Part shown: positions 1 through 64,000 of the stretch, in pieces
How the letters are laid out: every line of letters begins with the position of its first letter
Position numbering within the stretch: the first letter of the stretch is position 1
Source: a virus
Taxonomy: Duplodnaviria; Heunggongvirae; Uroviricota; Caudoviricetes
IMG/VR virus record: IMGVR_UViG_3300013800_000004
Location: 64,001 to 128,000 of that record
Direction: 5' to 3' (one strand)
Length of the DNA stretch: 64,000 bases
The notes under the pieces: model-generated
What the model was told of the DNA's origin: nothing
Databases searched by the model: none
Seen by the model: the letters and a program-made list of their open reading frames with translations, nothing else
Program-made: the position numbers and the translations under genes

Positions 1-1060
1 AGTCTGCAAGTGGCTCTCTGGGAAGGCCGCGAGAACCTGGGCCCTTACCGCGACCCTCATCAAGAACAACTTGGTGGAGGGCTGGGGGGTGTACAACGTG
101 GTGGTCCCTGGTCTCTTCGGGTCTCACAACGCCTTCCTCAACGATTTTTGCATTACCCGGATGCAGCAACTGCCGGGGTCGCGGCGACAGGTGCCCGTGA
201 TCGTGGGCTACCGCCAGAGGGACATCGCGGAGTTCCGTCGCAAGATCGACCCGTTCTTCCTGGGGCGCCCAAAGTTCGAGGTGGCGAGTGAGCTCCCGCC
301 GCTGGTCACCCGGCACATCATGGTGGGGATGAACTCGGCACAGCAGGCCAAGTACGAGGAGGCCTTGGAGGGGCTTCTCGTGGTGGGGTCCAAGCAGGGG
401 CAGACCGAGGAGAAGGAGGTCACCAAGCTCACCGCAGTCACCTACTGCCAACAGATCGTGAACCACCCGGACCTCATCGGGGTGGACGGCGAGTCTGAGA
501 AGCTGGACGCCTTGTTGGACCTTGTGGGCCCTGGGGGTGAGCTCGAAGGCGAGAAGGTGATCGTGTTCACCCGGTTTCGCAAGATGGTGGACATCCTGGT
601 CCCGGCGCTCAAGAAGCTCGGCATCAAGTCGTCTCGCATTACAGGGGCTGAAGACGAGAAGGGCCGGAAGGCATCACAGGATGCGTTCCAGGACGCCAAG
701 AGTGACACCCTGGTGTGCTGCATCACCACTGCCGCTGCGGAGGCCATCAACCTCCAGACGGCCAAAGCCCTGGTGTTCTACGACACGCCCTGGTCTGCGG
801 GGGACTACCTCCAGATCCTCGGGCGCATGATCCGTATCGGGTCCACCCACGACCGCTGCTACGCCATCCACCTTGTCACCGAGAAGACCATCGACGAACG
901 GGTGGTGAAGGTGCTCTCGAAGAAGATGGGGCTGGTGGAGTCCGTCCTCGGAAAGCGCATCAAGGGCGAGGGGGACGCAGGCGTAATGGTGGACGCCGTG
1001 AACGACCTCTCAGACCTGTTCGAGGGGCTTCTCCAGGATGCCCGGGGGATCAAGAAGTGA
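1..1060 (+). CDS. SNF2-family (SF2) helicase, C-terminal part; 5' end lies outside the window
   Basis: Frame is open from base 2 and reads ...WALTATLIKNNLVE (motif III). Also KVIVFTRF (IV), AEAINLQTA (V), FYDTPWS and QILGRMIRIG (VI). Confidence 0.9.
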   Translation, partial: VCKWLSGKAARTWALTATLIKNNLVEGWGVYNVVVPGLFGSHNAFLNDFCITRMQQLPGSRRQVPVIVGYRQRDIAEFRRKIDPFFLGRPKFEVASELPPLVTRHIMVGMNSAQQAKYEEALEGLLVVGSKQGQTEEKEVTKLTAVTYCQQIVNHPDLIGVDGESEKLDALLDLVGPGGELEGEKVIVFTRFRKMVDILVPALKKLGIKSSRITGAEDEKGRKASQDAFQDAKSDTLVCCITTAAAEAINLQTAKALVFYDTPWSAGDYLQILGRMIRIGSTHDRCYAIHLVTEKTIDERVVKVLSKKMGLVESVLGKRIKGEGDAGVMVDAVNDLSDLFEGLLQDARGIKK

Positions 1061-1482
1061 TTACCGAAGAACAACTCAAGGACTTGGAGACCCTCATCGG
1101 GGAGTTCCCCGCGAAGCCTGCGCCGTACTCCTACGAGGGTCAAATCGGTTCGGGCCGCAAGAGCAATGGGTACGTGGGCTACCACGTCCACTCCATCTGT
1201 GGCGGGCCCATGCGGGAGAGTGCCACAGAGAAGCACTACTGCATCGGCAACGTCATCGCCAAGGACGAAGACACGGTGGCACGGTTGGCATGCCTCATCG
1301 GAGCGGCCCCAGACCTTCTCGCGGAGGTGGTCCGTCTCCGGGCGGCACTCGCCAATCTGGCAGACGGTGAGCAGGCGGACAAGCGGATTGAGGATGCAGT
1401 GGGATGTGGTGGGGATGGCGTCCACTGCGCTGTGAAAGAGGTGCAGCAGTACGCCCACCGCGCCCTCTTCGGGGGCGAGTGA
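1057..1482 (+). CDS. hypothetical protein
   Basis: GTGA overlap with the helicase stop; protein-like sequence MITEEQLKDLETLIGEF... Confidence 0.7.
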   Translation: MITEEQLKDLETLIGEFPAKPAPYSYEGQIGSGRKSNGYVGYHVHSICGGPMRESATEKHYCIGNVIAKDEDTVARLACLIGAAPDLLAEVVRLRAALANLADGEQADKRIEDAVGCGGDGVHCAVKEVQQYAHRALFGGE

Positions 1483-1835
1483 TGGAAGAGGGCCCCTACT
1501 ACGAGGAGTTCTGCGGGTCGTTGTATCTCCGCAAGGGCAAATCCAAGGACATCCTCAGGATGGTGGATGGCACCGATGAGATCGCCCTCACGTTCGAGCG
1601 GGAGAACTTCGGTCTCATCCGTCAGGGCTCCCCGTCGTCAGTGTCGGAGTACATGATGAAGTTCGAGGCCTGCTTTCCGGGGTTCCTGGCCCCCATCACC
1701 CTCCCGAAAGGGTTCCCCCTGAGCGAGCTCAATGAGGCGTTGCGGACACAGAACGTCCGGGCGCTCATCACCAAGCACTGTCCCGAGGCTCTGGCCTCCA
1801 TCACACCCCCGAGAGACCCGGAGAGCGACCAATGA
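1482..1835 (+). CDS. hypothetical protein
   Basis: TGATG stop/start overlap; MEEGPYYEEFCGSLYLRK... Confidence 0.7.
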   Translation: MEEGPYYEEFCGSLYLRKGKSKDILRMVDGTDEIALTFERENFGLIRQGSPSSVSEYMMKFEACFPGFLAPITLPKGFPLSELNEALRTQNVRALITKHCPEALASITPPRDPESDQ

Positions 1836-2650
1836 CTGGCTGCGACAAGTGTTTTCACACAGGGGCCATCGACGCCGGGTTCACCGACGTGGGCATCCCC
1901 ATCACCCGACCTTGTGCGTGCCAGATCGCACGGGACATCGTGCGGAACGTCAATCGGGGGTGGCCCAACCTGTGCGCGGCACCCAAGATCGAGAGTTCCC
2001 CTCTCTGGGAGCTCACGGGTGACAACGTGTACATCACGGCATCGGACGCCTCTCTTCGGGCGCACCTCCGTCACGTTGGGCTTCGCATGGGGGCCAAGTG
2101 GGGGTTCAAGGTCCACACGGACTCTGACCTGATGACCGCGTGGTTGGCCCCCATCGCCATTGCAGGGAAGGAGATCCTCGACCCTGAGGCAACGGCGGTG
2201 TCCACCGAGCGGGCGACCCTGGTGGACCTCACAGAGCCCCCCGAGCTCCTCATCCTGCGCCTCGGGGTGAAGTCCGCTCGCAACAGCGCCATGGGAGAGG
2301 TGCTCCTGGAGGCCCTTTACCACCGAGCGCACATTGGGAAGCCCGTGTGGGTGGTGGACCAGCCCGGACGCCTGTTCAATCCTGCCCACCTCGCGTTCAG
2401 CGAGGATGCCCTGCACCACATCACCCAATGGGAGCGTGTGGTCCTCGACGAGGTGGGACCCGGCCTGTCCATCGAGATGGTGGGTCACGAGGGGCGCGAC
2501 TACATCTCACAGCCCACACAGAATCGCGGCAACGCCCTGACCCTGTCCGCGGGGTACAGCACATCGAACGCAGCGGCGAGCGCCACCACCCGGATCGAGC
2601 GGACAGTCACCGAGCCCAAGAAGAAGAAGTTCAAGAGGACCGAAGAATGA
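1832..2650 (+). CDS. DnaC/IstB-like helicase-loader homologue with degenerate P-loop
   Basis: N-terminal CxxC...CxC. Segment LLILRLGVKSARNSAMGEVLLEALYHRAHIGKPVWVV resembles the DnaC Walker-B/sensor region. Located just upstream of a DnaB-like gene. Confidence 0.55.
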   Translation: MTGCDKCFHTGAIDAGFTDVGIPITRPCACQIARDIVRNVNRGWPNLCAAPKIESSPLWELTGDNVYITASDASLRAHLRHVGLRMGAKWGFKVHTDSDLMTAWLAPIAIAGKEILDPEATAVSTERATLVDLTEPPELLILRLGVKSARNSAMGEVLLEALYHRAHIGKPVWVVDQPGRLFNPAHLAFSEDALHHITQWERVVLDEVGPGLSIEMVGHEGRDYISQPTQNRGNALTLSAGYSTSNAAASATTRIERTVTEPKKKKFKRTEE

Positions 2651-2967
2651 GCACCGACGAATCCAACTTCCCGGACGACATGGGTTCTGCCGTATCTGCC
2701 TACGGGGGAGCCCCCCCTCCCCCGAGGTCCGGGCTGTACTACGCGCCCCGGGGCACGCCCCGAGAGGACATCCCCATCTTCGCCCTCAACGACATCGTGG
2801 CCGTCCTGGACGAAGCCATCGGGAAGCTGCGGGGGACACTTCACCCCGCGCGCCATCTCGCACTGGACACCCTCAAGCAGGAAGCCATCCTCATCGCCCG
2901 TGCTCGCCTCAATGACGAGGTGACTGCGTACTACGCGAGTCGCGGGATGTTCGGGGGGGGTCGATGA
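2647..2967 (+). CDS. hypothetical protein
   Basis: ATGA overlaps at both ends. Confidence 0.7.
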   Translation: MSTDESNFPDDMGSAVSAYGGAPPPPRSGLYYAPRGTPREDIPIFALNDIVAVLDEAIGKLRGTLHPARHLALDTLKQEAILIARARLNDEVTAYYASRGMFGGGR

Positions 2968-4511
2968 AGTTCCTTCTGCGCTCTTGCTTCATCGCGGTCC
3001 CCACGGATGACCCGGAGCTCACGTTCCGCAACTACTTCGCGCTGTCTGACTCAGGTCTCGGGTTCGACGTGCCCGAGGACACCACCATCTGGGAGTTCAT
3101 CCGGGACTTCTCACAGACCCACAACCACGCCCCCGACGTGCGGACCATCCGGTCGCACTTTGAGAACATCAAGAACCCTGAGGCGGGGGACCGCCTGGAG
3201 ATTATCTCCCCCCTCAAGCCCCTGTTCAAGGGGGACTTCATCAAGCGCCTGGAAGAGCGGGCCGAGGAGCGCCGGTCCCGGATGGTGGTTGACATCCTCC
3301 GTGAGGCCTCGCAGATCCTCCAGACGGGCGTCGAGGTCCAGGAGGGCAAGAAGAAGAAGCACCTCCGCGGCCCCATGGACGCCGTGCGCTACCTCGTGAA
3401 CAAGTCCCACGACATCGTGATGCCCACCTCGGGAGCACGGCTGTCGGGTGAAATCACCGGGGACGGCAACGACTTCATGCGGGAGTACGAGCGGGTCGAG
3501 AACGATCCGCTTGCAGGCATTGGCCAGTTCACGGGCATCGGACAGATGGATGAGGCCCTCGGAGGTGCCAAGAAGCACGAGCTCTGGACGCACGCAGCGT
3601 TCACGGGTGGACTCAAGTCCACCCTTGCGTTCAACTGGGCGTACAACCAAGCGGTGCACTACAAGTACGACTCGCTGGTGTTTTCCCTGGAGATGCCCTA
3701 CGCACAGGTGCGCCGCATTCTCTACGCGATGCACTCCCTCCACCAGAAGTTCCGGGACGACCGCATTCGCTTGGGGGTTCAGAAGAACCCCGGTCCCAAC
3801 GTGGGTCTGGAGTACGGCAAAATCCGTGACGGGAAGCTCTCCAAGCTGGCCCCGGCGGAGAAGACGTTCCTCATGGACTACGTGGTCCCCGACTTCAACT
3901 CAGGGCTCTACGGCAAGATCAACATCGAGGTGAGCGACCCGGACAAGTCTGACTACAACGTCGCAGACATGAGGGCCAGGGCGGAGCTCATCTACTCCAA
4001 GTCCCCGTTCCACCTCCTGTTTGTGGACCACGCCGGACTGCTTTCACCCCGCCAGTGGGTGCCCAGCACCACCGAACGCATCAACGAGGTGATCCGAGAC
4101 CTCAAGCGTCTGGCCATGAACTTCAACCGCGGCGCAGGCATGGCCGTAGTGAACCTGTTCCAAATCTCTCGTGAGGGCTTCAAGGCCGCAGAGAAGATCG
4201 CGGAGAAGTCACAGGGGACGTTCGTCAACGGCCCCTACAACCTCACCCACCTGTCGTACGCCAACGAGGTGGAGCGGAGCTCCGACATCGTGACGGCGAG
4301 CTACCTCAACGATGAGCTCCGGGCTGCGAACAGGGCGCTGTTGCAGTGCATGAAGTCTCGTGACCAAGCTCCGTTTCAGAACTTCTACGCTCGCGTGGAG
4401 TGGCACTGTCGTCGTATCCTCACCTCGCAGGAGATGCCTATGGTGACTGGCCGTAAGGACGGCGACGCCAAGTTGGCGGACTCCCTCAAAGAGATCGAAG
4501 GACTGCTGTGA
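2964..4511 (+). CDS. dnaB: DnaB-like replicative helicase
   Basis: QFTGIGQMDEALGG, Walker A AAFTGGLKST, FSLEMP, LLFVDHAGLL, VNLFQISR, NEVERSSDIV. Confidence 0.85.
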   Translation: MKFLLRSCFIAVPTDDPELTFRNYFALSDSGLGFDVPEDTTIWEFIRDFSQTHNHAPDVRTIRSHFENIKNPEAGDRLEIISPLKPLFKGDFIKRLEERAEERRSRMVVDILREASQILQTGVEVQEGKKKKHLRGPMDAVRYLVNKSHDIVMPTSGARLSGEITGDGNDFMREYERVENDPLAGIGQFTGIGQMDEALGGAKKHELWTHAAFTGGLKSTLAFNWAYNQAVHYKYDSLVFSLEMPYAQVRRILYAMHSLHQKFRDDRIRLGVQKNPGPNVGLEYGKIRDGKLSKLAPAEKTFLMDYVVPDFNSGLYGKINIEVSDPDKSDYNVADMRARAELIYSKSPFHLLFVDHAGLLSPRQWVPSTTERINEVIRDLKRLAMNFNRGAGMAVVNLFQISREGFKAAEKIAEKSQGTFVNGPYNLTHLSYANEVERSSDIVTASYLNDELRAANRALLQCMKSRDQAPFQNFYARVEWHCRRILTSQEMPMVTGRKDGDAKLADSLKEIEGLL

Positions 4512-5218
4512 CATCACCATTCGTCAAAATCCTCCCGTCCAAGTATTACGGGGTGAACACCAAGATCCCTCCGGCATCGTGGGACAGCCACTCTATGTGG
4601 CGGTGTACCAAACACATCCCATCCTCGAAGGTCTACCCGGCTTTCGTGGAGAAGTGCCCTACCTGCAACCAGCCTCGGCCACCCGAGGACCGCAGGCCCG
4701 CCGACCCGTATGCACCTCCCGTGAGGTTGGTGCCATCGCTCCCGGCGGCAGACACGGACCCCAATGCCACCATTGAGGCCCCCCCGGCCGTGGTGACCGA
4801 GGAGTCACTGGAGAACATGCGGACCCTCCGAGACGTGACCGCGGAACTGAACTTTGACAAGGACATGTCGCTGGGGCAGGCACAGCGGGACTTCGACGCC
4901 CTCGTCATGGGTGACCTCCTCAGCACCACCACGTCCGTGGTTCGTGCGATCCAGGACGATGGTGTGGCGAAGATCCAGGACGAAGTGGGCCGAGAGTTGG
5001 CGGCAGAACTCAGGAGTTCTGCCGCTTCCCTCAAGTCGAGGAAGGCCAAATGCCCTGGCCCTGGGTGCCGGAAGAGCGCGCGGGAGTCCAGCCCGTACTG
5101 TTCCAAGATCTGCTCAGACCGATGCCTCCGTCTCCGCAAGAAGACTACGCCCCTCACCAAGGTCGAGGCGGGGCACCTCAACCGTATCGAGACCGCTCTG
5201 GCGAACTGGAGGAAGTGA
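4508..5218 (+). CDS. hypothetical protein with two Cys-rich (putative Zn-finger) segments
   Basis: WRC...CPTC near the N-terminus and CPGPGC...YCSKIC near the C-terminus; coupled overlaps with both neighbours. Confidence 0.65.
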   Translation: MTSPFVKILPSKYYGVNTKIPPASWDSHSMWRCTKHIPSSKVYPAFVEKCPTCNQPRPPEDRRPADPYAPPVRLVPSLPAADTDPNATIEAPPAVVTEESLENMRTLRDVTAELNFDKDMSLGQAQRDFDALVMGDLLSTTTSVVRAIQDDGVAKIQDEVGRELAAELRSSAASLKSRKAKCPGPGCRKSARESSPYCSKICSDRCLRLRKKTTPLTKVEAGHLNRIETALANWRK

Positions 5219-5469
5219 TGGTCGAGCCGAAGGTTGTTATCTACCCGTTTGGGGACAGGGCCTACACGTCCACCTTGTACTACGGGGCGGACGTGAGAGC
5301 TTCCTTGCGGGGGATGGTGGCAGGGTCTGTCCAGTGCGTGGTGACGAGCCCCCCCTATTGGGGACTCCGTCAATACCTCCCGGCGGGGTCTGTCATGATG
5401 CGAGAGGATTTGACGGATGCCGAAAGGGTCTACGTCGAGGGTGAGTTGAGGAAGGCTGGGGTGTTGTGA
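5218..5469 (+). CDS. beta-class N4-C/N6-A DNA methyltransferase, N-terminal fragment
   Basis: GSVQCVVTSPPYWGLRQY (catalytic motif IV), then a 30-aa tail and stop. Confidence 0.85.
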   Translation: MVEPKVVIYPFGDRAYTSTLYYGADVRASLRGMVAGSVQCVVTSPPYWGLRQYLPAGSVMMREDLTDAERVYVEGELRKAGVL

Positions 5470-6074
5470 ACCGGCGGGAGGAACTCCCGCTCTGTGTTGG
5501 ACTTGCTGTGGACCCATCCATGGCATTTCCGGCACAGGGTGACGAGATTCCCCAAGGATGACCTGAGTTCAGGATGTGTGGACCATGGGTAAACGTGGTG
5601 GGCATGGAGTCCCCGATGTCCTTTCTTGGGAGACCCACACTTCACACACACGTACTGATCCCTGCGATACACTTCCCGTACGAGGTTCATCCACTCCCCG
5701 CTGGCGTACAACGACTGACGTTCAGGGGTCGTTCCGCCGCGAAAATTCGGGTTCGCCGCGCCAGTTCTTCCGTGCATCCCATTCAGTGCTCCCCGCAGAT
5801 GGGGTTTGGGCACGGACGCTTTCTCCCGAAGGATAGACTTGGTCTCCTCTGTATGTCTTTTCCCCTTGAAGGGATTGGGCATCCCTGTTCGAGTGTAGTT
5901 GTCGGCCCCCGAAAGGTTCGCCCCTCGGGGGCGGGTTGCGATCCCAAGAGCACGGAGTTTGGTGTGGACGGTCTTGGGATCACACCCAACAATCTTTGCA
6001 ATCCCGTAGGTTGAGAGCCCTTGCGTCACGTAGTGTTCGCGCAGCCAATCCGGGTCGATTTGTACAGTGCCCAT
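5430..6074 (-). mobile_element. free-standing HNH homing endonuclease (HTH + NUMOD3 + HNH), antisense, inside the methyltransferase locus
   Basis: PFKGKRHTEETKSILRE (NUMOD3); CVKCG...LHAHHVYPW...NLVTLCRKCHGWVH (HNH). ATG at 6074 with GAGG upstream. Confidence 0.9.
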
Positions 6075-6100
6075 ACCCACAACCCTCAATAGGGAAGTAA

Positions 6101-7213
6101 GTGATGACAGTCTTCAACATCAAAGACATCCCTCCCCATCTCCACCAGTATTTCGAGCCTGCCTCGGAGATCGGTCTGGAACAGACCCCTGAAGCCTACG
6201 TGGCTGCGATGGTGGAGGTGTTCCGTGATGTCCGTCGCGTGCTCCGTGACGACGGGGTTCTGTGGCTGAACCTGGGTGACAGCTATACTGGTGGGGGAAG
6301 CAACTCGCGGGTACCCACACCGTCCGGGCTCAAGCCCAAGGACATTTCCGGCATCCCGTGGATGGTGGCGTTCGCACTGCGGGCGGACGGCTGGTACCTT
6401 CGCAGTGATGTCATCTGGTCCAAAGGGAATCCGTTCCCAGAGTCCGTCACGGACCGCCCCACCCGCTCTCACGAGTACATCTTCCTGCTCACCAAGAGCC
6501 GGGAGTACTTCTACGACCACGTCGCGGTGAAGGAACCCGTGGCAGACGCCACCCGGAAGGACATGCGGATCGGGAGAGATGCCGTGCGGGACTACGCGAA
6601 CGCCGGGAAGTCCTTCGGGGTCGGGACGAGTGCCTCGCGACGGATGGCCACGAACTGTGTGGGTGGTGAGGGCGGGCTGCGGAACCAGCGGTCGGTCTGG
6701 ACCATCAACCCCAAGCCCTACAAAGGTGCTCACTTCGCCACGATGCCCACCACCCTGGCAGAGCTCTGCATCAAGGCGGGGTCGTCCGAGAAGGGCTGTT
6801 GCCCGGCCTGTGGAGCCCCCTGGGCGCGTGTGGCCGAGCACGAACAGGTCCCGGACCGCCCTGGCAGGGTTCAGGGCCGCGAGGGCGACACCCTGGATGA
6901 AGCCCACGGGAAGGACGGCCGGGCGGGCAACCGTCGTCGGGTGTCGTCACGGACGGTGGGGTGGGAGCCGACATGCAACTGCCCCGAGCACGAACCCGTC
7001 CCCTGTGTGATCCTGGACCCTTTCAGTGGGAGCGGGACGACGGGCTACGTGTCCAACCGGCTGGGGCGCAACTACGTGGGAACGGACCTCAACACGGAGT
7101 ACCTCCCCCTGGCAGAGGCACGGCTCCTCGGGATGGACCCCCCGGAGAACGGGGCGCCCACGGAGGAAGATGGCGATGCGGCTTCCATCATGGACATGTT
7201 CGGAGGTGGGTGA
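6101..7213 (+). CDS. beta-class DNA methyltransferase, C-terminal fragment
   Basis: EIGLEQTPEAYV...VLRDDGVLWLNLGDSY, HEYIFLLTKS, HFATMP, ILDPFSGSGTTG (motif I); AGGGAAG just upstream of the start. Confidence 0.9.
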   Translation: MMTVFNIKDIPPHLHQYFEPASEIGLEQTPEAYVAAMVEVFRDVRRVLRDDGVLWLNLGDSYTGGGSNSRVPTPSGLKPKDISGIPWMVAFALRADGWYLRSDVIWSKGNPFPESVTDRPTRSHEYIFLLTKSREYFYDHVAVKEPVADATRKDMRIGRDAVRDYANAGKSFGVGTSASRRMATNCVGGEGGLRNQRSVWTINPKPYKGAHFATMPTTLAELCIKAGSSEKGCCPACGAPWARVAEHEQVPDRPGRVQGREGDTLDEAHGKDGRAGNRRRVSSRTVGWEPTCNCPEHEPVPCVILDPFSGSGTTGYVSNRLGRNYVGTDLNTEYLPLAEARLLGMDPPENGAPTEEDGDAASIMDMFGGG

Positions 7214-7782
7214 TGAGTGAACTTCCCACAAGGTCGGAACGTCGGGTCGCTCGCATCCATGAGGTGGTCCGCATCGACAAGGTGCTGGAGGGCTACGGCT
7301 ACCGGGTGCAATCCAACGCCGACCGGGAGCAACAGTTCTCGTGTGATTTGCACGGTGATGGCACGGACTCCAAGCCCTCTGCCCGTGTTTACCCGAGCAC
7401 CAACCAGTTTTACTGTTGGGCGTGCAGCCGTAGTCGGGACGCCATCCAACTGGTGCGGGAGAAGGAGAATCTCTCCTTCCACGACGCCATCGAGAAGCTG
7501 GAGAAGTCCTACGGTCTGCCGTCCCTCCCCTGGGAGGACGGCGACCGGGAGGAGAAGCCCACGGACGAAGTGGCTGCGATCCTCGACGCCCCCTACACCG
7601 ATCCGGTGGGGGTGCGCGCTGAGCGAGTGATCCGTGCCATTACCAAGGAGCGCACAGAGTCCCTCTCTCGGGTGCTCAAGATGTGGGAGGCGTTCGACCG
7701 GGCTCGGTTGCTGGAAGAGGGTGGTGACACCGAGCCCATGCGGTCACTCCTCACGGTCCTTCTGCGACCTACCACACTGTGA
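7213..7782 (+). CDS. stand-alone CHC2 zinc-finger (primase N-terminal) domain protein
   Basis: FSCDLHGDGTDSKPSARVY...FYCWAC...DAIQLVREKENLSFHDAIEKL; no TOPRIM domain follows. Confidence 0.85.
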   Translation: MSELPTRSERRVARIHEVVRIDKVLEGYGYRVQSNADREQQFSCDLHGDGTDSKPSARVYPSTNQFYCWACSRSRDAIQLVREKENLSFHDAIEKLEKSYGLPSLPWEDGDREEKPTDEVAAILDAPYTDPVGVRAERVIRAITKERTESLSRVLKMWEAFDRARLLEEGGDTEPMRSLLTVLLRPTTL

Positions 7783-8216
7783 AGGGGCTAGTCACCCACA
7801 AGCTCCCGGACCCGGCATGGGGGTTCCCCTCCGTGGCGCGGGTCATCCCCAACGAGGACAGCCCATGGGGGCGGTTGCAGTTCCTGGTCGGGACCGACTG
7901 GGAACAGTTCTTCCCTCGCGTCCCTGTGGGGATCTTGGACATGGCCCTCCGTGGCCACGCCACACCGCTCATGAAGATCCTGGGGCCGCCTCCCCGGGGG
8001 TTCCTGAAGCGCCTTCCGGTGGTGGAGGGCCTGTGTGCCCAGCGGGGGACGTGTATCTCCTACACGCCCTTGTGTGTGCCCGGTCCCAAGGTGCCAATGT
8101 GCTGGGAGCCCTCGACGTTCAAGGGCGAGGAAGCCTCCATGGTGAGCGACGTAGTGAGGCTCTGGGCTGACGGTGTGGTGATCATCGTGACGCTCCCTGC
8201 GGGCCCGCGGGCGTAA
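7779..8216 (+). CDS. hypothetical protein
   Basis: GTGA overlap; 145 aa with three Cys. Confidence 0.65.
   Translation: MKGLVTHKLPDPAWGFPSVARVIPNEDSPWGRLQFLVGTDWEQFFPRVPVGILDMALRGHATPLMKILGPPPRGFLKRLPVVEGLCAQRGTCISYTPLCVPGPKVPMCWEPSTFKGEEASMVSDVVRLWADGVVIIVTLPAGPRA
8209..8216 (+). promoter_or_regulatory. class I motif GGGCGTAA, 8 nt before ATG 8225
   Basis: GGGCGTAA-TCGTCCAC-ATG; motif recurs across the window. Confidence 0.6.
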
Positions 8217-8224
8217 TCGTCCAC

Positions 8225-8344
8225 ATGGAACCGTTCAAGGAAGAGAAGCGGGCACTCCCGGACTTCCGGTCCGACCCCGACTGGGTCAACCGCCCGCTGG
8301 TGAAAAATCGGCTGGGCAACTCCAAGGGTACCGACCGAGCGTAA
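8225..8344 (+). CDS. small hypothetical protein (39 aa)
   Basis: Not in the ORF track; MEPFKEEKRALPDFRSDPDW...; ATG at the canonical distance from the class I motif. Confidence 0.45.
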   Translation: MEPFKEEKRALPDFRSDPDWVNRPLVKNRLGNSKGTDRA

Positions 8345-8399
8345 GACACCCCGCAGCCAACGGACAGCACAAGCACCGGCACAAGGACCAGGAAAGATC

Positions 8400-10475
8400 A
8401 TGAGCGACCAGTTCCCCCTCTTCGCGCGGCTCGTTGCCGCCACCTTCCAGCACCTCTGCAAGACCAGCAACGTCTTCACGTCGGGTGTGACGGGCGACGA
8501 TCTGTACACCGCCTACATCGCGGCCTTCCCCGAGGGCACCAACCCGATCTTCAAGAAGGCGACGGAGCACGAGTGCTCGTGCTGCAAGGGCTTCATCCGC
8601 CGGGTCGGTGGCATCGTCACCGTCAACGACGATGGCCACATCAACACGGTCTGGGACGACGCGGCGGCCAAGGCTCCTGCGCCCTACAACGCGGTGGCGA
8701 AGGTGCTCCAGCAGAAGGTGCTGGCCTCCCCCATCGACAACCTGTTCCGGGTCTCTCGCAACGAGACGAGCTTCGGTGCCCAGAGCTCGCGCAGCATGGA
8801 CGCCGTCACGGGAAAGGTGACCACCTGGAACCACCTCTACACGGGGGACATCCCCTCGACGCTTCGCGTCACCTCGCCGGGCGAGGTGTGCGGGGCCTTC
8901 CGCACGACGGTGGAGGTGTTCGAGCGCGGGCTGACCGAGCTCACCCCGGAGGCCCTTGAGACGGTGCTGTCCCTGATCGACTCCAACGCCCTCTACCGCG
9001 GCTCGGAGCATCGGAGCGGTGTCGCCTCCTTCCAGAAGGCGCAGCGGGCCTACTTCAAGCTCCCCGAGGGGGGGCGGCGCACGTTCGCCTGGGCGAAGGC
9101 CCAGGACACCGCGGCGCGGTTCCGCAACACGGTGATCGGGACCCTGGTGACGGACATCTCCGAGGGCATGGAGGTGGAGCGCGCGGTGCGGTCGTTCGAG
9201 TCCAAGGTTGCGCCGACCAACTACAAGCGCACCACGGCGATCATCACCCCGGGGATGGTCAAGAAGGCCATGGAGACCCTCCAGGAGCTCGACCTGGAGC
9301 CCGCCCTGGAGCGGCGCTTTGCCACCCTCAAGGACATCTCCGTCCGCGACGTGCTGTGGGTCGACGGCGCCGCGAAGCCCCTCATGAAGGGCGGGATTGG
9401 GGACGTGCTCATGTCGGTCGCGCAGAGCGCCCGCCCGGCCGTCGTGGACGAGACCCGCGCCGAGGACATCACCCTGGACGACCTCGTGGCCAAGGTTCTC
9501 CCCGAGGCCACGGGCATGGAGGTGCTGTTCAAGAACGAGCACATCGGCAACCTGATGGCCCTGACGGCTCCGGCGAACCCGGAGCCCAAGCAGTTGTTCC
9601 GGTGGGCCAACGACTTCGCATGGAGCTACGGCGGCAACGTCGCGGACTCCATCAAGGAGCGCGTCAAGAAGGCGGGAGGGCGTGTTGACGGCGCCACGCT
9701 TCGGGTGTCCCTGTCGTGGTTCAACTACGATGACCTGGACATCCACATCTACGAGCCCGCGGGACGTGGGGCGGGGGGGTTGCGCGACCACATCTACTAC
9801 GGCAACCGGCAGGGTCGGACGGGCGGCACCCTCGACGTGGACATGAACGCGGGTGGTGGGCGCTCACGAGAGCCCGTGGAGAACGTGGTCTGGACGAACC
9901 GGGTGCCCGACGGGGCCTACCGGGTGATGGTCTACAACTACTACCAGCGGGAGACGAGCGACCCGGGCTTCGTCGTCGAGGTGGAGTGCGGGGGCAAGCT
10001 CTCCCACTTCACCTACAACAAGCCCGTGCGGACGGGGGGGGACGGCGTCACGGTCTGCACCCTCCACATGACGGGCGGGGCCATCGAGCGCGTGGAGGCG
10101 GGCGATCCGGTGATCACCTCGGCGGCCATCAAGCAGACGAAGTGGGACTTGACGACGGAGCAGTTCGTCAAGGTCAACGCGGTCACCCTGAGCCCCAACT
10201 ACTGGGGTGACAACGCGGTGGGCAACAAGCACACCTTCTTCGTCCTCGACGGGTGCAAGTGCGACGAGGACCTCCGGGGCATCTACAACGAGTTCCTGCA
10301 CCCGCGGCTGGAGCCGCACCGCAAGGTGTTCGAGGTGATCGGGGACAAGACCAAGTGCGCCCCCACCGAGGGGGGTCTCGCGGGTCTCGGATTTTCTTCG
10401 ACGAAGAAGGACACGTTCGTCGTCAAGGTGCGTAATGGAAAGGGCCAGCGCACCTACAACGTCAAGGTCGGGTAG
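8400..10475 (+). CDS. 691-aa phage protein with N-terminal EHECSCC motif and a YfaP/DUF2135-like domain
   Basis: LRVSLSWFNYDDLDIHIYEP...GGTLDVDMNAGG...PVENVVW; third codon positions almost all G/C. Confidence 0.75.
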   Translation: MSDQFPLFARLVAATFQHLCKTSNVFTSGVTGDDLYTAYIAAFPEGTNPIFKKATEHECSCCKGFIRRVGGIVTVNDDGHINTVWDDAAAKAPAPYNAVAKVLQQKVLASPIDNLFRVSRNETSFGAQSSRSMDAVTGKVTTWNHLYTGDIPSTLRVTSPGEVCGAFRTTVEVFERGLTELTPEALETVLSLIDSNALYRGSEHRSGVASFQKAQRAYFKLPEGGRRTFAWAKAQDTAARFRNTVIGTLVTDISEGMEVERAVRSFESKVAPTNYKRTTAIITPGMVKKAMETLQELDLEPALERRFATLKDISVRDVLWVDGAAKPLMKGGIGDVLMSVAQSARPAVVDETRAEDITLDDLVAKVLPEATGMEVLFKNEHIGNLMALTAPANPEPKQLFRWANDFAWSYGGNVADSIKERVKKAGGRVDGATLRVSLSWFNYDDLDIHIYEPAGRGAGGLRDHIYYGNRQGRTGGTLDVDMNAGGGRSREPVENVVWTNRVPDGAYRVMVYNYYQRETSDPGFVVEVECGGKLSHFTYNKPVRTGGDGVTVCTLHMTGGAIERVEAGDPVITSAAIKQTKWDLTTEQFVKVNAVTLSPNYWGDNAVGNKHTFFVLDGCKCDEDLRGIYNEFLHPRLEPHRKVFEVIGDKTKCAPTEGGLAGLGFSSTKKDTFVVKVRNGKGQRTYNVKVG

Positions 10476-10497
10476 GGAAAGAGAGAGAGAGAAGACA

Positions 10498-10908
10498 ATG
10501 CAGACCAGCAACATGTTCGAGACCGCCACGCGCAACAAGATCCGCTTCACCTCGGCCCGGGGGGAGCTCTCCGTGGAGCAGCTGTGGGACGTGCCCCTCC
10601 GCAGCCGGGACGGGTTCGACCTCGACGCGGTGGCCAAGGGGGCGAACAAGGCCCTGAAGGCCCTCACCGAGGAGTCCTTCGTCTCCTCGGAGCGCACTCC
10701 GGCCCACGCCAAGGCCGAGCTCACCCTGGAGATCGTGAAGCACGTCATCCAGGTCAAGCTGGCTGAGGAGGAGACGGCTCGGAAGCGCGCCGACAACCGG
10801 GTGGAGAAGGAGAAGCTCCTCGCCATCCTCGCGGAGAAGCAGGCTGGAAAGCTCTCGGAGCTCTCGGAGCGCGAGATCCAGAAGCGCATCAACGCCCTGG
10901 ACGCCTGA
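10498..10908 (+). CDS. helical phage protein, partner of the upstream gene
   Basis: MFETATRNKIRF...GELSVEQLWDVPL...LDAVAK; coiled-coil C-terminus; ATG 10498. Confidence 0.8.
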   Translation: MQTSNMFETATRNKIRFTSARGELSVEQLWDVPLRSRDGFDLDAVAKGANKALKALTEESFVSSERTPAHAKAELTLEIVKHVIQVKLAEEETARKRADNRVEKEKLLAILAEKQAGKLSELSEREIQKRINALDA

Positions 10909-10920
10909 TCTCGTCAGGTA

Positions 10921-10973
10921 AGCCCAAACAGGTACGCCCCAGCGATGGTCGCTGGGGCGTACCTGTTTGGGCT
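10921..10973. terminator. perfect 25-bp inverted repeat (hairpin), 3-nt loop
   Basis: AGCCCAAACAGGTACGCCCCAGCGA-TGG-TCGCTGGGGCGTACCTGTTTGGGCT directly after the 10908 stop; no clear U-tract. Confidence 0.7.
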
Positions 10974-11081
10974 GGACAGGTTTGGAGCACCTATGGTGTG
11001 AATGATGTTCCTATCCCCATCCACACCAGGGAGCCCGACGGCAGACTGGCCCCTTGTCGGCCATCTGTGTACCATAGGAGC

Positions 11082-11252
11082 ATGATGTCCAACGAGAACG
11101 ACGACCGGCGACCACTCTGGCAAGAGCTACTACTTCTGGCCATTCCCATCCTCCTCACGGAGGGGATCCAAGTTCTGAGAGAGCAGATCCACCGTAAGGC
11201 CAAGGAGAAGCGGAAGCTGGAGAAGAGGAGCATCCCCACCCCTCGGGCGTAA
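11082..11252 (+). CDS. small protein with a hydrophobic segment
   Basis: AGGAG before the start; LWQELLLLAIPILLTEGI followed by a basic tail. Confidence 0.65.
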   Translation: MMSNENDDRRPLWQELLLLAIPILLTEGIQVLREQIHRKAKEKRKLEKRSIPTPRA

Positions 11253-11269
11253 GATCCCCTGAGGTTCCG

Positions 11270-11785
11270 ATGTCATCTAAGACCAAGACCCCGTCCCCGC
11301 AGCCGAAGCGCCTGTACCTCGGGTACACCTCCACCTCGTCGGGAGGCGAGCCGGAGTCCGAAGAACCATACTCGTCTCGGTCCCCAACATACATCACGGT
11401 GACCTTCACCTCCCTCTCCCGAGAGAGCGGGACGTTCTTCGTACACGACATCAAGGTGTCCGACGAGGTCTACGAGGCCGACGAGGTATTCCTCGTGGTG
11501 GTTCGTTACCAGGACGGGAACAGCTTCGGCACGTCTCACGGCAACTGGGACGTGTTTGATGCGGTGGCCACCGAGGACGAGGCCATCAAGATCGCCAAGT
11601 CCATCGAGGACGGGTCTCTCGTCAAGGCCGTTGAGGCAGATCAGAAGAAGGGGATCTACCATAGGTACATCCTATGGACTGGGTACTTCAACAGCTTGGA
11701 GGGCGTGGAGATCCACTCCTTCAAGGTGGCCCAGAAGCCCCCTGACGACGAGGTGTCGCCCAAGGTCACCATCCACCGCCACTGA
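11270..11785 (+). CDS. hypothetical protein
   Basis: 171-aa ORF with class I motif at 11245-11252. Confidence 0.75.
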   Translation: MSSKTKTPSPQPKRLYLGYTSTSSGGEPESEEPYSSRSPTYITVTFTSLSRESGTFFVHDIKVSDEVYEADEVFLVVVRYQDGNSFGTSHGNWDVFDAVATEDEAIKIAKSIEDGSLVKAVEADQKKGIYHRYILWTGYFNSLEGVEIHSFKVAQKPPDDEVSPKVTIHRH

Positions 11786-11799
11786 GTAGGATACTCTCC

Positions 11800-12234
11800 A
11801 TGGACCCCACCGACCCAAAGCTCATCCAAGCCCTCATCAACGACCACATCGGGAAGCCCCGCGAGGACAACACCTCTCTGATTTTCGGGTTCCGATGGGT
11901 GGCCGCCCCAAAAGGGTTCCAGTGCCCTCGCTGCAAGGGAGCACTGGAACGGACTGTGGGGTCTATGCTGGCGAGCCCGTGGGCCGGGGGCGTCCGGTGT
12001 ACCGCCTGTGAGTACAGGCGCACAGTCTGCGGGTACTTGGGCGAGTCGATGTTTCCGGTGGAGCCCATGCCTCCCGGAGCGGTCTTGTTCTACGGCCTGG
12101 ACTCTGGTGAGCTCCCGGAGTGTGCCCACATTGGGGAGGGGTGCCATTGTCGATGTCACACTGAGCCCCTCCTGCATGACAAGGAGTGTTGCAGCCCCTG
12201 TCTTCGATGCGGGTTCAGGACGGTGGAACCGTGA
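11800..12234 (+). CDS. Cys-rich hypothetical protein
   Basis: CPRC...CTAC and a further C/H cluster. Confidence 0.65.
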   Translation: MDPTDPKLIQALINDHIGKPREDNTSLIFGFRWVAAPKGFQCPRCKGALERTVGSMLASPWAGGVRCTACEYRRTVCGYLGESMFPVEPMPPGAVLFYGLDSGELPECAHIGEGCHCRCHTEPLLHDKECCSPCLRCGFRTVEP

Positions 12235-12245
12235 CAGCCCCGACA

Positions 12246-12454
12246 ATGCCTCTGTATCAGGTGCAACTGGAGGTGGGGCCACCTTGGTGTGTTGCGAGGT
12301 GGCTACCCAGAACTTCGATGCCGTGGACGTAGCCCTCCGTCATCTGCGGAGTCAGGTACCCCGCGATGCCGTCATCCACGTCGGCGGATACTCCGAAATT
12401 GGCCAGTATCCTGCGGGGGATTCCTTGGTGGGGGTCACCACCACTTCTCGATGA
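12246..12454 (+). pseudogene. small gene interrupted by a 1-nt frameshift in a G4 run
   Basis: Adding one G at 12275-12278 gives MPLYQVQLEVGATLVCCEVATQNFDAVDVALRHL... Confidence 0.35.
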
Positions 12455-12719
12455 GGCTGTCATCCCACAGCCAAATCTCCACTGAGTAGGTCCTGATGGC
12501 ATCCCCGCGGAGACCTGTGAGGATCTCCACAAGTGCTTCCCGTTGGAACTCATTGAGCTCCTCGGGGGTGGACACGTCCCTCTCCAGGGCGAGTCGTGAG
12601 GGGAGTTCAATGGGGCTCGCGATGAGTTCCCGACTGCCCCTGTGAAGGGTGTAGGTGTCGGTGTTTCGGGTGCGATTGCGGTAGAAGATCAACAGGGGTC
12701 GTTCAGTCGTTTCGTCCAT
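12435..12719 (-). CDS. hypothetical protein
   Basis: 94-aa ORF; CGGGTAA variant of the class I motif 9 nt upstream. Confidence 0.6.
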   Translation of the reverse strand: MDETTERPLLIFYRNRTRNTDTYTLHRGSRELIASPIELPSRLALERDVSTPEELNEFQREALVEILTGLRGDAIRTYSVEIWLWDDSLIEKWW

Positions 12720-12755
12720 GTCGGGACGTTACCCGTTCTATGGCCCAGGGCTGAT

Positions 12756-13482
12756 ATGAACTCGTTTCAAGCTATGGCACGCCGCGTCGCCCAAGCCACG
12801 ATGATGGACACCCCTCGCCACTCCTGAGGCACGGGAGAAGTACCTCAAGTCCCACCCCAACGCCGACCCTGCCAAGCACACGGTCAAGAAGGACGTTCGG
12901 CACGTCCCGAAGCGCCCCTCGGACGAGATCCAGAAGGAGGTGAAGGCCATGTCCCCCTCCCAGGTGAAGGGTGAGGTCAAGAAGCTCTCCCCGGAGTTCA
13001 AGGCCCGGTTTGAGGAGGTCCACGGCCAACTCAGCCACATCAAGGACGAAGACCAGCGGAACCAGTCGGCCCTTTTGCAAGTGAAGGGTGAGGAGAACTA
13101 CGAGAGGGTCGAGACCGAGCGGAAGCCCAAGAAGAAGTCTTCTCAGGACCGTGTGGCCTACGGCCATAGCGTTCGGTGGATGCAGGAAGCTGCTGGGAAC
13201 CTGAACAAGGCGTCGGGTCGGATCAGCGACGCCGAGAGCTACATGGGCGGGAGCCTGGACCTGTTGGTGGAGGCTCTTGATCTCATCAAGATTGCGAACG
13301 CCAACGTCTCCGACGCGGACACCGAGAACTTGGTGCGGGAGGTGACCGCCCTCATTCGTCTGGTGGACTCAAACTCCCGCAGTGTCGTCAGCAAGCTCCG
13401 TGTGCTCCGGGGCAAGGTCAATGAAGCCCGTGAGCAGTACGAGGACGAGATTGCTTGGGAGATCCAGCACCCGAGCGATTGA
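12756..13482 (+). CDS. putative head/internal virion protein with a +1 frameshift at CCCC 12811-12814
   Basis: MNSFQAMARRVAQATMMDT joins LATPEAREKYLKSHPNADPAKHTVKK... in the +1 frame, which is open to 13482; CTAT motif 14 nt upstream. Confidence 0.6.
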
Positions 13483-13490
13483 GGTAGTGT

Positions 13491-13580
13491 GGGCCATTGT
13501 TCGACCGCCTGTTCGATTTGGCCATCGAGTTGTACATGGGGGCAGACCCATATTTTGACCGCAGGTATCTCCAAAGCTAA
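13491..13580 (+). pseudogene. relic copy of the 3' end of gene 13999-14400
   Basis: GPLFDRLFDLAIELYMG versus GPLFDRLYDWAIELIG. Confidence 0.55.
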
Positions 13581-13585
13581 CCTGT

Positions 13586-13600
13586 GGGCGTAATACGCCC
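13586..13600 (+). promoter_or_regulatory. palindromic class I motif GGGCGTA-A-TACGCCC directly before ATG 13601
   Basis: Seen in sequence; 7-nt gap from GGGCGTAA to ATG. Confidence 0.65.
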
Positions 13601-14002
13601 ATGGCTGACCTCAAGCGTCTTTACAGCGGTGGCAGGGTCGGGATGATCGTGGTCCTGGACTTTGCGGCCTTGGGTTCTGACAACCCGTTCAAGAAGTACT
13701 CGCAACCCGCGTTCTTCACCATCGTCGAGGACCTGACTCCTGAGCCCCGCTTCCAGGGCGCTTACGTCCTACGGGACAGCGAGGGCAACCTCATCCGTGC
13801 GACGGACATCTCGTCGTACCTCACGGAGGTGTCGGTATGGGCGGCGTACAACGCCGAGAGGTCTTCCAGTACCGCCGCGAACTTGGACCGCCAGATTCAC
13901 GACCTGTCTGTCCGGGTCGCCGTTCTCAAGGAGGTCCTGATGGGGCAGGTTGTCCGGGTGCTCACCAACGAGCAAGCCGAGAAGTTGGGGGTCAAGCCGT
14001 GA
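13601..14002 (+). CDS. hypothetical protein
   Basis: 133-aa ORF with class I motif upstream. Confidence 0.75.
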   Translation: MADLKRLYSGGRVGMIVVLDFAALGSDNPFKKYSQPAFFTIVEDLTPEPRFQGAYVLRDSEGNLIRATDISSYLTEVSVWAAYNAERSSSTAANLDRQIHDLSVRVAVLKEVLMGQVVRVLTNEQAEKLGVKP

Positions 14003-14400
14003 GCACCCCTGAACCTGAACCCGGGCCGTGGATTGAGCGCCGCTACGCGGACCTTCAACTCCACGTCCAGATGCGGGTGTGCAACTCCGCGGTGGTGGAC
14101 TACGAGGTCCGCGAGCTCTCCTTCTACGACGACGGCGAGGGGGACCCGCTCAAGTTCGTCCGCACCACGAATACGGGCGGCAGCGGGATCACCACACACA
14201 TCACCGCGGCGGACGTGTACATCCGGGGCTGGATCAAGTTCGACGGGTGCTCGCATACCAACTTCGGGGACTCCAACGGCTACATCCATGGGTGCCAGCG
14301 GGAGCACCTGACCCGGCTGGGCCCCCTGTTTGACCGCCTCTATGACTGGGCCATCGAGCTCATTGGATACGAGGAGTTCCTCCGTCCGAGCCCGCTCTGA
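13999..14400 (+). CDS. hypothetical phage protein
   Basis: GTGA overlap; GWIKFDGCSHTNFG. Confidence 0.75.
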   Translation: MSTPEPEPGPWIERRYADLQLHVQMRVCNSAVVDYEVRELSFYDDGEGDPLKFVRTTNTGGSGITTHITAADVYIRGWIKFDGCSHTNFGDSNGYIHGCQREHLTRLGPLFDRLYDWAIELIGYEEFLRPSPL

Positions 14401-14415
14401 GCGTAACGTCGGGTC

Positions 14416-17112
14416 ATGGCAACATCCACCACGATGGACCTGTTCTCTTTCCTTGAGGACTCCAAGACCCACAAGGTGGAGCCCAAGCCCTGGATGACCA
14501 CGGGGGAGTACAAGCTCCTCCGCGCCACCAACGAGACACTCCCCGGCATCATCGACGCCTGCGTCGCGAGTGGGCTGTACGCCCTCGACCTGGAGACCAC
14601 GGGTCTTGACACCCGGGTCATCGACGGCGAGACGGTCTCCAAGATCGTCGGGTGCTGCCTCTCTCCTGACGGCAAACACGGCTACTACATCCCCCTGCGG
14701 CACAAGACGGGTCAGGAGCACAACGTCTCGTGGTCGCTGTGGAAGCGGGAGATGCTCCGACTGATTCGTTCTCCCGCAGTGGCGATCTTCCACCGTGGGA
14801 AGTTCGACCAGGAGTTCCTCCAGTTCTGCGGGGGTGACCCCATCGGGGAGTGGGACGAGCCCTCCAAGTGGGAGGACACCCTCATCTTGGCGTACCTCGG
14901 GGATACCAGGGCGAAACAGCGCGGTCTGAAGTTCCTCTCCAAGACCGTCCTCGGGATGGAGATGATCGAGCTCGAAGAACTGTTCCCCGAGGACCACCCC
15001 AAGGGGAACCTGGACTTCAGCGAGCTTGACCCGTCATGGGAGCCGGTGACCCTCTACGGAGCTTCCGACGCCATCTGCACCTGGAATCTGCACCCGAAGC
15101 TGTCCCCGGCGGTGCTGGACCCGAGCGAGCATGGGGTGAAGGGCATGGGCTTCATCTACAAGATGGAGAAGCTCTGCGTGGCCAGCACCCGATGGATGGA
15201 GCGGGCTCGCATCATGACCGACCAGGACAAGGCCCGCGAGCTCATTCGCATCGGCCAGCGCGAGTGGATGGCCTCTCTGGAGGAGGTGTACGAGTCGGCC
15301 AGCACCCTGGTAGGGCGCGACATCCGGCCCGGCTACTACCGCATCCTCAGGGGCACCCATGAGGTGCCCGGAACCAAGCTGGTGTTCGACACTGAGGAAG
15401 TATCGCCGTCGTACATGGAGCGAGTGGATGTGGCCCGCGGGGTGGCGGCGAAGCTCAAGATCGACCCCATGAAGGAGAAGGGAAAGGTCGCCACCCTCAC
15501 CAAGCGCGTGGCCTCCCTCAACAAGGAGGTCAAGGGCACCGAGGACGTGGAGTTCCCGGTGGTGTACGACGTTCTCTCCGCGCAGCAGCTTGGGGCGCTC
15601 CTCAGGGAGTGCAAGGTGCCAGGGCTCACGGCGACTGAGAAGTCCGGTCAGGTGGCCACGAGCGCGGACGAACTGGAGAGGGTGCTGGAGTCCGTCGGGG
15701 ACCGTTTCCCCTTTGCGGGGAAGATCAAGCGGTTCCGTGAGGTGAGCAAGGCCCTGTCCACCTACCTCATCCCCATCATTGAGGACTGCCACTCGGACGG
15801 GTCTCTCAAGGCTGAGTTCAACGCCTTCTCCATTGAGACGGGGCGGTTCAACGCCCCGACCTCGAAGGACCACGCACGGGACGGAGGCACCCGGTTCCCG
15901 TTCCACGGGACGCCTGGGATTGCCGACAAGAAGAGGCCTGAGTGCTCCCGTCGAGTGCGGGAGTGCATTGTGGCCCGGCCCGGCAAGCGCATCGTGGCCA
16001 TCGACTTCAGCGGTGTGGAGCTCCGCATCGTGACGAACCTCTCGGGGGAGCCCAAGTGGATGCGGGAGTTCTTCCACTGTTCCGCCTGCGACTTCATGTT
16101 CGAGATGCCATCAGCGGAGAACCCCACGCCTCCCACACCACCCCCGTACTGCCCTCAGTGTGGGGGTGACAAGATTGGAGACCTCCACACCCTGACGGCC
16201 ATCTCCATCTACGGCGAGGATGCCCCGAAGAAGCCTGAGTGGAAAGTCCTCCGTGGCAACGGAAAGGGCTGCAACTTTGCCCTGTGCTACGGCGGGGGCG
16301 GCAACGCCGTGGTGACCGCCACGGGATGCGACAAGAACGAGGGGTGGCGCATCAAGGAGGCCTTTGACAAGGCATACAAGGTGCTGGCCAACTGGTGGTC
16401 AGAACAGGTCAAGTTCGCCAGGAAGCACAAGTTCGTTGTCACCGCGTTTGGGCGTCGGGGGCATCTTCCAGACATTGACCACCAGATGGGGGGGTTCCGG
16501 GCGAAGGCCGAGCGCAACGCGGTGAACATGCCCGTTCAGGGGACCAGTGCGGACATCACCAAGATCGCGATGGGCCTCATCTACAAGGAGTGCAAGAAGA
16601 GGGGCTGGCTGGACAAGGTCCACATGCTCATCACCATGCACGACGAGCTCGTGTTTGAGATTGACACGGACATCTTGGAGGAGGCTTGCGATCTGTTCGT
16701 GGGGATCATGTGCCGCAACCCCATCCTCATGGGCCTCAGGTGGGGTGTCCCCCTCACGTCCGACGTGGAGATCGGGATGAACTGGACGGTGCCCTGGGAT
16801 CTGAAGAAGCTCCGTCGAGGTGAGCAAGAGTGTCCGCCCGAGCTCAAGGGATGTTTCAAGGGCATCATGTCGGAATCCAAGAGTGACGCCCCGGCTCCTG
16901 CCCCTCAGGCCCCCATGGCAGAGACTCCTGTGCGGGTGTTCAAGGTCAAGAGCTTCACTCTGGGCGAGATTGAAGCCCTCGCCAGAGCGATTTACGTCGG
17001 GCGCCTTGCCCCTACGGCTACCCTCAAAGTGGTGGGTCCGAACGATGAAGATCTGACCGCTGCCCTCTCCACGGTGTGGGGCGGTAGGATTCCAATGGTG
17101 GGTGATGCCTGA
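14416..17112 (+). CDS. polA: family A DNA polymerase with 3'-5' exonuclease domain
   Basis: ExoI LDLETTGL, WEDTLILAY, YGASDA; IETGRFNA; motif A IDFSGVELR; motif B RGNGKGCNFALCYG; motif C MHDELVFE. Confidence 0.95.
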   Translation: MATSTTMDLFSFLEDSKTHKVEPKPWMTTGEYKLLRATNETLPGIIDACVASGLYALDLETTGLDTRVIDGETVSKIVGCCLSPDGKHGYYIPLRHKTGQEHNVSWSLWKREMLRLIRSPAVAIFHRGKFDQEFLQFCGGDPIGEWDEPSKWEDTLILAYLGDTRAKQRGLKFLSKTVLGMEMIELEELFPEDHPKGNLDFSELDPSWEPVTLYGASDAICTWNLHPKLSPAVLDPSEHGVKGMGFIYKMEKLCVASTRWMERARIMTDQDKARELIRIGQREWMASLEEVYESASTLVGRDIRPGYYRILRGTHEVPGTKLVFDTEEVSPSYMERVDVARGVAAKLKIDPMKEKGKVATLTKRVASLNKEVKGTEDVEFPVVYDVLSAQQLGALLRECKVPGLTATEKSGQVATSADELERVLESVGDRFPFAGKIKRFREVSKALSTYLIPIIEDCHSDGSLKAEFNAFSIETGRFNAPTSKDHARDGGTRFPFHGTPGIADKKRPECSRRVRECIVARPGKRIVAIDFSGVELRIVTNLSGEPKWMREFFHCSACDFMFEMPSAENPTPPTPPPYCPQCGGDKIGDLHTLTAISIYGEDAPKKPEWKVLRGNGKGCNFALCYGGGGNAVVTATGCDKNEGWRIKEAFDKAYKVLANWWSEQVKFARKHKFVVTAFGRRGHLPDIDHQMGGFRAKAERNAVNMPVQGTSADITKIAMGLIYKECKKRGWLDKVHMLITMHDELVFEIDTDILEEACDLFVGIMCRNPILMGLRWGVPLTSDVEIGMNWTVPWDLKKLRRGEQECPPELKGCFKGIMSESKSDAPAPAPQAPMAETPVRVFKVKSFTLGEIEALARAIYVGRLAPTATLKVVGPNDEDLTAALSTVWGGRIPMVGDA

Positions 17113-17476
17113 CGAAACTGAAATCCTCGACGCACACGAACGGAACTACCGACTCGACGAACTGGAGCGGAAGGTCACGACCCTCACAGAAGTGTGCGGG
17201 GCGGTGGCCGACGACACCCTGAGAGTGTGTTTCGTCTTCGACGAGATGGCCCGGGTAGGACTCCTGCCAGCCCTTCCCTGGGATGTGGCAACGGCTCTGG
17301 TAGAACTTCACCACGCCATGCAAGCTGCCAAGGAGGGGTTGACTGACGAAGCTGGTGTTCTTGCCACTCAGCGGGTGGACGAGATCAAAGCCGACGTGAC
17401 CCGCCTCCGTGACGAGTACCAGAAGCTCTGGAATAGGACTGGGGACAACGACCCCACGCGAGGCGAGCCGCGATGA
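17105..17476 (+). CDS. hypothetical protein
   Basis: Overlaps the polymerase stop; helical. Confidence 0.7.
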   Translation: MPDETEILDAHERNYRLDELERKVTTLTEVCGAVADDTLRVCFVFDEMARVGLLPALPWDVATALVELHHAMQAAKEGLTDEAGVLATQRVDEIKADVTRLRDEYQKLWNRTGDNDPTRGEPR

Positions 17477-18132
17477 AACGAGACTTGTTGCAGGAATGCA
17501 ATGACCAGCGCATCCCCCCCAAGGACTTCACTCAGACGTTCTGCGTCAGGTGTCGCAACCCGGACTGTGTGAACGCCGGGTGGGCGGGGTCATCCTTTGA
17601 GCAGAGGGTGAGCACACAGGCCGACCGGTTGCTCATCAACCCTATCATGGCCCGCCCCGAGGACTCCAAGTTTGACCCCGTGCGGGCGATGCACTTCGTC
17701 GAGGTGGCGGCTGCCATCGCCCTGCGTCGCCGGGCCGACCCATGGGCTGGTCCTGGAGTGTTTCTCGCAGACCCTGATCCCACCACGGCCACCACCCCCG
17801 CGGTCGAGGACGCCGTGGCTCGATTGGCAGAAGCTCGCGGGAAGCGGCCCTCGGCGGTGTCTATCGAGGAGGAACCCGAGCTCTTCCCAGAGAGCCCTGT
17901 GGAGAGCGCCCCGGCTCCCCCAGCGCAACCCAGCACCCCCATGGCGGCGCCAGCACCTCCACCGCCCCCCGTGGTCCGCTCTACGGTCAACACGGAGTTC
18001 CCAGAGGAGGGTGTAATGTTGGGGGGGGCACTTCCCCCCACTCGTGAGGCTCCGGCACAGGCCGACCCATGGGCACCGAAACCGAAAACCAATGTCGTGC
18101 TCCCGGGCGCGAAGATCAGGATGGGCTCGTGA
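17473..18132 (+). CDS. hypothetical protein with Cys-rich N-terminus and Pro-rich linker
   Basis: ECND...FCVRCRNPDC. Confidence 0.75.
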   Translation: MKRDLLQECNDQRIPPKDFTQTFCVRCRNPDCVNAGWAGSSFEQRVSTQADRLLINPIMARPEDSKFDPVRAMHFVEVAAAIALRRRADPWAGPGVFLADPDPTTATTPAVEDAVARLAEARGKRPSAVSIEEEPELFPESPVESAPAPPAQPSTPMAAPAPPPPPVVRSTVNTEFPEEGVMLGGALPPTREAPAQADPWAPKPKTNVVLPGAKIRMGS

Positions 18133-18443
18133 TTCAGGCTATTATCGCCATTCTCCGTGCTGCACAGGGACGCAACCGTCGAGCGGTGGTCCTGGTCCCG
18201 GACGCATCGTATGAGGAGTCCTTGAAGGCCCTCGGGTGCATGTACTCGAACAACACCGGGAGGTCCGCAAGGATGTCCAACGGAGAGATTGTGTCCATCA
18301 TGACCCCTGTGGCATCCCTGGAGGATGTGGGGGAGGATTTCGACCTGTACCTGTCGGGGTGGGGGAGGGCGACGCCTCTGGAAGAGCGTGCCATGCTGAG
18401 GTGGACGGCAAAGGCAAGTGCCGTCTACAACGAGATCAGTTGA
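18129..18443 (+). CDS. hypothetical protein
   Basis: GTGA overlap; MIQAIIAILRAAQ... Confidence 0.65.
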   Translation: MIQAIIAILRAAQGRNRRAVVLVPDASYEESLKALGCMYSNNTGRSARMSNGEIVSIMTPVASLEDVGEDFDLYLSGWGRATPLEERAMLRWTAKASAVYNEIS

Positions 18444-18669
18444 GGGTCTTCTGGAGAGACTTCTCGAAGATGTCCAGGCACTCCCGGCTCAGGAGTACAA
18501 ACTTCATGTACTCGATCATTCGCATGGAGTGAGCGTACTCTTCGCTCTCCTCATCCTCGGCATACATCAGAAACTCCACCTCCCCGTCGGAACGAATGAC
18601 CACCGACACGTCCCCCTCTTCAAGCTCCAGAGTCCCGTCTGCCTCTGCCTCGTCGTGCATGTCGCTCAT
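18436..18669 (-). CDS. small acidic hypothetical protein
   Basis: GAGG before ATG; CTAT motif 14 nt upstream on the minus strand. Confidence 0.7.
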   Translation of the reverse strand: MSDMHDEAEADGTLELEEGDVSVVIRSDGEVEFLMYAEDEESEEYAHSMRMIEYMKFVLLSRECLDIFEKSLQKTLN

Positions 18670-18727
18670 ACCTCACTGGGCCGATAGGTAATGTACCAGA
18701 CAAGGCCAACAACAGGTAAGGTGGCGC

Positions 18728-19048
18728 ATGGCTGGTAACTGGTGGTTCGACAACCAAGGTCGAAACAATCTCGCGGGGATTCCGGGTGACCCGGACAATC
18801 CCGCAGTCCTCACCGATGACTGCATCGTGGACCTCCTCATCAACATCCCGGTCGCCAAGAAGGATTTTGAGGCCCTGGTCCCGACCATGACCCCGGACGA
18901 GCAAGTGCGGCTGAACGGTCTGGTGGCCCGGTACCCTATCACCCTCCAGCCGTTCCCCTTCAACGACCAGGAGGTCGAGGACAACTTCCAACGGTCACAG
19001 AACACTCCGGGAGTGCATGACCCGAACAACCGCCGGAGGCGGCGGTGA
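18728..19048 (+). CDS. hypothetical protein
   Basis: 106-aa ORF heading a coupled run of genes. Confidence 0.7.
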   Translation: MAGNWWFDNQGRNNLAGIPGDPDNPAVLTDDCIVDLLINIPVAKKDFEALVPTMTPDEQVRLNGLVARYPITLQPFPFNDQEVEDNFQRSQNTPGVHDPNNRRRRR

Positions 19049-19404
19049 GGGCCCTGGCACTTGCAGTCATCCTCTCGGGGTGCATGACAGTGTCCCGTGA
19101 CCGTGCCGTGTACGCCACAGAGGTGGCCTTCATCGACCGGATGGTTCGCGGGGGTGCCCCTGCGAACCGCGACGTGGTGGTCAACGGCTGCACCTGTACA
19201 GGTGCTGGGGTCTGGCGGTCGAACGCCGCTTGGATGACGGACGCTCAGTGTGCCCACCACGCCGAGTGGTGGGTGGTCTATACCTCTCGGTGGGGGTGGC
19301 ACCACAGTATGATGCTGTACAACGCGGGCCTGACACGGACCCGCCCCAGCCCTGCGGAGGCCTTGCCTCCCGTGACGTGTGCCCTTCCAGCGGGGGCATT
19401 GTGA
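19045..19404 (+). CDS. predicted lipoprotein
   Basis: MRALALAVILSG-C lipobox; four further Cys. Confidence 0.7.
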   Translation: MRALALAVILSGCMTVSRDRAVYATEVAFIDRMVRGGAPANRDVVVNGCTCTGAGVWRSNAAWMTDAQCAHHAEWWVVYTSRWGWHHSMMLYNAGLTRTRPSPAEALPPVTCALPAGAL

Positions 19405-19721
19405 GCCCCTATACGGAGCACCTCTTGGTGAGTCTCCGAACCCATCCGGTTCGAGAGCCCTGGGAGAGGATTGTTGCAGACGTGGGGGTGTCCGTCCTTG
19501 CCCGTGAGGGCCTTGACGGACTGTCCAAGGTGGTGGATGCCCCAGGGGGTTTCGACCCCACACTGCTCTCCCCTCGGGAGATGAGTGAGATCTTGGTGGT
19601 ACTGGAAAATGCGGAGGCCGACCGACTGGAACGGTCCCGCGAGATTCTCAGGGAAGTCCTTGCTTTTGCCCTCAAGGCGGCGGGGGAGCTCCTGAAAGCT
19701 GCGCTTGGAGGTCTTCTGTGA
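19401..19721 (+). CDS. hypothetical protein with amphipathic C-terminus
   Basis: GTGA overlap; ends VLAFALKAAGELLKAALGGLL. Confidence 0.7.
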   Translation: MSPYTEHLLVSLRTHPVREPWERIVADVGVSVLAREGLDGLSKVVDAPGGFDPTLLSPREMSEILVVLENAEADRLERSREILREVLAFALKAAGELLKAALGGLL

Positions 19722-20122
19722 AGGGAACGATTCGCCGGTATCTCACGGAGAAGCACTATGGCTTCATCACCCCCGAGAGTGGCCCTGAGGTTTTTTTTCA
19801 CCTGTCGGTGTTCCAGGCGGGGGACGACGGACCCCCGCCCATCACGGGTGAACTGGTGGAGTACGAGCTTGGGGAAGCGACCCGTGCCGCTAGTGTGGTC
19901 CGTCAGGTGACCCCGTCGTCCCATGTGGGCACGGTGGCATCCTACGACCCTGTGAAGGGGTATGGGTTCATCACCACCACGACAGGTCAGTTCTACCTCC
20001 ACAAGTCCGAGGTGATCGGCGGGCTCATTCCCACAGTGGGCTCACGGCTGGACTTCTTCACGACAGACAACTCAACCCCGGGGAAGAGCCCTCGGGCCTG
20101 CTACGTGGCGGTGCTCCAATGA
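19718..20122 (+). CDS. tandem cold-shock-domain protein (2 x CSD)
   Basis: KHYGFITPESGPEVFFHLS and KGYGFITTTTGQFYLHKS. Confidence 0.9.
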   Translation: MKGTIRRYLTEKHYGFITPESGPEVFFHLSVFQAGDDGPPPITGELVEYELGEATRAASVVRQVTPSSHVGTVASYDPVKGYGFITTTTGQFYLHKSEVIGGLIPTVGSRLDFFTTDNSTPGKSPRACYVAVLQ

Positions 20123-20679
20123 GTGGCCAGAACGCCTTCGGGGGGAAGAACCCCAACAGCCTGTACGTCCCGATGTCAGAGGTCGAACAGGAGTTCGTGA
20201 GCCGCCTCATCGAGGCGGGGGATCTCCAGGTGAGAGTCCACGGCTGGGGCATCGTCCCCAACCCCACGGTGAAGCAGGGGGACCAGCAAGTGATCATCCC
20301 CCTCACGCTGAAGTTCGACCGCCCGGAGATCCCCATGGCGGTCCGTTCGCTCGACCTGGAGCTCCTCACAGGGTCAGGGATCTCGCTCTTCCGGGAGACT
20401 CAATCCTGCGAGTACAACGGCCAGCCTCTGTGGATCGGGTCAGGCACCCGGATCGACATGATCTGGCATATCGCCATCCGAGCGATGGACCCCAACCTCG
20501 TCAAGAGCCTCATGCCAGGAGTGAGGGGGCTGACCTCTCGCGCGTTCGACAAGGACACCGGGGCACTCACCCACACTGGGAACATGAAGCTCGACCCCAC
20601 CCAGCGGAAACTCCTGGACATCATCCGCCAGGGCGAGGCCAACCTCCGGGCCGACCGAGAGTCAAAGATCATCCCCTGA
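20119..20679 (+). CDS. hypothetical protein
   Basis: 186-aa ORF with ATGA overlap. Confidence 0.75.
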   Translation: MSGQNAFGGKNPNSLYVPMSEVEQEFVSRLIEAGDLQVRVHGWGIVPNPTVKQGDQQVIIPLTLKFDRPEIPMAVRSLDLELLTGSGISLFRETQSCEYNGQPLWIGSGTRIDMIWHIAIRAMDPNLVKSLMPGVRGLTSRAFDKDTGALTHTGNMKLDPTQRKLLDIIRQGEANLRADRESKIIP

Positions 20680-20730
20680 CGCCCCTATCAAGGTGGAGTC
20701 TATGATGCCCCCACCTTGATAGGGGCGTCA
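20677..20730. terminator. perfect 20-bp inverted repeat, 14-nt loop
   Basis: TGACGCCCCTATCAAGGTGG / CCACCTTGATAGGGGCGTCA at the end of the operon. Confidence 0.65.
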
Positions 20731-20780
20731 CCTGGACTGACGGAGGATTGCGGTAGGAGGTCTATACATCACCGCGGTGT

Positions 20781-23700
20781 ATGGACAGCCTTCCACGCCG
20801 AGTCGCCACCCGAAGCATCGCCTCCGCCTTTCAGCCCAAGCAGGAGCCGATGACTGCGTACATGGACTGGTTGGACAACAACCCAGCCCTTTCCCGGATC
20901 ACGACGTTGACGCCGACCCTCAATCGGCAACTGCGACTGAGTTTTCGGGCATTCCCGGCGGCTCTCCAGTTCTTCGCTCTCACGGACCAGATCCACCACA
21001 TGTCCCTTGGGGCTCCAGTGGAGGATCTCTCGCAGGAGTTTCGTCGGGCTGCGAGGGCCCTGTCCCAGGGAGCCATCAAAGTCCTGGACGACGAGCGTGG
21101 GGCTGAGGTTGCGAATGCAATCACGGACTGCGCGCAGGACGTGGCCGTGGACCTCCGACGCATCGGGGCGGGCGCCACAGGCCAACTCTTCACCAAGGTG
21201 GGCACTGCCATCGCCTTGGTGCTGGAGAAGCTGTCCCGCGCGCTGGGTCTTTCGGCGGGCTACCGGATGGTGACGGTGGACGGCACACGCTGGCCCCAGG
21301 TCCGTATCCTCACGAAGCGGGAGGAGGCCCTCAAGGATCTCCAGGCGAACAACCCGCAGATGTATGACGAGGTTACGGCCAACAGCGAACAGGCTGCGAG
21401 GGCCGTGGCTCAAGCCCACAAGGTGATCACGGAGACCGGGCTGGTCCCGACCACCATCAACGTGGACGGTGCCCCCATCCCTGCTGGTGAGGAGTACGTC
21501 TCCAAGGAGAAGATCGTGTTCCCTCCCGAGGGTGGCGCCCTCCCGGAGCGCGAGTTCCGCCGAGACCTCAACAACCGCAAGAAGTCCGAGACGCTTCTCA
21601 CGAGCGAGTTCCGAACGGGCTTCGAGACCCTCCGTCCTGACGCCCTCCAGTACGAGGGGCTTCGCAAGCTCACGGACGAAGATCTCGCCAACCCCGCGGT
21701 GATCCCGCCCGGTCAGAAGATCGAGTACCGGGCACTGACCGACGACAAGTCCTTCTCCAAGAAGGCGAACACCCGGATCTACCCGACCATGCGAGACGTG
21801 GACGGCAACACCGTCATCGTCGATGGCAGGTTCAAGGGGTTCAACCTCGACGACATGGTCAACAAGGTCGGTCGTCTGGTGGAGGGCGCGGCCTACGACG
21901 TGGACTCCTCGGGGGTGCCTATCCCGTTTGAGACCCGCGACTGGGAGGGCAACCTCACGGACGTGTCTGCCAACAAGGAGCCCTACGTCACCCTGGACTC
22001 CAAGGGTCGGTTCCTCATCAAGATCCCCTACATGCAGGGCGGCGGCGGGAAGAAGGACCCGTTCAAGATCTCCCGCGACAAGATGCAGATGGTCTCGTCA
22101 AAGGCCCCCAAGAAGAACGACAAGGGGGAGATGACGGGGGGTCGGACCAAGGGGACTTCCATCACCGAGGTGGCAGACACCCAGAAGACCACCTACACCT
22201 TCGAGGCGAAGGATTTTGCCACGGTGCGTGCGTCGGTGGGCGGCATGGTGATGTCCAGTGAGGCGGCCAAGAAGCTCCGCGACTTCTACGCACAGATGGG
22301 CCGTCAAGAGGACGCCCTCAAGGCAGACTCCCTGAAGTCGTACTCCCTGGACCGCATCGGTGGGTTCAAGGTTGAGATGGTGATCGACCCCGAGACGGGC
22401 GAGCCGTTTGACCCCCCGAAGCTGACCAAGGATCTCCTGGGCAAGCAGAAGGAGGCCCTGTCGTGGATCGAGTCCAAGGGGTACTCGGGCCTCGCTGCCC
22501 TCGACACTGGCGTGGGCAAGACGCTCCTGTGCATCGCGACGATGCAGAAGATGACCCGCGACGGCGCCGCAGACGAGGGGTCTCGGTTCCTCTATGTCTG
22601 CCCCAAGAAGCTCAAGGGCAACCTGCCTCGGGAGCTCAAGGCGTGGCTGACGACCGAAGCCGAAGCGGGTCTGAGCTCCCGGGTGGACGTGCTCTCGTAC
22701 GAGGAGTTTGTGGCTCGCCGCAACGGCGGGACGCGGGTGAAGAAGGTGCTGGACCCCATCACTGGGAAGATGGTCACCGAGCGGAATCCGGTTCTGGACG
22801 CTGATGGCAACCCCGTCCTGGACGACAAGGGCAGGCCCGTGATGAAGTCGGTCACGGAGAAGGTCCCCCCGGATGAGACCTTCGGGATGAACCCCCCGTA
22901 CGCCGCGGTGTTCTTTGACGAGGCGCAGGCCCTGGTCAAGAACGAGAACTCCAATGTGTCCAGGGCGGCCCAGACGCTGAACCACCCCCGGAAGATCCTC
23001 CTCACGGCGTCGCCCATGGAGGACGATCCCGACGAGCTCTACGTCGGCATCGCGATCACCAAGAACACGGTTGTCGCGTCGGGGGGCAAGGGGAAGCTCA
23101 CACAGGCCCGCAAAGACCTCATGGCGTTCCGCAAGCGGTTCTGTGTCCGTGTGGCGGGCCGCACGGTGGGCATCAAGTCGGACACGGAGAAGGACCCGAC
23201 AGCACGTCAGGACTTCATGGCATGGGCGAAGGACGGGATGTACTTCGCGAACAAGCTGGACGTGACTGAGGAGAGGCTCAAGCTCCAGAAGCCCCTCCGC
23301 CAGTCGGTTTCCCTCTCCATGGACCCCGCCGTGGAGGCTGAGTACAAGCTCGCAGCCAAGGGTGTGGCGAAGGTGCTCAAGGCCCTGGTGGGTGTCTACC
23401 GAGACAACACCAAGCCCACCCCCGCCCTGAAGCAGCAGGTTGAGGCCTACCAGAAGGCCCTGAGCGGGTACATGGGCGTGCTCAATGCCCTCTCGAACTA
23501 CCCTGGGGATGTGGTGGACCCGAAGACGGGCCAGCCCAAGTTCCCGGGCGCGGTAAGCCCGAAGGTGGCAGCCAGCACGATGCTGGTGAACAGCAAGATC
23601 GAGAGTGGCGGGAAGCGCACTCTGTTGTTCACGGACGACCCCAAGTTCGCGGAGAAGTCCGCGATGCAGATCAGCGCGAACACACCGGGCCATCGGGTGG

Positions 23701-24299
23701 CCGTGGCTCTCGCCAGCAAGATCATGGTGTTCCAGGATGGGGAGCACAAGAACCCCAAGGAGAACACGTTCACCTCGCGCATCTACAGGGACAAGGACGG
23801 GAACAAGGTCCCCAAGGACCAGTGGGCCACGTTTGTGCTCCGGGAGATCATCGGGGCTGACCCGTCCATCAAGGCCCTGGTTCTCACCAAGACCTATGCG
23901 CTGGGGCAGAACCTCCAGATGTTCTCCACGGTGGTCCACCTCGACCGCGACTCGTTCTCCAACGAGATGATGAAGCAGCGCACCGCACGGGCGTGGCGCA
24001 CGGGTCAGAAGGAAGTCGTTGAGGAGTACACGATGGACGCCGTGTATGATTCCCCGGACGAGGCGAGGGACCCGACGGTAGATGAAGTCCGCAAGTACAT
24101 CCAGGAGTCTCAGGAGGGTGTGTTCAACAGCATCGTCCATGAGTCCCGCAATGCCATCATCGGCCAGGAGTGGCGGGAGATGGGCAATGTGAGCGCAGAA
24201 CTGGTGAGTGTGAACCGGAAGCTGTTCGAGCTCGCGATGGCCCCCTACCCGGCTGCGCTGGGGGAGCACGACTACGAACAATCCGTGAAGGGCGAGTGA
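20781..24299 (+). CDS. large SNF2-family helicase/ATPase with ~560-aa N-terminal extension, probably virion-associated
   Basis: ALDTGVGKT (I), FFDEAQ (II), LLTASP (III), ALGQNLQ (V), QRTARAWRTGQ (VI); N-terminal RRVATRSIASA; CTAT motif upstream. Confidence 0.85.
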   Translation: MDSLPRRVATRSIASAFQPKQEPMTAYMDWLDNNPALSRITTLTPTLNRQLRLSFRAFPAALQFFALTDQIHHMSLGAPVEDLSQEFRRAARALSQGAIKVLDDERGAEVANAITDCAQDVAVDLRRIGAGATGQLFTKVGTAIALVLEKLSRALGLSAGYRMVTVDGTRWPQVRILTKREEALKDLQANNPQMYDEVTANSEQAARAVAQAHKVITETGLVPTTINVDGAPIPAGEEYVSKEKIVFPPEGGALPEREFRRDLNNRKKSETLLTSEFRTGFETLRPDALQYEGLRKLTDEDLANPAVIPPGQKIEYRALTDDKSFSKKANTRIYPTMRDVDGNTVIVDGRFKGFNLDDMVNKVGRLVEGAAYDVDSSGVPIPFETRDWEGNLTDVSANKEPYVTLDSKGRFLIKIPYMQGGGGKKDPFKISRDKMQMVSSKAPKKNDKGEMTGGRTKGTSITEVADTQKTTYTFEAKDFATVRASVGGMVMSSEAAKKLRDFYAQMGRQEDALKADSLKSYSLDRIGGFKVEMVIDPETGEPFDPPKLTKDLLGKQKEALSWIESKGYSGLAALDTGVGKTLLCIATMQKMTRDGAADEGSRFLYVCPKKLKGNLPRELKAWLTTEAEAGLSSRVDVLSYEEFVARRNGGTRVKKVLDPITGKMVTERNPVLDADGNPVLDDKGRPVMKSVTEKVPPDETFGMNPPYAAVFFDEAQALVKNENSNVSRAAQTLNHPRKILLTASPMEDDPDELYVGIAITKNTVVASGGKGKLTQARKDLMAFRKRFCVRVAGRTVGIKSDTEKDPTARQDFMAWAKDGMYFANKLDVTEERLKLQKPLRQSVSLSMDPAVEAEYKLAAKGVAKVLKALVGVYRDNTKPTPALKQQVEAYQKALSGYMGVLNALSNYPGDVVDPKTGQPKFPGAVSPKVAASTMLVNSKIESGGKRTLLFTDDPKFAEKSAMQISANTPGHRVAVALASKIMVFQDGEHKNPKENTFTSRIYRDKDGNKVPKDQWATFVLREIIGADPSIKALVLTKTYALGQNLQMFSTVVHLDRDSFSNEMMKQRTARAWRTGQKEVVEEYTMDAVYDSPDEARDPTVDEVRKYIQESQEGVFNSIVHESRNAIIGQEWREMGNVSAELVSVNRKLFELAMAPYPAALGEHDYEQSVKGE

Positions 24300-24307
24300 G
24301 GACCAAG

Positions 24308-24607
24308 ATGGCTGACACCGAGACTGAGAAGAACACCACGGCGGACAACCCCGTCACCATGGGGGAGTGGGCCGCCTACGTGGAGGGACTCTCCAACGAC
24401 GAAGAGCTCTACGAGATCGCGATGGCGGCTGGCACCGTCAAGTTCGGTCGAAAGCTCCTCGACGAGGGCTACCCGGCCTCCGACATCACGGCGATCCGTA
24501 CCATGATCGCCCAGAAGCTCCTGGAACAGGAGATCGCCCCCCCGACCCGTGTGGGTGGGTGCCAGATCGACTACCGGGCGCTCCTCCCTGGTCAGTTCAA
24601 GTTCTGA
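24308..24607 (+). CDS. hypothetical protein
   Basis: ATG 24308; MADTETEKNT... Confidence 0.7.
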   Translation: MADTETEKNTTADNPVTMGEWAAYVEGLSNDEELYEIAMAAGTVKFGRKLLDEGYPASDITAIRTMIAQKLLEQEIAPPTRVGGCQIDYRALLPGQFKF

Positions 24608-24654
24608 CCTAGTTTCCCGCCCCGCCCTAACTGTCCTATCAGTGCGTCCGTGTG

Positions 24655-27072
24655 ATGCACAGGTCTCAGCCCATCGCAGTCGTTCGGGTGCTCAACCCCG
24701 GGGACAGGCCCCCCTTGAATACGGGGGCCTGTAAGTCCGCCGGGGTGGCCACCATGATCGACCCGGCGTGGGTGAAGGGGTTGCGGGCATGGGTGCGAAA
24801 GACCTTCACCCCGAAGGCCCGGTACGCCTCGATGGATGATCTCGTTGGTCACTTCAAGACCCTGCGAGACAAAGACCTCAACCGGTTCTGGGAGTACCTG
24901 TTCTACACAAAGGGGCTCCTTCCTCGTGGCGAGGGGTACGAGGGCAGCATCATCGAGAGACTGAAGGTCAAGGTCCGCGACGAGATCAAGGCCGCTCGGG
25001 AGCTTCTCGACAATGACCTGTCAAAGTTCCAGCACGCCCTCGACGCGATGACTCCTGGCACCCGCACCTACGAGTTGGACCAGAAGCAAGGTCCACAGTG
25101 GTCGGTGCTGGGGTTCTACCAACGGGTGAATCCCTCAGACCCCTTTGGGGCGGCGCTTAGGGGGTTCGAGGATGTAGCGAAGGAGACTCTCACCAAGGTC
25201 GAGGACATCCTGTCAGGCAAGCTGCTGAGGGCGATCACGGCATTTCTCAGCAAGTACAGCGAGGGTTTGCCCTTTGAGCCTGACGAGATTCTGCTGGAGT
25301 ACAACATCGGACGGGTCAAGCTCGTGTACGACGGCGAGCCCGACCGCAATCTCATCAATCGTCCCGACCCCGCCGACCCTCGCGGGTTGTCTGACTACAT
25401 CCCGTACTTCAGGAAGGCCAAGGCTCTCCTCGACCGGAAGGGCCTTGGCAAACTCTGGTACGGACCTGTCTTCGTCGGGTGCCCCAAGTGTGGTGGGGAG
25501 AACCCCCTTGGGAAGGAGTTCGGTGTGGGTGCCCACTACATGCCCGGACCGGACCATGTCGTAGTGTACATCAACCCCAGGGATTTCCTGGTCGATCTCC
25601 TCATTCATGAGCTCGGGCACCGGTACTACTACAAGTTCATGTCCGCCTCGGACCGAGCCCGCTTCGACAGCTACTTCAAGGAGGTCGCCGCGGTGTCCGA
25701 CTACGGGGGGAAGGCCACCGAGGAGGACTTTGCAGAGGTGTTCGCACACTTCGTCCTGGGGAAGGACATGACCCGGGACCAGACCGAGAGATTCAAGGCG
25801 TTCCTCTCCAAGGAAGACCGGGGGCGGTTGGTGCCTCTCGCCCGCGAGGCCCTGCTCGCGGACCCTCACCTCACGGACGAGGATCTACACCGCGCCCTTC
25901 GGCGCTCTCTTGGTGGAGGTCGAAGGGCTTCCCACCAGGACGGCTACAATGTCTCCCACAAGGCGGACATCCCCCTGCCGTTGGGGGTGGGCGGATTTCT
26001 AAACCAAACAGGCAACGAGGCCCCCGTCATGATGCGTCACGCGACACAGCCCCCATTGGACTCCCTTCAGGTTCTCACCGACGAGGTGGTGGCGCTGGAG
26101 TCCCTCGCGTCGGAGATCCAGACCGTGGTGGACACGTTCCTGGAGACCGTGCCCATGCCCCATGTGGGACGCATCGCGGCCCTCCAGCTTCGGTCCCAGA
26201 CCGAGTGCTTCACCAAGTGCGAACACGCCGCCCGGCACGCCCAGCGGGTCATCAACAAGGCGTACACCTTCATCCAAGCGCATCCTGGCAACGCCACGGC
26301 GACTGCGGTGATCAGGGATGCCGGGATGCTCCTGGAGAAGTTCGACACCTATCGGGTGAAGTCCCGAGAGATGCTGTCCGCCATGGCCCAGAAGATCATG
26401 CCGACGGCCCTCAAGAGCACCGTGTCGTATGTCGTAGACGGGGTGCGGGCTGAGCTCTACGAGCCCAACCGCCTGTCCGTGACGGTGTTCCCGCACTTCG
26501 TCCCCACGAAGGTGGGCGACAACATGGTGGATGGGATGGTGTTCGACACCTACCTCACGGTGTACCCCCTCCCTCACGAGACCGCACCCAAGTACCAGCA
26601 GTTTGTGCTCACCCAGAGCACCATCGGAGACACCAACGTGTACATCAAGGCCATCGACCGGACAAACGTCCTTGACCCCCCCAAGGACAAGGCGGTGGGG
26701 GCGCCCGCCGCGGTGAGGGTGGTCCTGGGCTACCTCGCGGGATGGGACAACCTGCTCTCCGTCCACACCACCAAGGTGGCGGCGAAGACGGCACTCACGC
26801 CGGACGGCGTGACGAAGTTCCTGGCCACCGAGATCAAGAAGATCCCCGGAGTGAAGGTGAAGTCCACCAAGAACTCCATCATCATGGAGCCTGGACCCCT
26901 TGATCAAGACGGTGGAGATCACGAACCTCGACAAGCTCGCCGCCCCGTTCAGGATGACCTTGCACAACGGGATGGTCGGGTGGGGCTGGGACGGCTTCCG
27001 CAAGCCCTCTCCGGTGTTCCACGACACCCACAACACCCTGAAGCTCGGGGTGGTGTTCGACGGGAAGCGTGA
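24655..27072 (+). CDS. multidomain virion-type protein with zincin metallopeptidase motif; last ~57 codons look out of frame
   Basis: LLIHELGHRYY...VSDYG..ATEEDFAEVF; CTAT motif 15 nt upstream. Confidence 0.75.
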   Translation: MHRSQPIAVVRVLNPGDRPPLNTGACKSAGVATMIDPAWVKGLRAWVRKTFTPKARYASMDDLVGHFKTLRDKDLNRFWEYLFYTKGLLPRGEGYEGSIIERLKVKVRDEIKAARELLDNDLSKFQHALDAMTPGTRTYELDQKQGPQWSVLGFYQRVNPSDPFGAALRGFEDVAKETLTKVEDILSGKLLRAITAFLSKYSEGLPFEPDEILLEYNIGRVKLVYDGEPDRNLINRPDPADPRGLSDYIPYFRKAKALLDRKGLGKLWYGPVFVGCPKCGGENPLGKEFGVGAHYMPGPDHVVVYINPRDFLVDLLIHELGHRYYYKFMSASDRARFDSYFKEVAAVSDYGGKATEEDFAEVFAHFVLGKDMTRDQTERFKAFLSKEDRGRLVPLAREALLADPHLTDEDLHRALRRSLGGGRRASHQDGYNVSHKADIPLPLGVGGFLNQTGNEAPVMMRHATQPPLDSLQVLTDEVVALESLASEIQTVVDTFLETVPMPHVGRIAALQLRSQTECFTKCEHAARHAQRVINKAYTFIQAHPGNATATAVIRDAGMLLEKFDTYRVKSREMLSAMAQKIMPTALKSTVSYVVDGVRAELYEPNRLSVTVFPHFVPTKVGDNMVDGMVFDTYLTVYPLPHETAPKYQQFVLTQSTIGDTNVYIKAIDRTNVLDPPKDKAVGAPAAVRVVLGYLAGWDNLLSVHTTKVAAKTALTPDGVTKFLATEIKKIPGVKVKSTKNSIIMEPGPLDQDGGDHEPRQARRPVQDDLAQRDGRVGLGRLPQALSGVPRHPQHPEARGGVRREA

Positions 27073-28783
27073 CCCCGCGGAAGAGCTTCGTGCGTTCGTC
27101 ACGAACGTCCTCGTGGAAGGCATCAAGAGGGCTGGTCAGGTCTGGAATGGAAAGGACCTCGTCCCCATGCCCATGACCAATACTCCTGCCCCGGCACCGC
27201 CACCCATCATCTCCAAGGAGTTTGTCGCCCTGGGGGATCGGGTTTTGGCAGATGTTCAGAGCCGCTTTCGTAAGGGTGCACGCCCCTGGGTCGCGACTGA
27301 TTCGCGGGTGGGATACCCTGAGCCTGGATCACAGATCCGAGTCATCAGCAACAACAGCTTTCAAGATGCCGGTGCGGTGGATGACCTCCGCTCCATCACC
27401 CTCGTGTTCCGCTACGACGCAGCCCCTGGCGGTGGAAAGGGTGTTGCTCGGTACTTTGCGTACCGGAACGACCAGTACAAGAACAACCATGAGTGGTACT
27501 CGCTGGCCCAGGCCCTCCTGGAGATCCAGGCATTCTTGAACCAAGCCTTCCCCGGTGCTCAGAGGGTGCCCACATCCACGCTGGTCAAGCTGACCTCCGC
27601 GATGGCGTCCAAGATCGAGGCTGCTGTCAAGTTCAAGGGAGGCAAGCCCGCAACCGCACTCAGTCCCGACTCACGGGTTGGGTATGAGCACGGACATGAG
27701 ATCGCGCGCTACTCCCTGACCTGGGAGTACGACGGTCGCCGTGTCGGAGCAGAGATGTGGATTCGCAGGCCCCTCAACGGTGGGAAGCCTGAGTTCTCTG
27801 TGGAACGTGTGGTCGACCTTGCCCGACTTCCCAGTGTAGAGCAACTCGCTCGCGGCCCCTACACCCCGGCCAAGGTAATCGGGGTGTTCACCAAGATTGT
27901 GGACACGGTTGCGGCAGCCAACGCCGCAGACAAGATGGTCCGCGACCGCCTCCGCGCCGAGCAGGCCGAGAAGGATAGGCTTGAGCGGGAGGAGCAGGAG
28001 CGGGTGAAGCGGGAGGCCCCCACGGACTACATGGCGGAGATCACCGACGCCCTGAAGAGGATGCGGCTCGGGCCCGTAGGGGGTCGCGTCGTTGACGTGG
28101 ACTACTACCCCGGAGCACACCCCTCGTGGTCCGTGGAGCCGTCCAACCGTCAGCGCCTGGACCACTACGTCGGGAACAACTACGACCCTGGGGAGGATGA
28201 TGACCCGGAGGGCTGGGACCAGGACGGCTGGGATGAGGAATATGCAGGGCCCGTCTCGTCCGCCGCGTCCAAGTGGCTGGCGGAAGCCTTCGGCAGCGAG
28301 GGTCTGTTCTATGTCGAGGTTGGAGACAAGGGCCATCTCGACATCCAACTCACCCCCGCAGGCCGCATGAAGTTCCTCCCTGGAGCCAAGACGGCAGCGG
28401 CCTCGGTGGTCATCGACGGAGTCCCGTGCAAGTGGGTACGTGAACCCAAGCGCAAGGGCCGCGCGAACATGGGACGTGCCCCGGATAAGTTCCGCCCTTG
28501 GTCTTTGGTGGCGCCCGACGGGAGGGTTCTGGCAATGATCACTCACACCCATGATGTCCCGTCGTACTCGCCACCCAAGGAACCCCCTGCGTGGAAGATC
28601 AACATCCGGCTCGTCGCGAAGGAGTCCGACCAGAAGGCGCATGGCACCTACCGGCAATACACCCTCAAAGCCCGGATCCCGGCCCCTGACGGTGACACCG
28701 ATGAGGCCGCAGTGAAGCGCGCGATGGACACCGCGGTGATGGGGTATGAGAAACAGCGGGACACGTACTCACAGACTCCGTGA
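26900..28783 (+). CDS. multidomain protein, probable continuation of the upstream ORF via +1 frameshift
   Basis: Overlaps the upstream ORF by 173 nt; removing one C at 26896-26899 gives EPGP-LIKTVEITNLDK. Confidence 0.7.
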   Translation: MIKTVEITNLDKLAAPFRMTLHNGMVGWGWDGFRKPSPVFHDTHNTLKLGVVFDGKRDPAEELRAFVTNVLVEGIKRAGQVWNGKDLVPMPMTNTPAPAPPPIISKEFVALGDRVLADVQSRFRKGARPWVATDSRVGYPEPGSQIRVISNNSFQDAGAVDDLRSITLVFRYDAAPGGGKGVARYFAYRNDQYKNNHEWYSLAQALLEIQAFLNQAFPGAQRVPTSTLVKLTSAMASKIEAAVKFKGGKPATALSPDSRVGYEHGHEIARYSLTWEYDGRRVGAEMWIRRPLNGGKPEFSVERVVDLARLPSVEQLARGPYTPAKVIGVFTKIVDTVAAANAADKMVRDRLRAEQAEKDRLEREEQERVKREAPTDYMAEITDALKRMRLGPVGGRVVDVDYYPGAHPSWSVEPSNRQRLDHYVGNNYDPGEDDDPEGWDQDGWDEEYAGPVSSAASKWLAEAFGSEGLFYVEVGDKGHLDIQLTPAGRMKFLPGAKTAAASVVIDGVPCKWVREPKRKGRANMGRAPDKFRPWSLVAPDGRVLAMITHTHDVPSYSPPKEPPAWKINIRLVAKESDQKAHGTYRQYTLKARIPAPDGDTDEAAVKRAMDTAVMGYEKQRDTYSQTP

Positions 28784-28881
28784 CCGTCACCACGGTCTGC
28801 AAGAAGTTCCTGGCCTGATGGGCTGGTCGAGCTTCGTTCGATAGCCTATCTCTCCCACGCTCATGAAAGGTTTCCACCTCC

Positions 28882-29364
28882 ATGAGCGACACCCTCCGTT
28901 CCAAGGTCATCCGGCTGGCCCACCAGAACCCAGACCTCCGCCCGCACCTCATCCCATTGGTTACCAAAACAGCGGCGGTGGATGCGGACTCCTTCTATGG
29001 GGCAGAGAAGGCTCTGACGGTTCTCCTGGGAAAGACCATCCACAGCGTGTTGCAGGCAGAGTTTGGGGGGGAGATCAACCTCCGCGCCCCCAAGATCGTC
29101 CCCACCGTTCATGCGACGAGGCTTGAAATCGTGGGGTTGTTCGCCGATGACCCTACAGGCAATGACTACATCTGGGTCGATGTTGACACTGCCCACGACT
29201 ACACCGTGAAGTACACATTTGAGCGCGGGGGGAAGAATGTCGGGGTGGAAGTGCCCCTGAAGCACTTCAACAACTACTGGTCTCACGTCTCCGTCCCGAA
29301 GCTCGGGACGGACATCGCCAAGTTCGTGGTGAAGAAGCTGCGTGAGTATCTGGCTGGGCGCTGA
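28882..29364 (+). CDS. hypothetical protein carrying the N-terminal LR..IRLA..P.LRP module
   Basis: MSDTLRSKVIRLAHQNPDLRPHLIPLVTKTAA. Confidence 0.8.
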   Translation: MSDTLRSKVIRLAHQNPDLRPHLIPLVTKTAAVDADSFYGAEKALTVLLGKTIHSVLQAEFGGEINLRAPKIVPTVHATRLEIVGLFADDPTGNDYIWVDVDTAHDYTVKYTFERGGKNVGVEVPLKHFNNYWSHVSVPKLGTDIAKFVVKKLREYLAGR

Positions 29365-29365
29365 C

Positions 29366-29911
29366 CTATCGGCGGTGTTTCCGCCAGCACTTCTGGCACA
29401 TCGGCACGTACGCCTCGCCCCCTCCGACCAGCACGTCTCCGTCCTTCTTGACCATGCACGCCGACCGGGTGGCCTCCGCTCCGCACACACAGATGGCGGT
29501 GAGCTTCTCGGGCTTGTCTGCGAGGCACAAGAGGTGCCCCATGGGTCCGAAGGGGTAGCCCTCGGACGTGAGGTCGAGGCCTGCCACCACGATGTACACC
29601 CACTCGGGGATCTTCTCTAGCCACAGGGGGAGGTCGATGTCGAAGAACTGACCCTCCTCGATCACCAAGAGGTCTGGGAGGGGATTGGGCAGCCCCTCCC
29701 AGACCCCCCTTGAGTCCTCCACCACCCTCGGGATCACCTCCAGTGTGGCGAGGGACAGTCCACTGTGGGTGACCACTTGCCCATTGCTCCGGGTGTCCAG
29801 TTTCGGGACACACACGTCCACGGTTTTCTTGGAGCGCAGAGCCCTGGAGACGAGGCGGTAAAGGGTGGTGGATTTTTCCGATCTTACGGGACCGGTTACG
29901 ACATGGAGCAC
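29366..29911 (-). CDS. tdk: thymidine kinase
   Basis: VTGPVRSEKST, IEEGQFF, VAGLDLTSEGYPFG, CVCG...YVPMCQKCW. Confidence 0.92.
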   Translation of the reverse strand: MLHVVTGPVRSEKSTTLYRLVSRALRSKKTVDVCVPKLDTRSNGQVVTHSGLSLATLEVIPRVVEDSRGVWEGLPNPLPDLLVIEEGQFFDIDLPLWLEKIPEWVYIVVAGLDLTSEGYPFGPMGHLLCLADKPEKLTAICVCGAEATRSACMVKKDGDVLVGGGEAYVPMCQKCWRKHRR

Positions 29912-29933
29912 TGGGGATTCCTCCGAGGGGATG

Positions 29934-30119
29934 CTACCGGGTGGGGGACGGTCTCCCGGCGAACCGGGTCTGACAGACCCGTAGCAGGCACCGGAACCCT
30001 GTGAGAGAGGATCTCGTCTCAGTGGGGAGACGGAGCCAGATTTTCCCCACCCCGTCGCCAGTACGTTGCTGGTGGGAACCCCCCTTGAGTTGGTGGCGGG
30101 TCTTGCTTTCGGGTCTCAC
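29934..30119 (-). CDS. orphan FGE/CLec C-terminal cassette mini-protein (61 aa)
   Basis: GTGA overlap with the upstream stop; HQLKGGSH-X24-GFRCLLRVC. Confidence 0.55.
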   Translation of the reverse strand: MRPESKTRHQLKGGSHQQRTGDGVGKIWLRLPTETRSSLTGFRCLLRVCQTRFAGRPSPTR

Positions 30120-30544
30120 GGACCTTTCCGCACAATGTCTATGGCCTCCTGAAGGCGGGACTGAAGCACCCTCCACACGCGCTTGTCCGCATCCCAGCGG
30201 GCACCGATGGTCTTGAGCTTCTCCTTCACGTCGTAGGTCTTGCCCGGCACGGGGACCATTGGGTCCGCAACGCCGCCGTTGAGCACATTGGTCTCAGCCG
30301 CCGACAAGTACAGAACCGTCCCGCACAGGACGTGACAGGTCGTGCCGGGCGGATGCCGGGCTGCGTAGAACCGGGCCGCTCGTTCGTTGGCCAAGGTGGA
30401 CGATGCCGAGACCCACCATGTGGACCCATCGGGGGCACTGTTTGCCGTCGCGTAGGTCGCCCCAAGCACCGCACAGAGGTCGGCCTTGTTCTTGGGAGCC
30501 CCCACCTCTGTGGTCTCCCCTTCCATTGGGATAAGTGTGGCCAT
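30116..30544 (-). CDS. hypothetical protein with C-terminal DUF5710-like domain
   Basis: TYDVKEKLKTIGARWDADKRVW; class I motif 7 nt upstream. Confidence 0.75.
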   Translation of the reverse strand: MATLIPMEGETTEVGAPKNKADLCAVLGATYATANSAPDGSTWWVSASSTLANERAARFYAARHPPGTTCHVLCGTVLYLSAAETNVLNGGVADPMVPVPGKTYDVKEKLKTIGARWDADKRVWRVLQSRLQEAIDIVRKGP

Positions 30545-30644
30545 GTGTACGTTACGCCCACCGCCACTGCCAACGGTGATGAGGTTCTAGGCCCTACAAC
30601 CAAGACCCCCATAAACTTGGGGTACTGTCTGTTGGAGGTTCTGT

Positions 30645-31538
30645 ATGAGTTTCGGATGGACTGGGTTCTTCAGGCAGGGTGCATACAGGGCTTTTCGGAC
30701 ATTCATCCTGAACCAGCGTCGGGACGTGGTGGCCCGGTTGACCACTATCAACGCTGAACTCGCCCGCATCGGGGAGATCCAGATCGTGTACGAGGTCTCT
30801 GCAACTGACCCAAACAGGGTGACTGAACGGAGGATTGGGTTCAATGTCACCCCAAATACCTCGATTGAGCATCTCGTGCGGGCATACATCGCTCAAGGGG
30901 GAAATGTCATGGACATTTCGATGTTCCTGACACCGGATTCTGTCGAGGTGGTGGAGTCTGACACCCCTGGCAACCGGCCAGAGGGCAGTGGGGTGGATAC
31001 CACACCAAGCTCGTCGTTCCGGGACACACAGCCCTACGGCGGCATCGCGTCGTCACAGAGCACGGACCCTCTCGCGGGTGGGTTGTACACGGGCGGGTGG
31101 CTCCCCATGTGGCGCTACCCGCCGCGGCGCTTCGGCAACACGGTGAGCTACACTGCCGCGTCGGCAGACATGACCAGGACCGTTCACGCGGCACGGGGGT
31201 GGGTGACGCAAGAGATCAAGACCCTGAGGAACGACCTTGAGGCCCGGATCATCAAGCTCATGGACCTCCGGGAGCAACTCAAGAAGGAGCGGGACGAACT
31301 TCTCCCCACTGCTGTGGGGGGCTGCATCCCCGACCTTCATTGGTCGGCTGAAGAGTTTTCCACGTCGCACAACGTGGCCACCATCGTGGACCAGTTCGAC
31401 GCGGTGTTCTACCCGGAAGTGCTCCCCGACGGGTCGCGTGACTTCACCCGCCCACGGATCACGGGCCCGAACCCCTCAGACCCCATGCTCCTCGATGACG
31501 CCCCGAATGGGGAAGAGGATTTTTGTGCGCTGGGGTAG
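30645..31538 (+). CDS. hypothetical protein, probably structural
   Basis: GGAGG before the start; immediately upstream of baseplate genes. Confidence 0.75.
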   Translation: MSFGWTGFFRQGAYRAFRTFILNQRRDVVARLTTINAELARIGEIQIVYEVSATDPNRVTERRIGFNVTPNTSIEHLVRAYIAQGGNVMDISMFLTPDSVEVVESDTPGNRPEGSGVDTTPSSSFRDTQPYGGIASSQSTDPLAGGLYTGGWLPMWRYPPRRFGNTVSYTAASADMTRTVHAARGWVTQEIKTLRNDLEARIIKLMDLREQLKKERDELLPTAVGGCIPDLHWSAEEFSTSHNVATIVDQFDAVFYPEVLPDGSRDFTRPRITGPNPSDPMLLDDAPNGEEDFCALG

Positions 31539-31567
31539 GCACATTCCCCACATGTAAGACCAGCCGT

Positions 31568-31589
31568 AGACACCCTAAGAAGGGTGTCT
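31568..31589. terminator. short hairpin
   Basis: AGACACCCT-AAGA-AGGGTGTCT between 31538 and the baseplate operon. Confidence 0.45.
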
Positions 31590-31715
31590 TGGTCGGGGGG
31601 TTGCCGAGGGAGCTCCTCATCTCCGTGATGCCCTTTCCATCTGCGTCCAGTTCACCATGGACAGTGTTACGCCCGGACGAGCGGTATCCCCGCTATCGCA
31701 CGCCCACGGTGAACC

Positions 31716-32816
31716 ATGTCGCGCGATGTACAGCTTGCCTTCCCGTGTAGCCACGTCATTGGTGAGGAGCGGGTCGCTCTTGGGGCGGACCGACGGACCT
31801 TGTACACGTCCAAGCCCATCTCCGGGGCGACCCTTCTGCGGGTTGTGGCTGACGACACCTACCCGGTGTCTCCGTTCACCGGGTTCGTGACCACGGCGAC
31901 GGTGAAGTCGTACCGTCGCGAGCCCTACCGGGTCACCCAGGCCAACCGCACCCTGACTCTCACCACCCAACTTGGTACCGCCACGGTGAATCTCACCCCT
32001 GGGTACCTGTCCGCGGCTCAGGTGATTGCCGCCATCAACGCGGTGGCTTCGCGGTTGGTGGTTCTCACCAGCCCTAACGGGTACGTGACGGTAGCCGACG
32101 CAGGCGACCCGGGGGCGTCATCTCGGGTACAACTCTCTGGGACGGCCTTGGAAGCTCTTGGGTTCGATGAGCAATCAGGGGACAAGGGCAAGTTGGTGAT
32201 CCCCCCGTGGCGTCTGTATTCACGCTCCGTGGTGAACCCTCAAGACGCCGTGGACTCCCTGGGGTACTTCATCCGGTTCGATGCTCCTGTAAAGTCGGGC
32301 ATGTACTTCACGGTGACCTACCCTGTGGCCCAGAACCTGTGCCTCCGGTGCCTCACCACAGGCGTGGAGAATGACTACCGCTTCGACTCACAGGGAGCGG
32401 TGATGATGGTGGCGGACGAAAACCTCCTGTACCAGTCGATCCTCAAGGTGATCCTCACGGAGATTCGCTCGAACATCTACTATCCCTGGTACGGGTCATC
32501 CTTGTCATCCCGTATTGGGTCCAAGGTGCTGGGGGGCACAGCGACGGGTATTCGTCAGTCGGTGGCATCAGCCTTGACAATGTTCCAAAACCTCCAGAAC
32601 TCCTTGTCCCGATACCAACGGATCACGGCCAAGGAAAGGCTGTTTGCGGTGGACGGGATTGGAGTGACTCAGTCACCGAATGACCCCACGGTCTTCTTCA
32701 TTGAAGTGAACGTGAGAAACTACGCATCTGAGCCAGTGAACATCGACATCGTGTACACTGCGCCCGGGACGTATGCCCTACCCGGGACCAACCAACTCTC
32801 CTTGGGGAGCTTCTGA
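31716..32816 (+). CDS. baseplate wedge protein with C-terminal gp25-like domain
   Basis: ENLLYQSILKVILTE...YPWYGSSL...IRQSV...NDPTVFFIEVNV. Confidence 0.75.
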   Translation: MSRDVQLAFPCSHVIGEERVALGADRRTLYTSKPISGATLLRVVADDTYPVSPFTGFVTTATVKSYRREPYRVTQANRTLTLTTQLGTATVNLTPGYLSAAQVIAAINAVASRLVVLTSPNGYVTVADAGDPGASSRVQLSGTALEALGFDEQSGDKGKLVIPPWRLYSRSVVNPQDAVDSLGYFIRFDAPVKSGMYFTVTYPVAQNLCLRCLTTGVENDYRFDSQGAVMMVADENLLYQSILKVILTEIRSNIYYPWYGSSLSSRIGSKVLGGTATGIRQSVASALTMFQNLQNSLSRYQRITAKERLFAVDGIGVTQSPNDPTVFFIEVNVRNYASEPVNIDIVYTAPGTYALPGTNQLSLGSF

Positions 32817-32817
32817 G

Positions 32818-35800
32818 ATGGCTACACTGGTTCAGTTTCTTGGTCCTGATGGCGTTCTTCGGGTGAGTTCGGCATTCTCCACCACGAGCACCAACCGCTT
32901 CTTCACGGGCACCCTCCCTGACGACGCCGTGGATGTGGAGGTGTCGGTCTATGGGCAGCCCTTCACCAGCGACCCCACCCTTGTGGCCTTCGCAGGCACT
33001 GGGTTCACGGTCCCCAACCCTGCGGCGTTTCCAAACGGCCTCGACCTGTTCTCGGGGGACAACACCATTCAGGTGCGCTCTGTCGGGCTCACAGGTGCCC
33101 GTAGCGCCGCGGCAACAGTAGTGGCCCGGCTGCTCCCGCCCGACGAGGCGGACGTGTTCTTGCCGCCGTCTGGGGTCACCATTGAGCGTCTGGACGGGTC
33201 GGTGCGGGTGACGGCACAGGGTCTCACGGACTCTCGCGTGACGGGGTACAACTTCTACGCTGCCACGGATGCGGGCGGAGGTCTTGGGGGCTACTCACTT
33301 CTCAACGTCTCTCCGGTGAAAGTGGGGGAGTCCACACAGGAGGTGACAGACCTGTTCACCCTCACGTCGGACAACCCTGCACAGACCGCAACCCCCCTGT
33401 ACTACAAGGTCGTGATCGACCAGGAGACAGATGCCGGGGTGGTGCTGTCTGCCGACGTGGACTCACGGGTGGAGATCCCAAGCACGGTGAGCACCGTCCG
33501 TTCCACTGTAGTGGTTTCGTCCGTGGACACCATCACGTACTACAGCTTCCAGCACACTCGGAATGCCACACCACAGTCAACCCCTGCGACGATCTTCTCG
33601 GGCCGGTTCGCCAGCACCCCCCCGACAGATCTTCTGTACTACGTGGTGACGGCCATCTACTTCGACCCGATCCTCCAAGTGGAGTACGAGTCGTACTTCT
33701 CCCCCGAGGTGGTGGGGGCACCCGCACAGGTGCGCCAGCAAATCAACGGCATCACCGCGGTCTCCAGGCAACAGATCCTCGAACAGGCTATCGGGACCCT
33801 GTACCGCCAGAACCCTGACATCGCAGTGCAGCCTGGGTCGGTGGTCCGGGACATCTTCCTCGACCCGTTCACCACGGAGGCCGAGCGACTGCGCTTGCTC
33901 CTGGACTACGTCTACCGGGCGAGCTCGTTTGACACCTTGCTTCTGGTGGACGACCCCAGCGGGTCCGGGGTGTCCATCGACCCAGCAAGTTCGGGGTACA
34001 AGACCGCCCTGGCAGCGGCGCTGTTCTACTCGAACGTGACCGACGTGCAGAACGTCATCGACGGGTCATTCGACAAGCTCGCCGCCAACTTTGCTGAGAC
34101 TCGTCTCGCAGGGCGGAACTCCGTGGGGGAGGTCCGGTTCTACACCTCGGGCACGCCCACCCAGTCCATCGCCATCCCTCTTGGGACAGTGGTAACGGGC
34201 GGTGGCATTCAGTTTCGCACCACTCGGTCGGCCACCCTGCTCATCTCACAGCTTGCGTCATACTGGAACCCGTCCACACGGCAGTACAGCATCACGGTCC
34301 CCATCCGTTCTGTGACGACGGGTCGGGCGACCAATGTGGGTGCCCGCCAGATCAACTCATCAAGCGTGTATGGGATGTCCGTCATCAATGACGCGGCGAC
34401 CTTTGGAGGCACCGAGGAGGAAACCAACGCCCAACTCGCAGCAAGGGCGCGCTCGGCGCTGTCCTCCGTGGACACAGGCACCACACCGGGCTACCTCCAG
34501 ACGGCCGCGGGTGTCCCTGGCACTGTCCAAAACATGGTGGTCCGGGCGGGCAACCCGCTGATGCAGCGGGACTACGACACCGAACTCAAGCGCCACATGG
34601 GGGGCAAGGTGGATGTGTGGGCACGGGGCACCCGCCTTGTGGATGTGACAGACACTTTCGCGTTCACCTATGAACGTCGCAACAGTGTGCAGTTCGTGGT
34701 GGTGGGGGATGTGCTGAACTACACGTTCCGGGCGGTGAGCGATGAGGTCACCCCGGCGAACCCCATCGCCTCAATGCTGGACTACTCGGCCCTCGGGCTC
34801 GGGCTGAAGAACGTGACCACGGGGGAGATGTTTGATCTCACGGGTGTCACATACCTCGACTACAACACCATCCAGCTTGACGTGTCTTTGTCCCAGCCGC
34901 CGGTCACCCTCACGGACATTATCCTTGGGGATTTCCGGTACCGGCTCGGGAACTCCCACCTGTTCTCACGGCAGCCCGTGATCTCCGTGTCGGGTGTGAC
35001 GGGCATTGTGGTTGGTTCCCTGGACATGTCTCTGTACTCCCTGGTACACCCCAACTCTCCATTGGGGCTCGGGTGCTCCACACAAGCCGGGGACTACCTC
35101 CAGATCAACGAGTCGTCCGATCCCACCGTGGTGTCCCCGTCTGGCAGCCTCATCACGGTGACCGACGAGCCCCACCTCCTTACGGGGTCATACACAGAGT
35201 TCCTCAACACTCTGGGGGCAGAGCCTCTGTCCATCGTGGTGACCGATCAGCTGGGCGTCGTCACGTACAAGGGTCCGTATGACCCCAGCGGCACGCCCGA
35301 CTACACGGTCATCGAGGGCACTTCCACCGTGGCTACGGGAATCCGGCGCACTGCCACGAGTGCCATTGCGGACGGTCAGACGGTGCTGGTTTCGTACGTC
35401 TATTACGAGAACTTCACCGTCACCTACCAGACCAACTTGGTGACATCGGCGCTGCAACAGGCCCTGGACGACATGTCTCACGCTACTGCCAGCGTCCTGG
35501 CGAAGCAGGCAGTGCTTACCCCCGTGGACATCACCGCGACGGTGGTGCTCAAGAGGGGCGTAGACCGTGCAAACACAGACATCGCCCTCCGCAACAATCT
35601 CCAGTACCTTGTAGGCACCCTCAAGTTGGGAGACCCCATGCGACGGAGCGACGTGATCTCAGAGATGGACAACACCGCGGGGGTCTCCTACGTGGTGGTG
35701 CCGCTCACCAAGATGGTGCGCGCAGCAGGGTATCAGGTCGTGCGGAACGACCTGACCACGTCATCGTTCGGAGATGCCTACCGGGTGAATGCTTGGTCCA

Positions 35801-36192
35801 ACACTCATTCCGCCGTGTGGTTGATTCTCCAGGGGCTGGATGCGCCTACTCTTACGGGCGGCGGAGACCCCAATATGTTCCGTGGGGTGTACCAGGACGA
35901 CAACGAACTGTCTTTGCAACTCACCGCACCACAGAACCTCGGGATGGCGTCCAACCAAGCCTACATCATCGGCGTCGAGGGTCTGGCCATCCCTGGGTAC
36001 GGGACCGAGCCCGTCAAGAACCATGTGCTGGTGTCCCTCCCTATCGGAGACGCACCATCGAACCACGCATACTGGTGCACCTATGTCACCGCGGAGGACA
36101 CAGGCGACCACGACATTGATCCAAACAGTATGGAATTTCTGGTCCTTGGCGACGTGCAAATCACGTATTCCGAAGATGGGGCTGCACAGTGA
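32818..36192 (+). CDS. baseplate J-like (gp6-like) wedge protein
   Basis: PGSVVRDIF, IPLGTVV, FGGTEEETNAQLAARA, GGKVDVW. Confidence 0.8.
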   Translation: MATLVQFLGPDGVLRVSSAFSTTSTNRFFTGTLPDDAVDVEVSVYGQPFTSDPTLVAFAGTGFTVPNPAAFPNGLDLFSGDNTIQVRSVGLTGARSAAATVVARLLPPDEADVFLPPSGVTIERLDGSVRVTAQGLTDSRVTGYNFYAATDAGGGLGGYSLLNVSPVKVGESTQEVTDLFTLTSDNPAQTATPLYYKVVIDQETDAGVVLSADVDSRVEIPSTVSTVRSTVVVSSVDTITYYSFQHTRNATPQSTPATIFSGRFASTPPTDLLYYVVTAIYFDPILQVEYESYFSPEVVGAPAQVRQQINGITAVSRQQILEQAIGTLYRQNPDIAVQPGSVVRDIFLDPFTTEAERLRLLLDYVYRASSFDTLLLVDDPSGSGVSIDPASSGYKTALAAALFYSNVTDVQNVIDGSFDKLAANFAETRLAGRNSVGEVRFYTSGTPTQSIAIPLGTVVTGGGIQFRTTRSATLLISQLASYWNPSTRQYSITVPIRSVTTGRATNVGARQINSSSVYGMSVINDAATFGGTEEETNAQLAARARSALSSVDTGTTPGYLQTAAGVPGTVQNMVVRAGNPLMQRDYDTELKRHMGGKVDVWARGTRLVDVTDTFAFTYERRNSVQFVVVGDVLNYTFRAVSDEVTPANPIASMLDYSALGLGLKNVTTGEMFDLTGVTYLDYNTIQLDVSLSQPPVTLTDIILGDFRYRLGNSHLFSRQPVISVSGVTGIVVGSLDMSLYSLVHPNSPLGLGCSTQAGDYLQINESSDPTVVSPSGSLITVTDEPHLLTGSYTEFLNTLGAEPLSIVVTDQLGVVTYKGPYDPSGTPDYTVIEGTSTVATGIRRTATSAIADGQTVLVSYVYYENFTVTYQTNLVTSALQQALDDMSHATASVLAKQAVLTPVDITATVVLKRGVDRANTDIALRNNLQYLVGTLKLGDPMRRSDVISEMDNTAGVSYVVVPLTKMVRAAGYQVVRNDLTTSSFGDAYRVNAWSNTHSAVWLILQGLDAPTLTGGGDPNMFRGVYQDDNELSLQLTAPQNLGMASNQAYIIGVEGLAIPGYGTEPVKNHVLVSLPIGDAPSNHAYWCTYVTAEDTGDHDIDPNSMEFLVLGDVQITYSEDGAAQ

Positions 36193-39100
36193 CAACACCC
36201 GCCATCCCCAAGAACCCGCTCCTCTACGGCCTGTACAGGTTCTTCCCGCCGTCGGTCTATGGGCCGCCGCCGCAGAACCCGGCGCCCATGGACCTTCACG
36301 GGCAGGTGGACAGGGATCGGGTGAAGTCCTTGGCAGACCAGATTGTCACGGTCTTCCTGAACTCCCTCCCGTCGAACTACGTCTCGCAGACCAAGGGCCC
36401 GTACTACGTCCAGCAGTTCATGGCCGCGGCGGAGGAGCTTGCCCGGGTGCAAGTTCTCCTCAACGACGCCTACGAGGACACAGACTACGACTTCACCCGG
36501 CCCGAGGTGCTGTTTCAGTTCCTTGCTACCCTGGTGTTCCCGGACTCGGCTAATGCGGGACTGCCCCAAATCGACGGGGACATCACATACCGGGAGTTCC
36601 TCAAGCGCATGGTGGCTCTGCTTCTCCAAGGAAGCACGGCTGTCACCCTGGTGGAGGGTGTCGAGGCCCTCACCGATGCCACCGTCTCGCTCCTGGAGAA
36701 GTTCAGGTACTTGAGTGATCCAGGAGTGCTCTGGACCATGGCAGACCAGTTCACCTTCGAGGTGGACGTCTCCAAGTTCAAGCGCACTGGACCGACGACT
36801 GCGCTCCTGGTCACCACCCACTACCACACCGTCACGGTCAGCGTGACGGGGGAGGGCGTGACGGGGGAGGGCGTGTACGCCGCGGGTACCGGACCCGCCC
36901 ACACTCACACCATTACGAACTTCGTGGTGCAAGAGGGTAATGGGACAGGGCAGAGCGCCCACACCCACGATCTTCTCTCGGACTTTCCTGACCTCCCGAT
37001 CATTCTGCAACGCAACGTGGGGTTGGTTCTCCAGGCTCTTGGCCCAGCAAGCACCCTGTACGAGTACCGCAACCTGTTTCGTGAGAACCTCCGCGGGCTC
37101 GTCACGGACCAAGTGACGCAAGCGGACCTTGAGGCCTACTACTACGAGGACTTCCGCCGGGAGTGGTCGGGTGTGAAATCCATCACCGGCACTGCCGGTG
37201 TGGTGGGTGCCGACAGGTACTTGTTCCAAGACCCTACGGTGTCCTTCCGGTCGGTGAGGGTTGGGTCAGAGCTTGTGGTCCCGGTGACCCCTGCCCCAGC
37301 ACCTTCGTCCCGTCTGCCACGGGAGCACCGGTATCGGGTGAGGTCAGTCCTCTCGTTCCCATACGGGGATGACCCGGTGGCGCGGGCCTACACCACGTCC
37401 CCAACGGGGTTGACGGGTTCCCTCACGGTGTCCGACGGTGCCTTCACAGACACCGGGGTCGACTTCGCTCTGTGCGCAGAGGGTGAGACCCTTACAGTGA
37501 CCACCGGGCCCAATGCCGGGACGTACCTCCTGGAGACCCTTGTGGGGCCCAATGGCGGCCCTGTAGGGGGTGTGGGATTGGGGCCTAGTACATCGGTCCG
37601 TCCTGCCCCGAGCTTCCTCCGGGTGGCCCCACGGATCGCCGCAGCGGGCACTGCCATCGCCTACACAGCGGCAGTGGACCGCCTTGGTGAGCGGACACCG
37701 CAAACAGTCACCAATGAAGACGTGAGCAGTCAGTTCGTGGGGGATGGTGTCGTGACGTTTGACACCATCACCACTGCGTTCGGCCCCCTGGTCAAGGGGT
37801 GGGGGGATGCCACCCCGGCCAGCATCGCAGACGTGACCGTGCTGTATGACGGAGTTGCACAGACGGTGCTCACACTCAACCCGTACACGGGTGAGATCAC
37901 TCTTGCAGCCCCCATCACCAGCTTTGTGCCCTTGGCGCACACGGTGACGGTGAGCTATCAGTGGTTCTCGGTGCCAGTCACCGGGATGGCGGGGCTCAAC
38001 ACCAAGGGACTCACCCTCAACAAGTGGAGCCTCCGCGGGGGTAGGAACACCACTTCGCCCCCCGTGACAAACTACGGGGGTGGCCTCGCATCAACCCGGT
38101 TCCCAATGGGGGTGACCCTTGGCAGGTTCGCTCGGCGGGCCCCCACACTCCAGGTCGCGCACAGGTTTATCGGGTTCGAGAAGGGTTACACCGCCGGGCT
38201 CAACAGCCCGACGACGTTGCTCTTGAATCAGTCGCCGGGGAGGGTGTCTGTTCCGTATGCCACGGCGGACGTAACTCCGCAGAGCTTCCGCTACGAGGGG
38301 GATGCGTTTCCGACCAGCCCCTGGGTGTCCTTCGGTGGGGTGCAGGGGCTCGTCAACGGCGAGTTCTACACGTTGGTCGACAATGTGCCCACTGAGGCGG
38401 CTTATTGGAAGCGTGACTTCCCATTGCCCACCTCTGCCAATGTCTCGATGGCGGCACGCATCCAGGTGACCTTGTATGAGCCGGATGGGGTGTTCACGGG
38501 GGTGGGGTTCGGGTTCCACAACAACCAGCGATTGTTCTTCGCGGGTGCCCTCACGGTAACCAATCCAGTGACGGGCGCCGCACTCCGTCACGTCGGAGTG
38601 CTCCAGCGTCCTGGAAAGCTCTCAGAACTGTCATCTTGGACGGTGGGGCCGAATGCCTTTGGTCAGGTGCTCAAGCCCGAGACCGGCGCGACGTTTGGGA
38701 CGGTCAGTGTGCCGACCACGACCCTCCCCACCCTGTTGAGCGCGGGGGACAAGTTCCAGGTGCTTGATGGCACGCAGACTGGAGTGTACACGATCACGGA
38801 CATGTACCAGTCCAGGACGGGCAACACGTTCCTGGTGGTTTCCCCGATGTTCCCGGCGGACCCGGAACTCTACGGCAACCGGGACGTGACTCTGTACTTT
38901 GACACAGGCTGGGACGACGGCCTGTGCACATGGCGTCTCTACGCCAACACTCGAAGCCAGTCGGTGTCGCTGGTGTTCGGTGGGAAGTCCGGGTCATCCA
39001 CCGCAGTTACGTCTGGGACCGTGGCATCCCCAGCGTACCTGGGGCCAGATATTCTCCCAGAGGGCTACGGTCGCGCACTCTGGGGATCTATTGACCGTCT

Positions 39101-41486
39101 TGCCACGAACACCTCTGTGTGGGATTTCGTGCGGTGTGCATCGACCCCAGATGGAGCCTACACGTTCTCGCGTGGCACCGTGGTGGACATCCCTGGGTCA
39201 GGCGACCCTGAGGACGGTGACTGGTACCTCAGGACACCCTTCGGCGTCTCCACAAGGGTCGGCGGAACTCTCATCATCAACAGCACCCCGGCTGACGGTG
39301 CGCTGGGTACGTCCTATGGCTACGGGTACACGGACCCCTTCCTCAATGGTCGACGGGTGTGCGCCCTCGACGCCAAGATCGGGGTAGATCGAGACACAGC
39401 GGGGACGGGGGGCGCCACGATGGTTCTCCGGGACACCCACCGTGAGGTCCGCCTCGCTACCCTCAGGTACAGGGATGACGGCGCGCTCGGCAAGGTCGTC
39501 CAACGGCTGGACACCGTGTCCCTGGTGGGATCGGTGCCGTACTACCTTCAAGGGTGGGATGGGAGTGTGGGTGACCATGCCTTCCCGAATGGCCCCGAGA
39601 TGATCCTCACGGGGGATGGTCTGGCACCGTGGGACATGACACGGGTTCTCACCCCGTACTACTCGCCGTGCGTGGGACGGTTCTTGGAGTTCCAACTGTC
39701 CGTCTCCGAGTACACCTACGGGGGGGCGAGCAGCACGGGACTTGTGTTCGCTGCGGACTTTGGCGCTGTTGCCGTCTACATGGAGTTCCGCAGCAACGGG
39801 GTTGTGATGACCACCGCCCCTGGAGCAGGTGCCATCGCCATTGTGGGCATCCCTTGGACGGATGGCGTGAAGCGCACCTACCGGCTGGAGTACAACGCCA
39901 CTGCCGCGATCGTCACCGTATCGGTGGATTATGTGATTGGTGCCGTCACCGCACTGGGTGCCTACCTCCCGTCCACCCTCTCGGGGAGTGTGGTCGTCAT
40001 GGATGCCATGTCTGGTGGGTCGTTCACCGCGGCACTCAGCGGGCTCTGCTACGGGGGGACAGAAGAGACCATCGCGGGCCTCCACCGCACCATTGGCCTG
40101 TTCAAGGGCGGTGATGAGAGTGACCTGGACAACTGGGCGGTTGCCCGAACAGACGGGCTCAACGTCCCCAACAGTGCCCCAACCTCGGTCATCACAGAGA
40201 TGGACTGGCGGTCCCAGTGCTGGGTTCGAGTGTTTCTCGACCCAACCTACGGTGCGAGCCTCATCCGTCCTGACCTTGCCCCTCCGCCCGGGTACACGGG
40301 AGACTTCGCCACACAGTCGATGGACCCGACCGCAGGATGGGTGGGTGTCGAGTACCCAAGCCTCCCCCGCACCACTCCTGTAGAGCAGTTCGGGTCCGTG
40401 GCCTTTGGTGCCCTGAATCCCACCGGGTCGGTGATCTCCGTGTGGGATGACGTGCGCTACCGGGTGTTCACGAACACCTCGGTGGACTACACGGCACCCC
40501 AAGGCATGGTCCTCAACCGCTGGAACGTGATCAACAGCGGAGAGTTCCTCAAGGACACCACCCCCCAGGAGGTGGTGGTGTCAAGCGTGACGACTACAAG
40601 GGTGTCCCTCCGTCCGTGCCACATCTTCGCAGATAGGGTGTTCGCCGTGCGTGTGGGGGGCGCCACCCTCCCGACGAACCTCTGGCGGTTCAACCGGGAT
40701 AGCCAAGAGATCACCTTGGTGGTGGGTGTCCCGTCTCGGGGCTACCCTGTGAACGTGGTGTTTGCACCGGGCAAGCCCGTCACCACCACGTACCTCCAGA
40801 CGCAGCCCATTGAGGAGTCGCAGACCCTCCTCAACGAGGGCACGCCCCCAATCCAGATGTCCCAGACGGGCACCTTCACGGTGTCCACGGTGTCTGGCGA
40901 CGGTGGGCTGACACCCGCGTTTCCTCCCGCGGTGCCAGCGGACCCAGACTACTTCCTCCGGGACCAGTACTTGGTGCGCTCGTTCGAGAACACCGAGATG
41001 TACGAGCAGCTGGAGTTCTTCCAGCTTGGCAACGGTGGCGCCACCGGCCGGATTGCCTCGTACCAGGACGGACCGGGCCTGGGTGAGGGCGTCCGCGATG
41101 TCACCCTCACGGGGGATGTCCTCCGAGACAGCTACGCCGGGATGGGCGCTGCCCAGCGTGGACGCGGACCCGGGTTGTACCCCATGTCCCTCATGGCGTC
41201 GGGCGACAGCTTCAACGGTGGCGAGCTTGGCACCTACCGATTCACCGACGTGGTGGTGACCGGTGCCGGGTCTTACGAGGTCACCCGGCCCTTCTCGGGG
41301 ACGGCGCCCACCACCACAGAGGCCGTCCCCCCGATGCTGTACGCCGTGAGCCCCTCCGAGGGTGCCGTGCGCGGGACCGACACGGGGGCCATCAACCGGG
41401 AGACCCTGTTCGTCCTGCACGAGCTCCCCGCACCCGGGACCGTCACCGTGTGGACCGGGGGGAGCATCCGTCAGACCTGGGGTTGA
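36189..41486 (+). CDS. 1765-aa baseplate/tail structural protein
   Basis: Follows baseplate J; beta-rich T/V/G composition; N-terminal YREFLKRMVALLLQGST segment. Confidence 0.7.
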   Translation: MTTPAIPKNPLLYGLYRFFPPSVYGPPPQNPAPMDLHGQVDRDRVKSLADQIVTVFLNSLPSNYVSQTKGPYYVQQFMAAAEELARVQVLLNDAYEDTDYDFTRPEVLFQFLATLVFPDSANAGLPQIDGDITYREFLKRMVALLLQGSTAVTLVEGVEALTDATVSLLEKFRYLSDPGVLWTMADQFTFEVDVSKFKRTGPTTALLVTTHYHTVTVSVTGEGVTGEGVYAAGTGPAHTHTITNFVVQEGNGTGQSAHTHDLLSDFPDLPIILQRNVGLVLQALGPASTLYEYRNLFRENLRGLVTDQVTQADLEAYYYEDFRREWSGVKSITGTAGVVGADRYLFQDPTVSFRSVRVGSELVVPVTPAPAPSSRLPREHRYRVRSVLSFPYGDDPVARAYTTSPTGLTGSLTVSDGAFTDTGVDFALCAEGETLTVTTGPNAGTYLLETLVGPNGGPVGGVGLGPSTSVRPAPSFLRVAPRIAAAGTAIAYTAAVDRLGERTPQTVTNEDVSSQFVGDGVVTFDTITTAFGPLVKGWGDATPASIADVTVLYDGVAQTVLTLNPYTGEITLAAPITSFVPLAHTVTVSYQWFSVPVTGMAGLNTKGLTLNKWSLRGGRNTTSPPVTNYGGGLASTRFPMGVTLGRFARRAPTLQVAHRFIGFEKGYTAGLNSPTTLLLNQSPGRVSVPYATADVTPQSFRYEGDAFPTSPWVSFGGVQGLVNGEFYTLVDNVPTEAAYWKRDFPLPTSANVSMAARIQVTLYEPDGVFTGVGFGFHNNQRLFFAGALTVTNPVTGAALRHVGVLQRPGKLSELSSWTVGPNAFGQVLKPETGATFGTVSVPTTTLPTLLSAGDKFQVLDGTQTGVYTITDMYQSRTGNTFLVVSPMFPADPELYGNRDVTLYFDTGWDDGLCTWRLYANTRSQSVSLVFGGKSGSSTAVTSGTVASPAYLGPDILPEGYGRALWGSIDRLATNTSVWDFVRCASTPDGAYTFSRGTVVDIPGSGDPEDGDWYLRTPFGVSTRVGGTLIINSTPADGALGTSYGYGYTDPFLNGRRVCALDAKIGVDRDTAGTGGATMVLRDTHREVRLATLRYRDDGALGKVVQRLDTVSLVGSVPYYLQGWDGSVGDHAFPNGPEMILTGDGLAPWDMTRVLTPYYSPCVGRFLEFQLSVSEYTYGGASSTGLVFAADFGAVAVYMEFRSNGVVMTTAPGAGAIAIVGIPWTDGVKRTYRLEYNATAAIVTVSVDYVIGAVTALGAYLPSTLSGSVVVMDAMSGGSFTAALSGLCYGGTEETIAGLHRTIGLFKGGDESDLDNWAVARTDGLNVPNSAPTSVITEMDWRSQCWVRVFLDPTYGASLIRPDLAPPPGYTGDFATQSMDPTAGWVGVEYPSLPRTTPVEQFGSVAFGALNPTGSVISVWDDVRYRVFTNTSVDYTAPQGMVLNRWNVINSGEFLKDTTPQEVVVSSVTTTRVSLRPCHIFADRVFAVRVGGATLPTNLWRFNRDSQEITLVVGVPSRGYPVNVVFAPGKPVTTTYLQTQPIEESQTLLNEGTPPIQMSQTGTFTVSTVSGDGGLTPAFPPAVPADPDYFLRDQYLVRSFENTEMYEQLEFFQLGNGGATGRIASYQDGPGLGEGVRDVTLTGDVLRDSYAGMGAAQRGRGPGLYPMSLMASGDSFNGGELGTYRFTDVVVTGAGSYEVTRPFSGTAPTTTEAVPPMLYAVSPSEGAVRGTDTGAINRETLFVLHELPAPGTVTVWTGGSIRQTWG

Positions 41487-41510
41487 CCGTCCTATACCCC
41501 GCCCTGGGGT

Positions 41511-42335
41511 ATGAGCTCCCTGCGGTCTCGGGTGATCCGTCTCGCCCACGACAACCCACCCCTCCGACCCCACCTCCTCCCCCTACTCGCCAAGACCGCC
41601 GCCAAGGGATTCAACCCGGCCCACTACGGGTTGGAGGGGCTCCTCAACGGCGAGCCCACCACCCTGTTCCACGGCACCACCGCGAGCTTCAAGGCGTTTG
41701 ACCTGTCCCACAGTCGGGACGAGCTTGTGGACCAGTACTACGGTCGGGGGATCTTCCTCACGCCGTCCAAGAACGTCGCAGAGCGGTACGCGAACGCCAA
41801 CCGGAACATGGGCCTCCCCCAGTCTGTGATCGGTGACCTCAAGCGTGCGAACCCAAACGCAGGGGAGTTTCTCCAGGCCCTCTTCGACCATGGGCGTGAT
41901 GCCTGGGAGATGTTCTCCAGCAAGCACAACCTGGAGATAGGAGACCTTGGGGAGCACCTGGGTGTGGACGGGAACACCCTGATGGACCTCTCACAGCACA
42001 TCATCGGGACCAAGTACAACAACTCTCGGGGACCGGACCAACTGGAGGAGCTCATGGGCGTGTTTCAGCCCTCCGCCACGGGTTCGCCTGACTGGGTGTA
42101 CGACAACCTTGACGAGATTGGTCTCGATTCCAACGTGTACCGCCCCAAGGTGTACACCGTGGTGGTGAAGGTCGAAAACCCTCTGGTCACGGCGAGCAGG
42201 TCCGAAGCCCGTCGTGCCCGGCAGAAGAAGTATGACAGCGTGGTCTACCACGGTGCGGACTTGGTCGGTGGAGTCCCCGAAGTCGCCGTCTACGACCCCC
42301 GCAAGGTGCGTATCATCCACGTTGAAGCCGTGTGA
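41511..42335 (+). CDS. ADP-ribosyltransferase-like protein (ART-PolyVal-like) with N-terminal LR..IRLA..P.LRP module
   Basis: LFHGT...F..FD...YGRGIFLT...AERYA...VENPL...YDSVV...PEVAVYDP. Confidence 0.7.
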   Translation: MSSLRSRVIRLAHDNPPLRPHLLPLLAKTAAKGFNPAHYGLEGLLNGEPTTLFHGTTASFKAFDLSHSRDELVDQYYGRGIFLTPSKNVAERYANANRNMGLPQSVIGDLKRANPNAGEFLQALFDHGRDAWEMFSSKHNLEIGDLGEHLGVDGNTLMDLSQHIIGTKYNNSRGPDQLEELMGVFQPSATGSPDWVYDNLDEIGLDSNVYRPKVYTVVVKVENPLVTASRSEARRARQKKYDSVVYHGADLVGGVPEVAVYDPRKVRIIHVEAV

Positions 42336-42371
42336 GGTTCAGGGTTTTCGGGCTATCACTGCGAGGATGAC

Positions 42372-42560
42372 ATGAGGCACAGCGACAAGGTCCAGGCTCC
42401 CCAGGAATCCATGAAGATGGGGCTGGCCGTAGGCATGGAGGATGGGACACGGGCCCTCAAGGGCACATACATCGTCCACCTGGAGGATTCGGACACGGGG
42501 GAAGTTCTCCACCACTCGGAGCACCAGATGCAGGCCCGGGAGCCCCATGGCGTTCAATAG
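42372..42560 (+). pseudogene. orphaned 5' fragment of the tail gene at 43344
   Basis: KGTYIVHLEDSDTGEVLHH matches SGEYIFHLEDATTGEVLAH; CTAT motif 15 nt upstream. Confidence 0.65.
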
Positions 42561-43356
42561 GCCCCACACGGAAGAGGAGCGGGCAAGGGTTTCAGCCGCA
42601 ATGAAACTGGCCTACGCAGAGGGGCGGAAGCAGCCAGTTCGCACACAACATCGGAAAGGGATCAAGCTCACTGATGCCCAGAAGGCTCAGATCAGCGCCA
42701 CCTTGGTCTCCGGTCATCATGTACCTTGGAACAAGGGCGCGGAAATGGGGCCGAGGCCTGAGTCCGTGCGTCAGCAAATCTCTGCTACCTTGACGGGTAT
42801 GTCCAAGCCTGTCGCACCTGAGAAGGCCACGACATGGAAGGCAAGGATCTCTGCCAGCAAGAAGGGAAAGACCCAGTCAACGGAGTCTAACGAGAAACGG
42901 TCGGCTGGGATGCTCAAAGCCTATGCTGAAGGCCGGAAGGTAGTGTCTGCCAAGTCCGGTTATGGAAAGCGGGTGCCCTACCTGTCACCATTTCAAGGGA
43001 CAGTAACTCTCCGATCCACGTCCGAGCTACAGCGGGCGCAGGAGCTAGATGCTCTGAACCTCGTGTGGTTCTACGAGGTTCAGAGGTTCCGTGTCACTCG
43101 CGGCACTCGCAATCACACCTACACCCCTGATTTCTGGGTTGTTCCCGGAGTGCTCCGGTCCGATGTCCCTGAAGACTTCCAAGCCTACCTCAAGAGCCTT
43201 CCAGTATCTGCGGTAGACATTGAGGACGTGAAGGGGTGGTGGGGGCCTAAGCATCGGACGTACGCCAAGATCCAGGCATTTCAGGAGCAGTACCCGGAAC
43301 TGCGGTTTCAGATTGTTCAACGAGATGGTAGCAGGAGCCCGACATGTCTGACTTGA
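42547..43356 (+). mobile_element. free-standing endonuclease: NUMOD3-like repeats plus PD-(D/E)xK domain
   Basis: PHTEEERARVSAAM and QSTESNEKRSAGM repeats; LRSTSELQRA...WFYE...YTPDFWV...IEDVKG. Confidence 0.8.
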
Positions 43357-43949
43357 TCACGATCCCGACGCACAAGGTATCCGGGGAGTACATCTTCCAC
43401 CTGGAAGATGCCACTACCGGAGAGGTTCTTGCGCATTTCCACCGAAAAAATCTTGTCACACTCGACGGTGGGGTGCTTGTGATGATCAACCTTGCCTCGG
43501 GTGCCACCCCTGTACCGCCCAACCAGCGTGGACTCACCATGCTGGCCGTCGGGACGGGTGCAACGGGTCCGGTCCTCAACCCAGACGCCCCGGACCCCCG
43601 GCAGCGCGCGCTGAACGCCGAGATCGCCCGCAAGCCCTTCTCATCCACGGTGTTTCGCAACTCGGTGGGGGCGGCGGTGGCCTACCCCACCAACGTGTGC
43701 GACTTCACGGTGACCTTCGGGGTGGGGGAGGCCGTGGGGCCGCTCAACGAGATGGGGCTGGTCCGCACCATCTCCCTCAACCCTGCCACGCTGAACCCTG
43801 TCCCTGCGGTGTTCCCCACGTATGACGCGACGGTGGACCTCTCCCTCTTCGACATCCTCGCCAACTACACCACCATGGGACAGGGGACGGGGCCCATCGG
43901 GAAGCCCACCAACTCGGTGCTCACGATCACTTGGAGGCTGAGTTCCTGA
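43344..43949 (+). CDS. tail/baseplate structural protein (tail-collar-fibre-like)
   Basis: KNLVTLDG, LAVGTG, ALNAEIARK, FGVGEAVGPLNEMGL, TITWRL. Confidence 0.65.
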   Translation: MSDLITIPTHKVSGEYIFHLEDATTGEVLAHFHRKNLVTLDGGVLVMINLASGATPVPPNQRGLTMLAVGTGATGPVLNPDAPDPRQRALNAEIARKPFSSTVFRNSVGAAVAYPTNVCDFTVTFGVGEAVGPLNEMGLVRTISLNPATLNPVPAVFPTYDATVDLSLFDILANYTTMGQGTGPIGKPTNSVLTITWRLSS

Positions 43950-44095
43950 CTCTAACTTGGGACGGTGAACTCACCGTAGAGGAGGCCCCCCGTTTGCCAT
44001 TCGCGAATGGCGGACACCACGACGTAACAGGTTGATTTCTCAACACAAGGGTCGCCACACATGGTGCCCCTGACCCCCAAACCGTGCGAGTCAGA

Positions 44096-45424
44096 ATGCC
44101 CCTCAACGACAAATTGTATGTCCTGGACACCAGCGTCCTCGTCCACGACCCCGAGGCCCTCCGCAACTTTCGGGACACCAGTGTCGCCGTCCCCCTTTTC
44201 GTGGTGATGGAGCTCGATGACCTGAAGGTGAGCCCTCGATACGAGGTGGCGTCGTCTGCCCGGCAAGCGTCTCGAAGGATCTCGGACATTGTGGCCCTCG
44301 GGGACGTGAACAACCCGAATGGGATTCATGACCCCAAGACCAGGAGCACCTTCTACATGGTGGGTCAGGAGACCCACTTTGAGAGCATCGAAAACACCAC
44401 CCTCTCTCGGAAGATGGACCTTCTCATTCTGGGTGAGGCCCTCATCCTTCAGAGTCGGTTCACCCACATGAAGGTGGTCCTGGTCACCAAGGACGTGAAC
44501 CTCCGCATCCTGGCAACGGCGAAGGGTCTCCGGGCTGAGGATTACCGCAAGGATCGGGTGGACGCCAACGACATCCCCACGGGTCTCCACAAGGTGGCCT
44601 TGGACGATCCTGATGCCCTCCAGTCGCTGTACGGTAGGGAGCCACCCGCGACGGTAGACGGGGTGGACCTCTCTGGAGTGAAGCCAAACGAGTTCCTGAA
44701 GTTCTCGGACGGGCAGATGTTCCGCTGGACGGGCACCTCCCTGCGGCCCACCCCCAAGGCTCACAAGCTCAAGTTTGAGCCCCGGAACGACGGCCAGCGC
44801 ATGGCGATGGACCTCCTCATGGACCCCAAGGTCAGTCTGGTCATCCTGATCGGGCCTGCTGGGGTGGGCAAGACCATTTTCGGGCTGATGTGTGGCCTCC
44901 ACCAGCTTGGTGCCCACTATGACAGAATCATCCTGTCCAAGCCGGTGGTGCCGATGGGCCGTGAGCTTGGGTTCCTCCCCGGCTCGGAGTCAGAGAAGCT
45001 CCATCCGTGGATGATGAGCTTCTTCGACAACCTGGACCAGATCCTGACCACCGACAAGAAGGACAACGCTCGCAAGGGCGTCAAGGAGCGGAACTGGGAA
45101 CAGCTTCTGGAGTCGGGTCAGGTCGAGATCCAGCCCCTACACACCATCCGTGGCCGTTCCATCCCACGGGCGTTCATCTTGGCGGACGAGATCCAGAACG
45201 CAACCCCGCATGAGGTCAAGACCATGGTGTCCCGTGCGGCCACGGGCACCAAGGTGGTCCTGTGTGGCGACCCTTCGCAGATCGACGACCCGTTCCTGGA
45301 TGCCTTCACCAACGGCCTCGTGCACGCGGCCAAGGTCACCCGAGACTCGCTTATTTCGGGAGTCGTGTATCTTGGTGAGGGTGTTCGCAGCCCCCTCGCG
45401 GACCTTGCAGCCAAGTCCCTGTAG
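44096..45424 (+). CDS. phoH: PIN-PhoH (PhoH2/YlaK-type) protein
   Basis: YVLDTSVLVHDP...ELDDLK...TKDVNLRI (PIN); GPAGVGKT, IRGRSI, DEIQN, GDPSQID (PhoH). Confidence 0.92.
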   Translation: MPLNDKLYVLDTSVLVHDPEALRNFRDTSVAVPLFVVMELDDLKVSPRYEVASSARQASRRISDIVALGDVNNPNGIHDPKTRSTFYMVGQETHFESIENTTLSRKMDLLILGEALILQSRFTHMKVVLVTKDVNLRILATAKGLRAEDYRKDRVDANDIPTGLHKVALDDPDALQSLYGREPPATVDGVDLSGVKPNEFLKFSDGQMFRWTGTSLRPTPKAHKLKFEPRNDGQRMAMDLLMDPKVSLVILIGPAGVGKTIFGLMCGLHQLGAHYDRIILSKPVVPMGRELGFLPGSESEKLHPWMMSFFDNLDQILTTDKKDNARKGVKERNWEQLLESGQVEIQPLHTIRGRSIPRAFILADEIQNATPHEVKTMVSRAATGTKVVLCGDPSQIDDPFLDAFTNGLVHAAKVTRDSLISGVVYLGEGVRSPLADLAAKSL

Positions 45425-45471
45425 GGTTCTGGCGGCTAAAGCGCCTATCCTTTAGGAACTAGGGAACCACG

Positions 45472-48400
45472 ATGCCGCCTTTCAACCGCTATTACAATGT
45501 CCCCTCGTCGGTTTCCCGCTCCCTGGACCCCGGGAATGCAAGCTGGGACACCGTGGTCATGCAGTCTGGGAGGCCCATCCTCGACGCGGAGCTCAACCTC
45601 GTCCAGAACGCGAGTGAGTACAACAGGATGCTTCTTTCAGGGAGCACCCTGCCCTCGGGGTTCATTCGCGGGCAGGGGACGGGTTCGGCGCTGGACGACT
45701 ACCAGTTCCCCCTTCCGGGGGGCGGGAGTCCCGCCAACTCGTTTATTCTCCCGAGGCTGCTGGCCACGGTGGCAGGGATGCCCGTGGTGGTGGAGTACAC
45801 CAACACCACCACGCCGAGTGCCAACGTGGTGGTTCTCCCGGCACCGACACCCTCTTCGGGGGCACCCCCAGACATCAAGCGCACAGACTTTGTGTTCTTG
45901 GAGGTCTGGCGTGCACAGGTGGCCCCGTCACCGAGGGCTTACGGCTGGATTGAGGTAGTCACCCCCCAGGCGATCATCCCCGGCGACACGGTCACCATCG
46001 ACACCACGGCGGTGGGTGGTGGCCCGGTGGTGCTCACGGCTGTGGCAGGAGCTCCCGCCGTGGGTCAGTTCCAGATCGGGGTGGACTCCAACGCGACGGC
46101 CCTGAACCTCGCCACGGAAATCAACGACCCGGTGAACGGGCTCACCCCGTACATCACGGCCAACAGCCACAGTTCCCCCCTCGTCCAGATCACGGCGACC
46201 TCAGGTGGGATTCTCAGCAACGGGATCACCCTGGCAGAGAGCACCGCTGGAGCGAACCTCCTGGTGTCTGGACCAACCCTTGCGGGGGGTGCCACTCGAC
46301 CGAACAAGCCCACGGACGACACCATCTACGTCCATGGCAACGTGCTTGCGCCGGGTGGGGTGAGTCTCCCCGACGACTTGGTAGACCCGGTACTGAACGT
46401 GGAGAGCACCCAGCGGGTGCAGGTCCAGTATCGCCTCAGGGACTACGGGGACGTTCTGTTTGGAGTCAACCCCAAGACACAGCCCGACGGGTTCAGCAAT
46501 ACCGCGGTGCTGGCGCAGGGCACTCAGGTTGCTCCCGTCGCGCTGTACCCATTTGTCCCTGCGGACAACACCACGATTGTGGGGCTCTCGGATGCCACCG
46601 CGTATGGGTTCGTTGACAACGGCCTGTACATCGCAGGGGATGGTAGCTCTGCGGCTGCCACTGCTCTTGGGACGGTGGATGGATTCGTGTACGCCATTCC
46701 GGTGTGCATGGTGTTCCGCCGCAATGATGCCTCTCTGACAGGTGGCTTCGACCCGACGATCAACGCCAACGGGGGGATCTCGGGGACGCACGTCGGGTTC
46801 AACAACACCCACCTGTCGGGTGCCGGGCCGGTGGCCATTGCAGCGGGTGAGTCAGACCGTCCTGACGGTCTGTTCTGCGACTGGATCGCGAGTGCAGATG
46901 TGCTGGACCTTCGGAGGCACGTCACGCCGCCTGGGTACGACTTCGCATCCGAGCTCAAGTACCAAACACAATCCCTCCTCGACCAGACCAACCTCACTTG
47001 GCAGGTTGACGTCTCGGACATGCTCACCATGGCCACGGGGAGTGGGGGCCAGTCTACTACTCCCATGGTCTGTGACGAGATCGCCCGTGCGACCGACCCG
47101 GCGGCGGGGATCGTCGGCACCCGCATCAACACCTTCGACCACATCGCTCGGAGGTTTGGTTCTCAGTCCGTGGTGGAACGGGTGATGTTTGAGGTTCTCC
47201 CGAACGCGGGGCCCTACCCGCCCGGATTCACGGTGGTGAACTCGGGCACCGGCTGGTGCGAGGGGGACACCATCTCTCTGGACTTCACACTTCTGGACCC
47301 CTCATCCATCAACGATTGGACAGCGGGCACTGGTGCCGTCACGGTGGCGGGGACTTGGCCTACGGGCACGAGGGTGACCGACGTGCTCACCGTCTACCAC
47401 GATGACGGCCACAGCATCGTGCCCGTGGACCAACAGGTCCAACTCTCGGGCGTGGCTGGGATGGGGACGACCCTTGTCACCGTCACCCTCGACGTGAACC
47501 CCCAAGCGGTCGACGCTGGGGTGGGCACTGTATTGGCGGATGTCGCCGCAGGGGTCACCGGGTCGCAACGCAGGATCTTCTTGGAGCTCGAAGTCACCTA
47601 CCCGACGGGTGTGGGTCTCCAGAAGACCCCCCGGGCACCACTCACTCCAAGTGCCGTCTCGGGGTACCTCCCCTACGATGGGGGTGCCCTGGTAGAGCAA
47701 GACCCCACGCAACGACCTGTGGACATGGACCCCTTGTGGGTACCCAACCCCAAGTTCCGACCCCCGTTCCGTGAGGTATTGCTGGACCAGAGGTCCGTTG
47801 CCGTCGTGGACACTGTGGTCACTCGGGACCCAAACACGGTCTACCCTCCGCGACGGACACAGACTCTTACAGGTCTAGTGGTCAACGGCGGACCCCCCGC
47901 AAGTGCGACCTTGGGTAGCTCCGAACGGCAGATCGTTCTGGGAATCCCCGCGGGGGCATCACAGATTCCGGTGCCTCTGACATACGTCACGCAAGACCCC
48001 ATCTCTGACGCTGGCACGGGATACCGGCTTGACGTGTACTACGCCACGACGGCACCTCAAACGTGCGGTGTTCAAGCGGGGGCAATCCCCACGTCGCTTC
48101 TCCCCAAGGATCTCCTGCTCGAACCTCTGTCGGTGTCGAACCACCTCTGGACGGGTCAAACAGGTGCTGGCAGCACCGAGCTCTCGTTCCCCTACGGAGT
48201 CCCCCTTGATCCCATTCCCACGCCTGCGGTGGCGATGGGGTACCCCAAGGAGTGGTACTTCGCAGCGACTGCGAACATCTCTGTGGCTGACTTCAACGCC
48301 GATACGGGGTCTCTCACTCTGCACTCCATGGTGCCCTTGGACGGTTCCAACGTGGTGAGCCTCGGAAGCAATGCAGCGGGCCGTGGGACCGGCACTGACC

Positions 48401-48693
48401 CTGAGTTCAGGGCATACTACGACTACGTCAACCACCTGGGGTACAAGCCCACGGTGATGACGCAGCCCCTTTCGGGTGCGGTACGCCACAAGGTGTTCAC
48501 CACCATCCTCGCCCGGTCCAAGCAGCGGACACTGCTGTTCCGTGAAGGGGAGCTCCTCCTGGTGGTGTTCTCCCGGTTCGCAGAGCTCGACGCTGACAAC
48601 AAGATGGTCCTGGCCGACCCCACGGTGGGGAGCATCATGAACGTGGCCGCTGTGTACCGGACACGGAACCTCCTTCTCACCGCAGGGAACTGA
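45472..48693 (+). CDS. 1073-aa tail/baseplate-associated structural protein
   Basis: N-terminal VVMQSGRPILDAELN; DVLDLRRH; T/P/V/G-rich composition. Confidence 0.7.
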   Translation: MPPFNRYYNVPSSVSRSLDPGNASWDTVVMQSGRPILDAELNLVQNASEYNRMLLSGSTLPSGFIRGQGTGSALDDYQFPLPGGGSPANSFILPRLLATVAGMPVVVEYTNTTTPSANVVVLPAPTPSSGAPPDIKRTDFVFLEVWRAQVAPSPRAYGWIEVVTPQAIIPGDTVTIDTTAVGGGPVVLTAVAGAPAVGQFQIGVDSNATALNLATEINDPVNGLTPYITANSHSSPLVQITATSGGILSNGITLAESTAGANLLVSGPTLAGGATRPNKPTDDTIYVHGNVLAPGGVSLPDDLVDPVLNVESTQRVQVQYRLRDYGDVLFGVNPKTQPDGFSNTAVLAQGTQVAPVALYPFVPADNTTIVGLSDATAYGFVDNGLYIAGDGSSAAATALGTVDGFVYAIPVCMVFRRNDASLTGGFDPTINANGGISGTHVGFNNTHLSGAGPVAIAAGESDRPDGLFCDWIASADVLDLRRHVTPPGYDFASELKYQTQSLLDQTNLTWQVDVSDMLTMATGSGGQSTTPMVCDEIARATDPAAGIVGTRINTFDHIARRFGSQSVVERVMFEVLPNAGPYPPGFTVVNSGTGWCEGDTISLDFTLLDPSSINDWTAGTGAVTVAGTWPTGTRVTDVLTVYHDDGHSIVPVDQQVQLSGVAGMGTTLVTVTLDVNPQAVDAGVGTVLADVAAGVTGSQRRIFLELEVTYPTGVGLQKTPRAPLTPSAVSGYLPYDGGALVEQDPTQRPVDMDPLWVPNPKFRPPFREVLLDQRSVAVVDTVVTRDPNTVYPPRRTQTLTGLVVNGGPPASATLGSSERQIVLGIPAGASQIPVPLTYVTQDPISDAGTGYRLDVYYATTAPQTCGVQAGAIPTSLLPKDLLLEPLSVSNHLWTGQTGAGSTELSFPYGVPLDPIPTPAVAMGYPKEWYFAATANISVADFNADTGSLTLHSMVPLDGSNVVSLGSNAAGRGTGTDPEFRAYYDYVNHLGYKPTVMTQPLSGAVRHKVFTTILARSKQRTLLFREGELLLVVFSRFAELDADNKMVLADPTVGSIMNVAAVYRTRNLLLTAGN

Positions 48694-48697
48694 ACCC

Positions 48698-51600
48698 ATG
48701 CCACGCACGAACAATCCCTCGGACCTCATCACTGGCGGCGGCTCTGCGACCCCCGGATCGGTCAGTCAGTCTGCCCTTGCGCCCTCAGACGTGGGGCCGG
48801 TCTCGGGCACTCTTGATGCCCATGTGTACGCCCCATCCGGGGCTCACCCGGCAACTGCCATCTCGATCCTTGACCCCTACGCTAGGTACTTCATGAGCCT
48901 GAGCGCACAGGGGGGGTTCGATGAGCTTGCCGCGCTGATCCCTCCTTCCATGGGTGGGGTGGGGAGTGACGGTGTGCCCTGGTTGGGCTCTGCCAACACT
49001 GGTGTGCCCGACTGGGGCATCCTCAAGCTCCATGACGGGGCTGTCTCGTTCACGGGCAACACGAGTGCAGACCCCTCCGTGGTGTTCCCCTACTACTACA
49101 GGGCACCCGTGAGTCCTTCGGGAGTAGGGCTCACAGGCTCGGGGATGGAGCCTGTCACCGATCCAACCTTCAACCTGTACAACGGCAGCAAGTTCCCTCT
49201 GTACACGGGCGGGGGGGACGGTCTCTGTCACGCGGCGTTCATCACCATTCCGATGGGGGGTGGTGGCCCAATTGGGTACCCCTCCTGGCGAGTGTTGTCC
49301 GCCGTGGCAGACCCCGCCGCAGTGGTGTCAGGCATTGTCTCACCCGCAGACCGTGGCGTGCTGGCCCTGGTCAAGTGGCCCACGGGATTGGAACCGACTC
49401 CGGCGGCTCCGGCGGCCAGCGTGGCGGACGTCCAAGCCCGATGCGTCGCCGCACTTCTCCTTGGCAAGGGGGTGTCCACCAGTGGCTGTGATGGCAACCC
49501 GGGCGGAGTGTTCATCGAGGGCTCGGGGTCAGCCTACGCCTCAGGGGTGATGACCTTTCTCAACAACGTGGTGGCGGCGGACACTGTCACCCTGGACCTG
49601 AGTGTGCTCCCGGGGGGCCCCGGCACCCCCACGGTGTTCACTGCCGTGGCAGGCGCCCCCACCACTCCCTTGGAGTTCCAAACCGGCGGCGGGGCGGGCG
49701 CCACGGGAGACAACCTCGCCCTGGCCATCAACAGTCTGTTCTTCCCTGGATTGGTGGCAGCGATCTCGGACGGGGCGGGCAACCTCACCATCCGTGTTCA
49801 GGTGGCCGGTTCGGTCGGCAACTCGGTGACGTTCGCCACCACGGCGAACCCCCTCAACCTCACGGTCACAAGTCCCACGGGGGGCACCGACGTCACTGCG
49901 AGCCCGTACAACTTCCCGGGCCGTGCATCGGGCCAGTTCAACCTGGACGAACTGCACACGGCCACAAGCCTCGGGACAGCCCAGCCCGTGTACAACCCGG
50001 CTGCTGGCCAAGTGCGACTGCTCACGGACCCCGCGGCAGTGAGCTTCTCTCCTGCGACCACGGCGGGGGGGCTCCCCATCCTCGGTGCAACCACATCTGC
50101 CATTGGGACTACCACGGTGGTTCCTTGGTTGCCCTACGCCCTGGGGGGTGGGACAGACGGAAACTTCTTCGCCTACCGGCTCCCGTACCTCAAGGACTAC
50201 GACGCGACCACGGGGATTGTGTACACCCCCGCGGCGGAGCAATCCCGGTTCACCACCACCGCGGCCATCGGACCAGCACTGACCCCAACGCTTACCCAGG
50301 CCGGTGACTACGCCAACTTCACCGCGGATTTCTGGGCGTTCCAGATCGCCCGGTACCGCCACCGGTTCGAGCTTCAACCTCCTCCAGTGGGTGCGGTCTC
50401 ACGCCTGGACGACAACTACGCCATCGTCCACTTCAAGAAGGAAGCGTACTTCGAGGCATACGTGGTGGACGCGGTCGTACCCACGGATGACCAAGTGTAC
50501 TCCGTGAACCTGATGTCGTGGGTGGGCGACGTGGCGCCGTTTGCCCAACTCACCAACTTGGTGACGACTACCCCCACGTCGTCAACCGCGAACATGGTGA
50601 ACCGGGCAGAGGTTTGCGAAGACTCCGACGGGACACTCCCCGTAGTCGCCGCGGGGGTCTGCAACTACACCCTGGACACGGCCACAGTAGGGGACACCAC
50701 GTTTTACTCGGGGGTGCCTCACCTCGTGCCGGTGGACCGCACTACGGTGGCAGACCCCTCCATCGCGATCACCGGCTTGACCTTTGAGTACGGGAACCTG
50801 TTCAACAACAGCTACCGCTCACACGACAAGGTGCCTGTCGCTGGCCCGTTGTCTGCGGACAACCGCAGGTACGCGGTCAACCAGAACCCCGCGTTCCTGT
50901 CCCTGTCCTCGTACAGCTACGAGGGGGATGAGTCCCTGGTGATTTCCACCATCTCCGCAGGGTCCCCCCTGTTCCCGGCAGATCTTGGTGAGATTCGTCG
51001 CCAGCGCATCGAGTTCGGGTACGCAGACCTGACCACCCCGGTCACGCTGGACCCCGCGGCGCCCGACACCGCGCTGTACACGTTCGCTCCCGCCGTGGGA
51101 TTGGCGAACGGCATCTTCTTCCAGGGCGACCTCGTGGACCCCTCGTTCACAAGAGACGCCAAGGTGCGGCTGGTGTTCCGCCGCCCGCTCATTGTGGACA
51201 TCGCGGGTTTCTCCACCCCGTCTGTGTTTGACCTCCCAAGGGACACGGGCACCACCGTGCTCTACCACTCGATGCAAGAGGGTACAGGGACATTGGCGGT
51301 GTTGTTCGGCAACCCCAACAACCCAGCCCTCGCCACCAGGAACAGCGCCAAGGACATCAAGGAGAGGTTCCTCGACGAGGTGTACCGCTACCCAGAGGAC
51401 TGGACGCCCCTCGCAGCCCCCGATGCAACCCAACTCCAAGGCCCTGGGCTCCCGTTTGGTCCGGTGGCGATCCAGGTGCCTGTGCGTCCCGGCGTCGCCC
51501 CATACACAGGGTGGTACGATCTCACCCTTCATTTGTCGGCGCTGGACAACGCCACAGCGAACCTCGACAATGCCCTCCAAGTGGCAGGGCTCCCCGAGCG

Positions 51601-52198
51601 CAACCCCTCCTACACAGAAGGGTTGAGCTCCCCGTTTCAGTCGAGTGGGGTGCTCATTTACCCCAAGACGGACTACAGCGCCGGGCACGACCCTGTCGGA
51701 CCGGACTACTCCGTCATCACGGGTGACCGGGTGTACGTGCGCGCCTTCGATGCGGGTGCTGCCCTGGTGGGCACATCCACGGTGACGTTCCGCCTCTGGG
51801 GGGTGGACATCACGGACTTCCAGTATGTGGGACCAGGACCGGGTGGGGTGGGCATGGCGGTGATGGTGAAGATCCCGGGCCTCACCACCTGGATGGACGC
51901 TGGGCGCGCGGACGGCGCTGGCCCGTCCAAGCAGGACATCGCTCTTGATGGTGCCGGGTGCCTGTCGAGTGCCGTCACGGGGACGGATCTCTCCACACAG
52001 GTCTACTACACAGACGTGACCCTGAACCTCGGGCCTGCCACCCTGTTCCTCAACGCTGAGGTGCCCCAACGGTGCCCGGTGCTGGTGAAGGTGATCCTCA
52101 AGGACAACGCCACGGGCAAGGGGCTAGACTGGGCCAACGTGGCTGCGACCGCTGCGACCAGCACCTGCCGTGGGCTGGTGGGCATCGAGGTCGTGTGA
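48698..52198 (+). CDS. 1166-aa structural protein (tail fibre/baseplate-associated)
   Basis: HPATAIS short repeat motif; FTAVAGAP segment shared with the upstream protein (LTAVAGAP); ERFLDEVYRY. Confidence 0.65.
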   Translation: MPRTNNPSDLITGGGSATPGSVSQSALAPSDVGPVSGTLDAHVYAPSGAHPATAISILDPYARYFMSLSAQGGFDELAALIPPSMGGVGSDGVPWLGSANTGVPDWGILKLHDGAVSFTGNTSADPSVVFPYYYRAPVSPSGVGLTGSGMEPVTDPTFNLYNGSKFPLYTGGGDGLCHAAFITIPMGGGGPIGYPSWRVLSAVADPAAVVSGIVSPADRGVLALVKWPTGLEPTPAAPAASVADVQARCVAALLLGKGVSTSGCDGNPGGVFIEGSGSAYASGVMTFLNNVVAADTVTLDLSVLPGGPGTPTVFTAVAGAPTTPLEFQTGGGAGATGDNLALAINSLFFPGLVAAISDGAGNLTIRVQVAGSVGNSVTFATTANPLNLTVTSPTGGTDVTASPYNFPGRASGQFNLDELHTATSLGTAQPVYNPAAGQVRLLTDPAAVSFSPATTAGGLPILGATTSAIGTTTVVPWLPYALGGGTDGNFFAYRLPYLKDYDATTGIVYTPAAEQSRFTTTAAIGPALTPTLTQAGDYANFTADFWAFQIARYRHRFELQPPPVGAVSRLDDNYAIVHFKKEAYFEAYVVDAVVPTDDQVYSVNLMSWVGDVAPFAQLTNLVTTTPTSSTANMVNRAEVCEDSDGTLPVVAAGVCNYTLDTATVGDTTFYSGVPHLVPVDRTTVADPSIAITGLTFEYGNLFNNSYRSHDKVPVAGPLSADNRRYAVNQNPAFLSLSSYSYEGDESLVISTISAGSPLFPADLGEIRRQRIEFGYADLTTPVTLDPAAPDTALYTFAPAVGLANGIFFQGDLVDPSFTRDAKVRLVFRRPLIVDIAGFSTPSVFDLPRDTGTTVLYHSMQEGTGTLAVLFGNPNNPALATRNSAKDIKERFLDEVYRYPEDWTPLAAPDATQLQGPGLPFGPVAIQVPVRPGVAPYTGWYDLTLHLSALDNATANLDNALQVAGLPERNPSYTEGLSSPFQSSGVLIYPKTDYSAGHDPVGPDYSVITGDRVYVRAFDAGAALVGTSTVTFRLWGVDITDFQYVGPGPGGVGMAVMVKIPGLTTWMDAGRADGAGPSKQDIALDGAGCLSSAVTGTDLSTQVYYTDVTLNLGPATLFLNAEVPQRCPVLVKVILKDNATGKGLDWANVAATAATSTCRGLVGIEVV

Positions 52199-52215
52199 TG
52201 CCCTCAGAGATCCAG

Positions 52216-52554
52216 TCACTGGAACAAGTCCAGGACCGTGCCCACCCCATCGTAGTCTGATGGAGCGGGGGTGGCCGACCCAGGGACCAGCCCACGCTTC
52301 CCTGCGACCTTGTGGATGATCTCGTCGATCATGGGTGCAAACGCGGGGGGGTAGTGGGCAAGCCCATGTGAGCCATGGGCATTGGTCTTGGTCGCGAGGT
52401 TCTTCTGGGGCAGGTACCCCAGTCGTGTCCTCCAGGCTTTGGCGCACAGGCCACCCACAGTCATGGCGAACTCGCTGGAGTAGGGGTACCCCAGGAAGTG
52501 TATCCGCTCTCGGATGAGGATGACTGCGTTGTTTTGTGAGTTGTCGGGCAGCAT
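52216..52554 (-). CDS. hypothetical protein
   Basis: Class I motif 8 nt upstream. Confidence 0.7.
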   Translation of the reverse strand: MLPDNSQNNAVILIRERIHFLGYPYSSEFAMTVGGLCAKAWRTRLGYLPQKNLATKTNAHGSHGLAHYPPAFAPMIDEIIHKVAGKRGLVPGSATPAPSDYDGVGTVLDLFQ

Positions 52555-52562
52555 AGAAGACG

Positions 52563-52757
52563 TTACGCCCTCGGCGGCCTTGCGTAGCGCCCGTTGTAGG
52601 GAGGGATGTAGTCCAGGCGTCCCACGTCGATCCAGAGAGCGATCATACTCCGAACCTCTCGGGCATCGTCCGTCCGGTCAAACCGGACGGAGTTGGCCGT
52701 CCGATACCACGAGTCGGGCTGTGGCTCGTGGCATGTCACTGTTACCCGCACGGTCAC
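52563..52757 (-). CDS. small hypothetical protein
   Basis: GTGA overlap; its stop lies inside the class I motif. Confidence 0.6.
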   Translation of the reverse strand: MTVRVTVTCHEPQPDSWYRTANSVRFDRTDDAREVRSMIALWIDVGRLDYIPPYNGRYARPPRA

Positions 52758-53248
52758 AGTCCGAGGTACTCGATCTCATCGTCGGTGAGGGAGTGGGTCA
52801 CCGCACGCTCCACCTGCGCGCCGGTCTTCTCGTCCACCGCCGGGAGGGTGTCGCGGAGGTTGCGGACGATGAGGACCATGCGACGGGCCTCCTCGCTCTC
52901 GCTCTCGATGAGGTTCTTCTCGGTGACAATGTTGGCCACCGCACCCGCAGGCACCACCACCTCGGTCTTGGGCCGGAGGTCAAGACCAGTGGCGGGGCCG
53001 TTCGTCGAGTAGCTAATGCGCGACTGCCCGCGATCCTGGTCCTTCAGGTACTGGATCACCATGTCCGAGAGCATCTCGCTGGTGATGCTGTGCGCCCCCA
53101 TGAGCTTGGCGACCCGGTCTCGGCGCTCCTCGACCTTGGCCCGTAGGGCCAGGATCTTGGCTTCCATCTTCTCCCGGACCACCGCCGTGGTGAACTTGTT
53201 GTAGCTGACCCCGCGGAACATCGCCTGGACGTTGTGTGCCATCCCCAT
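52754..53248 (-). CDS. hypothetical phage protein
   Basis: Coiled-coil; ends LTDDEIEYLGL. Confidence 0.8.
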   Translation of the reverse strand: MGMAHNVQAMFRGVSYNKFTTAVVREKMEAKILALRAKVEERRDRVAKLMGAHSITSEMLSDMVIQYLKDQDRGQSRISYSTNGPATGLDLRPKTEVVVPAGAVANIVTEKNLIESESEEARRMVLIVRNLRDTLPAVDEKTGAQVERAVTHSLTDDEIEYLGL

Positions 53249-53276
53249 GTGCTTGACCTTGAACCTTTCGAGCCTG

Positions 53277-53618
53277 TTACGCCCCGTCGAGAATCTCCGC
53301 CACCATGAGGTTCACTTTCCGTCCACGTCCTCGGTCCTCTTCGGCCTTGGGCCCGTAGGGGAAGCACATGTCCAGTTGTCCCTCCGAGGGCCACACGAAC
53401 ATGTAGCGTTCGGGCTCCTTGGTGGAGAGCCACCCCCAGTAGTTGGACGGTGGGTCAGTGGGCAGACGCTCCCGGACAGAGACCCTCACGATGGGCTCGG
53501 ACAACCCATGGAGCTTCACCCACCACTCGCTCGGGCTGGCGTGGAAGTAGTAGGGCAACCCGTCCTGTCCTCGGAGAAACTTGTGGGCGTAGTACGTGAC
53601 CGTGTTGGGATCTGTCAC
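53277..53618 (-). CDS. hypothetical phage protein
   Basis: 113 aa, aromatic-rich; GTGA overlap. Confidence 0.75.
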   Translation of the reverse strand: MTDPNTVTYYAHKFLRGQDGLPYYFHASPSEWWVKLHGLSEPIVRVSVRERLPTDPPSNYWGWLSTKEPERYMFVWPSEGQLDMCFPYGPKAEEDRGRGRKVNLMVAEILDGA

Positions 53619-54214
53619 TTGTCCTCCATCTCAGGCTTCGGGGGGTAGGGGTACGTCTCCTCGACCTTCGCCCGGATCTGTTCGTCCAACTCGTCGCCCA
53701 GGTTGAGCTCCCTGAGCAGACCGAGCGAGTAGGCTCGCAGACGGTCTGCGTACTGCACCCCCTTTTCCCACTTGGCCAGCGCCCCACGCCGCTGCTTCTC
53801 TGCCTCGTACGCATCCTCGAACTCAGGGGCCAGGGGGAAGTTCAGCGCCAAGAAGACCCTCCGACTGCCCGGGGTAAAGGTGCCGTCAACCACACGGCGT
53901 GCCATCTCCTTGGCCGCCGTGATGAGGTCCTTGACAGGGAAGACTCGAACCCCGCTGCCCAGGTTTGACCAGTTCGGTGGACCGGCCACCCACAGCGTGG
54001 GATTCCACAGCATCCCGAACATGCACGACGGGTCGTGGGGGGTCTTGGCGACCTCCGCGGCGACGTTTTCGGTCGTGTGTGAAACCACGGATCTCGCCCC
54101 ACACAGTAGGCACGTCCTCGTGATGGCATGGACGTTAGGCTGCACATCGTCAACCTGCATCACCAGCGTCTGGAGCTTGTACAACTGGCGGGCGACATCG
54201 TTCAGCAGCATCAT
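53615..54214 (-). CDS. hypothetical protein
   Basis: Start reassigned to ATG 54214, 8 nt from the class I motif at 54223-54230. Confidence 0.7.
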   Translation of the reverse strand: MMLLNDVARQLYKLQTLVMQVDDVQPNVHAITRTCLLCGARSVVSHTTENVAAEVAKTPHDPSCMFGMLWNPTLWVAGPPNWSNLGSGVRVFPVKDLITAAKEMARRVVDGTFTPGSRRVFLALNFPLAPEFEDAYEAEKQRRGALAKWEKGVQYADRLRAYSLGLLRELNLGDELDEQIRAKVEETYPYPPKPEMEDK

Positions 54215-54307
54215 AGGGGGTATTACGCCCTGTGTCGTCACCAAGGGTGGATTGTGCCCCTTGGGGTTGACTGGGGGGCGTAACAGGGCTAGGTAGGAGG
54301 TTCACAC

Positions 54308-54684
54308 AGGCCCGTAAAGGTTTCGACGTGGCGGCGAAGAGGAAAGAGTTGTGGCCGTTGAGGTCTCGCACAACGTAAACACGCGAGATGAACCCAAATG
54401 CGAACGACAATGCCGTTCCTGCCTTCGCCGCCGCTGCCTGAAAGGGACCAGCGTCGCTGAGAGCCTTGTCGGACCCCACCCCGCTGATGGTGGACCGGCT
54501 CGATAATGAAGTCAGATAGGTCTCAGGCCCGGTGACGGGGTCTGAGGATGAAAACCAAGCAGCCACGCCGACCCGAGAAGCCTGTCCATGGGCGTCGAAG
54601 GGTAGCTGACAAAACACTGGACAAGGCCACAAACACTCTCAATCCAAGTGGTTGCGGACTCGGGTTCGATTCCCGACGGGTCTA
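54308..54684 (+). ncRNA. ssrA: one-piece tmRNA; tag reading frame ANDNAVPAFAAAA at 54400-54441
   Basis: Acceptor stem AGGCCCG/CGGGTCT with G3.U70 and A73; 5' ...TTTCGAC; T-arm TCGGG-TTCGATT-CCCGA; helix TTGTGGCC/GGCCACAA; AAAT-GCG-AAC-GAC resume site; 377 nt. Confidence 0.93.
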
Positions 54685-54688
54685 AATG

Positions 54689-54720
54689 AGGCCCACCAAC
54701 CAGTGATGGTTGGTGGGCCT
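54689..54720 (+). terminator. 14-bp hairpin after the tmRNA
   Basis: AGGCCCACCAACCA-GTGA-TGGTTGGTGGGCCT. Confidence 0.7.
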
Positions 54721-54736
54721 TACACTTTGGAGACCC

Positions 54737-54910
54737 ATGCCCCCCAACAGCCCGTACCGCACCCCACCTAAACCCCCTGAGCCCCCACCTGTCCCACCAA
54801 GGTGGCAGCGAGCCCTCTGTGCGATTGGGGTGCACGGCCCTCCTGGGAGCTACACCGGGGGTCTGATCAGCTACTGCTCCTGGTGCCGCACTGGGGTCTA
54901 CCCCAGCTAG
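54737..54910 (+). CDS. small Pro-rich hypothetical protein
   Basis: GGAG before ATG; C..GVH...CSWC. Confidence 0.5.
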   Translation: MPPNSPYRTPPKPPEPPPVPPRWQRALCAIGVHGPPGSYTGGLISYCSWCRTGVYPS

Positions 54911-55164
54911 GGGCTCCACCGGGTTCTGTTCAGGCCCCGGAGCTTCTTGACCTTGTACTCCACGGACTGAGCCTCACTTCTCCCGCTGTACGGGCCGTAC
55001 ACGGTCAACAGCCCCCACGGCCTGCACGAGCGGGTACATCGGGCTCCCCCCACGATCTCGCCGTTGTGCTGACGGACCCTTCGGGCCACGTCATTCGTGC
55101 AACCCACGTAGGTGCGGCGGACGCTCAAACTCCCCAAAACGTAGACAAACCAGGGCTTGCTCAT
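54907..55164 (-). CDS. GIY-YIG nuclease (SLX1/UPF0213-like)
   Basis: FVYVL...TYVGCTNDVARRVRQHNGEIVGGARCT...RPW...EY. Confidence 0.9.
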   Translation of the reverse strand: MSKPWFVYVLGSLSVRRTYVGCTNDVARRVRQHNGEIVGGARCTRSCRPWGLLTVYGPYSGRSEAQSVEYKVKKLRGLNRTRWSP

Positions 55165-55226
55165 TGACTCCTCAATACTCCCATTGATTCTCTTATACCC
55201 GCTTGGGGGGTAGGAGAACAGCCTGC

Positions 55227-55472
55227 ATGGCAACCGACAAAACCGCCTCCGACAAACTGGACGTTGTGAGCAAGGCACTAGCCAACCGTCTGGTGGACAT
55301 CATCACGTCTGTGGACGATGACGAGCTCAACGAGATCCCCACCAAGCTGACCAACATCCTCACCGCGGTGAAGCTGATGCAGTCTGAGTTGCAGAGGAAC
55401 CCCGAGCGGTCCATGGACCTCGTGGTGGCGCTGTCCACCGCCCTCTCCCGCCGCCTCAAGATCTTCCTCTGA
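55227..55472 (+). CDS. small helical hypothetical protein
   Basis: AGGAG upstream; ATG 55227. Confidence 0.7.
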   Translation: MATDKTASDKLDVVSKALANRLVDIITSVDDDELNEIPTKLTNILTAVKLMQSELQRNPERSMDLVVALSTALSRRLKIFL

Positions 55473-55492
55473 CAGGGTACGGGAGAACTGCA

Positions 55493-56149
55493 ATGGAAGA
55501 CAAGACGGCCTTCGGTAGGACGACTCCTCGGGACGAGATGGTGATTCGTCGCTGGTGGGCTCGCAAGGCGATGAAGGGGGACCTCTTGTTCTCCGACGGT
55601 GAGACCCTGAGCGGGGTGTGGGGCGACGTAGTCACCCCCCTTGCTGTGTGGCAGGGCTGGGGGACGTTCAAGATGATCCCCACGCAGAACCCCAAGAAGC
55701 GGTCGGTACAGGACGAGATTCGGGAACTCATGCCCGGCAGCGCCGGGCCCTTCGCCTTGGATCCACGCACGGTGGAAGACGCCCTGCGACTCGCAAACAC
55801 AACCAACAACGCAAGGACAGCCATGAACCTCCGCACGTCCCTCATCCGACTGGCCAGCCAGCGGCCCGACCTCCGTCCCGTCCTCCTCCCCCTCCTGGCG
55901 GGTGACAACACCAAGGTGGCCGCGAAGGCGCCGAAGGCAGCCCCGAAGCTCAAGGGCAAGAAGCTCGACGAGGCCATCTCCAAGGCGTACTACCGCCACG
56001 GTGACCGTGTCCAGGTGAACATGATGGACATCGGCAAGATCTACGACGCCGGGAAGAAGGCGTACGAGGCCGCCGACACCGCGGAAGCCGCGGAGGCCGC
56101 CCTCGACGAAGCCATGATCGCCGCCATCGCGAAGTACCGCACGAACTGA
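55493..56149 (+). CDS. hypothetical protein with internal LR..IRLA..P.LRP module
   Basis: RTA-MNLRTSLIRLASQRPDLRPVLLPLLAGDNTKVAAK. Confidence 0.75.
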   Translation: MEDKTAFGRTTPRDEMVIRRWWARKAMKGDLLFSDGETLSGVWGDVVTPLAVWQGWGTFKMIPTQNPKKRSVQDEIRELMPGSAGPFALDPRTVEDALRLANTTNNARTAMNLRTSLIRLASQRPDLRPVLLPLLAGDNTKVAAKAPKAAPKLKGKKLDEAISKAYYRHGDRVQVNMMDIGKIYDAGKKAYEAADTAEAAEAALDEAMIAAIAKYRTN

Positions 56150-56156
56150 GCAACCC

Positions 56157-56750
56157 TCAGCGCCTGGAAAGATACCCCTCCACAACACGGGCGGTCGATG
56201 GAGCGAAGTCCTCTGCACCACATGTCAGGGGGATTGCTGGCACTCTGACGTTGTGGACAACAACGTCAACATCTCTCTCCAGGGCATTTGATGCTACATT
56301 CAGGTACTGGTTGTAGTGGTCTTGGTTCTCGTTCTCCCAAATCTCCACCTTGGACACCGTGTTGTACACGGCAAGGTAGTTGCCGAGCACCTTCTTCTTG
56401 AAGGTGCTCGCAGACATCCCTGGGTTGAACAGAACACGATCAAAGGTCAGGCCAACCTGACTCAGCAACTCGTGCACTCGGGGGCTATGCGCCTTCACAC
56501 GGCCTGTCACCAGCATGGTGAAGGTGCCCGCATCCTTGATGTACGCCCGTGCCGCGCGCACGGCTTTCGTCCAGTAAACCTGTGGAGGGTGCTCGGGCAC
56601 ACAGGGTGGCCCCAGGGACTCCGGCCTCACGAAGAATGAGAACGGGCCGGGATCGTCCCACCAGGGCGGGGTCTTCTCCCACGACTTGAACAAAGTGCCG
56701 TCAAAATCGAACATTACCAGTCGTTGGTATGACCGCGAAGTGCGCCTCAT
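56157..56750 (-). CDS. HAD-superfamily phosphatase, Swiss-Army-Knife RNA-repair-like
   Basis: MFDFDGTLFKS...WW...PESL; MLVTGR; VEIWEN. Confidence 0.75.
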   Translation of the reverse strand: MRRTSRSYQRLVMFDFDGTLFKSWEKTPPWWDDPGPFSFFVRPESLGPPCVPEHPPQVYWTKAVRAARAYIKDAGTFTMLVTGRVKAHSPRVHELLSQVGLTFDRVLFNPGMSASTFKKKVLGNYLAVYNTVSKVEIWENENQDHYNQYLNVASNALERDVDVVVHNVRVPAIPLTCGAEDFAPSTARVVEGYLSRR

Positions 56751-56752
56751 AC

Positions 56753-56791
56753 CCTATCGGGCCCCATAACACCCTTATGGGGCCCGATAGG
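56753..56791. promoter_or_regulatory. symmetric bidirectional class II element (17-bp inverted repeat)
   Basis: CCTATCGGGCCCCATAA-CACCC-TTATGGGGCCCGATAGG between divergent ATGs 56750 and 56794. Confidence 0.7.
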
Positions 56792-56793
56792 AT

Positions 56794-58167
56794 ATGGCAG
56801 AGTTCCCCCTCCCACCCAAGAATGTCATGGTGGTCTCCCCCTTCGTGAAGGGGGATGTGCTGGACATCCGTTGGGACGACCCAAGCAACATTGGCGGGAA
56901 CACTGAGTACGCCATCGTGGGCGTGAACGTGTACAGGAGTGACGCCAGCGACCGAGGCCCCTTCCGGCGGCTGAACAGCTACCCGGTGAGCGGGACGTTC
57001 TTCCGAGACTACACGGACGTGGCGCTCGTGACCCGTGAGGTGGTTCTCTGGGACCAGTGGCAGTCCAAGGGGGACGCATCGAACCTCGCCCGGTGGACGC
57101 TCAAGACCCGGTACCCCATCTCCAAGCCACGCATGGAGGGTGTGGCTGCGAACGCTCCTGAGGACGTGCTGGTGACCATCGACGGCGTCCCCGCTTGGGT
57201 CACAGGGGTGTTCGGGGAAACCCACGAGGTCACACTTGACACGACCAAGGCCCTCAATCCGGCCAACGACCGGGGGGTGGAGGCACCCCTCCCAGGCCCG
57301 GACAGCGAGGTGGTTGTCACCTACTACACGACCAAGAACCTCTTGTACCCGCAGACCATGGTGGACCGGAAGGTGTTCTACCGGGTGACCTCGGTGGCGA
57401 CCGCACCCGTGGGTGCCCCCACCACCACGGGCTACATCGAGACCCCGCTCGACCAGACGGCACCGTCCAGCGACATGCAGATCGAGCAACTTGATTACAT
57501 CTGGCGGGAGGCGATGCGCCGCAACTTGTGGATCTTGAACCAGGGTGGCGAACGGGTGAAGCTGTTTGTCCAGAAGGTCAACGGCGAGGTCTGTCCGTGT
57601 TCAACAGAAGTTGACCCACGGTCTCGTGCCTACAACAAGCAACCCTCGAACAGGTGCAAAATCTGCTACGGGAGCGGGTTTATCGGCGGATTTGAGGGCC
57701 CCTACGACATCATCGTGGCCCCCGACGACGCGGAGAAGCGGATCTCGCAGTCGGCCACGGGACGGCGCAAGGAGCACAGCTACGAGGTGTGGATGAGCTT
57801 CTCACCCATTGTCTCGCAGCGGGACTTCATCCTCAAGCAGAACAACGAGCGGTACTCCATTGGCCCCGTCCGTCGGCCTACGAACCGTGGCAACGTGATG
57901 CAGCAGCACTTCAACATCGCGTACCTGGACCCCCCGGACATCCGGTACGAGGTGCCGGTGGACATCACCATCGCGTCGCCCAACCTCCCGTGGCCACAAA
58001 CCCGGTACACCTACCGTCCCATTCGGGAGACCTACGACCGGGACACGAGCGCACCTTGGCCGGTCACCCCCGACGCAGTTCTCCCGATGTCCACGAACAA
58101 GGAGGACGTGCCCGACGGCATCCAAGAGCGGGGCCGTACCGGGACGAACTCCAACATCGTGTACTGA
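56794..58167 (+). CDS. probable virion neck/head-completion protein
   Basis: GGERVKLF...CPC...CKICYGSGF...SPIVSQRDFI...RYSI; class II motif upstream. Confidence 0.55.
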   Translation: MAEFPLPPKNVMVVSPFVKGDVLDIRWDDPSNIGGNTEYAIVGVNVYRSDASDRGPFRRLNSYPVSGTFFRDYTDVALVTREVVLWDQWQSKGDASNLARWTLKTRYPISKPRMEGVAANAPEDVLVTIDGVPAWVTGVFGETHEVTLDTTKALNPANDRGVEAPLPGPDSEVVVTYYTTKNLLYPQTMVDRKVFYRVTSVATAPVGAPTTTGYIETPLDQTAPSSDMQIEQLDYIWREAMRRNLWILNQGGERVKLFVQKVNGEVCPCSTEVDPRSRAYNKQPSNRCKICYGSGFIGGFEGPYDIIVAPDDAEKRISQSATGRRKEHSYEVWMSFSPIVSQRDFILKQNNERYSIGPVRRPTNRGNVMQQHFNIAYLDPPDIRYEVPVDITIASPNLPWPQTRYTYRPIRETYDRDTSAPWPVTPDAVLPMSTNKEDVPDGIQERGRTGTNSNIVY

Positions 58168-58232
58168 CGCACTTGCCAGTCCGTAAGCGCAGCGAGCCGT
58201 CCAGCTTCGGCACATGCTTGGCGGCCCATGGC

Positions 58233-58499
58233 TCACATCACGAGGTGGATGAGGTACCCGAAGAACAGACCCACCAAGTTGAACAGGATGGAGTAGGTGA
58301 TTGTCTCGAACTTGATCTGCTTCTTCGGGTCGCTGACACCACGCACGGTGGTGAGGATGAAGTTGATGCCTATGGCGTGGACGACGCTGATGGCAGGCAC
58401 CCCCAGGGGGGTGACAAACCACTTCCACAGGAGCGCCAAACAGAGCCCGCTGATGGACACAGCGACGAGTGACCACAGGAACTTGAAGAGGTTTTCCAT
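58233..58499 (-). CDS. small membrane protein
   Basis: Three hydrophobic segments; CGGCGTAA 11 nt upstream. Confidence 0.75.
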   Translation of the reverse strand: MENLFKFLWSLVAVSISGLCLALLWKWFVTPLGVPAISVVHAIGINFILTTVRGVSDPKKQIKFETITYSILFNLVGLFFGYLIHLVM

Positions 58500-58526
58500 G
58501 ATGATGTACCTTACGCCGTGATGGCG

Positions 58527-59273
58527 TCAGCCCAGTCGAGGGACCCCAGCGATCCCGGACATCCGTTCGGCCATGCGGTCCATGGCGGTCTTGAAGTACG
58601 CCGCCACGGTCGGGAAGTCCTCGGGGGTCACGTTACGGACGATCACCCCTCGGGAGGCGCCCTTGCGGGGGTGGATCATCCACAGTTGGAGGGCCAGACG
58701 TGGCTGCGCCTCCGTGTAGTTGTTCCCGTGACCGTCGCAGGTTGGGCATTTGCCATACACCCCGAGGCGCTTGGCACGGGCCTCCACGCAGATCATCTGG
58801 TTGATCGCGTCGTGCCCGAGGCCGCGGCCCTTGGCCCAGGTGTTGACCTCCTCCGGGGTCGGGATGTAGGGGATGCCCTCGTAGGGCACCAATTTCGTGT
58901 CCTGCCAGACCATCCATTGGGATGTCTGGCGGTCGAAGTAGCCGTTGAATCCCTTGGTGAGATCCCGGAGACGCCCCTCCTCGACGAGGGACGCCACCTC
59001 CCCGTGGGTGATGTTGGTGTCCCACCGGTCCTTCGGGTTGCGGTTCCCGTACCAGTCGTCCGAGATCTTGCGAGTCGCCGGGTTGTACCCTGACTGCCCG
59101 CAATCCCCACAGGGCGCGGTCTTCCGGTCGATGAAGTAGTAGCCGTGGACGAGCTCATTGAGCTCATCTTGGGACCACAGGTGAGCGACCGACTCCACCT
59201 CTTGAGCCCCCCACCCATCCTTCTGGGTCATATAGTCCTCGTGGTTGCCCCAGTAGGGGTAGCTGGGGTTCAT
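58527..59273 (-). CDS. hypothetical protein with two CxxCxGxG zinc knuckles
   Basis: CGDCGQSG and CPTCDGHG. Confidence 0.8.
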   Translation of the reverse strand: MNPSYPYWGNHEDYMTQKDGWGAQEVESVAHLWSQDELNELVHGYYFIDRKTAPCGDCGQSGYNPATRKISDDWYGNRNPKDRWDTNITHGEVASLVEEGRLRDLTKGFNGYFDRQTSQWMVWQDTKLVPYEGIPYIPTPEEVNTWAKGRGLGHDAINQMICVEARAKRLGVYGKCPTCDGHGNNYTEAQPRLALQLWMIHPRKGASRGVIVRNVTPEDFPTVAAYFKTAMDRMAERMSGIAGVPRLG

Positions 59274-59335
59274 CTTGGGGCTTCAAGACGGGCGGCTTCC
59301 TTGATGTCACTCTCATCGGTCGGGTACGTTCGCAT
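59270..59335 (-). CDS. 21-aa leader ORF
   Basis: Class I motif 7 nt upstream; ATGA coupling to the 59273 start. Confidence 0.4.
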   Translation of the reverse strand: MRTYPTDESDIKEAARLEAPR

Positions 59336-59380
59336 GGGTGTATTACGCCCACGGTGACGGTCCTATGACTCTCCTCCGGT

Positions 59381-59854
59381 ATGCAATCCCAACGTGACGC
59401 AGGGTTCCTGGACTTCCTGAAGAAGCGGGCACCCGCTCCGCCCCGGTCGAACCCTCTTTCCAAGCTCATCGACCCGGATGTGGTCGAGAACTACCTCAAG
59501 TCCAAGACCCACATGAACATCACAGGGGTGACCGTTGAACCCCTTGGGTTTGGAGTGTCACTCACTGTGACCGCGTACGAGGAGATGCCCCTCAACCGCA
59601 CACGCAGCCTTGAGGGCGCGATGGACCCGATGGTGAGTGTGATCGAGGACTATCTCCACGCCCCTGTGGACGCGCATGTGTCCCTGGACATGGACAACCC
59701 CCTCTTCGATCCGAACGACGGGCTGATGATCTACAAGATCCTCCTCAAGGCCGACCGCCCCTTGGAGATGGTTAGGAATGCCAGTGCGAGGCGGGTCGCC
59801 ACGCGCGTGATGCTCCTTGACCTACTGGCTGGAGTAACCCCGGAGACTGAGTAG
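59381..59854 (+). CDS. hypothetical, probably virion, protein
   Basis: CTAT motif 14 nt upstream; C-terminal ASARRVATRV. Confidence 0.7.
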   Translation: MQSQRDAGFLDFLKKRAPAPPRSNPLSKLIDPDVVENYLKSKTHMNITGVTVEPLGFGVSLTVTAYEEMPLNRTRSLEGAMDPMVSVIEDYLHAPVDAHVSLDMDNPLFDPNDGLMIYKILLKADRPLEMVRNASARRVATRVMLLDLLAGVTPETE

Positions 59855-59908
59855 ACCAAGGATCACCCCCGTTGTGGGTGATTTATGGTTCTATCGCCTC
59901 CGGCGAGT

Positions 59909-60823
59909 ATGGGAAATCATTCAGAGGCAATCCGCAAAGTTCTCAATGCGAAGCCCGGGGCTGGCGCAAGGTCGCTTCGAGCCAAGGCCGAGTTTGAGGA
60001 GCAGTTCGACAGTGCGTCCAAGTTGGACGCGGTGGATCCCGCCATCGCCAGGATCATGGTCGACTCGGGGTTGGAAGATGGGGCGGACCCGGGGGACGAC
60101 AAAGTGTCGGTCTCCAAGGCGACTTGGTCCGCCGCGGACCTCAAGCCCTCCCAGACCTCTATCGTCCTGGGCAAGGTGGTGGGGATGGCCATTGGGATGC
60201 TGATCTCCAACAAGATCGGCGGGAACCTTGGGGCCATCGTCTCCAGCGACGGCTACATCATGGACGGTCACCACCGTTGGGCCGCGACGATCCTGGCGGG
60301 AGGAAAGTCGGGGAAGGTCGGTGGGTACAAGGCTGCCCTCAAGGGGCCTGACCTGCTGAGGGTTCTGAACATCCTCACCAAGGGTCTCTTCGGGGTCGGC
60401 GGAGGCAAGGCGGGCAAGGGGGCGATCTCGGACCTGACCCCTGCCAAGGTCAAAGCCGCCATGCAGGACGCCTCGGAGAAGGGGATCTCGGGGGAGTTTC
60501 CTATCTCCGCTGAGAAGATCACAAAGGCTCTGGAGTCGCACTTTGGCTCGGTGGATGAGGGGATTGAGGAGATGGCTGCGAATGCCAAGCTCATCGACAC
60601 CTCGACGCCGGGGTGGGCGCCGGACCGGAAGCAGATGCCAGTGATTGAGCCCGAGCAAGTCCCCGAGGCCGCCGCTGCTCTGTCCGAAGGGGTCGTCGAT
60701 TGGCACGCCCCCTTCAAGCAGGCACAGCTTCGTGTGGCCACCATCCAGCTGGCCATCGACAACCCTGGCCCCGTGCGGGACGCTCTTCTCCCAATCCTCA
60801 AGAGGACCGCGGGCAAGGTCTGA
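59909..60823 (+). CDS. ParB/Srx-like domain protein with C-terminal LR..I.LA..NP module
   Basis: DLKPSQ...IVSSDGYIMDGHHRWAA; ends QLRVATIQLAIDNPGPVRDALLPILKRTAGKV. Confidence 0.8.
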   Translation: MGNHSEAIRKVLNAKPGAGARSLRAKAEFEEQFDSASKLDAVDPAIARIMVDSGLEDGADPGDDKVSVSKATWSAADLKPSQTSIVLGKVVGMAIGMLISNKIGGNLGAIVSSDGYIMDGHHRWAATILAGGKSGKVGGYKAALKGPDLLRVLNILTKGLFGVGGGKAGKGAISDLTPAKVKAAMQDASEKGISGEFPISAEKITKALESHFGSVDEGIEEMAANAKLIDTSTPGWAPDRKQMPVIEPEQVPEAAAALSEGVVDWHAPFKQAQLRVATIQLAIDNPGPVRDALLPILKRTAGKV

Positions 60824-60856
60824 TACGTAGTCGCGGGCTCATGGCGTAAGAGAGCC

Positions 60857-61711
60857 ATGAGCCCGCCCGGCATCTACGGCATTGAGACTCGCGCCTGTGA
60901 CCCCGACAACCCCGCTTTCCTCGGGGAGGCCGGGACGTACTTGATCCGCGAGCTTGACGGCTCCTCGGGGGACGTCGAGGTATACGACGCCCTCCAAGAC
61001 CTCCCCGCCCACAACTCCCCGATCCTGGTCGCAGTCACGGACGACGCCGAGTACTTCTTCGGCGTCCACCCTCACTTCGGCCTCGTGCCGCAGCTCGAAG
61101 TCCTGCCCGGTCCCGACGGGCAGATCGCAGAGTACTGGCCGATGTACGAGGAGCTCGGCTTGGGGGTGGACGAGGGGGGCTGGGACGTGCCCTACCCCCT
61201 CCCCACGGGCGACCTCCACTGGGTCGCCTACGTGCCCCCCACCCCCCGGAGTGGGTTTCAGATGGGCCCCCCCGGCAAGACCCGCCGCGTCGACCTCCCC
61301 GGCGGGTGGGTCTCGAAGACGACCACAACGGTGCGCGAGTGGAACCTGTACGCGGCGGCGGTGGGGAAGCCATTGAAGCCGACGGAGGGAAAGCGCAACG
61401 GGGGCGAAGTGGACCTCTCGCACCATCCGGTCACGGAGGTCTCCTGGTACGATGCGTGCAACTGGTGCGAGTGGGCCGGGCTCGCCCTCCCCTCCGAGGA
61501 GCTCTGGGAGTGGACGGCCCGGGGCCCGGACGAGCGCACCTACCCGTGGGGGAACGCGCCCCCCGATGACGACAACTGTGTCTCCTCCTGCGTGACGGGA
61601 CGGGACGGGACGGACACGATCCTCGCGTGTCCGGGCGGGGACGGGCCCTTTGGGCACCGGCAAATGGTCGGCAACGTGTGGGTGTGGACGTCGACGCCGT
61701 GGACGTCATAG
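60857..61711 (+). CDS. FGE-sulfatase (C-type lectin fold) domain protein lacking the C-terminal RGG.W...GFR segment
   Basis: HPVTEVSWYDA..WC.WAG..LPSEELWE..ARG....YPWG...GPFG..QMVGNVWVW, then stop 7 residues later. Confidence 0.9.
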   Translation: MSPPGIYGIETRACDPDNPAFLGEAGTYLIRELDGSSGDVEVYDALQDLPAHNSPILVAVTDDAEYFFGVHPHFGLVPQLEVLPGPDGQIAEYWPMYEELGLGVDEGGWDVPYPLPTGDLHWVAYVPPTPRSGFQMGPPGKTRRVDLPGGWVSKTTTTVREWNLYAAAVGKPLKPTEGKRNGGEVDLSHHPVTEVSWYDACNWCEWAGLALPSEELWEWTARGPDERTYPWGNAPPDDDNCVSSCVTGRDGTDTILACPGGDGPFGHRQMVGNVWVWTSTPWTS

Positions 61712-61881
61712 CGCCCCGGTCTCGGGTTGTCTCATCCCGCGTCTGCCGTAGCAGGTGTTGGGACCACCCTGTTCCTGCCAGGATGTTCGCGTTCCACCGC
61801 AGCGGAACGCTGCCGTCGCATCGCTACAACGTCATCGGGTTTCGAGCATCGAGGGGCTGTAGGAGGGGGAAGGGGTCGTGA
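61699..61881 (+). CDS. FGE/CLec C-terminal cassette 1
   Basis: RVCRSRCW-X25-GFRASRGCRR; start uncertain (GTG 61699 or 61684); -1 frame relative to the FGE gene. Confidence 0.75.
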   Translation: MDVIAPRSRVVSSRVCRSRCWDHPVPARMFAFHRSGTLPSHRYNVIGFRASRGCRRGKGS

Positions 61882-62039
61882 ATCCCTATCTCATCATCCC
61901 CGTCACCGTCCGCGGCGACTCTTGGGCGAAACTCCCGATCCTCGCCCGAGACGCTGGGGACCGTAGTTGGCAGTTCCCGGAGGACTCCTACCCCACCGGA
62001 GGGTTCCGAGCGTCAAGGCGTTGCAAGAGGGCAAAGTGA
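61878..62039 (+). CDS. FGE/CLec C-terminal cassette 2 (53 aa, absent from the ORF track)
   Basis: VTVRGDSW-X25-GFRASRRCKR; GTGA overlap and AGGAGG upstream. Confidence 0.8.
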   Translation: MNPYLIIPVTVRGDSWAKLPILARDAGDRSWQFPEDSYPTGGFRASRRCKRAK

Positions 62040-62056
62040 GAAAGTCGAGTAACCTA

Positions 62057-62242
62057 ATGGAGCCCTTCCGCATCCATCGTGGTTGGTGCTGGATCATCGA
62101 CCTTCCTGTCAGGGTGCGCGCGGCGCGTAGATTCAGGGACGCGCTCGTGTTCCGGGACGTCAACGTCGGGTTCCGAGCGTCTCGTGGGTGCAAGCGGTGC
62201 CCTGCGGAGAGAGCAGACCGAGCCCCGAGCTATGCCCGGTAG
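62057..62242 (+). CDS. FGE/CLec C-terminal cassette 3
   Basis: RIHRGWCW-X25-GFRASRGCKR; ATG 62057. Confidence 0.8.
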   Translation: MEPFRIHRGWCWIIDLPVRVRAARRFRDALVFRDVNVGFRASRGCKRCPAERADRAPSYAR

Positions 62243-62484
62243 ACGTGCTGAAGAAGCGTCATTGACATGTAGTGCATCGCGCAGTGCATGACCTCCCCTT
62301 GCACGGCTTCTGGCACGTCGGAGAGCCGGGTGTAGTGCGAGAAAGACCCCCCCTTGAAGCTCACCGTGACCAGCACCCCATCCCGGTTGAAGATGGTGTC
62401 GTAGGTGGCCCCGTGGGGGGTGAGGTGCGATTCGGCTACGCCCCGAATCTCATCCTCGATCATCTTGGCGTTGTACACTGTCAC
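62230..62484 (-). CDS. hypothetical protein
   Basis: 84 aa; GTGA overlap. Confidence 0.65.
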   Translation of the reverse strand: MTVYNAKMIEDEIRGVAESHLTPHGATYDTIFNRDGVLVTVSFKGGSFSHYTRLSDVPEAVQGEVMHCAMHYMSMTLLQHVYRA

Positions 62485-63086
62485 CTCTTCATGCCCAGCA
62501 TGGTCAGAAGGTCATAACCTTCCACATCTCGCAGCGCATCCTGAAGAGACTTCTTGGCACTCTTGGGAGGGGGGGCAGGCGGGGGCGGAAGGGCAGGCGG
62601 AGTCCTCGGTGCCGTCCGACGCATGGCCTCAGCCAAGGACATCCGAGGCCGCACATCCGCCACGGGCGAAGGAGCCACGGGTGTAGGGGCGGGGAGTGCG
62701 GCTTTGGACCCCTTGACGGCTTTGGGCCCCTTGATGGGTTCAGCCTTCGCCCTCACGACCTTCGGGAAAGCCTTCCCCGTTGGAGGAGTGGCCAGCACTC
62801 GGATCTCAGGGTCACGCCCCTGAGAGTCCTTGATGACCGACGCAAATGCTTTGCCACACGGGTCACAGTAGGGGTGCCAAGGGCAGTTCTCCCTGGCAAA
62901 GGGCTGCATGGACTGTGTGGCGTAGGTGCCATCCTGGCAGCTACGGCACAGTGGGTACACCTTTGACGGTGTACCGACATCCTTAGTGTCGGAGGTGCTG
63001 TTCATGGGTTCAACAATGGGCTGGAGGGGAGGGCGGTCGAACATTGGCGGGGGGGAGGATCGCCGTCCCACCGCCATCCTCTTCAA
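62481..63086 (-). CDS. hypothetical protein with Cys cluster and Pro/Lys-rich linker; start uncertain
   Basis: CRSC...CPWHPYCDPC. Confidence 0.6.
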   Translation of the reverse strand: MKRMAVGRRSSPPPMFDRPPLQPIVEPMNSTSDTKDVGTPSKVYPLCRSCQDGTYATQSMQPFARENCPWHPYCDPCGKAFASVIKDSQGRDPEIRVLATPPTGKAFPKVVRAKAEPIKGPKAVKGSKAALPAPTPVAPSPVADVRPRMSLAEAMRRTAPRTPPALPPPPAPPPKSAKKSLQDALRDVEGYDLLTMLGMKR

Positions 63087-63110
63087 CCCACTGGTGGCAC
63101 CATACCTCCA

Positions 63111-63302
63111 TCAGGAAGGTGTGTTCTGCCGGAGGTAGGCGTCAACCAAGGCCTGGACACACTCCTCGACCCGAAGTTTGGGGTCATTGAACCCTGCCGT
63201 GGCGAGGATTTCTCGGAGAGCCTCTTCAGCGGAGAGGCTCTCGTCCAGGTACGATGCCATCGCTCGAATGAGCAAGTCATCATCGGGGGGCAGGTTGGAC
63301 AT
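63111..63302 (-). CDS. small hypothetical protein
   Basis: Start reassigned to ATG 63302, 7 nt from the class I motif at 63310-63317. Confidence 0.65.
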   Translation of the reverse strand: MSNLPPDDDLLIRAMASYLDESLSAEEALREILATAGFNDPKLRVEECVQALVDAYLRQNTPS

Positions 63303-63370
63303 GGAGGTGTTACGCCCCTCAGGATCTTGCGCGGCCCCATTTTGTTGTGGCGTAATCCTCGCCAGACACC

Positions 63371-64000
63371 ATGCCAAACGCCCCCCCTTGGACACAGATG
63401 GACATCCTCGACCTTGAGCGTTTGTCTCACCGCGAGGATGGAAAGACCCTGAACTGGGACGCTCTTCATGCACGGTTCCCCAACCGAACCCGAGGGAGTA
63501 TCTCAACCAAGATGTCTCGCCTGGGTCTGGCCGAAAGCCCGCTGTGGACTCCCGCGGAGGATAAGATCCTCTTGGACGGTTGGAATGAGGTGACGGCGCG
63601 GACGCTTGGGAGGATGCTCCCGGGGCGTTCAATGCAGAGTCGGTACGACCGGGCGAGGAAGCTGGGCCTTCGCGCAGGTGCCCCGCAGGGGATGGTCTCG
63701 GTCAAGTCTCTGTCACAAGACCCTCAGTGGGGCTACGACTACTACACCACCTTGCGGATCCTCAAGTTTGGGGAGGTGGTTGTGAAGTCCCGCAACTACT
63801 CCATGCCCCACTCCCGGTCCCGGGGGGTGCGGTACGTAGACCGTGATGATGCCGTCGAGGCCGCAGAGGCGTGGGAGAAACAACGCTCGCGGGTTGAGAC
63901 TGTGATGCAGGCCGCACATCGCATCGGGATGATGTCTCGCACCCTCTGGCAGTGGCTGACCTTGGAAAGGCTGGTCCCCCCCAAGAGCAAGGACTCGGGG
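63371..64000 (+). CDS. protein with two Myb/SANT-like repeats; runs off the window end
   Basis: Read manually: PWTQMDILDL...FPNRTRGSISTKMSRLGL and LWTPAEDKILL...LPGRSMQSRYDRARKLGL. Confidence 0.75.
   Translation, partial: MPNAPPWTQMDILDLERLSHREDGKTLNWDALHARFPNRTRGSISTKMSRLGLAESPLWTPAEDKILLDGWNEVTARTLGRMLPGRSMQSRYDRARKLGLRAGAPQGMVSVKSLSQDPQWGYDYYTTLRILKFGEVVVKSRNYSMPHSRSRGVRYVDRDDAVEAAEAWEKQRSRVETVMQAAHRIGMMSRTLWQWLTLERLVPPKSKDSG

Follow-up and report, generated by a model that had tools for sequence, protein, structure and literature searches.

A phage DNA methyltransferase gene split by an antisense HNH gene, and a recurrent pair of junction peptides that may clasp its halves

When a homing-endonuclease gene lies within an enzyme gene, the enzyme may be lost, restored as a single chain or rebuilt from two. 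The question is raised by a locus in the window, by which we mean the whole stretch of 64,000 nucleotides analysed here (positions 64,001 to 128,000 of IMG/VR record IMGVR_UViG_3300013800_000004, a virus of the Caudoviricetes). An earlier note on this DNA described a methyltransferase gene cut in two and proposed that novel peptides at the two junctions serve as dedicated adaptors that dock the halves onto each other.

A methyltransferase gene in two pieces

At this locus, an HNH gene on the opposite strand divides a gene for a beta-class N6/N4 DNA methyltransferase. Its features are as follows:

5218-5469, plus strand: methyltransferase N-fragment (fragment 1; 83 aa), with the N-terminal strand and catalytic motif IV (TSPPY, as TSPPYWGLRQY), followed by the tail of the putative cassette
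5392-5466, plus strand: tail peptide VMMREDLTDAERVYVEGELRKAGVL, fitting L-R-x-D-L-T-x5-[YF]-V-x2-E-L-x-K-x-G, with the stop codon directly after it
5430-6089, minus strand: HNH homing-endonuclease gene, whose product has an HTH-like region at its N-terminus and matches NUMOD3 (Pfam) weakly
5484-5546, plus strand: long hairpin just 3' of the fragment 1 stop, within the HNH coding region
6092-6097, plus strand: GGGAAG, a Shine-Dalgarno-like motif 6 nt 5' of ATG 6104
6101-6166, plus strand: head peptide M-MTVFNIKDIPPHLHQYFEPAS, fitting M-x-[IL]-x-[FL]-x3-[DE]-I-P-x-H-L-x2-[YF]-F-[EK]-P and continuing in frame into EIGLE
6101-7213, plus strand: methyltransferase C-fragment (fragment 2; 370 aa), comprising the GLE helix, NLGDS, a Cys cluster within the target-recognition region, and motif I (DPFSGSGT)

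The open reading frames are as the earlier note had them: motif IV and motif I lie on fragments in different frames, with the HNH gene on the opposite strand between them, and this middle frame matches HNH (PF01844) in Pfam at 40.9 bits against a cut-off of 21.4. The HNH part of the note's HNH/NUMOD3 label thus stands, whereas NUMOD3, at 18.0 bits, falls under its cut-off of 20.4. Fragment 2 matches N6_N4_Mtase (PF01555) at 127.8 bits (cut-off 26.7), fragment 1 by itself being too short to score with this model. The beta permutation is present, fragment 1 holding TSPPY and fragment 2 carrying DPFSGSGT close to its C-terminus. In two intact homologues (L001 and L002), the gap from WGLRxY to [IL]GLE is only 5 residues, which bears out the near adjacency that had been claimed for intact enzymes. 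Residues 30-53 of fragment 1 align to residues 14-37 of intact L001, and residues 18-368 of fragment 2 to its residues 37-410; since the two alignments abut, the pieces tile the intact enzyme and nothing has been lost.

Each fragment has its own start, as in other genes in pieces in which a free-standing endonuclease cuts an enzyme gene into two frames. ATG 5218 of fragment 1 overlaps the stop codon of the upstream frame (TGATG), with GGAGGA at 5208-5213. Fragment 2 has its own ribosome-binding site, as had been stated, and ATG 6104 is its more likely start over GTG 6101. The HNH gene likely starts at ATG 6074, and its 3' end shares 40 nt with the tail codons. A scan of 4900-6500 found neither sigma-70 promoters nor intrinsic terminators. 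The 111-nt stretch 5460-5570, which bears the hairpin, has a folding energy of -51.2 kcal/mol (z = -3.6); the hairpin itself gave a spurious miRNA match in the Rfam scan. Megablast of the region against cultured phages returned no match; a near-identical fragment 1 comes from another sample (P0039).

Both halves are under purifying selection. Compared with a close relative (L006), the N part has a dN/dS of 0.29, the middle 0.15 and the C part 0.13; the span of these values takes in time before the split, and the value for the N part covers 53 codons only. The catalytic motifs are all intact in both halves, and the earlier description of halves that are otherwise undegraded agrees with this and with the tiling of L001; relaxed selection, which the note had named as a point against its proposal, is seen on neither half.

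A tail and head family at many methyltransferase sites

Extra peptides are real at both junctions, but the tail is probably shorter than the 30 aa first given. YLPAG is present in an unsplit homologue (L035), and LPAGS, the first residues of the 30-aa tail, is probably native loop; read in this way, the cassette-derived tail runs approximately from VMMREDLT to AGVL and comprises 25 aa. For the tail a short strand and an amphipathic helix are predicted, for the head a short strand, a short helix and a [YF]F-x-P turn.

Contrary to what had been supposed, neither peptide is a novelty of this locus; both belong to a widespread family with the core motifs L-R-x-D-L-T-x5-Y-V-x2-E-L (tail) and I-P-x-H-L-x2-[YF]-F-x-P (head). 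A degenerate DNA pattern for the tail retrieved 31 IMG/VR loci, all but one of them (30/31) true tails that end methylase N-fragments, and in nearly all of these 30 the head motif opens the remaining methylase 550-1075 nt downstream; the invariance of the tail columns is in part a product of the search pattern used. The DNA pattern was needed, as only two further loci came from a search for related loci that used the short alignments of tail and head. A 33-column tail profile matched 262 clusters (50% identity) among 1.84 billion representatives, and among the best motif-bearing profile matches, the tail ends at most 20 residues from the C-terminus in 133 of 146, i.e. the protein is split and not fused. 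All recognisable contexts of the tail are beta-class methylases, in which it occupies at least six different loop positions in two subfamilies. A search for tail and head in other genomes, which the earlier note had suggested, thus found them both with and without an intervening nuclease: in 70 cultured mycobacteriophages the split persists without an endonuclease, the parts being annotated as individual genes. Local HMM scanning of the phage's own 148-kb record detected no second tail or head.

Where an endonuclease gene lies between tail and head, it is of the HNH or the DUF559/Vsr-like type and may be on either strand. The HNH protein of the window is 56% identical to an antisense HNH at the same site in another locus (L105) and 32% identical to a sense-strand HNH in a third (L094). 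The site is polymorphic among relatives, being uninterrupted in L006 while L001 and L002 are unsplit. L006 shares 89% nucleotide identity with the window in DnaB and 94-95% in the methylase C-part; its orthologous methylase is cut at a different site, where a Vsr-like endonuclease lies between a homologous tail and a homologous head. This difference points to recent mobility, and the cassette presumably moves as a unit.

Selection acts on the peptides and not on the RNA, because identity within tail and head is highest at the second codon position, lower at the first and lowest at the third, identical residues often having different codons. Methylases of the HPTVKP subfamily have a head frame that stops 5-7 nt before the C-fragment, so that the head is there not simply a covalent handle on the C-fragment.

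In endonuclease-free genes of another kind, tail and head lie in one frame, connected by a joint of 3-12 residues, and form an in-frame insert of ~45 aa. Such fused forms occur at three sites in all, the site of the window (P0138, P0113, P0024) and two others (P0148/L115 and P0030/L104); the L115 example lies in a frameshifted gene and adjoins endonuclease debris. Because so short a joint fuses tail and head, the module must be a closed excursion whose two arms lie together. AlphaFold2 models were obtained for P0138, at the site of the window (pLDDT 77-91 for residues 31-60, 45.7 for the whole model), and for P0148 (pLDDT 72-87 for residues 121-160). The module is the highest-confidence part of both and follows one pattern in both: the conserved tail Leu and the conserved head Phe each form a bridge, and between the bridges lie a helix and then a short helix. 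Together, fused forms and models suggest that tail and head bind each other. A complex prediction of tail and head alone (30 aa each, alignments of 21 rows) gave a score of 0.27, the mark being 0.32, which weighs neither for nor against contact.

Two chains, one chain or none

These observations could be accounted for in the following manner, which we regard as probable, if far from secure: a mobile cassette has entered a beta-class methylase gene, and its tail and head form a clasp that rebuilds a two-chain enzyme. The cassette would consist, in this order, of the tail codons with a stop, a free-standing HNH gene (antisense here), a ribosome-binding site, a start and the head codons; as it supplies a stop and then a ribosome-binding site and start, the gene would be expressed as two polypeptides. 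The 83-aa chain would provide the catalytic SPPY loop, and the 370-aa chain the remaining fold and the AdoMet site. Tail and head may be the two arms of one small module, shaped much like a hairpin and standing out from a surface loop; most likely they pack together and clasp both chains, and the methylase may then still assemble and work. By comparison across loci, docking appears well supported: the pair is conserved and co-occurs, selection acts at the peptide level, different endonucleases are found at six or more sites, and fused forms exist. The earlier note's reading of the peptides as dedicated adaptors is thus supported in part, a docking role being probable.

More tentatively, the cassette may represent a third route by which homing endonucleases enter coding sequence, besides introns and inteins: a portable two-peptide clasp of ~45 aa would turn the host enzyme into a non-covalent two-chain protein, persist as a fused mini-domain after loss of the endonuclease, and spread over many loop positions of phage beta-class DNA methylases.

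The peptides need not have been brought by the endonuclease. The tail-head unit could be an older, integral insertion domain with its own job (e.g. DNA contact or dimerisation), the central loop of which serves as a homing site, the split being tolerated only thanks to the stable hairpin. Contiguous endonuclease-free modules at three sites would fit such a domain, as would the confinement of the tail family to methylases and the presence of differing endonuclease families, in both orientations, at the same central position. We nevertheless consider it unlikely: the module sits at no fewer than six non-homologous positions in two methylase subfamilies and matches no known domain, split members prevail over fused ones (133 of 146), and its position differs between the window and L006, closely related as these are. 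The scattered positions and this last difference fit a mobile unit better than an inherited domain. Less probable still is that the methylase is dead, its pieces not yet decayed, and that the peptides serve the cassette only, as stop and start signals or in the control of endonuclease expression. Phage orphan methylases are often gained and lost, according to the account of Gosselin et al. 2023 (PMC9957025), and one fused relative is frameshifted and adjoins endonuclease debris; but dN/dS of 0.13-0.29 on both halves and the full set of intact motifs argue against decay, as do split forms over 262 clusters (50% identity) and endonuclease-free split forms in 70 cultured phages, and signals alone would not yield selection on ~45 peptide residues.

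Introns and inteins commonly house endonuclease genes, and the split-intein fractured genes of Dassa et al. 2009 (PMC2677866), as presented there, share the gene order of the locus. That the insert is removed, through group I splicing, split-intein splicing or ribosomal bypass, to give a single-chain enzyme, is nevertheless very improbable here. The Rfam scan of 4800-7400, with E up to 10, returned only chance matches to RNA families and no group I intron, and the flanks are conserved as codons, tracking codon position and not RNA pairing. Tail and head together amount to ~50 aa, short of HINT-size halves; the tail follows Y-LPAGS and starts without Cys, Ser or Thr as a nucleophile, and the head ends in EPAS-E, without His-Asn and a following Cys, Ser or Thr. 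Natural fused forms retain tail and head within the frame, and the gap of ~630 nt is far beyond any known bypass. Any reassembly of the methylase must consequently be non-covalent, given the size of the flanks and their lack of intein motifs. We rejected a different origin of the peptides, by which tail and head would descend from target-site copies of the native GLE helix and motif IV that have since decayed (shuffling p ~0.17; hhalign of the profiles, 1-2.5% probability); in BLAST, motif IV of phage Petra had come up as a match to the head.

Relation to other split genes and implications

A homing endonuclease is likewise associated with a split enzyme gene in gene 39 / mobA / gene 60 of phage T4, where gene 60 contains a coding gap of 50 nt that is passed via nascent-peptide and mRNA signals. 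The stop-led gap of 5-7 nt after HPT in related methylase loci recalls this gap; in the window, unlike T4 gene 60, head and C-fragment share a frame, so that the split can be read without recoding. The Mycobacterium phages Ksquared (gp56-57-58) and Harley (gp68-69-70) also have members of the window's tail and head family, in the form of a tail-ended N-fragment, a 29-aa 'hypothetical protein', which is the head frame, and a small 'methyltransferase' frame. These loci differ from the window in having a 75-nt spacer without endonuclease, in methylase subfamily and site, and in a stop and frame change between the head frame and the C-fragment.

A close parallel is nrdA-a / mobE / nrdA-b of Aeromonas phage Aeh1, where, as relayed by Dassa 2009 (PMC2677866) from Friedrich et al. 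2007, the two NrdA parts are able to make up a working ribonucleotide reductase with no splicing involved. There, too, on that account, the gene of a free-standing HNH homing endonuclease interrupts an enzyme gene, which is translated as two separate frames; in the methylases, in contrast, one tail and head family turns up at many sites, combined with different endonucleases. To our knowledge, no conserved portable junction-peptide pair has been described for Aeh1 nrdA.

The fractured genes of marine phage metagenomes, in the description of Dassa et al. 2009 (PMC2677866), consist of an N-part, a free-standing GIY-YIG or Vsr-like endonuclease with its own control elements, and a C-part, the invading element bringing stop and start; the methylase locus has the same order. 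In the fractured genes the flanking parts are halves of split inteins and undergo splicing, in contrast to methylase flanks of ~50 aa without intein motifs; the sole intein-less case given there, an SbcD-like gene, carries additional residues on both frames, 25 upstream and 9 downstream. Selfish insertions have also been reported for the actinophage Dorothy_75-like methylase family, which according to Gosselin et al. 2023 (PMC9957025) includes an intein, a LAGLIDADG domain and a 'ShiLan domain'. Their picture of phage orphan methylases as hot spots for insertions moving between divergent methylases resembles ours, and ShiLan, Martik, Phalm, Glaske, CactusJack and StressBall, phages named in that paper, are among our tail matches; the insertions described there are, however, in frame and 202-327 aa long, and neither its discussion nor a term search of its text yielded a mention of the split, the tail or the head. 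A literature search for a split methylase with a homing endonuclease, or for the tail/head cassette, likewise found no description.

If the clasp is real, it would be a natural, compact and splicing-free way to split an enzyme at surface loops, and a self-associating pair of 25 and 20 residues, accepted at six positions or more of one fold, could become a tool for split-enzyme engineering. It would also explain how free-standing homing endonucleases colonise genes without intron or intein, and why hundreds of phage annotations, including those of cultured mycobacteriophages, read 'truncated methylase / tiny hypothetical protein / small methyltransferase'. For the prediction of phage methylomes and of the evasion of host restriction, fragmented methylases of this kind would then have to be flagged as probably active.

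The split methylase gene and its intact relatives

The phage behind the 148-kb IMG/VR viral record that holds the window is probably very large, since CheckV rates the record as 33% complete. The split methylase is located in the replication module, with a DnaB-like helicase (2964-4511) on one side and, from 7213, a primase on the other. ORFs and Pfam matches confirm the earlier note in that an HNH gene splits the methylase and leaves motif IV and motif I on separate ORFs:

5218-5469, plus strand: fragment 1, 83 aa, native part ending TSPPYWGLRQY
5430-6089, minus strand: middle ORF, 219 aa, HNH (40.9 bits) and a sub-threshold NUMOD3 match (Pfam)
6101-7213, plus strand: fragment 2, 370 aa, resuming at EIGLEQTPEAYV and ending with DPFSGSGT; N6_N4_Mtase, 127.8 bits (Pfam)

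Shine-Dalgarno-like motifs precede both fragments, including fragment 2, to which the earlier note had assigned its own ribosome-binding site; for this fragment, ATG 6104 is the more likely start, ahead of GTG 6101. Fragment 1 is coupled via a TGATG overlap to the upstream ORF (4508-5218), which encodes 236 aa with the Cys clusters CPTC and CPGPGC...CSKICSDRC and has no match in Pfam; in the related locus L006 both ends of its counterpart are kept and the middle is different. Directly after the stop of fragment 1, within the HNH coding region, lies a long near-perfect hairpin (5484-5546). The 111-nt stretch holding it (5460-5570) reaches -51 kcal/mol (z = -3.6); its weak Rfam match as a miRNA was judged mislabelled.

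In the intact homologues L001 (from a 485-kb uncultured phage) and L002 (Methanoculleus virus L4768), five residues separate WGLRxY from [IL]GLE, the short spacing that had been expected for intact enzymes. Residues 30-53 of fragment 1 align with residues 14-37 of L001, and residues 18-368 of fragment 2 with its residues 37-410 at 51% identity. By these alignments the two pieces tile an intact enzyme with no part missing, in line with the claim that both halves are otherwise undegraded.

A tail and head pair at many insertion sites

The peptides that end the N-fragment (tail) and open the C-fragment (head) had been taken for novel; homologues occur at many other loci, L006 and L010 among them. 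L006 (IMGVR_UViG_3300005657_000163, 2680-4903) is a close relative, at 89% nucleotide identity to the window for DnaB and 94-95% for the C-part of the methylase. Its orthologous methylase is unbroken at the window's site; the split comes instead after NLGDSFAG, where an antisense gene encodes a Vsr-like endonuclease with a zinc finger. Its tail RLRADLTPDQITYVLSELSKA resembles the window tail MMREDLTDAERVYVEGELRKA, and its head EEIPAHLMNFFEP the window head KDIPPHLHQYFEP. L010, from a 536-kb phage, has the same tail and head around an HNH gene at a third split site, after GLEPTP.

A degenerate DNA tail pattern matched 31 IMG/VR loci, all except one being true tails that end methylase N-fragments; in almost all of these loci the head motif opens the remaining methylase 550-1075 nt downstream. 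A tail profile search of 1.84 billion cluster representatives yielded 262 clusters at E <= 0.001, with a beta-class methylase as the context in every recognisable case; the tail lies at most 20 residues from the C-terminus in 133 of the 146 best profile matches bearing the motif. The invariant tail columns owe part of their invariance to the search pattern used. P0039, a representative from another sample, is a near-identical fragment 1 with one tail change. Two methylase subfamilies are affected, with insertions at six or more different loop positions. Genes between tail and head may lie on either strand; they code for HNH endonucleases, which carry HTH, NUMOD3 or zinc ribbons, or for endonucleases of the DUF559/Vsr-like type. 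At the window's site, L105 has an antisense HNH (56% identical to that of the window) and L094 a sense-strand one (32%).

The search of other genomes that the earlier note had proposed found the peptides both with and without an intervening endonuclease. In endonuclease-free single ORFs, tail and head are fused through 3-12 residues: at the window's own site (P0138, P0113, P0024), after GLEPTP (P0148, L115) and in the HPTVKP subfamily (P0030/L104). These forms show the unit as ~45 aa inserted in frame, in place of a 5-residue loop. L116 and L110 are split without an endonuclease, tail stop and head start being only 7-79 nt apart. A methylase ORF with a tail is present in seventy cultured mycobacteriophages. 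Ksquared and Harley, the two inspected, have this ORF, then a head ORF of 29 aa and then a small methyltransferase ORF, each annotated as a gene of its own.

Several loci have further peculiarities. The motif IV-to-GLE loop of L006 carries a Cys-rich insert of ~50 aa, absent from the window. L010:1661-6322 holds three beta-class methylase genes in tandem, of which the cassette splits the middle one only; a Cys cluster (TPxC ... CxxCYxCH) on the tail and head flanks could bind zinc across both chains. At L099:10193-10978, where the site follows RNxRxVW, the native segment flanks the cassette on either side: GRNIRNVWTAPES precedes the tail and GRNIWTIPTE follows the head. This looks like a duplication of ~10 target codons. 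In the HPTVKP subfamily (L086:3879-4284, L087:3852-4174, L121:2675-2990 of Ksquared, L122 of Harley) the head ORF always ends ...AHPT-stop, and the VKP... C-fragment starts 5-7 nt after this stop in another frame (TAGNGCC or TGACC); termination-reinitiation or recoding could be at work. The fused-module methylase of L115:686-2700 is frameshifted at SPPYW; upstream of it are HNH gene remnants and, in two partial copies, the N-terminus of the methylase. The locus has the look of a site invaded again and again. P0138, P0149, P0046 and P0125 combine, as judged by eye, a large intein-like insert with a tail cassette in one gene (examples: one starting CLS after IIW; ...VFITGNS). At the window's split, an intein is ruled out by the junction residues, and shuffling and hhalign gave no support for tail and head as decayed duplicates of native flanks.

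Selection on the peptides and predicted fold of the module

Across the tails and heads of the window, L006 and L010, identity is highest at the second codon position and lowest at the third, and the same residues are frequently encoded by different codons; this pattern marks the peptides themselves, and not an RNA or DNA site, as the target of selection. Compared with L006, the 53 codons of the N part have a dN/dS of 0.29, the IGLE-to-GDS segment 0.15, the C part 0.13 and DnaB 0.08. These values do not point to relaxed selection on either half, which the earlier note had named as evidence against its reading. Synonymous divergence is 0.62-0.64 adjoining the insertion sites and lower, 0.155, in the C part, a pattern that could reflect co-conversion of the flanking DNA in homing.

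The module departs from the methylase and returns to it at neighbouring positions, and a few residues are enough to join its arms, so that tail and head would have to lie side by side. AlphaFold2 models support this arrangement: in P0138, where the truncated protein overall is poorly modelled, the module is the best-predicted region (pLDDT 77-91 for residues 31-60), and in P0148 it reaches pLDDT 72-87. The two models share their elements: bridge residues at the conserved Leu of the tail and the conserved Phe of the head, the helix of the tail and a short one in the head. The module matched no known domain in Pfam.

Precedents and a possible two-chain enzyme

Free-standing homing endonucleases are already known to split genes: examples are nrdA/mobE of Aeh1 and gp43, the DNA polymerase gene of Aeromonas phage 25, with its GIY-YIG endonuclease (both as cited within Dassa et al. 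2009, PMC2677866). The "fractured genes" of that study are alike in gene order, their flanks being split inteins; one intein-less SbcD-like case has 25 + 9 extra junction residues. Gosselin et al. 2023 (PMC9957025) describe a methylase family of actinophages with its inteins and further insertions, and several of our tail-bearing phages belong to this family; the parts consulted and a term search of the text held no mention of the split or of the peptides. Our literature search found no description of a conserved, portable tail/head pair.

The cassettes form a conserved family under selection. Contact between tail and head, and enzyme activity, are inferred. That the module is an older insertion domain of the methylase, merely colonised by endonucleases, strikes us as rather unlikely: the many non-homologous sites, and the different sites in two close relatives, argue for mobility, although they do not settle the order of arrival. 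A dead methylase gene is less probable still, being a poor fit to the dN/dS values and to how widespread the family is. The codon pattern, the fused forms and the Rfam search of the locus, which returned no intron or other RNA family, contradict splicing or bypass, and this reading seems very improbable.

We somewhat favour a mechanism in which a surface loop hosts the cassette, consisting of tail and stop, endonuclease gene, and ribosome-binding site, start and head. The two methylase chains would be translated separately, and tail and head may then pack together, each forming one arm of a small module like a hairpin, which would help the 83-aa catalytic-loop piece to dock onto the 370-aa body.

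Follow-up and report, generated by a model that had tools for sequence, protein, structure and literature searches.

The 61-codon mini-gene ORF61, on the minus strand of the 64,000-nucleotide stretch of phage DNA analysed here (hereafter the window), is, as judged from sequence comparison, a genuine gene that is syntenically kept and under purifying selection. Profile comparisons identify its family as homologous to the C-terminal "tip" segment of the FGE/C-type-lectin fold, and ORF61 itself as an old, syntenically fixed and diverged member of a split-lectin tip family. The best explanation, which we hold with a confidence slightly above even, is that ORF61 is a translated, tip-derived mini-gene whose product inserts, as a fixed tip, into the truncated lectin scaffold encoded at 60857-61711. 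A preliminary description of the window had taken ORF61 for a dispersed fourth copy of the tip cassettes at 61699-62242. This interpretation is partly supported: it is right in kind (a free-standing mini-gene resembling a lectin tip, with a plausible action in trans) and wrong in detail (an old, diverged and invariant lineage, not a dispersed copy).

Position and sequence of ORF61

The source is a viral record of 148,225 bp with a GC content of about 62%, which is about 33% complete according to CheckV. ORF61 belongs to a three-gene operon on the minus strand, which runs from the GGGCGTAAC motif through the DUF5710-like gene and ORF61 to tdk:

30551..30559, minus strand: GGGCGTAAC motif, 6 nt 5′ of the ATG of the DUF5710-like gene; candidate phage promoter element, the "class I motif" of the preliminary description
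30116..30544, minus strand: DUF5710-like gene, 142 aa, with a weakly DUF5710-like C-terminus; first gene of the operon
29934..30119, minus strand: ORF61, 61-codon mini-gene (stop included) encoding an FGE/C-type-lectin C-terminal "tip"-like peptide
29366..29911, minus strand: tdk (thymidine kinase; PF00265, E 4e-27), final gene of the operon

The DUF5710 match of the 142-aa protein (PF18974, E 3.8e-4, 20.6 bits) is below the Pfam cut-off. The GTG start of ORF61 (30119-30117) and the TGA stop of the DUF5710-like gene (30118-30116) form a GTGA overlap, and the reading frame between the DUF5710-like gene and tdk is present just as it had been described. A GGAGGAA ribosome-binding site directly follows the ORF61 stop, and the GTG start of tdk lies 22 nt past this stop. 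Moreover, both this operon and that of the scaffold begin at a GGCGTAA-type motif, as had been pointed out; the feature is not specific, as the motif precedes many genes here. The window contains 14 occurrences of the word GGCGTAAYAC, which is related to the GGGCGTAAC motif, where 3.8 would be expected.

The ORF61 peptide carries KGGSH at residues 12-16 and GFRC at residues 41-44, separated by 24 residues, and has a histidine where the FGE fold has the Trp/Tyr of GGSW. It had been read as TRHQLKGGSH-X24-TGFRC. The two motifs are there, while the spacing in this formula is off by one, with 24 residues up to GFRC, or 23 when the T before GFRC is counted with the motif. Likewise, the RGGxW...GFR..R.C skeleton ascribed to ORF61 holds for KGGSH and GFRC, but the "R.C" element lies one residue away from its place in the clustered cassettes, and the relatives do not conserve it. 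In its strict form, the ORF61 skeleton is found once when the entire record is read in six frames, where 0.03 occurrences would be expected. Matches to a looser skeleton at record positions 139012 and 78091 were rejected as chance. A DNA search of the INPHARED phage records gave no match.

The ORF61 frame is open for 19 codons further 5′, up to an in-frame GTG at 30176 within the DUF5710-like gene (minus strand), and this upstream extension is also open in the related loci L003 and L004. An alternative start at GTG 30176 may yield an 80-aa form that overlaps the DUF5710-like gene.

Conservation and selection of ORF61

Is ORF61 a real gene? Relatives were gathered by means of the DUF5710-like protein, which gave four viral and eight full-length metagenomic loci; L001 and L005 are the same contig, leaving 11 distinct ones. 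The DUF5710-like homologues in the 11 full-length contigs have 48-75% identity. A scan of genome contigs for the DUF5710-like gene found none. In 10 of the 11 related contigs, an NTGA-coupled ORF of 53-72 codons lies between the DUF5710-like gene and tdk, which agrees with the earlier description of ORF61 as a free-standing, translationally coupled mini-gene, and tdk is found downstream of the mini-ORF in every related locus long enough to reach it. In one relative, L010, the 5′ half of the mini-ORF is gone, although both neighbour genes are kept; we count this apparent dispensability against our favoured explanation.

We then consider selection. When six close relatives are aligned with guidance from the DNA, the ORF61 frame has a dN/dS of 0.43, as compared to 1.31 and 0.93 in the other two frames, and variation is highest at third codon positions. 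By region, the values are as follows:

N-terminal framework of ORF61: dN/dS 0.26
middle of ORF61: dN/dS 0.40
around GFRC: dN/dS 0.28
tail of ORF61: dN/dS 0.55
tdk, for comparison: dN/dS 0.15
upstream DUF5710-like gene, for comparison: dN/dS 0.23

These data bear on the possibility that ORF61 is not a gene, but a decaying cassette relic or a chance ORF in a GC-rich spacer, in a region that is kept because its DNA or RNA carries a signal, for instance a tdk terminator or regulator. Several features fit such an origin. The GC contents at the three codon positions of ORF61 (0.60, 0.60 and 0.74) are less skewed than those of the neighbour genes, one further minus-strand frame is open across the spacer, the mini-ORF is damaged in L010, and most members of the family are uncalled in public protein sets, where one 61-aa representative was found. 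However, the ORF and its NTGA start remain intact in 10 of the 11 contigs despite a flanking protein that is only about 50% identical, and the purifying selection is confined to the ORF61 frame. RNA folding of the region gives no signal either: the minimum free energy has a z-score of -0.03, the RNAalifold covariation term of +0.98 kcal/mol (as against a folding term of -24.92) does not favour a structure, and tRNA and Rfam searches found none in the spacer, with weak matches only within tdk. An RNA element as the cause of the conservation was rejected on the z-score, the covariation and the absence of an Rfam match in the spacer, and we consider the non-gene reading as a whole improbable.

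In one relative (L002, IMGVR_UViG_3300027694_000128, positions 3640-3900 of the locus), tdk stops after about 20 codons and is followed by an ORF with repeated SPETR/SPEAR units, which resemble the NUMOD3 motifs of homing endonucleases. The sequence suggests that this tdk is interrupted by a mobile endonuclease or intron.

The truncated scaffold and the clustered tips

The scaffold gene and the tip cluster that follows it are arranged on the plus strand:

60843..60850, plus strand: GGCGTAAG motif, 6 nt 5′ of the ATG of the scaffold gene
60857..61711, plus strand: truncated FGE-sulfatase/C-type-lectin scaffold, 284 aa, covering PF03781 positions 30-196 of 255 and ending just past GNVWVWT
61699-61881, plus strand: tip C1, mini-gene of the cluster 61699..62242
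61878-62039, plus strand: tip C2, joined to C1 by a GTGA overlap
62057-62242, plus strand: tip C3, mini-gene of the cluster 61699..62242

Within the 148-kb record, PF03781 matches only once, at window positions 61283-61711 in the scaffold, which bears out the statement that ORF61 has no FGE N-terminal half nearby. The five closest relatives of the scaffold (P0001 to P0005, 38-88% identity) all stop at the same point, after GNVWEWT. An HMM built from the tips of a related phage matches C3 with E 3e-8 and C1 with E 2.6e-6. When viral contigs were scanned with the scaffold as a single sequence, none were found, while an alignment query gave matches.

The truncated scaffold is present in both of the large records that have the mini-ORF, namely this record (G000) and its 266-kb relative (G001). 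In G001, units of 170-173 bp come after the scaffold, and each of them consists of a purine-rich stretch, an ATG or GTG overlapping the previous TGA, about 56 codons corresponding to Pfam positions 200-254, and a stop. The period of these units is 3n-1 because of the start/stop overlap. G001 has additional mini-arrays at distances of 2, 9 and 190 kb from its scaffold, and the aligned G001 tips differ only partly at adenines.

A second dispersed chain in G001 (L030:718-1700, at about 70.6-71.6 kb) contains four tip mini-genes with GTGA overlaps at two of the junctions. Immediately after this chain come a GGGCGTAAG motif and the ATG of a 153-aa gene that is unrelated. In the window, the scaffold gene shares its last 13 nt (61699-61711) with C1, whose start is in the -1 frame. 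A -1 shift at this site would give a contiguous full-length FGE domain, so that C1 may be expressed either by programmed frameshifting or by separate initiation. P0001 and P0002 keep the same stop as the window scaffold.

Kinship of the ORF61 family with lectin tips

The kinship of ORF61 with the lectin tips is significant because of the family of its syntenic homologues, and not at the level of the single sequence. Pfam hmmscan at E values up to 10 found nothing for the 80-aa frame containing ORF61 or for seven homologues, and a single-sequence PHROGs search with ORF61 also found nothing. An HMM of the three clustered cassettes, run over six frames as the preliminary description had proposed, did not place ORF61 within its top 15 matches, and at this level the proposed membership of the cassette family fails. 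An 11-cassette HMM scores ORF61 with E 0.23 and 9.1 bits, which is not significant, and an HMM of the G001 tips scores it with E 1.1. In hhalign, ORF61 alone aligns at the correct position with P about 0.004.

In contrast, the alignment of the syntenic ORF61 family (11 rows, hereafter A3) yields a clear signal. The A3 HMM matches the tip mini-genes of G001 with E 1.4e-5 to 1e-3, as well as the C-terminal ends of full-length FGE proteins, while its best background match among the 3088 six-frame ORFs of this genome has E 0.09. Consistently, hhalign relates the ORF61 family to the tips (probability 91.4, P 9e-7) and to 19 full-length cellular FGE proteins (probability 90.3, P 1.5e-6), and in kind the lectin-tip kinship that had been claimed thus stands. 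The family aligns to FGE columns 273-320 of 335, which form the RVxRGGSW...GFRCA block. Sixty column shuffles reached maximum scores of 12.4 against the tips and 18.2 against the FGE proteins, as compared to 35.6 and 41.6 for the real alignments, and the reversed family alignment gave no score. The signal is kept in each subset of the family, with P 1.3e-5 for the close clade and P 4.6e-5 for the distant members.

In a blind profile search, 1.84 billion proteins yielded 11 matches at E up to 1e-3, among them one 61-aa member of the ORF61 family. Five matches were checked with Pfam; all five are FGE-sulfatase proteins with several domains, and wherever positions were compared, the match fell at a domain end. 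The second match of the library search, P0042, is a repetitive protein of 17 near-identical units without an FGE domain, and was rejected as a spurious summed match. The A3 profile further finds tip arrays in three of five other scaffold-bearing phage records (E 9e-7 to 2e-3) and one single match in a fourth. Tip-like mini-genes can therefore escape both Pfam and gene callers, and it takes family profiles based on synteny to reveal them.

How does ORF61 relate to the clustered tips? Like the tip mini-genes of these phages, it has about 55-60 codons, ends at a stop of its own and overlaps the gene before it by NTGA. It corresponds only to PF03781 positions of about 200-254 and shares both framework motifs with the tips; the same genome carries a truncated scaffold, which ORF61 fills in the modelled complex. 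In other respects, it differs from them. ORF61 lies outside any array, its coupling is to an unrelated gene, its operon is one of nucleotide metabolism and lies 30 kb away from the scaffold, and the combined alignment shows no central PSxVRAAxR segment in it. The spacer from the GGSW tryptophan position to GFR is 24 residues in ORF61 and 20-24 in its family, as compared to 25 in the clustered tips. This setting, the missing segment, the shorter spacer and the histidine count against the explanation that we favour, as does the failure of the single-sequence searches. Furthermore, ORF61 is not hypervariable; it is passed on vertically at a fixed syntenic position, where it is under purifying selection. 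Its DNA is similar neither to the cassettes nor to anything else in the 148-kb record. On this ground, a recent copy of the 61699-62242 cassettes was rejected, and the label of a "fourth copy" has to give way to that of a separate lineage, located between the DUF5710-like gene and tdk.

Modelled complex of ORF61 with the scaffold

Next, we investigated the pairing of ORF61 with the 60857-61711 protein by complex prediction, combining the scaffold alignment A7 with the ORF61 alignment A3 and including three controls. The scaffold and ORF61 give ipSAE values of 0.88, 0.88 and 0.87, while the best of the three controls gives 0.00. For reference, this mark is reached by 58 of 80 solved complexes and by 2 of 110 mismatched pairs. 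The contacts agree between runs by at least 87%, and the pLDDT of ORF61 in the complex is at least 71. Residues 7-52, almost the whole peptide, are buried in the model, and G41 and F42 contact scaffold residues 191-200, 274-277 and 152-157, as expected of the last strand of the fold. The scaffold itself has a pLDDT of 86-88 in the presence of ORF61, as compared to 63-64 with unrelated partners. Modelled separately, ORF61 has a mean pLDDT of 47.5, and the scaffold (AlphaFold2) has a mean pLDDT of 50.6, which is too poor for a fold search.

The modelled complex thus completes the fold, as the preliminary description had anticipated. Complex prediction tends to accept the two halves of a known fold through their likeness to solved FGE structures. 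Because ORF61 and the scaffold are in effect two halves of a solved fold, the high ipSAE values show likeness, and not binding. With this reading of the values, ORF61 would dock onto the scaffold according to the model, and its action in trans is plausible.

An alternative is that ORF61 still derives from a tip but no longer works with the scaffold, and acts alone as a small, very basic protein, an exaptation that we regard as rather unlikely. Its role could then be nucleic acid binding, modulation of the DUF5710-like or tdk products, or mainly the passing of ribosomes to tdk, and taken jointly these roles are given the same limited credence. Such an exapted peptide would suit the fixed synteny with the DUF5710-like gene and tdk far from the scaffold, the purifying selection without hypervariability, the loss of the central tip segment together with the Arg-rich tail, and the stop located 22 nt before tdk in the close clade. 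However, the framework motifs that contact the scaffold in the model are the best conserved parts of ORF61, with dN/dS values of 0.26-0.28 that approach the 0.23 of the upstream gene, and the peptide has no confident fold alone and yet is placed in the scaffold with high confidence. As for the ribosomes, the gap between the mini-ORF and tdk widens from 22 nt in the close clade to 118-210 nt in the more distant relatives; their coupling is therefore not conserved.

Proposed mechanism

Returning to the explanation that we favour, in which ORF61 serves as a fixed tip of the scaffold, we propose the following model.

Origin: The phage lineage would encode the lectin fold in pieces, with a scaffold ending after GNVWEWT and separately translated tips of about 55 codons chained by NTGA overlaps. 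ORF61 probably descends from the C-terminal tip segment (Pfam positions of about 200-254) of an FGE-sulfatase type C-type-lectin fold, and this old, diverged tip would have become fixed between the DUF5710-like gene and tdk.

Translation: ORF61 is presumably translated, and we propose that this occurs by termination-reinitiation at the GTGA overlap. The resulting peptide most likely has no fold of its own.

Docking: The two framework strands, containing KGGSH and GFRC, would insert into the open scaffold produced from 60857-61711. The product would be a complete lectin-like domain, in which the tip is fixed rather than hypervariable.

If ORF61 docks in this manner, then the split-lectin system has a conserved, non-variable component beside its hypervariable tip arrays, supplied from a different operon. 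It would also provide a clean, testable handle on the main question of the whole system, namely whether tips act in trans. The pair to be tested is well defined, as it consists of one 61-aa peptide and one scaffold protein, both of which are identical in many metagenomes.

A bolder version, which we offer tentatively and consider doubtful, is a two-part binding protein in which one truncated scaffold is loaded non-covalently with exchangeable tips, and ORF61 is the invariant "default" tip, expressed from a separate operon. If this is true, then ORF61 gives constant specificity, or keeps the scaffold folded until variable tips compete for the socket, and the exchange of subunits diversifies the binding site without recombination or a mutator enzyme.

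Comparison with known systems and invariance of ORF61

The closest described things in the literature searched are the DGR variable proteins of the FGE-type C-type-lectin fold, including Thermus aquaticus TaqVP (PMC6328139), archaeal AvpA (PMC5006420) and Treponema denticola TvpA (PDB 2Y3C). In that literature, we found no description of a split FGE/C-type-lectin scaffold with arrays of tip mini-genes in GC-rich huge phages. In the DGR variable proteins, ligands are bound by a tip that tolerates variation; this tip is the RGGSW-GFRC segment closing the fold, and ORF61 aligns exactly there. Their tip is covalently joined to the rest of a complete domain, and a reverse transcriptase rewrites it from a template repeat, whereas the tip represented by ORF61 is a separate gene; no reverse transcriptase was found in the fragmentary records G000 and G001, and no template in G000. 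Cellular FGE proteins (the SUMF1-EgtB-PvdO family, PF03781) have the RVxRGGSW and GFRC framework motifs in the same order. In contrast to them, ORF61 comprises about a fifth of the domain, with no catalytic part, a shorter spacer and His for Trp.

Could ORF61 itself be a target of a DGR? In such a case, ORF61 would be either a remote target made up of the variable region alone or a template repeat, and the reverse transcriptase that rewrites it would be encoded elsewhere. FGE-type C-type-lectin tips are classic DGR variable regions, and targets that are remote and very short (from 44 aa) are on record (PMC5758913); the low completeness of the record (about 33%) would also fit. On the other side, the reverse transcriptase domain RVT_1 (PF00078) has no match in G000 or G001, both of which are fragments, no second DNA copy of ORF61 exists in the 148-kb record, ORF61 is letter-for-letter identical in contigs of three unrelated studies, and the substitutions between relatives show the codon pattern of purifying selection. 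We therefore regard rewriting by a DGR as very improbable.

The contigs in question come from freshwater, activated sludge and soil, and are identical to the window over 29481-30544, ORF61 included; contigs omit rare variants, and this identity covers the dominant sequences. ORF61 is thus not hypervariable across the assembled sequences compared. In addition, near-identical DNA of the operon (85-100% of the sampled words) occurs in 16 sequencing runs (X1-X16) of 12 studies dated 2015-2025, obtained from wastewater, sludge, freshwater, runoff and soil, and the phage is therefore widespread. None of the listed runs that carry the operon is an RNA run; one further run, X17, which is labelled RNA-Seq and is probably DNA, covers only portions of tdk and of the upstream gene.

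The contigs of these three metagenomes share the same 13 substitutions within a 76-bp patch at the 3′ end of tdk (29405-29480); apart from this patch, they do not differ from the window across 1.1 kb. From its sequence, this looks like a small recombination patch.

Follow-up and report, generated by a model that had tools for sequence, protein, structure and literature searches.

A truncated FGE-type lectin-fold gene of a very large phage is followed by mini-genes that probably supply its missing C-terminal segment

The window analysed here is a stretch of 64,000 nt from the 148-kb IMG/VR virus record IMGVR_UViG_3300013800_000004 (positions 64,001 to 128,000 of that record). Completeness of the record is estimated by CheckV at 33%, and as 148 kb amount to only this fraction the phage behind the window is very large. 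The locus under study consists of a gene here termed the scaffold gene, three short open reading frames directly behind it (tips c1 to c3) and a candidate orphan tip elsewhere in the window (Table 1). The scaffold protein ends in ...GNVWVWTSTPWTS*, with the stop codon 7 residues past the motif GNVWVW. Comparison with the Pfam FGE-sulfatase profile PF03781 gave a match with an E-value of 2.5e-21 and 77 bits (gathering cut-off 23.3), covering profile positions 30-194 of 255 with the final ~60 positions absent. The stop falls past profile position ~194-198 both in the window and throughout its close relatives, and no complete PF03781 domain is present in one polypeptide, confirming the loss of the C-terminal segment noted in a preliminary description of this DNA. 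A profile of the scaffold family aligned with the solved FGE-fold chains OvsA, SUMF2, FGE, EgtB, PorK and TvpA, and these alignments end ~65 residues short of the chain ends.

Table 1. Features of the scaffold and tip locus, in positions of the window
Feature	Position	Strand	Description
Upstream gene	59885-60823		312 aa; ParB/sulfiredoxin-like DGHHRW motif; sole PHROG match 2859, function unassigned
Inverted repeat GGGCTCATGGC ... GCCATGAGCCC	60835-60845 and 60854-60864		Perfect, 11 bp; encloses GGCGTAAG; 3' arm spans scaffold ATG
Promoter-like motif GGCGTAAG	60843-60850	+	7 nt 5' of scaffold ATG; read from the sequence
Scaffold gene	60857-61711	+	284 aa; N-terminal domain of ~120 aa, function unassigned, then first three quarters of FGE-type C-type-lectin fold
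Tip c1	61699-61881	+	60 aa from GTG 61699; seed-HMM E 1.1e-5
Candidate tip c2	61878-62039	+	53 aa; most divergent tip; ortholog in L003
Tip c3	62036-62242	+	68 aa from GTG 62036; alternative ATG 62057; seed-HMM E 2.1e-9
Candidate orphan tip	29934-30119	-	61 aa; between DUF5710-like gene and tdk; seed-HMM E 0.029

Other searches with the scaffold were less informative. Its match in PHROGs, to a 'kinase' family, arises solely through the FGE domain, and the neighbouring genes were uninformative. No blastn match for the locus was found among GenBank phages, and a search of the ESM Atlas with scaffold residues 1-140 returned no usable match. Folded alone by AlphaFold2, the scaffold reached a mean pLDDT of 56.9, too poor for a fold search with the N-terminal domain, and residues 234-284 fell below 35. 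The sequence CGTAAG, which forms part of the promoter-like motif, is also present 7-10 nt before the scaffold ATG in the relatives L002 and L003.

The spacing W-x25-GFRASR.C(R/K)R is exact in c1, c2 and c3, as had been described, and each tip lies one frame back from its predecessor (relative to the scaffold, c1 -1, c2 -2 and c3 0). Homology to the FGE C-terminus was assessed with a seed HMM built from 10 tips of other phages only and run on 5364 six-frame pieces, a non-circular test; E-values from an iterated tip HMM were discarded as circular for c1 and c3 and seed-only values used instead. On this homology c1 and c3 can be securely assigned as FGE C-terminal segments. Tip c2 went undetected by the seed HMM among the same pieces, and its tail, its spacing and its ortholog in L003 are what mark it as a putative tip; the earlier proposal that all three encode the missing segment therefore holds for c1 and c3 and is more tentative for c2. 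For the proposed fourth copy on the complementary strand, the open reading frame and a GTGA overlap with the stop of the gene upstream are present, and similarity is weak (E 0.029-0.035 with the tip HMMs), making it a weak candidate. None of the four tips of the window was matched by Pfam; tips of relatives match profile positions 204-255. When a 22-tip profile was compared with the PDB, only C-terminal ends of FGE-fold chains fell below E 0.1, including residues 253-292 of the 294 of TvpA, and the iterated tip HMM also recovered in-frame C-termini of ordinary intact FGE proteins (loci L009-L020). The framework residues R, W, P, R and GFR, the open frames and the coupled starts are all retained in the tips. 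Tip c1 is without the GG of the RGGSW motif, and its dN/dS of 0.72 (window against L003) also fits relaxed constraint.

Both the c1/c2 and the c2/c3 junctions of the window are GTGA stop/start overlaps, and AGGAGG lies at 61861-61866, 11 nt upstream of the c2 start. At the scaffold/c1 junction the stop does not coincide with a start codon; the closest one, a GTG, lies 13 nt upstream and gives a 13-nt overlap, the c1 frame being open from 61570 to 61881 with other GTG codons at 61684, 61678 and 61627. The overlaps of c1 and c2 and the ribosome-binding site of c2 are as first reported, and the scaffold/c1 junction of the window is, as judged from sequence, the weakest case for coupling. In the related huge-phage contig L005, 12 of 12 junctions are 4-nt ATGA or GTGA overlaps, scaffold stop included. 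Junctions in L003, L007 and L008 are also stop/start overlaps (the types across relatives being ATGA, GTGA or TAGTG), with an ATG or GTG overlapping the very stop of the scaffold gene in L005, L007 and L008. For every downstream tip, Shine-Dalgarno-like words lie within the basic tail of the preceding copy, and the window junction ...CCGTGGACGTCATAGCG holds no X XXY YYZ slippery heptamer. Together, the start/stop overlaps, the Shine-Dalgarno-like tails and the absence of a slippery heptamer argue for translational coupling and not frameshifting. Swapping of tips by frameshift, one of the mechanisms originally envisaged, is not supported, given the lack of a slippery site and the start codons at every junction in relatives. 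Read-through of the scaffold TAG stop was also considered and rejected, the frame past the stop having no FGE features.

Sequence near-identical to the locus is present in runs of 17 studies, from freshwater, soil, sludge and wastewater. Contigs of a 2014 biofilter run span 61374-62218 with 0 differences (845 nt), a contig of a 2025 run spans 61291-61844 with 1 difference and a contig of a 2023 run spans 61307-61868 with 5 differences. As the stop and the array recur in independent runs dated 2014 to 2025, these are not an assembly error, and a sequencing error at the 61709 stop, a possibility raised in the preliminary description, is refuted by the contigs of these three runs. Two matching runs labelled RNA-Seq are probably DNA. 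No rearrangement joints and no meaningful gaps in cover were seen in contigs of four runs, although contigs cannot show rare forms; swapping of tips by recombination, the other mechanism envisaged, thus found no support in the contigs examined.

The five closest homologues of the scaffold (P0001-P0005; BLASTP identities 88, 81, 45, 44 and 45%) all end 4-7 residues past GN(V/A)W.W, and the same truncated gene is present in four IMG/VR huge-phage contigs of 56-266 kb (L005-L008). An exhaustive profile search placed the truncation at one common point in every close homologue, with identities reaching down to 38%, and in ~9 clusters formed at 50% identity; lineages whose synonymous divergence exceeds 0.4 still share it exactly. 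Scaffold dN/dS values of 0.23-0.32 (0.23 against L003) indicate purifying selection. Since a truncated fold has been kept for so long and under purifying selection, the missing strands would be needed from somewhere.

Arrays of tips beside a truncated FGE gene recur in related huge-phage contigs, where a single scaffold is accompanied by anything from 2 to 14 tips. In L003, the relative at 81% identity, c1 and c2 are present, with an ATGA overlap at the c2 junction, plus an orphan tip 2.9 kb away; L007 has two tips, L008 three and L005 eleven, in a group of six followed, after three other genes, by a group of five. Pfam searches of whole records identified one split scaffold in each (profile 12-198) and separate tips at profile 196-254; matches of relatives' tips extend over 196-255 in all, some above the cut-off. 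Dispersed tips are common besides the scaffold-adjacent ones, one record holding two at 9 kb as well as one at 190 kb and another holding five at 56 kb. A length-restricted search of public data yielded at least 1112 clusters of stand-alone tip proteins of 33-105 aa, many of which share contigs, and on three of these contigs gene callers predict chains of 48-59-aa genes adjoining scaffolds of 274-277 aa.

A number of further observations concern the surroundings of these genes. In L003 (1873-2577) tip c2 has no stop and continues in frame into an AAA_33 (P-loop kinase) gene; an AAA_33 gene is also found downstream of tips in L023 and L024, and c3 of the window begins ...NLMEPF, resembling the kinase start SMEPLG. 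In the 88% relative L002, ~5.8 kb of extra genes (614-5877), including PALP- and ADDT-domain proteins, lie between the ParB-like and scaffold genes, and contigs L002 and L004 both end no more than 130 nt past the scaffold gene. An orphan 55-aa tip lies right behind an AAA ATPase gene amid replication genes of another phage (L059:8001-8168) and is letter-identical on 13 contigs of different samples. The top matches of the scaffold profile in the representative library are the proteins P0161, P0162 and P0201, of 1900-3700 aa and with up to 11 FGE-domain stretches.

One DNA framework, identical even at synonymous sites, is common to ten tips of L005, L007 and L008, and nearly all differences between these tips fall on the first two positions of NNC codons. 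In the variable part, the 64 invariant columns comprise 27 C, 27 G and 10 T with no A, and A is included in 30 of the 38 variable columns. Pattern scans of contigs of several samples found 31 distinct copies of this framework, and a second framework with the same pattern, belonging to the window's own lineage, is shared by L003 c1, the L003 orphan and the L059 tip. Variation at NNC codons with A-free invariant columns is, at the level of sequence, the signature of mutagenic retrohoming by a diversity-generating retroelement (DGR) in the sister clades, and from this substitution pattern alone the tip diversity there would appear to have been made by a retroelement. Variation of the tips at most positions may argue for a binder over a catalytic FGE of the SUMF1 type. 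Tips c1 to c3 of the window depart from adenine-only variation, with many other differing positions and no variation between samples, and c1 and c3 deviate from the framework of their lineage at non-adenine positions. They look like onetime variable regions that have become fixed. In several relatives, tips recur letter for letter on 7-13 contigs of different samples.

Neither a reverse transcriptase nor a template repeat was detected in the material searched. RVT_1 had no match in the 148-kb record and five related records (~940 kb in total, the records being 13-59% complete), and no template-like copy was found in phage records or in viral, metagenome or genome scans, the best candidate having AAC at 5 of ~14 variable codons. 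In viral and metagenome contigs the template-like pattern retrieved nothing and the framework pattern only further variable copies. A genome scan with the tips of the window lineage returned only bacterial FGE ends, 42-67% identical and at most 73% at the DNA level. The tails of sister-clade tips carry CGGGG-N7-CCCCG, which in a check for IMH and hairpin elements folded no better than shuffles (z ~0), and a search of the window's tip tails for a GC-rich IMH/hairpin gave nothing notable. Diversification free of a reverse transcriptase, as first suggested, is only partly supported and is not upheld as a principle for the family, sister-clade tips bearing the adenine signature of a DGR.

Divergence is unevenly distributed along the locus. 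Between the window and L002 there are 48 mismatches in the first 200 nt of the scaffold gene and 2 in 61457-61656, followed by 10 in the 32-nt junction (61693-61724) and 1 in the variable part of c1; between L005 and L007 identity climbs from 0.65 to 0.98 along the scaffold gene. This pattern suggests a mosaic produced by recombination within the module, the N-terminal domain being variable. At first c1 seemed unusually conserved at synonymous sites, but this belongs to the regional mosaic, the 3' half of the scaffold gene being equally conserved.

Completion of the fold was modelled for c1. Scaffold residues 105-284 together with c1 gave an ipSAE of 0.93 in three runs, compared with 0.01 for the best of three controls, with a partner pLDDT of at least 69 and at least 87% of contacts shared between runs. 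The ipSAE pass mark, which 58 of 80 solved complexes but only 2 of 110 mismatched pairs attain, is only rough here, own alignments having been used. In the model the tip GFR packs on the GNVWVW and HPVTEV segments of the scaffold, the pLDDT of which is 91 with c1 and 71 with unrelated partners. As the two chains are halves of a fold that has often been solved as a single chain, the pass shows likeness and not binding; it probably reflects resemblance to those solved structures, and perhaps memory of the intact fold, and is not proof that the chains bind.

These data are probably best accounted for by a split FGE-type C-type-lectin variable protein, in which the scaffold is completed in trans by separately translated tips. 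In DGR target proteins the last quarter of the lectin fold bears the variable region, and it is this segment that makes up the ligand-binding surface. On this reading the scaffold gene would provide the N-terminal domain and the first three quarters of the fold, and the last quarter would be supplied in trans by tip proteins of 53-68 aa, each translated from its own start and coupled to the preceding stop by a short overlap. One transcript could thereby yield one scaffold and several alternative tips, each of which would insert its strands into the scaffold and complete the fold, giving a small set of binders with differing specificities. The tips would descend from DGR variable regions. In the sister phages they would still be copies of one framework differing at adenine-templated positions, ~170 nt each beside a single scaffold, and in the phage of the window the three adjacent tips and the orphan would have diverged beyond any common template and, being identical in samples 11 years apart, may represent a fixed, germline-like repertoire. 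The original idea of one body with alternative tips is in this form supported by the conserved split, the separate coupled reading frames and the orphan tips, with completion of the fold predicted by modelling for c1.

Other explanations can be weighed against the same observations. The tips could be live DGR targets, in the phage of the window as elsewhere, served by a reverse transcriptase and template encoded by the host or by the two thirds of the phage genome that are unsequenced. The strong signature in the sister clades, with 31 copies on one framework, is what such a system would leave, the records searched are only 13-59% complete, and diversification of remote targets in trans has been documented (PMC10907252). 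Set against this are the constancy of the window's tips, with 0 differences over 845 nt in the 2014 run and 0-1 in 2025 runs, the departure of c1 and c3 from the lineage framework at non-adenine positions, the tips of several relatives that are likewise letter-identical between samples, and the failure to find RVT_1 in ~940 kb or a template-like copy in any scan; continuing diversification of this kind is therefore considered unlikely.

A programmed -1 frameshift or read-through that fuses the scaffold with c1, the remaining copies being silent spares moved in by recombination in the manner of pilin or CDI/Rhs cassettes, would account for the -1 frame of c1 and for the lack of a start codon exactly at the window's scaffold stop, and conserved flanks could support such recombination; the range of 2 to 14 tips among relatives and the mosaic gradient of identity along the gene also speak for this reading. 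It is nevertheless quite improbable, given that the junction has no X XXY YYZ site, that the scaffold stop of L005, L007 and L008 overlaps an ATG or GTG, that each of the downstream tips comes with a start codon and is preceded by a copy with a Shine-Dalgarno-like tail, and that contigs of four runs, in which rare forms would be invisible, show no joints. Least probable of all is a decaying locus, in which a broken FGE gene and leftover template or variable-region copies of a DGR have no function. The divergence of the window's tips beyond detection by Pfam, the loss of RGGSW in c1 and its dN/dS of 0.72 are in keeping with decay, but a truncation identical across lineages at synonymous divergence above 0.4, purifying selection on the scaffold, the retention of framework residues, open frames and coupled starts, and the occurrence of the arrangement on many contigs and in 17 studies all speak against it.

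The split variable protein favoured here can be compared with systems that share some of its features. TvpA of Treponema denticola (PDB 2Y3C), a single-chain DGR variable protein, has the same fold, and its C-terminal end is where the tip profile aligns; sister-clade tips likewise vary only at adenine-templated NNC codons. In contrast to TvpA, the variable segment here is a separate gene product with many tips per scaffold, no reverse transcriptase, accessory gene or template was found nearby, and the tips of the window are not varying. CDI/Rhs orphan C-terminal cassettes, silent pilin cassettes and the invertible tail-fibre ends of Mu (Gin) and P1 (Cin) are modules that remain silent until recombined into an expressed gene. 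They resemble the present arrangement in combining a constant body with alternative C-terminal modules and conserved joints, whereas here every module starts at a codon of its own, coupled to the stop before it, and no rearrangement was observed. DGRs with several target genes, remote targets and tandem lectin domains have already been described (PMC5758913, PMC10907252), among them a DGR with up to eight targets in Stenotrophomonas (PMC5758913) and remote targets diversified in trans in Thiohalocapsa (PMC10907252). Several variable regions, some of them distant, are common to these and to the present system with its orphan tips; theirs are each a complete gene or lectin domain, whereas here the ~55-aa variable segment stands alone and one scaffold is shared. 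Searches of the full-text literature found no account of mini-genes consisting of a variable region only with a split scaffold, in agreement with the preliminary description, and the arrangement is apparently a real, conserved and undescribed variant of the DGR-type lectin-fold variable protein.

To our knowledge, no natural hypervariable binders outside vertebrate immunity are better known than DGR variable proteins, and all of those described are single chains. A split protein of the type proposed would change this picture, the variable segment becoming a detachable peptide of ~55 aa that plugs into a shared scaffold, and would mean that the lectin fold tolerates fragment complementation. 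It would also provide a compact design for engineered binder libraries, with one scaffold and swappable tips. The presence of the DGR mark with neither reverse transcriptase nor template in ~1 Mb of phage DNA raises the question of whether the mutagenic machinery is encoded by the host or elsewhere in the phage genome. A wider and more tentative possibility, somewhat short of an even chance, is that this huge-phage clade possesses a two-chain binder with an invariant scaffold and non-covalent variable peptides, the library of which is written by a trans-acting and possibly host-encoded DGR. Were this so, a germline array and targeted hypermutation would be combined at ~170 nt per specificity, and the split protein would explain how a dozen specificities can be held in one phage at the genomic price of two genes.
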